DNA of 32,000 bases from positions 1,170,001 to 1,202,000 of the forward strand of contig NZ_LN831024.1 of NCBI RefSeq assembly GCF_001457615.1, written 5' to 3'. A model generated the notes under the pieces. It saw only the letters and a program-made list of their open reading frames with translations, made no database searches and was not told the DNA's origin. This stretch comes from Pseudomonas aeruginosa. GTDB lineage: Bacteria; Pseudomonadota; Gammaproteobacteria; Pseudomonadales; Pseudomonadaceae. The first letter of the stretch is position 1, and every line of letters starts with the position of its first letter. The translations under genes were made by a program, and so were the position numbers. Shown piece by piece: positions 1-32,000 of this stretch.

Positions 1-62
1 TTTTACACTGCGACACCCGGCCGGCGTGGCCGGGAACAGGAAAAACCGACCAGGGAGTGGCC

Positions 63-974
63 ATGAACGCCTACGACATCGAAATCGTCAACGACGCCGC
101 GCACGCCGGCGAAGCCAACCACGGCTGGTGCTTCGGCCTGCCGCCGGGCATCCGTCCGGAGCAGTGGCCGCTGGATCCGGACACCGGCTATCCGCTGATG
201 CACGGCTTCACCCTGCTGCTGCCGGAGGACTACCGGGTGCATGGCCCGGAGATCGTCGCGCTGAGCTTCTTCTCCCTCGCCCCGGACCAGAACGACGGTG
301 GACCGACCAGCGTCGACGGCATTCGCGAGATGCTCATCGATCCGCCCGCGCAACCGCCGGCCGAAGCGGAACTGCGGCCGTTCTGGGAGGCCGGGCGCAA
401 TAGCCATCCGCGTCTGCATCGGATGGAGGACATCCTCGGCGGCGCCTATGCGTTGATCCTGCTCGACGCCGCTGAATTCAGCGGCGCGCCCTGCCAGCCG
501 CCGGCGCTGCCGGCGGGCAACCCGCTGTTGGCGCAGACCGAGCCGCCGCAGTGGCTGGAGGCTGGTTCGGCGGCCAGCTTCGTGCCGGACTGGGCGGAGG
601 ACGACTACTACCTGCTGCGCGCCCTCGGTGGCCGCCCGGCGGCCGGCCACCAGCAACGCTACCCGCTGCGCTGGACGGCGCGGGCGCAAGACCCCAACGC
701 CGGGGTGGTGCCCAGCGAATACGGCGACGGCGGCTACCAGCTGCCGCACTACTGGCTGGACGGCAAGATCGAGCGCGACAACTACCGCGAGCATCCCTGG
801 GTGGAAGGGCACCTGCCGAACCATATCGGCGGCACCATGCGTCCGGTGCAGGGCGTGCCGGAGATGAGTCCCTTCTACGTAGAGTTCGAGGAATACCTGG
901 GCGGCTACAACTTCGGCGGCGGCAACGCCCAGCTCGATTTCCGCGACATGCGCTTCGACTGGGCCTGCGGCTGA
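63..974 (+). CDS. conserved hypothetical protein (PA3850-like), possible YwqG/DUF1963-type C-terminus
   Basis: Track ORF 57..974. ATG at 63 is preceded by GGGAG (53-57). Third-position G+C is high. The C-terminal 'NHIGGTMRPVQG...FYVEFEE' resembles the H-x-GG-x-P-x-x-Q signature of DUF1963; this family call is from memory and weak. Confidence 0.6.
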   Translation: MNAYDIEIVNDAAHAGEANHGWCFGLPPGIRPEQWPLDPDTGYPLMHGFTLLLPEDYRVHGPEIVALSFFSLAPDQNDGGPTSVDGIREMLIDPPAQPPAEAELRPFWEAGRNSHPRLHRMEDILGGAYALILLDAAEFSGAPCQPPALPAGNPLLAQTEPPQWLEAGSAASFVPDWAEDDYYLLRALGGRPAAGHQQRYPLRWTARAQDPNAGVVPSEYGDGGYQLPHYWLDGKIERDNYREHPWVEGHLPNHIGGTMRPVQGVPEMSPFYVEFEEYLGGYNFGGGNAQLDFRDMRFDWACG

Positions 975-984
975 GGAGGGAAAG

Positions 985-1003
985 GGAGCGCCGGCGGCGC
1001 TCC
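985..1003. terminator. GC hairpin between convergent genes
   Basis: ggagcgcc (985-992) pairs with ggcgctcc (996-1003), with a 3-nt loop. It lies between the stop at 974 (+) and the stop at 1017 (-). There is no clear U-run. Confidence 0.3.
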
Positions 1004-1016
1004 GGGGCGGCGCGGG

Positions 1017-2021
1017 TCAGTCCTTGCGCCGCTTGAGCTGGTCCTTCAACTGGGTCGGCAACTGGCGGATGATCAGCATGTCGCGCTCTTCGTCGTATTC
1101 CACCTTGGAGCCCAGCAGGTGCGCCTCGAAGCTGATCGACAGGCCTTCGGCGCGGCCGGTGAAGCGGCGGAACTGGTTGAGGGTGCGCTTGTCCGCCGGG
1201 ATTTCCGGCGACAGGCCGTAGTCCTTGTTACGTATGTAGTCGTAGAACGCCCGCGGTTGCTGGTCGTCCATCAGTTCCGAAAGCGCGTCGAGGGTCATCG
1301 GCTCGCCGATGCGCGCCTGGGAGGTGGCGTAGTCGACCAGCGTCTCGGTCTTCTCGCGGGCCTGTTCCTCGGCCATGTCCTCGCTTTCCACGAAATCGCT
1401 GAAGGCTTTCAGCAGGGTGCGCGTCTCGCTCGGCGAATCCACCCCTTCCTGGCAGCCGATGAAGTCGCGGAAATAGTCGGAGACCTTCTTCCCGCCCTTG
1501 CCCTTGATGAACGAGATGTACTGCTTCGACTGCTTGTTGTTGCGCCATTCGGAGATATTGATCCGCGCGGCCAGGTGCAACTGGCCGAGGTCCAGGTGGC
1601 GCGACGGGGTGACCTCCAGCGACTCGTTCACCGCCACGCCTTCGCTGTGGTGCAGCAGGGCGATCGCCAGGTAGTCGGTCATGCCTTGCTGGTAGTGGGC
1701 GAACAGGATGTGGCCGCCGGTGGAGAGATTGGACTCCTCCATCAGCTTCTGCAGGTGCTCGACCGCTTCGCGGCTGAAGCCGACGAAGTCGCGATCGCCC
1801 TCCAGGTACTCACCGAGCCAGCCGCTGAACGGGTAGGCCCCGGACTCGCCCTGGAAGAAGCCCCAGGCCTTGTTCTTGGCGTTGTAGCTTTCGTTGAGGT
1901 CGGCCAGCAGGTTCTCGATGGCCTGGGAGTCGCCCAGCTCGGCGTCGCGCGCGTGGAGCACGGCCGGGGTGCCGTCGGGCTTCTTCTCGATCAGGTGGAC
2001 GATGGCGTGATGGATCGGCAT
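1017..2021 (-). CDS. ndpA: nucleoid-associated protein NdpA/YejK
   Basis: 334-aa ORF. The N-terminus '[20 protein letters not shown]...' and the overall length are typical of the YejK/NdpA family. Codon bias is strong. Confidence 0.9.
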
Positions 2022-2113
2022 GTCAGGTTCGACCTTTCAGGTAATCGGCGGCGCCGCGCAGGTTTCCGCGACGCTGCGGGACACGCCGCTGGCGCGCCCG
2101 CGGATCGGCCAGT

Positions 2114-3469
2114 TTACCCGAGGTTGCCGGCTTCTGCCTGCGTCGCCTGGCGTTCCTGCAGACCGTGCAGGCGCTTGATCACGAAGTTCAGGTGCAGGTG
2201 CAGCTCGTACAGCTCGTGGTAGTAGGAGAGCGGCACCTCCACGGTGTTCAGCTCGCTCTCCAGTTTCTCCAGCCGCTCGATCTCGCTTCTCAGTTGCTCG
2301 GCGTCGGTACCGCTGTCGAGCTTGCGGTCGATGTCGCGGATGTAGCGGTACCAGCGGTAGATGCGCGCGCGGATGCGCCAGCGATACAGCGGGCCGATGG
2401 ACTTCATCAGCGGGATGAGGATGGCGATGAACGGGATCAGCAGGATGATGTAGCGGTCCGCCAGGGAGGCGATGCGGAACGGCAGGTAGCGCTGCAGCAG
2501 CGGCAGGCCGCTCTTGTAGTAGCGCTCGGCGTCCTCGTGCAGGCGCAGGGTGCGCGGCTCGGCGCTGGGGAAGGCGCCGGGCTTGTCGAGCAGGCTGCCG
2601 TCCTTCATCACCTCGCGCGCGGCTTCCAGCACCAGCGGGATCAGCGCCGGGTGGAAGCGTTCGTTGATCACCAGGGTGGCCACCGGCGACAGGGTGCTGA
2701 TGTTTCGTTCCGGCACGTTGCGCGGCAGGTTGAGCAGGCCTTCGCCGACCTCGACCCGCTTGAGGAACGGCAGGCGCGCCTCGTAGGCGGCGCTGCGGCG
2801 GAAGTTGACCAGGCGAAGCTGGTCGTTGTCGGCCAATTTCTGGATCGCCGGGTTCTCCGCCGGGCCGACGATGAACGCCGCGTCCAGCTTGCCGGCCAGC
2901 AGGTCGTCGACCACCGCGTTGCCGCCGCGGGCTTCCCAGGTGATCGGATAGTGTCCCGGGGCGATGTCGTTGGCCTGCAGGATCGCCTCGGTGGCGGCGC
3001 GGGTGCCGCTGCCGTCGCTGCCGATGGCCAGGCGCAGGTGCAGCAGGTCGCTGAGCTGGTCGATGTGCACGTTGCTGCGGTGGAACAGCCAGAGCGGTTC
3101 CTGGTAGACCGCGCCGAGGGTCTGCAACTGGCGCGCCTGCCCGGCTTCGAGCTGGCGCTCCTGGCCGCTCTGGACCAGGGCGATGTCGACCTCGCCGGTG
3201 CCGAGCAGGCGCTCCAGGTTGTCGCGCGAGCCGGCGCTAGGCACCAGCTTCAGTTCGAAGCCCTGCTCCTTGAGCTTTTCCCGGAGCTTGCCGGCGAACA
3301 CGGCGTAGCCGCCGCCCTCGGCGCCGGTGGCCATGGTCGCGCTCATCGGCGGCGGTGGGGCGACGAAATAGAACACCGCGGCGACCAGGGCGGCGATCAC
3401 CGGGATCAGCCAGAGGTTGGCGCGGATCAGGATGGCGAGGTCCTTGAGCAGGTGCTTGATGCGATTCAT
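2114..3469 (-). CDS. membrane-anchored TAXI-family (TRAP-type) solute-binding-like protein with C-terminal TM and coiled-coil tail
   Basis: Track ORF 2114..3523. The likely start is ATG 3469 (MNRIKHLL), preceded by AAGGA. It has an N-terminal TM (LWLIPVIAALVAAVFYF), a TAXI-like periplasmic domain, a second TM (YIILLIPFIAILIPLM) and a charged helical tail. Confidence 0.75.
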   Translation of the reverse strand: MNRIKHLLKDLAILIRANLWLIPVIAALVAAVFYFVAPPPPMSATMATGAEGGGYAVFAGKLREKLKEQGFELKLVPSAGSRDNLERLLGTGEVDIALVQSGQERQLEAGQARQLQTLGAVYQEPLWLFHRSNVHIDQLSDLLHLRLAIGSDGSGTRAATEAILQANDIAPGHYPITWEARGGNAVVDDLLAGKLDAAFIVGPAENPAIQKLADNDQLRLVNFRRSAAYEARLPFLKRVEVGEGLLNLPRNVPERNISTLSPVATLVINERFHPALIPLVLEAAREVMKDGSLLDKPGAFPSAEPRTLRLHEDAERYYKSGLPLLQRYLPFRIASLADRYIILLIPFIAILIPLMKSIGPLYRWRIRARIYRWYRYIRDIDRKLDSGTDAEQLRSEIERLEKLESELNTVEVPLSYYHELYELHLHLNFVIKRLHGLQERQATQAEAGNLG

Positions 3470-3542
3470 GAGCGGTCCTTGTGCTGCTCTCCAGAAGGGT
3501 ATGACGGATGCGGGCGGGCGCACTCCTCAGCGTAGCCGAGGG

Positions 3543-4013
3543 TCACCGGCGGTCCGTGCGGAACTGCCGGCAGAGCACCCGGTGGCGATGCCGGAAGATG
3601 CGGGTGAGGAACCAGCGTACCAGTCCGGCGGCGAATAGCGGGCGCACGGTCAACTGGTCGACCAGCAGGCATTCCCCGGCCTCGCCCGGTGTCGGCAGGA
3701 TGCGTCGCTCGTGGCGCCAGAGGCGCATGCCGGTCATCGGCGACTGTTCGATGAAGCCGTGGCCGGGCGTCAGCTCCAGCAGGGTCAGTTGCGAAGTGCC
3801 CAGCGGCAGCAAGCCGAACAGGCGCATGTGGCTGCGGAACAGCGGGCGCCGGGGCACTACCTCCAGGTCTTCGAGGCTGCGGATACCGGGCGGTACGCTC
3901 ATGCTCAGCAACGGGCGTATCTCGCGGAGTATCCCGTCCACCGAGGTGATCCACCGCCAGAGCTGTTCGGGGCTGGCCTGCAGGCGCGATTCGAAATGCA
4001 GGCTGATATTCAT
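3543..4013 (-). CDS. conserved hypothetical protein, SRPBCC/START-like fold suspected
   Basis: 156-aa ORF (MNISLHFESRLQASPEQLWRWITSVDG...). The N-terminal 'PEQLWxxI' pattern is typical of the SRPBCC superfamily. Family call is weak. Confidence 0.6.
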   Translation of the reverse strand: MNISLHFESRLQASPEQLWRWITSVDGILREIRPLLSMSVPPGIRSLEDLEVVPRRPLFRSHMRLFGLLPLGTSQLTLLELTPGHGFIEQSPMTGMRLWRHERRILPTPGEAGECLLVDQLTVRPLFAAGLVRWFLTRIFRHRHRVLCRQFRTDRR

Positions 4014-4116
4014 CGCAGGCTCCTGCTAGGGTTGTGGGAGGACGCGCTGTCCATGGCGCCCGTGCCGTGCAAGCCTAAGCCAGACGAACCGAGACGTCGA
4101 ACCGAAGGAGGACGCC

Positions 4117-4659
4117 ATGCTGATCCGCGCCGCAACCTCGACCCTGCTGGTGGTCGATATCCAGGAACGCCTGCTGCCGGCCATCGACGACGGTCCGGCG
4201 CTGGTCGAGTACAGCCAGTGGTTGTTGCGCGTGGCCCGCGCACTGGACGTGCCGGTGCTGGCCAGCGAGCAGTACAGCAAGGGCCTGGGGCCGACGGTGG
4301 CGGCCCTGCGCGATGAGCTGGAGCCCACGCAGATCCTCGAGAAGCTGGACTTCTCGGCCGCCGCCGACGGCGCCCTGCTGCGCGCGCCCGGCGGCGACCG
4401 CCGGCAGTTCGTGGTTTGCGGCAGCGAGGCGCACGTCTGCGTGCTGCAGACCGTGCTCGACCTGCTTGGCCGTGGTCGCGAAGTGTTCGTCGTGGAGGAG
4501 GCGATCGGCTCGCGGCGGCCGAGCGACAAGGCGCTGGCCGTGGAGCGGATGCGCCAGGCCGGGGCGATGATCGTGTCGCGGGAGATGGTCGCCTTCGAAT
4601 GGATGGAACGCGCCGGCAGCGACCGCTTCCGCGAGATCAGCCGCAACTTCATTCGCTGA
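4117..4659 (+). CDS. isochorismatase-family hydrolase
   Basis: 180-aa ORF containing 'LLVVDIQERLLPAI', 'FVVCGSEAHVCVLQTVLDLL' and 'EMVAFEWM', which are typical isochorismatase/cysteine-hydrolase family motifs. Confidence 0.85.
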   Translation: MLIRAATSTLLVVDIQERLLPAIDDGPALVEYSQWLLRVARALDVPVLASEQYSKGLGPTVAALRDELEPTQILEKLDFSAAADGALLRAPGGDRRQFVVCGSEAHVCVLQTVLDLLGRGREVFVVEEAIGSRRPSDKALAVERMRQAGAMIVSREMVAFEWMERAGSDRFREISRNFIR

Positions 4660-5545
4660 GCGGCGGTTGCTCGGCCTGGTAGCGCCGGGCCTCCTCGCGC
4701 AGCCAGTCGGCGAAGGCCTGGTGGCGGTCGCTCGGCGGCTCGCGCTGCGGCCAGACCAGCCAGTAGGGATAGGGGTAGGGCACGCGGATGTCGCCCAGTT
4801 GCACCAGGCGGCCCTCGGCGAGGGCGCCGGCGACCAGGCTGCGACGCTCCAGGGCGATGCCCTGGCCCAGGCGCACGGCTTCCAGCAGCAGGTTCGAGTC
4901 ATTGATCAGCAGTCCGTGCTGCGGTTCCGCCACGCCGGCGCGCTGGCACCAGAGCGCCCAGGATTCGGTGGAGCGCAGTGTAGGGCAGGCGACGATCTCG
5001 CTCGGCGTGCGCGGCAGGCGGCCGCCGTTGAAGTCGGGCGCGGCGACCATCAGCAACTCGTCGTCGAACAGGCGTTCCCGACCGACCCCTTCCCAGTCGC
5101 CCTTGCCGATGCGTACGCCGAGGTCGGCCAGGCCCTGGCGCAGGTTCTGCACGTCAAGACTGGCCACCAGCCGCACGCGACAGTGCGGATGGCGCTCGCG
5201 AAAGCGCGGCAGGCGCGGCAGCAGCCAGTTCAGGCCGAAGGACGGCATCACCGTGACCACCAGCTCACCCTCCCGTGGACGCGCCCGCACCACCCGCGTG
5301 GCGTCGGCGATCTCGCCCAGCGAGGCGCGTACCTGCAGGGCGTAGAACCGGCCGTTCTCGCTCAGGCGCAGGCCGCGCCCCTCGCGGACGAACAGGGCCA
5401 GGCCGAGGAGGTTTTCCAGCAGCTTGATCTGCTGGCTGATCGCTGAGTGGGTGACGTGCAGCTCGCTGGCGGCCTGGCTGATGCTGCCGAGCCGGGCGAC
5501 CGCTTCGAAGCTGCGCAGGGCGGTGAGGGGAGGGAGGTCGCTCAT
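4649..5545 (-). CDS. LysR-family transcriptional regulator (GcvA-like)
   Basis: 298 aa. The N-terminal wHTH is 'LTALRSFEAVARLGSISQAASELHVTHSAISQQIKLLE'. It is divergent from the GST gene. Confidence 0.9.
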   Translation of the reverse strand: MSDLPPLTALRSFEAVARLGSISQAASELHVTHSAISQQIKLLENLLGLALFVREGRGLRLSENGRFYALQVRASLGEIADATRVVRARPREGELVVTVMPSFGLNWLLPRLPRFRERHPHCRVRLVASLDVQNLRQGLADLGVRIGKGDWEGVGRERLFDDELLMVAAPDFNGGRLPRTPSEIVACPTLRSTESWALWCQRAGVAEPQHGLLINDSNLLLEAVRLGQGIALERRSLVAGALAEGRLVQLGDIRVPYPYPYWLVWPQREPPSDRHQAFADWLREEARRYQAEQPPLSE

Positions 5546-5562
5546 GTAAGTTTTTCTAAAGG

Positions 5563-5573
5563 ATTCGCTGAAT
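5563..5573. promoter_or_regulatory. candidate LysR-type operator dyad in the divergent promoter region
   Basis: ATTCgctGAAT inverted repeat lies in the 123-bp AT-richer gap between the LysR gene (start 5545, -) and the GST gene (start 5669, +). Confidence 0.25.
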
Positions 5574-5668
5574 TTATCTCGATATTTTTCGCGTTGTGCA
5601 ACGACTAGAGTGATTTTCCCAGGCGTCGCCCTCTTAGCGGCGCTTAATCATCGACAAAGGATGCCGCG

Positions 5669-6280
5669 ATGCAACTGATCGGTATGCTGGATTCGCCTTT
5701 TGTGCGCCGGGTCGCCATCGCCCTGCGCCTGCTGGACCTGCCCTACGAGCACCGGCCGCTGTCGGTGTTCCGCAATTTCCAGGCGTTCAGCCTGTTCAAC
5801 CCGATGGTCAAGGCGCCCACGCTGGTGCTGGACGATGGCACCGTGCTGATGGACTCCAGCCTGATCCTCGATTACCTGGAGTGCCTGGCCGGCCGCGAAC
5901 GCAGTCTGCTGCCGCAACGGCCGCAGGCCCGTGCACGGGCGCTGAGTCTGATCGGTGCGGCGCTGGTGGCCTGCGAGAAATCCGTGCAGATCTACTACGA
6001 ACTGAACCTGCGTCCCGAGGAACGCCGCCATGGCCCCTGGCTGGAGCGGGTGGAGGGGCAGTTGCTGGCGGCCTACGACTGGCTGGAGGCAGCGCTGCGC
6101 CAGGAGCCGCTGGCACGCGACGGCGGCATCGAGCTGGTCGGGGTGACTGTTGCAGTGGCCTGGCGCTTCAGCCAACTGGTGGTCGCGGAGCGGGTCGCCG
6201 CCAGCGAATACCCGGAACTGGCAAGCTATTCGGATTATGCGGAAGGGTTGCCGGTGTTCCTCGAGACGCCGCCGGTCTGA
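5669..6280 (+). CDS. glutathione S-transferase family protein
   Basis: 203 aa. The thioredoxin-like N-domain 'MQLIGMLDSPFVRRVAIALRLLDLPYEHRPLSVF...VKAPTLVLDDGTVLMDSSLILDYLE' is typical of GSTs. Confidence 0.85.
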   Translation: MQLIGMLDSPFVRRVAIALRLLDLPYEHRPLSVFRNFQAFSLFNPMVKAPTLVLDDGTVLMDSSLILDYLECLAGRERSLLPQRPQARARALSLIGAALVACEKSVQIYYELNLRPEERRHGPWLERVEGQLLAAYDWLEAALRQEPLARDGGIELVGVTVAVAWRFSQLVVAERVAASEYPELASYSDYAEGLPVFLETPPV

Positions 6281-6595
6281 GCCCGCGAGGGGCCAGGCTG
6301 GCGCCCCTCGAACGGCTCGATTCCGCCTGCGCCCGGCCTCGGTTCGCTGCAGGTCGCTGCCGTCGTCACGGCCCGGACCGGTTGTTGCGAACTGCTGTTC
6401 GGCGCCGGCCTGGAGGCGGCCCGGCCCTGGCTCAGCCTGGTCCTGAGCGCGGCCCTCGGCTTGCTCTTCGGCATGCTGCTGGGCGGGCTCTGGTTCGGCT
6501 ACTGGATCCGCCAGGAGGGATTGCAACTGACCCACCTGCTGCTGGTGGTCTGGGTGCTGGCGAACTTCTTCGTGCTCAACGTCCGCTGGAACTGA
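6281..6595 (+). CDS. probable small two-TM membrane protein; start codon unresolved (open frame given)
   Basis: Frame 2 is open from the GST stop to TGA 6593-6595. By my count 77 of 83 codons (6347-6595) end in G/C. It encodes two hydrophobic helices (PWLSLVLSAALGLLFGMLLGGLWFGYWI; LTHLLLVVWVLANFFVL). The first canonical starts are only TTG 6461 and ATG 6473, and neither has an SD. Confidence 0.45.
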   Translation, partial: AREGPGWRPSNGSIPPAPGLGSLQVAAVVTARTGCCELLFGAGLEAARPWLSLVLSAALGLLFGMLLGGLWFGYWIRQEGLQLTHLLLVVWVLANFFVLNVRWN

Positions 6596-6815
6596 TGGGG
6601 ACTGCCGGTACGAGGAGCAGGGCGCGAGGACGGCGACAGTGGAGCGAGCCGGACGCCCGTCGATAGCGCGAAGTCGCATCTCGCTCCTGCCACCCGATCC
6701 CTCGGCTCCCCTCTGTTCGCACGCGCTGCATGGGCTGACGCAGTTGGAACTGCCCCCGGGCAGTGGCAGCCGGCTGCCTCGAGGGCAGGTGCTCCGGCTG
6801 GCTCGGCATGGTCAC
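6576..6815 (-). CDS. hypothetical Arg-rich 79-aa ORF downstream of spcS (doubtful)
   Basis: GTG 6815 overlaps (GTGA) the stop of a 16-codon mini-ORF that has an AAGGAG SD directly after spcS. Codon bias is only moderate: about 57 of 77 codons end in G/C. Confidence 0.25.
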   Translation of the reverse strand: MTMPSQPEHLPSRQPAATARGQFQLRQPMQRVRTEGSRGIGWQERDATSRYRRASGSLHCRRPRALLLVPAVPISSSGR

Positions 6816-6885
6816 TGGAGTTCAGCCCCGGGGTTCTTCGAGGAAAGCAGAACCTGCGGCATCGGCTCCTTTCGCCCGACTGGGC

Positions 6886-7236
6886 TCAGCGCAGCTCTTC
6901 GGCGGCGGCGACCAGTTGTTCGAGTTGATGGTGGATCTGGGCCCTGTCCAGCAACTGCAAGGGCTGGCGGTTCCAGAGCAGCCGTTCGCCGCTTTCGGGG
7001 TCGCGGCCCAGGATCGGCTTGCAAGGGTCCTGGCTGAACAGGTTCTGCTCGCTGGCCGTAGCGTCTCCTTGTCCTTCCAGGCGGGTGAACATCAACAGAT
7101 GATCGGTCGGATGTTCTGCCAGATGGCAGAGATGCGGGCCCACCTGCAGGCTGAGTACGCTCTCCTCGTCATTGGGCGTCGGGAGATCGAGAGCGAGAAA
7201 AAGCTGGTGGATGGCGGCGCGGTAGAGTGGATTCAT
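6886..7236 (-). CDS. spcS: type III secretion chaperone for ExoS/ExoT (SpcS, Orf1)
   Basis: Track ORF 6886..7266. ATG 7236 gives a 116-aa protein starting MNPLYRAAIHQLFLALDLP. It is divergent from exoS, as in the known locus. Confidence 0.9.
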   Translation of the reverse strand: MNPLYRAAIHQLFLALDLPTPNDEESVLSLQVGPHLCHLAEHPTDHLLMFTRLEGQGDATASEQNLFSQDPCKPILGRDPESGERLLWNRQPLQLLDRAQIHHQLEQLVAAAEELR

Positions 7237-7308
7237 GGCGTGTTCCGAGTCACTGGAGGCGGCCATTAGAGCAGTGCCAGCCCGGAGAGACTGTTAATCG
7301 TGGTTCTC

Positions 7309-7316
7309 TTTTTTTA
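7309..7316 (-). promoter_or_regulatory. ExsA box (TNAAAANA) of the spcS promoter
   Basis: The minus strand reads TAAAAAAA, followed 12 nt later by a TTAACA -35-like hexamer. It is about 75 nt upstream of the spcS ATG. The GnC element is not evident. Confidence 0.55.
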
Positions 7317-7339
7317 GGTTTTGCCGCTGCCGATTCCAG

Positions 7340-7392
7340 TGAAAAAACGGCGGCCAATCCTGATAGGCGATGGGGTTTCCCGTTCCTAGACT
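7340..7392 (+). promoter_or_regulatory. ExsA-dependent exoS promoter
   Basis: Elements are TGAAAAAA (7340-7347, TNAAAANA box), GGC (7352-7354, GnC), TGATA (7361-7365, TGnnA/-35-like), a 21-nt spacer, and TAGACT (7387-7392, -10-like). The unusual 21-22 bp spacing is a known trait of ExsA promoters. Confidence 0.75.
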
Positions 7393-7423
7393 GGCGGAGA
7401 AACATCAGGAGAAGGCAACCATC

Positions 7424-8785
7424 ATGCATATTCAATCGCTTCAGCAGAGTCCGTCTTTCGCCGTCGAATTGCACCAGGCCGCCAGTGGGCGTTTGGGACA
7501 GATTGAGGCCCGCCAGGTCGCCACCCCCAGTGAAGCGCAGCAGTTGGCCCAGCGCCAGGACGCGCCGAAGGGTGAGGGGCTGCTCGCTCGCCTGGGCGCG
7601 GCGCTCGTGCGTCCCTTCGTGGCGATCATGGACTGGCTGGGCAAACTGTTGGGCTCCCACGCCCGCACCGGGCCGCAGCCCAGTCAGGACGCGCAGCCTG
7701 CGGTCATGTCCTCGGCCGTCGTGTTCAAGCAGATGGTGCTGCAGCAGGCATTGCCCATGACCTTGAAGGGACTCGACAAGGCGAGCGAGCTGGCGACCCT
7801 GACACCGGAAGGACTGGCCCGGGAGCACTCCCGCCTGGCCAGCGGAGATGGGGCGCTGCGTTCGCTGAGCACCGCCTTGGCCGGCATTCGTGCCGGCAGC
7901 CAGGTCGAGGAGTCCCGTATCCAGGCTGGCCGCCTGCTCGAACGGAGCATCGGCGGGATCGCGCTGCAGCAGTGGGGCACCACCGGCGGTGCCGCGAGTC
8001 AACTGGTGCTCGACGCAAGCCCGGAACTGCGGCGCGAAATCACCGACCAGTTGCATCAGGTAATGAGCGAGGTCGCACTGTTGCGCCAAGCGGTAGAGAG
8101 CGAGGTCAGCAGAGTATCGGCCGACAAGGCGCTGGCGGATGGCCTGGTGAAGCGGTTCGGGGCGGATGCGGAAAAGTACCTGGGCAGACAGCCTGGTGGC
8201 ATCCACAGTGACGCCGAAGTGATGGCGCTTGGTCTCTACACCGGCATTCACTACGCGGACCTGAATCGCGCTCTGCGTCAGGGGCAGGAGCTGGATGCGG
8301 GACAAAAGCTGATCGACCAAGGTATGTCCGCGGCCTTCGAGAAGAGCGGACAGGCTGAACAGGTAGTGAAGACTTTCCGTGGCACCCGTGGCGGGGATGC
8401 CTTCAACGCCGTGGAAGAGGGCAAGGTTGGCCACGACGACGGCTATCTCTCCACCTCCCTGAACCCCGGTGTCGCGAGGAGCTTCGGGCAGGGCACGATA
8501 TCCACCGTGTTCGGCAGGTCCGGAATCGATGTCAGCGGGATATCGAACTACAAGAATGAAAAAGAGATTCTCTATAACAAAGAGACCGACATGCGCGTGC
8601 TGCTGAGCGCCAGCGATGAGCAGGGAGTGACCCGCCGGGTCCTCGAAGAGGCGGCCCTGGGGGAGCAGAGTGGCCATAGCCAGGGACTGCTCGATGCTCT
8701 CGACCTGGCAAGCAAACCGGAACGTTCAGGCGAGGTCCAGGAACAGGATGTACGCCTGAGGATGCGTGGCCTTGATCTGGCCTGA
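7424..8785 (+). CDS. exoS: type III secreted effector exoenzyme S (RhoGAP + ADP-ribosyltransferase)
   Basis: Translation from ATG 7424 gives 453 aa starting MHIQSLQQSPSFAVELHQ. GAP Arg146 (GDGALRSLS), ADPRT Glu379/Glu381 (NEKEILY), the 14-3-3 binding motif DALDL 424-428 and the membrane-localisation segment (LLARLGAALVRPFVAIMDWLGKLLG) are all present. Confidence 0.97.
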   Translation: MHIQSLQQSPSFAVELHQAASGRLGQIEARQVATPSEAQQLAQRQDAPKGEGLLARLGAALVRPFVAIMDWLGKLLGSHARTGPQPSQDAQPAVMSSAVVFKQMVLQQALPMTLKGLDKASELATLTPEGLAREHSRLASGDGALRSLSTALAGIRAGSQVEESRIQAGRLLERSIGGIALQQWGTTGGAASQLVLDASPELRREITDQLHQVMSEVALLRQAVESEVSRVSADKALADGLVKRFGADAEKYLGRQPGGIHSDAEVMALGLYTGIHYADLNRALRQGQELDAGQKLIDQGMSAAFEKSGQAEQVVKTFRGTRGGDAFNAVEEGKVGHDDGYLSTSLNPGVARSFGQGTISTVFGRSGIDVSGISNYKNEKEILYNKETDMRVLLSASDEQGVTRRVLEEAALGEQSGHSQGLLDALDLASKPERSGEVQEQDVRLRMRGLDLA

Positions 8786-8812
8786 CCGGTCGTAAAAGAA
8801 AGACGTCACGAA

Positions 8813-8838
8813 CGGACACCTTGGGGTGTCCGATTCTT
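8813..8838. terminator. hairpin between convergent exoS and rlmF
   Basis: cggacacc (8813-8820) pairs with ggtgtccg (8825-8832) around a ttgg loop, followed by attctt. Confidence 0.5.
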
Positions 8839-8874
8839 GGCTCGGCAGCGGATCTGGGTGGAGAGGCGTGCTGG

Positions 8875-9885
8875 CTATTCGCCCAGTGGTTCCAGGAGGG
8901 CTGCTGTCCAGCGCTCCTTGCGCCAGGCCCGGCGCTGCTTCTTGTCGAGGTAGGTCCAGGCGACGAAGCGGCTCTGCTTCTGTCCCTGGGCCATGTCCAC
9001 CACGCGGATATCGCTGGCGCCCAACGTCTTCAGGCGCTCCTGGAGGTTCGGCAGGTTGCTCGCCTTGGATACCAGGGTGGTGAACCAGAACACCTGCGTG
9101 GCGAACGCCCGGCTTTCCTCGGCCATGCCGGCCAGGAAGGCCGCTTCGCCGCCCTCGCAGTACAGCTCGGCGCCCTGGCCGCCAAAGTTCAGTAGCGGCA
9201 GGGTACGGGTCGGGTCGAGCTTGCCGAGGTTCTTCCACTTGCGCCGGCTGCCGCGCGTGGCTTCGTCCAGCGAGGCGTGGAAGGGCGGGTTGCAGAGGGT
9301 CATGTCGAAGCGCTCATCGACGCCGATCAGGCCCTGGAATATCTGCCTGCGATCAGGCTGCCGGCGCAACTCGATGGCAGCGGCGAAGCGTGGGTTGGCG
9401 GCGAGGATCGCAGCGGCCGAGGCCAGCGATTGCGGGTCGATGTCGGCGCCGACGAAGCGCCAGCCGTATTCGTGGTGGCCGAGCAGCGGGTAGATGCAGT
9501 TGGCTCCGGTTCCGACGTCCAGCGCACGCAGGCCGGGACCGCGTGGAATCAGGCCATCGTGGCTGGCGCCGAGCAGGTCGGCCAGGTAGTGCAGGTAGTC
9601 GGCGCGACCGGGAATGGGCGGGCACAGGTAACCATCGGGTATATCCCACTCGCGTACGTCGTAGAACTGTTGCAGCAGCGCGCGGTTGAAGGCTTTCACC
9701 GCCGCCGGATCGGCGAAGTCGATGCTCTGCCTGCCGTACGGATTGAGGATGACGAAGCGCTCCAGTTCCGGGCTGCCGGCGATCAGGCGCGGAAAGTCGT
9801 AGCGTCCCAGGTGGCGATTGCGCGGGTGCAGCGGGCTGGCGCTCTTGCGCTCGGCGTCGGGATGCGGGCTGGTCGGGCGGGGCAT
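8875..9885 (-). CDS. rlmF: 23S rRNA (adenine1618-N6)-methyltransferase RlmF
   Basis: '[17 protein letters not shown]...[18 protein letters not shown]' aligns with the E. coli RlmF N-terminus, and the SAM-MTase motif '[16 protein letters not shown]' is present. The start is ambiguous: ATG 9885 (chosen) or GTG 9924. Confidence 0.85.
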
Positions 9886-9976
9886 GTTCTCGGTTTCCGT
9901 GACGGCGAGGCGGGCATTATTCACATCCGCCGGAGGCTGGCCAGTGTTTCTGCCGAGCGGCGCGCTCCTGGCCCGG

Positions 9977-11809
9977 TCACAATGGAAACAGCCACGGAAT
10001 CACCAGCACGCAGACGAACATCACCAGCAGGGTAAATGGCACGCCGATCCGGACGAAGTCTCCGAAGCGGTATTGGCCAGGGCCCAGCACCAGGGTGTTC
10101 ACCGGCGAGGAAATCGGCGTCATGAAGGCTGCCGAGGCCGCCACCGCCACCACCATGGCGAAGGGGTAGGGCGAGGCGCCGATCTGCTTGGCGGTGGCGA
10201 TGGCGATCGGCGCCATCAGCACCGCGGTAGCGGTGTTGGAGATGAACAGGCCGATGGCCGCGGTGAGCAGGAACAGGCTGGCCAGCAGCACGCGCGGGCC
10301 GGCGTCGCCGAGGGCGTCGACCAGCAGCGAGACCACCAGGTCGATACCGCCGGTCTTCTGCAGGGCCAGGGCGAAGGGCAGCATGCCGACGATCAGGACC
10401 AGGCTTTGCCAATGGATGGCGCGGTAGGCGCCGTCCATGTCGATGCAACGGAACAGGCCCATCAACAGGCAGCCGACCAGTGCCGCGACCACGTTGGGCA
10501 CCACCCCGCTGACCATCAGCGCCACCATCACGGCCAGGCTGAGCAGGGCGTGCGGCGCCTTGCTCAGGGCCGGCGCCACCTCGTCGATCTCCGCCGGCAG
10601 GCTGAGCACCAGGAAATCGCGGTTGCGTCCCTGCAACTGGCGGATCGCCTTCCAGGCGCCGATCACCAGCAGGGTATCGCCCAGGCGCAGCTTCTCTTCC
10701 AGCATGCCGTCGGTGAGCGCTTCGTGGTCGCGACGCAGGCCGACCACGTTGAGCCCGTACTGCGAACGGAAGCCCAGTTCCAGGACGCTCTTGCCGAGCA
10801 GGGTGGAGTCCGGCGGCAGAGTCACCTCGGCCATGCCGACCTCCCGCGACTGGTCGATGAAGTAGCTGGCGCGGAACGGCAGGCGCACCAGGTTCAGCTC
10901 GGCGCAGCGCCGGTCCATGTCCTCCGGAGGGGCGAAGACGTCCAGCAGCAACACGTCGCCCGCCTTCAGCTCGGTGCTGCCGCCGACCTTGACCACCTCG
11001 CTGTGGAACTTGCGTACCCGCTCCAGGCCGACCACGTTGGCGCCCAGGCGGGTGCGCAGTTGCAGTTCTTCCAGGGTGCTGCCGATCAACGGCGAGCCGA
11101 GCTGGACCTGCAGGCGCCGTTCGCGGCCGGCCAGGCGATAGTCGCGGATCAGGTCGCGCAGGGTCCGCCGTGCCTTCGGCGCGCCGACTTCCGCCGGGCT
11201 GGCGGCGTTCAGCCAGTTGCGCGTGAGCAGCATGTAGGCCACGCCGATGGCGAGCACCATGAGGCCTATCGGGGTGAAGGCGAAGAAGCCGAAGCCGGCA
11301 TGACCCTCGCGCGCCAGCTCGCTGTTGACCACCATGTTCGGTGGCGTGGCGACCAGGGTCATCATGCCGCTGATCAGTCCGGCGAAGGCCAGCGGCATCA
11401 TCAGCCGGCCCGGAGGGATCTTCAGCTTGGCGGCGATGCTCAGGACCACCGGGATGAAGATCGCCACCACCCCGGTGGAACTCATCACCGAGCCCAACCC
11501 GGCCACCGCCAGCATCAGCAGTACCAGCAGGCGCGCTTCGCTGCTGCCGGCGCGGGCGATCAGCCAGTCGCCGACCTGGTAGGCCACCCCGGTACGCACC
11601 AGGCCTTCGCCGATCACGAACAGCGCGGCGATCAGTATCACGCTGGGATCGCTGAAGCCGGCCAGGGCTTCGTTGAGGGTAAGGGTTCCGCTGACGCTGA
11701 AGGCCATGATCACCAGCAGGGCGATCACGTCCAGGCGCAGGCGGTTGTGGATGAAGAGGGCGACGGTGGTGGCGAGCAGGCCGACCACCCAGAGCAGTTC
11801 GAGGTTCAT
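9977..11809 (-). CDS. SLC13/DASS-family anion permease with two central TrkA-C domains (sodium:sulfate symporter-like)
   Basis: 610 aa. Hydrophobic N- and C-halves flank a soluble insert ([12 protein letters not shown]...; [12 protein letters not shown]...), which is typical of TrkA-C-containing SLC13 permeases. Confidence 0.85.
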
Positions 11810-11927
11810 GCGGGCATCTGAGCGGGAGGATGCCTGCGAGTGTGGCAGACGGACGCGGATCGCGCCTTGATCTGCTGCAGGTCGACGGCGCCTCCCCGCT
11901 TCGCCGCGGAGAGGCGCCGCGGCCCTG

Positions 11928-12722
11928 TCAGCCGAGGAGGAGGGCGTCGTCGGCGAGCTTCTCGCCGCGCACCTTCTCGAACATCGCCAGCAGGTCCGGT
12001 ACGTCGAGGCCCTTGCGTTGCTCGCCGGAGACGTCCAGCACCACCTGGCCCTGGTGCAGCATCACCGTGCGCTCGCCCACGTCCAGCGCCTGGCGCATGC
12101 TGTGGGTGACCATCATGGTGGTGAGTTTCTTCTCGGCGACGATCCGTGCGGTGAGATGCAGGACGAAGTCGGCGGTGCGCGGGTCGAGCGCCGCGGTGTG
12201 TTCGTCGAGCAACAGGATACGCGACGGCTGCAGCGCCGCCATCAGCAGGCTGACGGCCTGGCGCTGGCCGCCGGAGAGCAGGCCGATGCGGTCGCCGAGG
12301 CGGTTCTCCAGGCCGAGGCCGAGGGTCGCCAGGCTTTCCCGGAAACCGTCGCGCATCGATGCCTGCACCGCCCTGCCGAGGCCGCGACCGGCACCGCGAC
12401 GCTGCGCCAGGGCCATGTTCTCCTCGATGGTGAGGTCCTCGCAGGTACCCGCCATGGGGTCCTGGAACACCCGCGCGACGCGGTTGGCGCGGGCCCAGAC
12501 CGGCTTGCGGGTGACGTCTTCGTCGTCGATCAGGATCTGCCCGCTGTCGATCGGCAGGTCGCCGGAGACTGCGTTGAGGAAGGTCGACTTGCCGGCGCCG
12601 TTGGAGCCGATCACGGTGACGAACTGGCCGGCCGGGATGTCCAGCGACAGGCCGCGCAGGGCGCGGGTCTCGATGGGGGTGCCGGGGTTGAAGGTGATCT
12701 TCAGGTTCTTCGCGCTGAGCAT
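11928..12722 (-). CDS. ABC transporter ATP-binding protein
   Basis: True start is ATG 12722 ([11 protein letters not shown]). Walker A is GSNGAGKST, the signature is LSGGQRQ, and Walker B is [12 protein letters not shown]. The long upstream extension in the track ORF is not coding. Confidence 0.9.
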
Positions 12723-12724
12723 GG

Positions 12725-13615
12725 TCAGGCTCCCTTCTTGCCGAGCAGGCGTTTCTTCATCATCGGAATCACCAGGGCGACGGTGACCAGCACCGCGGTG
12801 ACCAGGTTCAGGTCTTGGGCCTGCAAGCCGATGAAATCGCTGTTCAGCGCCAGGGCGATGAAGAAGCGGTAGACGATGGCACCGAGGATCACCGCGAGGG
12901 TCGCCAGGATCAGCCGGCGCGAGGGCAGGATGCTCTCGCCGACGATCACCGCCGCCAGGCCGATGACGATGGTGCCGATACCCATGGAGATATCGGCGCC
13001 GCCCTGGGTCTGCGCGAACAGCGCGCCGGCCAACGCCACCAGCGCGTTGGAGATGGCCATGCCGAGCAGGATCATGCCGCCGGTGTTGACCCCCTGGGCA
13101 CGGGCCATCCGCGGGTTGGAGCCGGTGGCGCGGATCGCCAGGCCTTTCTGGGTGGTGAAGAACCAGTCCAGCAGCAGCTTCGCGGCGATCACGATGAACA
13201 CCAGCAGCAGCGGGCGGAACACGTAGTCGCTGAGCCATTCCGGCTGCAGCAGGGTGAACAATGTCGGCTCGGCGATCAGCGGTACGTTGGGCTTGCCCAT
13301 GATGCGCAGGTTGATCGAGTAGAGCGCGATCATCATCAGGATGCTGGCGAGCAGGTCCATGATCTTCAGCTTGACGTTGAGCAGGCCGGTGGCCAGCCCG
13401 GCCAGTGCACCGGCGGCGGTGGCCGCCAGGGTCGCGCTGTACGGGTCCCAGCCAAGGGCGATGAGGGTCGCGCAGACCGCGCCGCCGAGCGGGAAGCTGC
13501 CGTCCACCGTGAGGTCGGGGAAGCGCAGCAGGCGGAAGGAGATGAATACGCCGAGTGCCACGAGGCTGAAGATCAGGCCGATCTCCAGGGCACCGAACAG
13601 GGAAAACAGAGACAT
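12725..13615 (-). CDS. ABC transporter permease
   Basis: 296 aa, polytopic and hydrophobic. It ends 2 nt before the ATPase start. Confidence 0.9.
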   Translation of the reverse strand: MSLFSLFGALEIGLIFSLVALGVFISFRLLRFPDLTVDGSFPLGGAVCATLIALGWDPYSATLAATAAGALAGLATGLLNVKLKIMDLLASILMMIALYSINLRIMGKPNVPLIAEPTLFTLLQPEWLSDYVFRPLLLVFIVIAAKLLLDWFFTTQKGLAIRATGSNPRMARAQGVNTGGMILLGMAISNALVALAGALFAQTQGGADISMGIGTIVIGLAAVIVGESILPSRRLILATLAVILGAIVYRFFIALALNSDFIGLQAQDLNLVTAVLVTVALVIPMMKKRLLGKKGA

Positions 13616-13657
13616 GACTTCGTAACCGAGTGCGTGAAGGCAGGATTATCGTGCCGT

Positions 13658-13686
13658 CCGGCCACGGGCGGGACGCCCGCGGCCGG
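13658..13686 (-). other. intercistronic GC-rich stem-loop in the ABC operon
   Basis: 12-bp stem with one mismatch (13658-13669 pairs with 13675-13686) and a 5-nt loop. It lies in the 83-nt gap between the binding-protein stop and the permease start. Confidence 0.5.
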
Positions 13687-13698
13687 CGGCCGCTTTTT

Positions 13699-14676
13699 TT
13701 ACTTGATGACTTCCGCGGCCGACTTGAGCAGTTCGTCGGACAGGGTCACGCCTTGCTTCTGCGCGGCCCCGGGATTGACGAACAGCTGCAGGTTGTCGCT
13801 GGTCTCCGGCTTGATCTCGCCCGGCTTCTCGCCCTTGAGGATGCGCACCACCATGCGGCCGGTCTGCTTGCCCATCTCCTTGTAGTTGATGCCGAGGGCG
13901 GCGATGGCGCCGCGCTTGACGCTGTCGGTGTCGGAGGCGATCAGCGGGATCTTCGCGTCGTTGCCGACCTTGACCAGCGCCTCGTAGGCGGACACCACGT
14001 TGTTGTCGGTGTTGGTGTAGATCGCGTCGACCTTGCCGACCAGGCTGCGCGCCGCCGAGCTGACGTCCACCGAACGCGGTGCCGAGGCTTCGACCAGGCT
14101 CAGGCCCATCTTCGGCAGCAGTTCCTTCAGCTCCTTGACCACCACCACGGAGTTGGCTTCGCCCGGGTTGTAGACCATGCCGATGCGCTTGGCGCCCGGC
14201 ACCACTTTCTTGATCAGCTCGATCTGCTTGTCCAGCGCGAGCATGTCGGAAACCCCGGTGACGTTGGTGCCGGAGGCTTCCCAGCTCGGCGTCAGGTGCG
14301 CGCCGACCGGGTCGGTGACGGTGCTGAAGACGATCGGGATGCTCTTGGTCGCGGCCACCAGCGCCTGGGCCGACGGAGTGGCGATGCCGACGATCACGTC
14401 GGGCTTGTCGCCGATGAACTTGCGGGCGATCTGCGCGGCGGTGCCGGTGTTGCCCTGGGCGCTCTGGTACTGCCACTTGAGGTTCTTGCCGTCTTCGTAG
14501 CCGGCCTCCTGGAGGGCCTCCTTGACCCCGTCGCGAGCGGCGTCCAGCGCCGGGTGCTCGACGATGGCGGTCACGGCCACCGACTTCTGCTCTTCGGCGT
14601 TGGCGCCGAAGGACAGGGCCATGCCAAGGGCCAGGGCACTGAGGGGCAACCATTTATTCTTATAGGCCTGCATCAT
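13699..14676 (-). CDS. ABC transporter periplasmic substrate-binding protein (ABC_sub_bind/BMP-like family)
   Basis: ATG 14676 is preceded by AGGAG. The signal peptide is MMQAYKNKWLPLSALALGMALSFGANA. It is the first gene of the 3-gene importer operon. Confidence 0.9.
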   Translation of the reverse strand: MMQAYKNKWLPLSALALGMALSFGANAEEQKSVAVTAIVEHPALDAARDGVKEALQEAGYEDGKNLKWQYQSAQGNTGTAAQIARKFIGDKPDVIVGIATPSAQALVAATKSIPIVFSTVTDPVGAHLTPSWEASGTNVTGVSDMLALDKQIELIKKVVPGAKRIGMVYNPGEANSVVVVKELKELLPKMGLSLVEASAPRSVDVSSAARSLVGKVDAIYTNTDNNVVSAYEALVKVGNDAKIPLIASDTDSVKRGAIAALGINYKEMGKQTGRMVVRILKGEKPGEIKPETSDNLQLFVNPGAAQKQGVTLSDELLKSAAEVIK

Positions 14677-15146
14677 GCGGCGATCTCCTGATTGTATTGG
14701 CGCGCTGTAGCGAATTGTTCTGATTGGGCGGTGCGGGTACAGCGTGGCCGAAACATCGCATTTTTCGCGCAAGTCGTCAGCAGGTTTGATGTTTTTTCTT
14801 GCGGTGGGATTACCGCTGGGGGGCAAGGGGGAGTGCCTGCCTTTGCGAAAATTCGATGAGGGCCCGCGTGGCCTCCGAACAGAAGGTCATCGGTTTCGAG
14901 CCCAACCAAAGATATGTGGCCAATTGATGGCCTTGTGGTACACGTCTCCCGAGTTGCAAGGACGCGTACCGCACCGCCTGCCTGGGAGCGGTGCTTTGCG
15001 CCCGGTCTGCGTGCCTGCCATGGGGGTGGGCTCTGGGGGATGCATGGTGGGGCGTTGGAGTGCGTGGATCGTCGCCGTGGCGATCTGTCTCATGGTCGGG
15101 GACGCGACCGCCGCTGGCTGGCGTTCGGCAAACTTCCGTGTCTATA

Positions 15147-15512
15147 GCGGCGCAGGCCTACAACCGTTACTCCTATGGCTGGAATAATCCGATCGCCAGT
15201 GTGGATCCGACAGGGTATGCGTTGGAGGAGATTTCTTCGTCCAAAAGTTGGTACTCGCCAGTTATTGATAATAGTTGGTTGTTCTTGAGCAACTTGTGGA
15301 TGGGGAATGGTCCGGAAAGTGGCTTCGAATTTAGCCTGGGCATTTTAAAAGGAGGGCTATCCTTTTCTCAGTCTATGTCATGGGTCAATCCAGTTGCCGG
15401 AGGTGTTCAATATCTTTCGAATAACTGGGCTTCTCAAGCTATTTGGGGTGAAGGGTTTAGTGAGTTAATATCTTATAAAAATATCGATCAGTGCTGGCGG
15501 TGGCTTGTTTGA
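15147..15512 (+). pseudogene. orphan Rhs-family fragment: end of the RHS core (…AYNRYSYGWNNPIASVDPTGY) plus the N-terminal half of the variable toxin tip; no start codon or SD
   Basis: Frame 0 is part of track ORF 14991..15512. The NxYxYxxNNPxxxxDPxG motif lies at 15159-15218. The G+C drop begins here. The upstream part of the ORF (14991-15146) is W/R/G-rich non-coding-looking sequence. The frame ends at TGA 15510-15512 after an A5 run. Confidence 0.55.
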
Positions 15513-16041
15513 TGTTGGCAGTGTCTTTCTTCCTGTCGGGCGCGCAATAGTTTCTGTAGGTTTTGACTTTATGTTCGGGGCCGTCTCGGGAGCGGAGCGC
15601 GGTCTAGGAGGGCGTGGTGGCCATAAATATGCTGCTGGTATACTTTCTGGGGGTAGTGGGAAAGCGTTCGCAGGGCACGGTAAATATGTTTTCGGTAGCG
15701 GGGATTTTTGGGTGCCTGATGGGCCGTACATAACTCTTCCAAGGCCTGGAATTAATATTCTGGATGAAACCGGTCGATTTATTGAATTGGGTGATTGGGC
15801 TGGTTTGGCGCAGGCTGCAAAAATTAATCCGAGACTTGCAGGTGATATTGAAGGCATGGCTACTTATTTGCCGCGTGCTGAGATTCCTAACTATACTCTA
15901 AGTGCTCCAGCTGCTAGAGGTCCAGCATTGCATATCGATGGAAACTCAACGACTGTTGAGTTCAGTACCCCCTTGGAAAAACTATTACAGCTTGGGATGG
16001 GATGCGTGCAGTGGGCTGCTTGTACAACATTTGCGAGGTAG
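15505..16041 (+). CDS. C-terminal toxin-tip domain of unknown function (GHG … WAAC), probably the frameshifted continuation of the preceding fragment
   Basis: The track ORF uses a TTG start without an SD. Frame 1 is already open from 15469. Removing one A from the A5 run 15477-15481 fuses the two frames (…ELISYK-ISISAGGGLFDVGSVF…). It ends at TAG 16039-16041, 7 nt before the next gene. Confidence 0.55.
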   Translation: MFDVGSVFLPVGRAIVSVGFDFMFGAVSGAERGLGGRGGHKYAAGILSGGSGKAFAGHGKYVFGSGDFWVPDGPYITLPRPGINILDETGRFIELGDWAGLAQAAKINPRLAGDIEGMATYLPRAEIPNYTLSAPAARGPALHIDGNSTTVEFSTPLEKLLQLGMGCVQWAACTTFAR

Positions 16042-16048
16042 GTGATTT

Positions 16049-16492
16049 ATGTATTTCCCAGACATGTCTTTTTATTCGTATTTTCTTTTGAGGCCGTTAG
16101 GTAGTGTAAGAAACATAGGTTGGTTAGGAAGAGGGCAGCAGTACTCCAGGGGGCGGGTAAGTTCTGGATTGCTTGATAAATTGAAGTTGATAATTATGTC
16201 GGAGGGGGCGGTTGATTTCCACGTTAATAGAGTAATGAGCGCACATGAGTGTGTAGTCGCTGGATGTCGGGATTTGTTCGTGGGAGATGTTGGTTTGGGT
16301 TTTTCTGAAATATGGATTCCTGGAGTTGAGAAAGGAGCATATTTTGCATCTCCTTCGTTGATACTTCATTATATTGAAGAGCATGATTATTGCCCTCCAC
16401 AGATGTATTCGGAGGCGGTGATGGCTGTTGATTTGGAAATTGGCTATAAAGCCCAGGAGGTATATGTGGGGCTTGTGGCTGGCCATTTTTAG
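16049..16492 (+). CDS. candidate cognate immunity protein
   Basis: 147 aa. The ATG is 7 nt after the toxin stop, with GAGG/AGGTGA upstream. It has the same low-GC, T-rich codon style. The motif is 'YFASPSLILHYIEEHDYCPPQMYSEAV'. Confidence 0.55.
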   Translation: MYFPDMSFYSYFLLRPLGSVRNIGWLGRGQQYSRGRVSSGLLDKLKLIIMSEGAVDFHVNRVMSAHECVVAGCRDLFVGDVGLGFSEIWIPGVEKGAYFASPSLILHYIEEHDYCPPQMYSEAVMAVDLEIGYKAQEVYVGLVAGHF

Positions 16493-16696
16493 ATTTATCG
16501 AGTCTTGCGGTTATTAGGTCTGTTCCAACCTATTGATAAGATTCTTCTGAAAGTTTTTCAGGCTTTAAGGGCCAAGCTAGGGTTCTTTGTCAATGAGGGG
16601 CTGGAAGGTTATGGGGAGGTCGGTCAGAAAAAGCATAAGTTTTTTTGGTTCAGTCAGGAAGTATGACGTGAAGGTTGAGCACCAGAGAGGGATGTG

Positions 16697-17080
16697 ATGG
16701 CTGATTTTGAATATTATACTAAAGGTGATATGGCGCTACGGTGTAATTCAGAAGGGTTGTGGTATTTGTCCGTGGGGGATCAGGTTTTTTTTCTCCAGGA
16801 GGAAGAGAGTTTTTGGAGGGTTCTGGTTTTATTGGAGAAACCTTACGAAGAGGTTAGGGAAAAGCTTGGGCGGGGATTTTGTTACTTAAATGTTGTTTTG
16901 GTGGGACTAGATAGTGAGTCTGACTACTGGATTGGTTTGGCACTTTCTTGGATAGAGCAAGGAGGAGCAGAAGCCAGTGATCTACTACTAGCACGCTTGA
17001 AGGGGGTGGTTGAGGGGCGGAGCGCCAATCAAAAAAACAGGCATAAAGCTTTTTCAGTATTGAGAAAAATAGGTGGGTAA
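16697..17080 (+). CDS. second small immunity-like protein (orphan)
   Basis: 127 aa from ATG 16697 (the track starts at GTG 16694), with GAGAGGGA upstream. The ATG overlaps the stop (TGATG) of a 37-codon remnant ORF at 16587-16697. Composition is low GC. Confidence 0.45.
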   Translation: MADFEYYTKGDMALRCNSEGLWYLSVGDQVFFLQEEESFWRVLVLLEKPYEEVREKLGRGFCYLNVVLVGLDSESDYWIGLALSWIEQGGAEASDLLLARLKGVVEGRSANQKNRHKAFSVLRKIGG

Positions 17081-17320
17081 CTACTTGTGTATTGGTTTTT
17101 CTAAAAGCATAGTTGCTTTAGTTGGTTGATAGAGCGGGTTTTTAAGTTTTTGCAGTGAGTGTTGTTATTGTGTTTTTTTGTTATGGCTGGTTTGAAACTT
17201 TTTGTTGGTGTTTTCTGTTTCTAGATTTAAGACGGTTTCTATGGCCAGGATACTGATTTTTTAGTGGGGTGGTGAAGAAATGCTTTGTATATCGTTGAAA
17301 AATGGCATTTAGGAGGTTAT

Positions 17321-17671
17321 ATGGGCAAGAGAGTGGTTGTATTGCTATGGCTGCTATTCACATCAATGTCAGCCCACGCCATCGATAAAAAAGTCAACAA
17401 CGTTACCATCATGCGCGTGGGCTTCATGGTGGACGCGAATTCTCCGGGTGGAGGCTGGGGCTGCATCGTCAGCAAGCCGGGAGCGGCGGATTGCGGCTTT
17501 GGCCTGATGCGCCTGCCGCCGATGAATACCGATGCCGGCAAGGCCATGCTGTCGCTGATGCTGAGCGCCCAGGCCACACAGAACAAACTGCCGGAGATCG
17601 CCTATTCGGCCAGCGCCACGGTGAACGCGGTATGCCAGATCACTTCGGCGCAGATAGACAGCGGCGCCTGA
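17321..17671 (+). CDS. small secreted hypothetical protein (PA3835-like)
   Basis: AGGAGG (17311-17316) precedes ATG 17321. The signal peptide is MGKRVVVLLWLLFTSMSAHA|IDKK. The mature part contains 3 Cys residues. Confidence 0.7.
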   Translation: MGKRVVVLLWLLFTSMSAHAIDKKVNNVTIMRVGFMVDANSPGGGWGCIVSKPGAADCGFGLMRLPPMNTDAGKAMLSLMLSAQATQNKLPEIAYSASATVNAVCQITSAQIDSGA

Positions 17672-17678
17672 GGGGAGA

Positions 17679-17706
17679 AAGGTACGAGGCCGCAGCCCCG
17701 TACCTT
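17679..17706. terminator. hairpin between convergent PA3835-like gene and valS
   Basis: aaggtacg (17679-17686) pairs with cgtacctt (17699-17706), and there is an inner ggc/gcc stem. No strong U-run. Confidence 0.4.
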
Positions 17707-17717
17707 GGCGAGAGTGC

Positions 17718-20570
<2,853 letters not shown>

Positions 20571-20690
20571 GCGAAAGGGGACCAAAGCTGAATATGGCTG
20601 GGGAAAATGCGAAGAAAGTCCGGGAGTATAGCGGGGATGGCGGCCCGGGGGTAAGGCCGCGGGCCGCGGCGGGCGCCCGCCGCGTCCGGA

Positions 20691-21059
20691 TCAGCCGTTG
20701 CGTTGGCCGAGCAGGCGACCCAGGCGGGCTTGCAGGCGGCGGCGCAGTTCGGCTTCGATCTGCGGGGCGAAGTCGTCGATGACTTCCTGCAGGATCAGTT
20801 CGGCGGACGCTCGCAACTCGTCGTCCAGGCGCTCCTGTTCGGCGGGCGCCAGCCCTGCCGTGGTGGCTGCCGCGGTCTGCGGCTCTGGCGCGCGCGGGGC
20901 GGTACCGGGGGAGACGACGTCGGAGAGCAGGGGAATGTTGTCCGGCTCGAAGGATTCGGTCAGCAAGGGCGGCTCGTTCCGTTCGTAGAGCAGGTCGTGG
21001 ATCGACTCCAGGTCATCGAGCAACTGCTCCGGGGGTTGTGTCGGTTTGTGGCTGTCCAT
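20691..21059 (-). CDS. acidic hypothetical protein (PA3833-like)
   Basis: 122-aa ORF between holC and valS on the same strand. Codon bias is good. No recognisable domain. Confidence 0.7.
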   Translation of the reverse strand: MDSHKPTQPPEQLLDDLESIHDLLYERNEPPLLTESFEPDNIPLLSDVVSPGTAPRAPEPQTAAATTAGLAPAEQERLDDELRASAELILQEVIDDFAPQIEAELRRRLQARLGRLLGQRNG

Positions 21060-21070
21060 GGTCGTGCACT

Positions 21071-23034
<1,964 letters not shown>

Positions 23035-23289
23035 TTAGCGGTAAGCGATTGTTCCGAGCACGATTCGTCCCGAGGACTGACGGTCGCCGCCGGGGCGGTG
23101 ACGCAGGCAGCGACAGCTTAGTCGTTGCGGCGGGGGTCGTTCCATGCCGAGGATGGCAACCGAGGTTCTACAGCGCCGGAGCCGGGTTGGCGGTGCCTCC
23201 CGGCCGTTGCCGCACATGGTCGCACAACTGCGGCGTGTCTGGCACGACTGTGTACGCACGGGAACCCGCGGCCATGCCGCGTCCCTATA

Positions 23290-24132
23290 ATGAACGTTTC
23301 GTTCCGCAGGAGTCGCACCGTGCCCGCCAGCAAACCTGTCGCGGATCCCGCCCGGAGTACTGACCCACGCGATTACCAGCGAGTCGGCCGGCCGCTCGGG
23401 GTCATGGCCAAGACCTTCCCGGCGGGTTTCGTGGTCGCCGAGCATCGGCACGAGCGGGCGCAGTTGATCCATGCCCTGTCGGGCGTGATCGAACTGCATG
23501 TCGGTCGCACGCTATGGCTGGTCCCGCCGCAGCGCGCGGTATGGATGCCGGCGGGGATGGCGCACGCGATGCTGGCGCGCGGCGAGGTCCGCTTGCACAC
23601 CGTCTATGTCCGGCCGCAGTCCTGCCCGCCGGAATTCCCCCGGGTGCCGCGCGGAGTGATGGTCAGCCCATTGTTGCGCGAGTTGATCGTGCGCGCCGCC
23701 GGCCTGCCGTTGTTGTACGACGAGCGCGGCCGGGAGGGGCGGTTGATGGCGGTGCTGCTGGACGAACTGGAGTGGTCGCGGGAACAGCCCCTGGCCTTGC
23801 CCGACCCCGCGGACCGACGCCTGGGAAGAATCTGCCAAGCGCTGCTGGAGGACCCGGCCGACCCTCGCGGGCTGGAGGAGTGGGCGCGCTACGTGGGGGC
23901 GTCCTCGCGGACCCTGGCACGGCTGTTTCTCTCCGAACTGGGAGTGACCTTCGTCCATTGGCGCCACCAGGTGCGCCTGGCCGCCGCCCTGCCACGCCTG
24001 GCGGCTGGCGAAGCGGTGGCGCGGATCGCCGTGGATCTCGGCTACCAGACGCCCAGCGCATTCAGTGCCATGTTCCGACGCCTGACCGGGAGCACGCCGA
24101 GCCGCTACTTCGCCTTGTCCGATTCGGCGTAG
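23290..24132 (+). CDS. AraC-family transcriptional regulator with cupin N-domain
   Basis: Cupin-like 'AEHRHERAQLIHALSGVIEL…VWMPAGMAH' plus a C-terminal HTH_18 'VDLGYQTPSAFSAMFRRLTGSTPSRY'. The start is uncertain: ATG 23290, or downstream at MAKTF. Confidence 0.8.
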   Translation: MNVSFRRSRTVPASKPVADPARSTDPRDYQRVGRPLGVMAKTFPAGFVVAEHRHERAQLIHALSGVIELHVGRTLWLVPPQRAVWMPAGMAHAMLARGEVRLHTVYVRPQSCPPEFPRVPRGVMVSPLLRELIVRAAGLPLLYDERGREGRLMAVLLDELEWSREQPLALPDPADRRLGRICQALLEDPADPRGLEEWARYVGASSRTLARLFLSELGVTFVHWRHQVRLAAALPRLAAGEAVARIAVDLGYQTPSAFSAMFRRLTGSTPSRYFALSDSA

Positions 24133-24215
24133 CCTTCGTCCGTTGGCGGACGGCGCCGACGCGGCAGGATTCCTATGCTGGGCCCGTTTCCAGACGACCG
24201 CCCCGGGAGGCAAGC

Positions 24216-25139
24216 ATGCAACGACTGAACGTGGAATTCCGCTCCGAGGGTGTCGCCCTGCGCGGCTGGCTGTATTTGCCGGAAGCGCGTGCCGAGCGGC
24301 CGGCGATCGTCATGACGCACGGTTTTTCCGGGGTGAAGGAGCAGTACCTGGACCGTTACGCCGAGGTATTCGCCGCCGCCGGCTTCGTCGTGCTCCTCTA
24401 CGATCATCCGAACTTCGGCGACAGCGACGGCGAGCCGCGCCAGGAAATCGATCCGGTGATGCAGCGTCGCGGCTATCGCGACGCGATCACCTGGTTGGGC
24501 GCCCAGGCACGGGTCGACGCGAGGCGCATCGGCATCTGGGGAACCAGCTACAGCGGCGGACATGTGCTGGAAGTGGCCGCACTGGATCGGCGGGTGAAAT
24601 GCGTGGTGGCGCAGGTGCCGACCGTCAGCGGCCATGCCTCGGCGTTGCGCCGGACCCGCGCCGAGCAGTTGCCGGCATTGCTGGCAAGCTTCGACGCGGA
24701 CCGCCAGCGGCGCTTCGAGGGCTTGCCGCCGGCGCTGTTGCCGGCGGTCGCCGCGGGCCCCGACGAGCCTTGCGCGATGGCCGGCGCGGACGCCCACCGG
24801 TTCTTCACCGACAGCGCGGCGCTGGCGCCGAGCTGGCGCAACCGGGTGACTCTGCGTAGCGCCGAGCTGGCGCGGGAGAACGAGCCAGGCATTCACATGG
24901 CGCGGATCAGCCCCACGCCGCTGCTGATGATCGTCGCCGACCGGGACCTGCTCACGCCCACTGACCTTTGCCTGGAGGCCTACCAGCGGGCGTTGCCGCC
25001 CAAGCGGCTGCTGATGCTCGCCGGCGGCCATTTCACGCCGTACATCGAGCATTTCGACGCCACCAGCCAGGCTGCGGCAGACTGGTTCGTCCGTCATCTC
25101 GGAGAGGGCGGCGAGCAGCCAGCGACAGTCGTCGAATAA
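24216..25139 (+). CDS. alpha/beta-fold hydrolase
   Basis: GGGAGG (24205-24210) precedes ATG 24216 (MQRLNVEFRSEG). The nucleophile elbow is 'GIWGTSYSGG' and 'IVMTHGFSG' is present. Confidence 0.8.
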   Translation: MQRLNVEFRSEGVALRGWLYLPEARAERPAIVMTHGFSGVKEQYLDRYAEVFAAAGFVVLLYDHPNFGDSDGEPRQEIDPVMQRRGYRDAITWLGAQARVDARRIGIWGTSYSGGHVLEVAALDRRVKCVVAQVPTVSGHASALRRTRAEQLPALLASFDADRQRRFEGLPPALLPAVAAGPDEPCAMAGADAHRFFTDSAALAPSWRNRVTLRSAELARENEPGIHMARISPTPLLMIVADRDLLTPTDLCLEAYQRALPPKRLLMLAGGHFTPYIEHFDATSQAAADWFVRHLGEGGEQPATVVE

Positions 25140-25279
25140 ATCGGCAAGCGCTGAACGAGCGTTCGCCTCGACGGTCTATCGGGCTCTTGGTTCGGCCTGC
25201 GCAGTGACAGGCCCGCCGAATCGCAGGATAATGCCGGCTATTTTCTCCGCGCCATGCCGCCATGGCCGGAAACGCGTGA

Positions 25280-25303
25280 TGACGGGGCCGACGGGCCCCG
25301 TCA
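25280..25303 (+). other. perfect 10-bp GC hairpin upstream of lptF
   Basis: tgacggggcc (25280-25289) pairs with ggccccgtca (25294-25303) around a gacg loop, 27 nt before the lptF start. No U-run. Confidence 0.4.
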
Positions 25304-25330
25304 GAGCCTGGCAACCCAGGAGTGTCCGGA

Positions 25331-26449
25331 TTGATCGTTTTCCGTTATTTGTCCCGTGAAGTGCTGGTCACCATGAGCGCCGTCAGCGCCGTGCTGCTGG
25401 TGATCATCATGAGTGGCCGTTTCATCAAGTACCTGGCGCAAGCGGCGCAGGGGTTGCTCGACCCCGGTTCGCTGTTCCTGATCATGGCGTTCCGGATTCC
25501 CGGCTTCCTGCAGCTGATCCTGCCGCTTGGCCTGTTCCTCGGCATCCTTCTGGCCTACGGGCGACTCTATCTGGAAAGCGAGATGACCGTGCTCTCGGCG
25601 ACCGGCATGAGCCAGAAGCGCCTGCTCGGCTATACCATGGCGCCGGCGCTGCTGGTGGCGATCCTGGTGGCCTGGCTGAGCCTGTTCCTGGCGCCCCAGG
25701 GCATCAACCAGTTCGCCCTGCTGTTGAACAAGCAGGATACCCTGACCGAGTTCGACACCCTGGTCCCGGGCCGTTTCCAGGCAATGCGCGACGGTACCCG
25801 GGTGACCTATACCGAGGAACTGTCGAAGGATCGCGGCGAACTGGCCGGCATCTTCATTTCGCAGAAGGACCTCAACAGCAGCAACCAGGAACGCGGCATC
25901 TCCATCCTGGTGGCGGAGAAGGGCACCCAGAACATCCAGGCGGATGGCAGCCGTTACCTGATCCTGCACAACGGCTACCGCTACGACGGCAATCCCGGGC
26001 AGGCCAACTACCGGGCGATCCAGTACGACACCTATGGCGTGATGCTGCCCAAGCCCGAGGCCAGCAGCGAGGTGAGCGAGCGTGACGCGGTGCCCACCGC
26101 CGACCTGTTCGGCAGCGACAACCCACGCTACCAGGCCGAATTGCAGTGGCGCCTGTCGACACCGCTGCTGGTGTTCGTGGTGACCCTGCTGGCGGTGCCG
26201 CTGTCGCGGGTCAACCCACGCCAGGGGCGCTTCCTCAAGCTGCTGCCGGCGATCCTCCTTTATATGGGCTACCTGGCCCTGCTGATCGCTGTCCGTGGCC
26301 AGCTGGACAAAGGCAAGATCCCCATGGCCATCGGCCTGTGGTGGGTCCACGGACTATTCCTGGCGATCGGTCTTCTTCTGTTCTATTGGGAACCCTTGCG
26401 CCTGAAGCTGGCGTCCTCCCGTGCCGGTCGCGAGGTGGCGCATGGTTAA
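25331..26449 (+). CDS. lptF: LPS export ABC transporter permease LptF
   Basis: AGGAG (25318-25322) with an 8-nt spacer precedes TTG 25331, giving (M)IVFRYLSREVL, parallel to E. coli LptF MIIIRYLVRE. An alternative start is GTG 25322. Confidence 0.9.
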   Translation: MIVFRYLSREVLVTMSAVSAVLLVIIMSGRFIKYLAQAAQGLLDPGSLFLIMAFRIPGFLQLILPLGLFLGILLAYGRLYLESEMTVLSATGMSQKRLLGYTMAPALLVAILVAWLSLFLAPQGINQFALLLNKQDTLTEFDTLVPGRFQAMRDGTRVTYTEELSKDRGELAGIFISQKDLNSSNQERGISILVAEKGTQNIQADGSRYLILHNGYRYDGNPGQANYRAIQYDTYGVMLPKPEASSEVSERDAVPTADLFGSDNPRYQAELQWRLSTPLLVFVVTLLAVPLSRVNPRQGRFLKLLPAILLYMGYLALLIAVRGQLDKGKIPMAIGLWWVHGLFLAIGLLLFYWEPLRLKLASSRAGREVAHG

Positions 26450-27509
26450 GCTCGATCGTTACATCGGTGTCACCGTCTTCGTCGCGATCCTCGCGGTGCT
26501 CGGGGTGATCCTTGGCCTGGCGCTGCTGTTCGCCTTCATCGACGAACTCAACGACATCAGCGCCAGCTACGGCATCGGCGACGCCCTGCGCTTCATCTTC
26601 CTCACCGCGCCACGGCGCGCCTACGACATGCTGCCGATGGCGGCGCTGATCGGCTGCCTGGTCGGCCTCGGCACCCTGGCCAGCAACAGCGAACTGACCA
26701 TCATGCGCGCGGCCGGGGTATCCCTGTCGCGGATCGTCTGGGCGGTGATGAAACCGATGCTGGTGCTGATGCTGGCCGGCATCCTGGTTGGCGAGTACGT
26801 CGCGCCCTGGACCGAGAACATCGCCCAGAGCGGCCGCGCCCTGGCCCAGGGCGGCGGCGATTCGCAAAGCTCCAAGCGCGGTCTGTGGCATCGCCAGGGG
26901 CGCGAGTACATCCACATCAACGCGGTGCAGCCCAATGGTGTGCTGTACGGCGTGACCCGCTACCGCTTCGACGAGCAGCGTGGCCTGGAATCGGCCAGTT
27001 TCGCCAAGCGCGCGCGCTTCGAGACCGATCACTGGCAACTGGAAGAGGTCACCACCACCTTGCTGCATCCGAGGGAAAAGCGTTCCGAGGTGGTCAAGCT
27101 ACCGACCGAACGCTGGGATGCCCAGCTCAGCCCGCAACTGCTGAACACTGTGGTGATGGAGCCCGAGGCGCTGTCTATCAGCGGTCTCTGGCAGTACATC
27201 CACTATCTCGCCGACCAGGGCCTGAACAACAACCGCTACTGGCTGGCGTTCTGGACCAAGGTCCTGCAACCGCTGGTGACCGCCGCGCTGGTGCTGATGG
27301 CGATTTCCTTCATCTTCGGTCCGTTGCGCTCGGTGACCCTGGGCCAGCGGATCTTCACCGGCGTGCTGGTGGGCTTCGTCTTCCGCATCGCCCAGGACCT
27401 GCTCGGACCCTCCAGCCTGGTGTTCGACTTCCCGCCGCTGCTGGCGGTGGTGATCCCCGCCTCGATCTGCGCACTGGCGGGTGTCTGGCTGCTACGCCGG
27501 GCGGGCTGA
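26442..27509 (+). CDS. lptG: LPS export ABC transporter permease LptG
   Basis: ATG 26442 (MVKLDRYIGVTVF) overlaps the lptF end by 8 nt. The YjgP/YjgQ family pattern is present. Confidence 0.9.
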   Translation: MVKLDRYIGVTVFVAILAVLGVILGLALLFAFIDELNDISASYGIGDALRFIFLTAPRRAYDMLPMAALIGCLVGLGTLASNSELTIMRAAGVSLSRIVWAVMKPMLVLMLAGILVGEYVAPWTENIAQSGRALAQGGGDSQSSKRGLWHRQGREYIHINAVQPNGVLYGVTRYRFDEQRGLESASFAKRARFETDHWQLEEVTTTLLHPREKRSEVVKLPTERWDAQLSPQLLNTVVMEPEALSISGLWQYIHYLADQGLNNNRYWLAFWTKVLQPLVTAALVLMAISFIFGPLRSVTLGQRIFTGVLVGFVFRIAQDLLGPSSLVFDFPPLLAVVIPASICALAGVWLLRRAG

Positions 27510-27531
27510 CAGGCCCGGCAGGCCGGGTATG

Positions 27532-27560
27532 AAAAAAGGCCACCCACGGGTGGCCTTTGT
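27532..27560. terminator. bidirectional rho-independent terminator
   Basis: A-run, then aaaggccaccc (27535-27545) pairing with gggtggccttt (27548-27558), then tgtgctt. It lies between convergent lptG and the RDD gene. Confidence 0.7.
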
Positions 27561-27640
27561 GCTTCCTTGTCGCGTCGGGCTGGAGCCTGGGCGCCGGCGC
27601 GACAAAGGCCAAAACAGCGCGTTCTGCGGACCTGTTTCGC

Positions 27641-28138
27641 TCACTTCTTGTGAGTGTTCTTCGGCAGCCTGACCATCTGGCTCTCCGAATAGCGGTCGTG
27701 CCAGGTGCGCTTGTCCTTGTCCCAGAGCATCCAGAGGAAGCCGAGGCCGAGGCACAGCCAGGAGGCGATGGCGATCATGAAGCGCAGCAGCGCCTGGAGC
27801 AGGCTGATGGCGCTGCCGTCGCGGTTCTGCACGCGCAGTCCCCAGACCTGCATGCCCAGGGTCTGGCCGTTGTGGGTCCAGAATTTGGCGAAGAAGCCGA
27901 ACAGGGCGAACACCAGCAGGGTCGAGAGCAGCGGGTCGCCGATCAGCGCGCCGCGGTCGGCCAGTTCGCGCAGATGGTCGCTGCCGTAGATCAGTCGAAG
28001 GATGCCTTGCTGGTAGACCAGGGTGACCACCATCATCAGCGCCACGCAGAGCAGGAAGTCATAGAACATCGCCGCCAGGCGGCGGACCAGACCGGCAGGG
28101 GCATAGTCGCCCTGGGGAGAAAGCATGTGTTTCGGCAT
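27641..28138 (-). CDS. RDD-family membrane protein
   Basis: ATG 28138 (MPKHMLSPQGDYAPAGLVRRLAAMFYDFLL) gives 165 aa. It carries the C-terminal 'WHDRYSES' motif and TM helices typical of RDD proteins. Confidence 0.8.
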   Translation of the reverse strand: MPKHMLSPQGDYAPAGLVRRLAAMFYDFLLCVALMMVVTLVYQQGILRLIYGSDHLRELADRGALIGDPLLSTLLVFALFGFFAKFWTHNGQTLGMQVWGLRVQNRDGSAISLLQALLRFMIAIASWLCLGLGFLWMLWDKDKRTWHDRYSESQMVRLPKNTHKK

Positions 28139-28267
28139 CGGCGTGTTCCGTGCGGGGCAAAACCGGGGATTATACGTCCATCCGCAGCTTGCGCCGCCCA
28201 CCCGGGCAACGCTTTTCCCCGGCTGTTCTAGTCTTTGCGCAGACCCCAATCATTACGAGTCTTTTCT

Positions 28268-29848
28268 ATGCCGATTCCGGTGAAGCGAGCCAGGAGAAAG
28301 GCGCTCCGGCTGTCGTTGTCCGTGCTGGTCGGGGTGATGCCGATCGTCCTGGGGCTGCTCATCCTCTACTGGCAGGCCGAGCGAAGCCTCCAGGAGACGT
28401 CCGAGCAGGCAGCCGGGAATGCGGTGCGGCAGTTCGAACGGATGCTCGACAACGCTGCGTTGGCGGCGCGCAAGGTCATGCCGGTGGCGGGGCGTCCTTG
28501 TCCCGAGGCCGAGCTGGCGCTGCGCGAGCAAGTGGCGATCATGCCGTTCGTGCGCTCGGTCAATTTGACGCGCGACAATACGATCTATTGCACGTCGTTG
28601 TTCGGCGGCTTCGACGAGCCGGTGCGGATCGAGAACTATGTCGACGGACGCCTCCTGCTGATGCCCGGCAACCAGGTCACGCCGGACGCCGCGCTGCTGG
28701 TCCTGCGGGACTCCGACGGCAAGCGCGGGGTATTGGCGGCGATCGACGGGCGCTACTTGAGCTACGTGCTGGACCTCGTCGACCGACGTAGCCGCCAGGT
28801 GCTGGTGGTCGGTCCCAATTGGCTGGATGCCGAGGGCCGCACTCACCGCGACGCGCCGCCCACCTATGAGGTCGCCGCCGTATCGCTCGCTTCGCAGCGT
28901 TATCCGTTGCGTGTGCTGTCGGGCTTCCCTGAGGGCGAGGAGTGGCGATCGATCCGCTCGCAGAACCCGGCGATGTTCGGCCTGCTACTGTTCTTCGGAC
29001 TGCTGGCCGGCACTCTGTGCTACTGGCTATCCAGGCGGGTCGCCTCGCCCAGCAGCGAACTGCGCCGGGCCCTGGAGGCCAACGAGTTCATTCCCTACTA
29101 CCAGCCGCTGAGTCCCGGCCAGGGCGGACGCTGGATAGGCGTCGAGGTGCTCATGCGCTGGCGTCATCCGCGTGAGGGACTGATCCGGCCCGACCTGTTC
29201 ATACCTTTCGCCGAGCGCTCGGGGCTGATCGTACCGATGACGCGCGCGCTGATGCGCCAGGTCGCGGAAGACCTGGGCGGGCATGCCGGGAAGCTGGAGC
29301 CGGGCTTCCACATCGGTTTCAACATCAGTGCCACCCATTGCCACGAACTGGCCTTGGTGGACGACTGTCGCGAGCTGTTGGCGGCGTTTCCGCTCGGGCA
29401 CATCACCCTGGTCCTGGAGCTGACCGAGCGCGAGCTGATCGAGTCGAGCGAAGTCACCGACCGCCTGTTCGACGAATTGCATGCCCTGGGAGTGAAGATC
29501 GCCATCGACGATTTCGGCACCGGACATTCCAGCCTGGCCTACCTGCGCAAGTTCCAGGTGGACTGCCTGAAGATCGACCAGAGCTTCGTCGCCCGCATCG
29601 GCATCGATACTCTTTCCGGGCATATTCTCGACAGCATCGTCGAGCTGTCCGCCAAGCTCGACCTGGATATCGTCGCCGAAGGCGTGGAGACTCCCGAGCA
29701 GCGTGACTACCTGGCCGCCCGCGGGGTGGATTACCTGCAGGGCTACCTGATCGGCCGGCCGATGCCGCTGGAGAGTTTGCTTTCCAGCCTGACTGTGCAG
29801 GAGGGGCAGGACGCTTCCGTCGTCGCACTTCCGGCAGATCGAGGCTAG
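28268..29848 (+). CDS. CSS-motif sensor domain / EAL-domain c-di-GMP phosphodiesterase (PA3825-like)
   Basis: ATG 28268 (MPIPVKRARRK). The layout is N-TM, a periplasmic CSS-type domain (…RPCPEAE…NTIYCTSLFG), a second TM, and an EAL domain (EVLMRW, ELTERE, DDFGTGHSSLAYL, KIDQSF, EGVET). Confidence 0.9.
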   Translation: MPIPVKRARRKALRLSLSVLVGVMPIVLGLLILYWQAERSLQETSEQAAGNAVRQFERMLDNAALAARKVMPVAGRPCPEAELALREQVAIMPFVRSVNLTRDNTIYCTSLFGGFDEPVRIENYVDGRLLLMPGNQVTPDAALLVLRDSDGKRGVLAAIDGRYLSYVLDLVDRRSRQVLVVGPNWLDAEGRTHRDAPPTYEVAAVSLASQRYPLRVLSGFPEGEEWRSIRSQNPAMFGLLLFFGLLAGTLCYWLSRRVASPSSELRRALEANEFIPYYQPLSPGQGGRWIGVEVLMRWRHPREGLIRPDLFIPFAERSGLIVPMTRALMRQVAEDLGGHAGKLEPGFHIGFNISATHCHELALVDDCRELLAAFPLGHITLVLELTERELIESSEVTDRLFDELHALGVKIAIDDFGTGHSSLAYLRKFQVDCLKIDQSFVARIGIDTLSGHILDSIVELSAKLDLDIVAEGVETPEQRDYLAARGVDYLQGYLIGRPMPLESLLSSLTVQEGQDASVVALPADRG

Positions 29849-29962
29849 CGGCTACCAGTCCCTCGGCGAGGGGCAGCCTCTCAGCTTCTTCGTTACGGAT
29901 GAGACAAAAGGCCCGCAGGACGAGCAGGTGCAAGCCCTGCATCGCCTCTGGCACGACAAAAT

Positions 29963-29989
29963 GCCTCGCATCCGCGGGGCTATTTTTTT
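29963..29989 (+). terminator. rho-independent terminator (likely for the EAL gene)
   Basis: gcctcgc (29963-29969) pairs with gcggggc (29974-29980), including one G-U pair, around an atcc loop, followed by tattttttt. Confidence 0.6.
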
Positions 29990-30042
29990 GCTTCGGCTGT
30001 GGTAGATTTTTTTCGCCGAGCTGGGAAGACAGCAGTTCGGGT

Positions 30043-30078
30043 AAAGGCAGCGTCTCGACTCCAGCGCTGCCTTTTTTT
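30043..30078 (+). terminator. strong rho-independent terminator, no upstream CDS assigned
   Basis: aaaggcagcg (30043-30052) pairs with cgctgccttt (30065-30074), with a 12-nt loop and a T7 run. Confidence 0.65.
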
Positions 30079-30105
30079 ATTTGCAGGCCGGATCAGATCG
30101 CAGAC

Positions 30106-30137
30106 AACAAAAAACCGGCGCGAAGGCCGGTTTCTCT
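30106..30137 (-). terminator. rho-independent terminator, strongest in minus orientation
   Basis: aaaccggc (30112-30119) pairs with gccggttt (30126-30133). The upstream A-run on the plus strand gives UUUUUUG after the hairpin on the minus strand. It lies about 45 nt downstream (minus sense) of the tRNA-like remnant. Confidence 0.6.
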
Positions 30138-30178
30138 GCTGTCCTGTGCTCCCCCTGGAAACGCTTGGGAAGTTAGGA

Positions 30179-30197
30179 TGGTGCTCGGGAGGGACTT
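30179..30197 (-). other. tRNA 3'-end-like remnant (putative island attachment-site copy)
   Basis: The minus strand reads AAGTCCCTCCCGAGCACCA, which looks like the end of a T-loop, a T-stem half, an acceptor half and ACCA. There is no tRNA body on the 5' side; AT-rich DNA starts at 30198. Confidence 0.35.
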
Positions 30198-30404
30198 AAA
30201 TTAGATGTAAATCTATTTTTTATTTTGCAATACCCCCATGTCGAAAGTTGCTCGATAGCCAGGCTGACTTTGCTGGAGTGGTTACGACTCCTACAGATTG
30301 AACCGCGCCTGCATACTTACAGAAACCATGTGTTTGATCTAGAGTCTTCGTTGGGTCAGATGCCGGTCAGGAATGCGAGCTACGCTCGGCAGTGCGCAGT
30401 TGGC

Positions 30405-30430
30405 TGAATCGCCCCGGATTCTCTAGACAC
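30405..30430. repeat. IS left inverted repeat
   Basis: TGAATCGCCCCGGATTCTCTAGACAC. Confidence 0.8.
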
Positions 30431-31304
30431 ATTGCAAGTTCATTGCATGACGCTTTTCAAACTCTAGCGGTGACAGCTGATTGTTGAAACCATGTCGGCG
30501 TTTTGAGTTGTAGAACATTTCGATGTAATCGAACACATCGCTACGAGCATCTTCCCGCGTGGTGTAAATTTTCCGCTTGATCCGTTCTCGTTTCAGAAGC
30601 TGGAAAAAGCTCTCGGCCACGGCGTTGTCATGACAGTTGCCTCGACGACTCATGCTGGCAACCAAATTGTTTGCCTTCAAAAAGCTGCGCCAATCGGAGC
30701 TGCTGTACTGGCTGCCCTGGTCGGAATAAACCATCACCTCTTGCTTCGGTTTACGCCTCCAAACCGCCATCAACAACGCATTAATAGCCAAATCACTGGT
30801 CATCTGCGCCTTCATTGACCAGCCAACGACCTGACGAGAAAAAAGATCCAACACCACCGCCAAATACAACCAGCCTTCATACGTACGAATGTAGGTGATG
30901 TCGGTTACCCAAACCTTGTTGGGTTCCACTACATCGAATTGGCGCTTCAGCAAATTGGGCGAGGCGACCGCTGGCTTACCGCCGTACTTTCCAGGGCGGC
31001 GTCGATAACCTGTCTGAGAGCGCAGTCCTTCAAGACGCATCAGCCTTGCCACACGATGGCGCCCGCAAACTTCACCGACCTCGCGCAGATCGTCATGGAT
31101 TTTGCGATAGCCATAAACGGTGCCGCTCTCCAGCCAAGAATGCTTGATCAAACCCAGCAGTCGCTGATCGTCTTTAGCGCGTGCCGATTGCGGCTCAGAC
31201 AACCAGGCGTAATAACCGCTGGGATGGACCTTCAGCGTCAGGCAAAGCCGTCGAATGGAATAGTTGCCGGCTCGCTGCTTGATAAAGGCGTACCTCAACC
31301 GCAC
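30423..31304 (-). CDS. IS3-family transposase orfB (DDE integrase domain)
   Basis: 293-aa frame. It is normally expressed as an OrfAB fusion by a -1 frameshift. The rve-type core is 'VWVTDITYIRT…VMVYSDQGSQYSS…GNCHDNAVAESFFQLLKRE'. Confidence 0.85.
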   Translation of the reverse strand: MRLRYAFIKQRAGNYSIRRLCLTLKVHPSGYYAWLSEPQSARAKDDQRLLGLIKHSWLESGTVYGYRKIHDDLREVGEVCGRHRVARLMRLEGLRSQTGYRRRPGKYGGKPAVASPNLLKRQFDVVEPNKVWVTDITYIRTYEGWLYLAVVLDLFSRQVVGWSMKAQMTSDLAINALLMAVWRRKPKQEVMVYSDQGSQYSSSDWRSFLKANNLVASMSRRGNCHDNAVAESFFQLLKRERIKRKIYTTREDARSDVFDYIEMFYNSKRRHGFNNQLSPLEFEKRHAMNLQCV

Positions 31305-31573
31305 TCCTTGGCAAAGTACGCGGCGGCCTTTTTTAAGATATCTCGCTCTTCAGTGACGCGCTTTAGTTCGGCTCGCAGACGACGCAGTTCAGCGTGCTGA
31401 TCATCGTCCTGCTGCCGTTCTTCTTGAGGTTTGCTGTAGCGCTTTATCCAGGCATAGAGGCTATGCGTCGACACGCCGAGACGGGCCGCTACATCAGCGA
31501 CAGGCAGCTTCTTTTGGGTCACTTGATTGAGTGCTTAGATTTTGAATTCTTCGGGGTAACGCGGGTTGCTCAT
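31295..31573 (-). pseudogene. IS3-family transposase orfA interrupted by an in-frame TAA at codon 13
   Basis: GGAGGTG precedes ATG 31573, giving MSNPRYPEEFKI-TAA(31537-31535)-ALNQVTQKKLPVADVAARLGVSTHSLYAWIKRY (HTH). Related IS3 OrfA proteins have Gln/Glu at that position. The slippery CTTTTTT (plus strand 31328-31334) equals A AAA AAG. Confidence 0.7.
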
Positions 31574-31609
31574 GGCACCTCCTAATTGGCCTCAGTTTAA
31601 GGCAAAGAG

Positions 31610-31635
31610 GTGTCTACGAAACCCGGGGCGATTCA
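31610..31635. repeat. IS right inverted repeat
   Basis: The reverse complement reads TGAATCGCCCCGGGTTTCGTAGACAC. Confidence 0.8.
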
Positions 31636-32000
31636 GAGAGCCCTCAAACGAAGGCTAAAACCCTATCCACTACTAATCCCAGTGCGCTAAGCAAAGAGTA
31701 CGGAAGCCAAAAAAGGGGAGTTCAAGGATGGTTAAGTAAGTGCCGCTCGGATAGAGTCACTAAAACTCAGAAAGCAAAAAAGCTTATATGGCGAGTTCAA
31801 GTCAAAGGCGCAAAGAGAACCTCCCTTGCTCTAGCAAACGAAATGCTATTAATAGTCGATTCGATATATTAAAATGAAAATATCCCTGTGAAAATTAACG
31901 GCTTCCCCAGTCCTTGAAAAAAGCGAAAATCAAGGAAAGGTATAAAAATTCTCGACGGCCAAAAAGAAAAATGACACCCATACAAAAAGAGGCATATATG

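Follow-up and report, generated by a model that had tools for sequence, protein, structure and literature searches.

A low-G+C islet of Pseudomonas aeruginosa is very probably the in-situ relic of an Rhs toxin gene at the rhsT/PAGI-9 locus

The window analysed here, a stretch of 32,000 nucleotides of Pseudomonas aeruginosa DNA, contains an islet of low G+C content that is, with high probability, the relic in situ of the main Rhs toxin gene at the rhsT/PAGI-9 locus, and not the orphan toxin-immunity array that an earlier sequence-only reading had proposed. In gene order, the gene of an ABC substrate-binding protein (SBP) is followed by the locus, a 116-aa gene and valS, which places the islet between the orthologues of PA3835 and PA3836, the site given for PAGI-9/rhsT in the literature (PMC4243448, PMC7809047). 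The ORFs of the islet do belong to this already named locus (PMC4243448), a result that by the earlier reading's own terms counts in part against it. In PAO1, a region of ~2.2 kb between PA3835 and PA3836 has been described as "intergenic" and treated as silent (PMC4921012), on the basis of another group's unpublished RNA-seq in one condition in which it was untranscribed. The argument that PAO1 leaves no room for these ORFs thus fails and, judging from this region, PAO1 appears to carry the window-type allele.

The composition profile of the window falls from ~0.65 to 0.35-0.53 G+C across ~15150-17350, and the islet at 15153-17320 has 44% G+C versus 65% in each flank, in agreement with the abrupt change claimed earlier (the counts of 22/60 and 43/60 are exact). 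The limits then proposed, ~15150 and 17320, hold for composition only; relative to the empty-site allele, the boundaries of the segment lie at 14822/14823 and 17717/17718. The features of the locus are as follows.

14677-15043, plus strand: G+C-rich region 5' of rhs, with the ABC substrate-binding protein gene pointing the other way; the DNA that precedes full-length rhs in L091 and L104 is 99% identical to it.
14823-17717, plus strand: entire accessory segment, as defined against the empty-site (DUF2007) allele; homology to L012 and L103/L105/L106/L108/L111 ends at 14822 and resumes at 17718.
15044-15187, plus strand: rhs 5' remnant, ATG and 36 codons (MVGRWSAWIVAVAICLMVGDATAAGWRSANFRVYSG, Sec-signal-like), then a shifted frame that ends in TAA (15185-15187); aligns collinearly with the N-terminal end of the 2,246-aa rhs in L104 and of the 1,692-aa ORF in L091.
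15150-15152, plus strand: deletion junction with GCG microhomology (3 nt), 5,771 bp of the rhs body gone, from comparison of parent sequences.
15153-15218, plus strand: RHS repeat-associated core end (QAYNRYSYGWNNPIASVDPTGY), TIGR03696; 88-90% DNA identity to the rhsT core end.
15219-15512, plus strand: pre-toxin linker of the tip (YALEEISS...KNIDQ), its frame disrupted by the loss of 2 nt after 15490.
15505-16041, plus strand: ORF of 178 aa with Stv-type toxin domain (PF21527, E 2.5e-8), in the +1 frame relative to the core end.
16049-16492, plus strand: DUF7919 gene (PF25535, E 3e-29), 7 nt past the toxin stop; probable cognate Stv immunity protein.
16659-16697, plus strand: stub of a displaced Ntox43 (RhsT-type) tip, 39 nt, last 12 codons (..KYDVKVEHQRGM) and stop, from the L093 alignment.
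16697-17080, plus strand: 127-aa gene, probable Ntox43/RhsT immunity protein; its start overlaps the rhsT-Ntox43 stop in L093, L109 and L112.
17321-17671, plus strand: PA3835-like, secreted-looking protein of 116 aa inside the accessory segment; accompanies every rhs allele and is missing from the DUF2007 allele.

The claim that the islet is accessory is well founded. In the empty-site allele, known from some strains of P. aeruginosa and also from P. paraeruginosa, the segment gives way to ~499 bp that encode a DUF2007 protein of 137 aa, and P. aeruginosa genomes with the empty site have flanks 99.4-99.65% identical to the window. Ten genomes first sampled by way of an exact PA3835 protein match had suggested a near-universal islet (10/10), an idea ruled out because this sample is linked to the window haplotype and because a second sample, anchored on the SBP protein, revealed five other alleles; fixation of the segment in P. 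aeruginosa sensu stricto was ruled out by the DUF2007 allele inside P. aeruginosa. As neither the DUF2007 protein nor the L104 Rhs protein had an exact sequence in the cluster look-up, allele frequencies are rough. Nothing marks the segment as a mobile island: the window contains no integrase or transposase ORFs or family matches, a repeat scan found no significant flanking repeats at the locus, and an Rfam search gave no RNA family match or tRNA target. A PADLOC scan returned nothing informative. The region at 14677-15043 is presumed to comprise the rhs promoter and leader, a role assigned by inference, as matches in a promoter/terminator consensus scan were not above chance. Profile searches gave no family match for the PA3835-like protein, whose signal-peptide codons vary among alleles (L091 differs at 11 of residues 2-16).

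The case for an in-situ relic comes from full-length alleles. A main rhs gene whose product has FG-GAP, TcdB_toxin_midN and RHS shell domains occupies this very site in L104, L107, L109, L112 and L091, contrary to the claim that the islet lies far from any such gene; all five have the YD/RHS repeat shell that the window lacks. In L104 the site holds rhs-Stv (2,246 aa, Rhs/TcdB-like), DUF7919, the 127-aa gene and PA3835, and L104 matches window positions 5000-15152 at 99.5% and 15150-17901 at 97.5% with 5,771 bp absent between them, so that by alignment the window is a full-length rhs-Stv allele, as in L104, minus 5,771 bp. The left parent reads ...TATAGCGGCG/ACTACAA and the right parent ...CCAATGCG/CAGGCCTACAAC (the slash marks the break), the window reads ...TATAGCGGCGCAGGCCTACAAC, and the junction at 15150-15152 is identical in 10/10 window-type genomes. 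The length of the deletion is not a multiple of 3, which puts the final ~22 core codons in a different frame from the 36 codons; together with the 2-nt deletion after 15490, the junction interrupts the frame between start codon and toxin tip. It had been noted that no YD repeats, PAAR, VgrG, T6SS genes or start codon lie upstream, which is correct except for the start codon: the rhs ATG (15044) and 36 codons are retained.

The assignment of the remaining core to an Rhs terminus was confirmed by a profile search, in which AQAYNRYSYGWNNPIASVDPTGY matched TIGR03696 positions 55-75 of 76 (E 6e-4, 20 bits, below the cut-off of 32.5 bits only because the domain is represented by its tail, with the motif ...NNPxxxxDPxG), and by DNA comparison, in which full-length rhs genes at the same locus are 88-90% identical to it at their core end. 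The linker that follows has no Pfam match, and a related linker precedes two different toxin tips (P0009, P0011). Intact alleles (P0001-P0004, L104) read ...KNIDQRAGGGLFDVGS where the window reads GATCA--GTGCTGG, a 2-nt deletion evident against L092 and L104. The tip of ~290 codons described earlier is present, although not as a single ORF, since the frameshift yields 15138/14991-15512 and then 15505-16041. The latter ORF scores 35.1 bits against PF21527 (Pfam gathering threshold 24.2 bits), has homologues at the C-termini of Rhs and filamentous-haemagglutinin proteins, and is modelled with a pLDDT of ~95 over residues 40-178. Among 30 sequences His58 is invariant and Cys173 at least 90% conserved, which suggests a His-Cys hydrolase; the model had no fold match in the PDB, and the caspase/CPD-like dyad of Stv is itself only suggested (bioRxiv 10.1101/2022.08.23.504947).

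The toxin domain is directly followed by an immunity-type gene, with the 7-nt spacing reported before (stop 16041, start 16049). The pairing of Stv (PF21527) with DUF7919 recurs in P. protegens with a 3-nt gap (L098, L099) and in fused gene calls (P0010, P0159), and DUF7919 is probably the immunity protein of the Stv toxin, which it is predicted to neutralise. Most of the cluster members listed have the gene at full length, as do 9/10 of the window-type genomes sampled; in L009 it encodes 142 aa, and on the metagenome scaffold L007 it was not called. Could these ORFs be chance products of AT-rich DNA in a non-coding spacer? In the PAO1 annotation and in PMC4921012 the interval counts as silent and intergenic, and as a statement on present-day expression the notion may still be right; as to origin it is refuted by the PF21527, PF25535 and TIGR03696 matches, the high-confidence structure models and the collinearity with a live 2,246-aa toxin operon, and overall we regard it as barely credible.

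Further downstream, the window preserves traces of an older tip. L093 1161-2502 matches window 16659-18000 at 98%, and the counterpart of the 39-nt stub in L093 is the end of an Rhs-Ntox43 ORF (...KYGVKVEHRRGM, stop); L093, L109 and L112 align collinearly with both the stub and the 127-aa gene. The pair is evidence of an earlier tip replacement. In L095, a homologue with 41% identity to the 127-aa protein is encoded 3 nt past the gene of a CdiA-type toxin that has Ntox43 at its end, and the family, which has 108 remote members and no Pfam entry, probably represents the Ntox43 immunity protein; the structure model of the window protein has a pLDDT of 94, and the gene is frameshifted in 5/10 window-type genomes. 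Other 127-aa homologues lie in small-gene arrays without a recognisable toxin. The short remnant ORF identified earlier, of 53 aa at 16505-16666, was rejected as a tip remnant because it has no family match and lies in the wrong frame relative to the true 13-codon stub.

These comparisons confirm an origin from an Rhs-type polymorphic toxin with a tip and small immunity-type genes, through core-end identity and allelic full-length genes, and revise the idea of displaced orphan cassettes: the older Ntox43 module is displaced, whereas the first cassette is the tip that the main gene itself carried. A truncated, startless tip kept with its immunity gene 3' of a newer tip is found for the second module only (here and in L104), and the first module (15147-16492), rather than being a separate displaced copy, lines up with L104 to either side of a simple deletion. 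Strain-specific orphan cassettes far from any rhs gene, acting as a recombination reservoir for a main rhs elsewhere in the genome, would fit a fragment that begins at core-end homology without a usable start and is followed by immunity-type genes, the truly displaced stub and 127-aa gene, and the accessory locus. Nevertheless we consider this improbable: the start and 36 codons of the main gene lie directly upstream, full-length alleles fill the same site in other strains (L104 largely refutes the idea), no other rhs gene exists in the 32-kb window, and PAO1 appears to carry the window allele (PMC4921012).

Taking the islet as an in-situ relic, its present state would follow from the lesions. 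The deletion and frameshifts imply a toxin that can no longer be enclosed in a shell, exported or made from its original start codon, and that is dead. Among 11 window-type sequences, from strains that differ by <1%, nonsynonymous versus synonymous changes number 7 versus 1 in the Stv ORF, 4 versus 2 in the DUF7919 gene, 6 versus 1 in the 127-aa gene and 0 versus 2 in PA3835, and the immunity genes thus appear to be under relaxed constraint and seemingly drifting. They may protect against kin with live Stv or Ntox43 alleles. The locus is probably silent (PMC4921012). That the immunity genes form a maintained island, selected to protect PAO1-type cells from live-allele neighbours after the toxin died, is a tentative alternative that we think rather doubtful. 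Consistent with it, both live alleles, rhs-Stv (L104) and rhsT-Ntox43 (L109, L112), circulate in P. aeruginosa, other taxa preserve the toxin-immunity pairings, Shine-Dalgarno-like sequences persist at both genes and DUF7919 is mostly intact, such that some selection for immunity may operate; against it are the excess of nonsynonymous changes in both genes, the frameshifts in the 127-aa gene and the reported lack of transcription in PAO1 (PMC4921012).

Toxin-antitoxin-like addiction, with the 178-aa Stv ORF expressed from an internal start and restrained by DUF7919 so as to stabilise the segment, seems very improbable. This ORF does encompass the whole Stv domain with DUF7919 7 nt on, and it is open in 10/10 window-type genomes, an openness expected by descent given how little the strains differ. 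On the other hand, its TTG start lacks a properly spaced ribosome-binding site, its changes are mostly nonsynonymous as above, and no transcription has been reported (PMC4921012).

Under the relic interpretation, the history of the locus comprises four steps, all shown by comparing alleles; the direction of the second step and the order of the third and fourth are chosen by parsimony. First, between valS and the gene of the ABC substrate-binding protein, an rhs cassette took the place of the small DUF2007 gene, bringing a Sec-signal/FG-GAP/TcdB-midN/RHS-shell protein with an Ntox43 tip, the 127-aa immunity gene and PA3835. Second, a new module (core end, linker, Stv, DUF7919; 15150-16658) recombined at the core end, displacing the Ntox43 tip and leaving the 39-nt stub and the old immunity gene. 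Third, the 5,771-bp deletion at the GCG microhomology removed the whole shell and fused codon 36 out of frame to the core end and, fourth, the 2-nt deletion split the tip. The distance from the old rhs upstream region to the two immunity genes downstream is now ~1-1.7 kb. On this account the islet is ordinary decay at a known variable locus.

To our knowledge, neither the Stv nor the Ntox43 toxin family currently has an identified immunity partner. The adjacent immunity genes at the rhs locus imply bacterial targets, and there is perhaps an even chance that DUF7919 (for Stv) and the 127-aa family (for Ntox43) are the first immunity partners of both, that RhsT is primarily an interbacterial weapon and that PAO1-type strains carry fossil immunity. 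If so, these common strains would hold fossil immunity to two live alleles still circulating in the species. Testable immunity candidates are at hand for both RhsT/Ntox43 and Stv toxins. On the relic interpretation, a PAO1 interval (~2.6 kb) annotated and used as neutral non-coding DNA (PMC4921012) is explained as a decayed toxin-immunity operon. The alleles compared also show that PAGI-9 is no simple insertion: the site switches tips and has at least five alleles, of which PAGI-9 is one. The understanding of Rhs systems is unchanged, the islet being a clear and well-documented case of known processes.

PAGI-9/rhsT of P. aeruginosa PSE9 was reportedly described in Battle 2008 and Kung 2012 (cited in PMC4243448, PMC7809047 and PMC3482391). 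RhsT has been presented as an inflammasome-activating virulence factor and is said to lack an immunity gene. The window shares with it the site, upstream region, first 36 codons, core-end sequence, 127-aa gene and PA3835, but lacks the 5.8-kb shell and nearly the whole Ntox43 tip, has the Stv/DUF7919 module and a double frameshift, and corresponds to the PAGI-9-negative (PAO1-type) allele. Instead of a large rhs ORF with an Ntox43 (RhsT-C; PMC3482391) tip, 39 nt of that tip are left, and the difference of 6,572 bp between the RhsT allele and the window fits the 6,581 bp published for PAGI-9 (PMC7809047).

Stv has been inferred to be a secreted toxin domain that occurs on Rhs proteins, with no immunity partner reported (bioRxiv 10.1101/2022.08.23.504947), and the window tip resembles these proteins (PF21527) in its C-terminal position and conserved His and Cys. 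By contrast, a DUF7919 gene lies directly 3' in the window and in P. protegens, and the window copy is a pseudogene. The Stv domain has been linked to the success of a Shigella lineage.

In Enterobacteria (E. coli, Salmonella), tip displacement and orphan toxin-immunity modules are established at rhs loci. Like the locus described here, these combine a G+C-rich core with an AT-rich tip, recombine a new tip and immunity gene at the core end and keep the truncated older tip downstream with its immunity gene; such displacement is covered in a review of polymorphic toxins (PMC3482391). Unlike them, the main gene in the window was later deleted internally and the leading module is not an orphan, and the Rhs protein belongs to a Sec-signal/FG-GAP/TcdB-midN type; the window contains no gene for PAAR, VgrG or a T6SS. 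Finally, the full-length allele shares TcdB_toxin_midN, FG-GAP and RHS shell with the BC components of ABC (Tc) toxins (TcdB-TccC type), as well as a C-terminal cargo released at the DPxG core end; it differs in being a single polypeptide with no A component seen nearby, and in the window no shell is left.

Sequence comparison identifies the islet as a decayed allele at a variable locus already on record, formed by well-known processes. The sequence-only reading of it proved half right: it held in calling the islet Rhs-derived and accessory, with one displaced module, and failed on remoteness from a main rhs gene, absence from PAO1 and an orphan first module. Its observations were largely real with respect to composition and core end. 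In 200-nt windows G+C drops from about 0.65 to 0.35-0.53 between ~15150 and ~17350 (44% over 15153-17320, 65% in either flank), and both of its 60-nt counts for this abrupt change were exact on recount. The peptide AQAYNRYSYGWNNPIASVDPTGY at the islet start matches positions 55-75 of TIGR03696 (RHS repeat-associated core, 76 positions; E 6e-4), bearing out the core-end motif; the score of 20 bits is under the 32.5-bit cut-off because the domain tail alone is present in the window. Three further observations fell: the variable tip is not a single ORF of ~290 codons but is frameshifted near 15490-15512, the 53-aa ORF is no toxin remnant, and the upstream side is not empty of rhs. Searches of the window locus for mobile-element features, RNA families and defence-system matches found none.

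Features of the islet and its surroundings (window coordinates)
7370-8785 (+): exoS, ~6 kb to the left, as had been noted
15044 onward: rhs ATG and 36 codons, the surviving rhs 5' end (MVGRWSAWIVAVAICLMVGDATAAGWRSANFRVYSG)
15505-16041: 178-aa ORF, PF21527 (Stv domain) match above threshold
16049-16492: DUF7919 ORF (PF25535, E 3e-29), starting 7 nt past the Stv stop codon
16659-16697: 39 nt left of an Ntox43 tip, the real stub, in a different frame from the 53-aa ORF
16697-17080 (+): 127-aa gene
17321-17671 (+): 116-aa PA3835-like gene

With the tip's frame repaired, a search for homologues recovered intact P. aeruginosa versions and also versions joined to a genuine Rhs core (...DIVYQDTANAQAYNRYSYGWNNP...; proteins P0003, P0009 and P0011). 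On the P0009 contig (L091) a full-length rhs gene, with FG-GAP, TcdB_toxin_midN, RHS repeat and YD-shell domains, lies at the identical site between the gene for the ABC substrate-binding protein (SBP) and the valS-adjacent 116-aa gene; the islet is therefore not far from any main rhs gene, since in other strains one occupies its very site. Genomes anchored on the SBP protein revealed several alleles within P. aeruginosa itself, with flanks 99.4-99.65% identical to the window (95.6-96.9% in P. paraeruginosa).

Alleles at the site
Allele 0: 137-aa DUF2007 gene alone; breakpoints exactly window 14822/14823 and 17717/17718
Allele 1: rhs with Ntox43 tip (2,255 or 2,339 aa), 127-aa gene, 116-aa gene (L109, L112, L093)
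Allele 2: rhs with Stv tip (2,246 aa), DUF7919, 127-aa gene, 116-aa gene (L104)
Allele 3: rhs with third tip, 99-aa gene, 116-aa gene (L107, L091)
Allele 4: window type
Allele 5: decayed form with 140-aa FG-GAP fragment, 99-aa gene, 127-aa gene (L110 6284-8599, allelic to window 14823-17717)

The DUF2007-only allele, an arrangement also found in P. paraeruginosa ATCC 9027, confirms that the islet is accessory in P. aeruginosa. As L110 decayed independently, rhs has been destroyed at this site more than once. Two 'full-length' comparison alleles are themselves frameshifted: a C-run inside the Stv domain of L092 is 1 nt short (at the equivalent of window position 15968), and in L091 rhs falls into two ORFs, of 1,692 aa and 518 aa (10001-10017). 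These frameshifts may be sequencing errors or more decay. The presence of the 116-aa protein tracks the rhs locus, and 11 of residues 2-16 of its signal peptide (~first 17 codons) differ between alleles (versus L091 11899-12249), so that the variable region ends within this gene. One empty-site strain (L105) is without exoS, whose product has YopE GAP and ADP-ribosyltransferase domains, and keeps the chaperone gene.

By alignment, the window is allele 2 (L104 type) minus 5,771 bp: the two match over 5000-15152 at 99.5% and over 15150-17901 at 97.5%, with 5,771 bp of L104 absent between. The first module is accordingly no orphan cassette, the window being collinear with the L104 rhs-Stv gene apart from this gap. 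The left parent reads ...GTCTATAGCGGCG / ACTACAATGGC and the right parent ...GGCCAATGCG / CAGGCCTACAAC (slash, breakpoint), the window reads ...GTCTATAGCGGCGCAGGCCTACAAC, and a 3-nt GCG microhomology lies at the junction. The surviving rhs 5' end looks like a Sec signal; as 5,771 does not divide by three, its frame is shifted and hits TAA at 15185-15187. The linker is cut off from the Stv domain by a further lesion, the loss of 2 nt after 15490 (GATCA[GC]GTGCTGG). Both lesions are common to 10/10 window-type genomes sampled; the junction without the frameshift occurs in a minority of the proteins deposited (301-350 aa, e.g. P0001), which places the large deletion first. The ~95-aa linker (YALEEISS...DQRAGGGLFDVGS; 15219-15600), 3' of the DPxG core end, is common to three alleles with unrelated toxin domains at roughly 50-60% identity; it had no match in Pfam and may serve in translocation or as a pre-toxin module.

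Homologues of the Stv domain sit C-terminally on Rhs and filamentous-haemagglutinin proteins. Its AlphaFold model (pLDDT ~95 over residues 40-178) had no match in the PDB; His58 is invariant and Cys173 nearly so, a conservation that agrees with the His-Cys, CPD/caspase-like nature suggested in a preprint (10.1101/2022.08.23.504947). That preprint, which defined Stv from a small Shigella plasmid, does not mention an immunity protein. Stv is followed by DUF7919 in the window (15505-16492) and in P. protegens (L098 4001-5020, L099 2939-3958; gap 3 nt), and the two also occur together in fused gene calls.

The 127-aa protein (model pLDDT 94) has 108 remote homologues and matched no family in Pfam. 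Its family lies 3' of Ntox43 on Rhs in P. aeruginosa (L093 1199-1582, allelic to window 16697-17080) and on a CdiA-type scaffold (L095 4001-4396, GCA_019192685.1), where the homologue, 41% identical, starts 3 nt past the toxin with its Ntox43 end. When a toxin domain is carried by two delivery scaffolds and related genes lie 3' of both, this usually marks cognate immunity, and the 127-aa protein is probably the Ntox43 immunity protein. This assignment draws on the two contexts because further homologues sit in arrays of small genes with no recognisable toxin. Ntox43, typified by the RhsT toxin domain, is said to be without adjacent immunity genes, and eukaryotic targets were inferred for RhsT (PMC3482391); the putative pairing contradicts that paper on the missing immunity genes.

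The toxin itself is non-functional: its shell is gone, its tip is split and it lacks a start codon in frame. Across eleven window-type sequences, nonsynonymous changes exceed synonymous ones in every islet ORF, the reverse of neighbouring PA3835.

Substitutions (nonsynonymous, synonymous)
Tip N-terminal part (15138-15512): 5 (one a stop), 2
Stv ORF: 7, 1
DUF7919: 4, 2
127-aa gene: 6, 1; frameshifts in 5/10 genomes
PA3835: 0, 2

This pattern indicates decay. Since most genomes retain DUF7919 at full length and P. aeruginosa still has live Stv and Ntox43 alleles in circulation, some residual protection by the putative immunity genes is plausible, if doubtful.

PAGI-9 consists of one large rhs ORF, rhsT, between PA3835 and PA3836 of PAO1 (PMC4243448), and measures 6,581 bp (PMC7809047). 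The RhsT-type allele has 6,572 bp in place of 1,506 bp of the window; set beside the published size, this fits PAO1 carrying the window-type allele. Contrary to the argument from PAO1, there is space for these ORFs in that genome, because an 'intergenic region' of ~2.2 kb separates PA3835 and PA3836 there; this region is present in most strains with sequence variation, lacked transcription in that group's unpublished RNA-seq and is employed as a neutral insertion site (PMC4921012). The PAO1 remnant may already have been described in Battle 2008 or Kung 2012. The 'PA3835 promoter', co-bound by five unrelated transcription factors in ChIP-seq (PMC6610081), corresponds to the AT-rich relic (15150-17320), which may thus attract binding generically through its AT-richness, as a hot spot, or be a xenogeneic silencing target. 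Of the by-products, the candidate Stv-DUF7919 and Ntox43-127-aa pairings and a caution over the 'neutral' PAO1 insertion site are the most useful.

The claim of a displaced module was upheld by the Ntox43 stub and the 127-aa gene. At 98% identity, window 16659-18000 corresponds to L093 1161-2502, where the Rhs-Ntox43 ORF ends (...KYGVKVEHRRGM*) and the 127-aa gene follows, its ATG overlapping the Ntox43 stop codon. The retained 39-nt stub and partner gene show that the Stv/DUF7919 module (15150-16658) displaced an older Ntox43 tip, and from L104 the swap took place with the main rhs gene still whole. An older tip displaced, with its partner gene left behind, is the classical signature of Rhs tip replacement, and the window bears the same signature.
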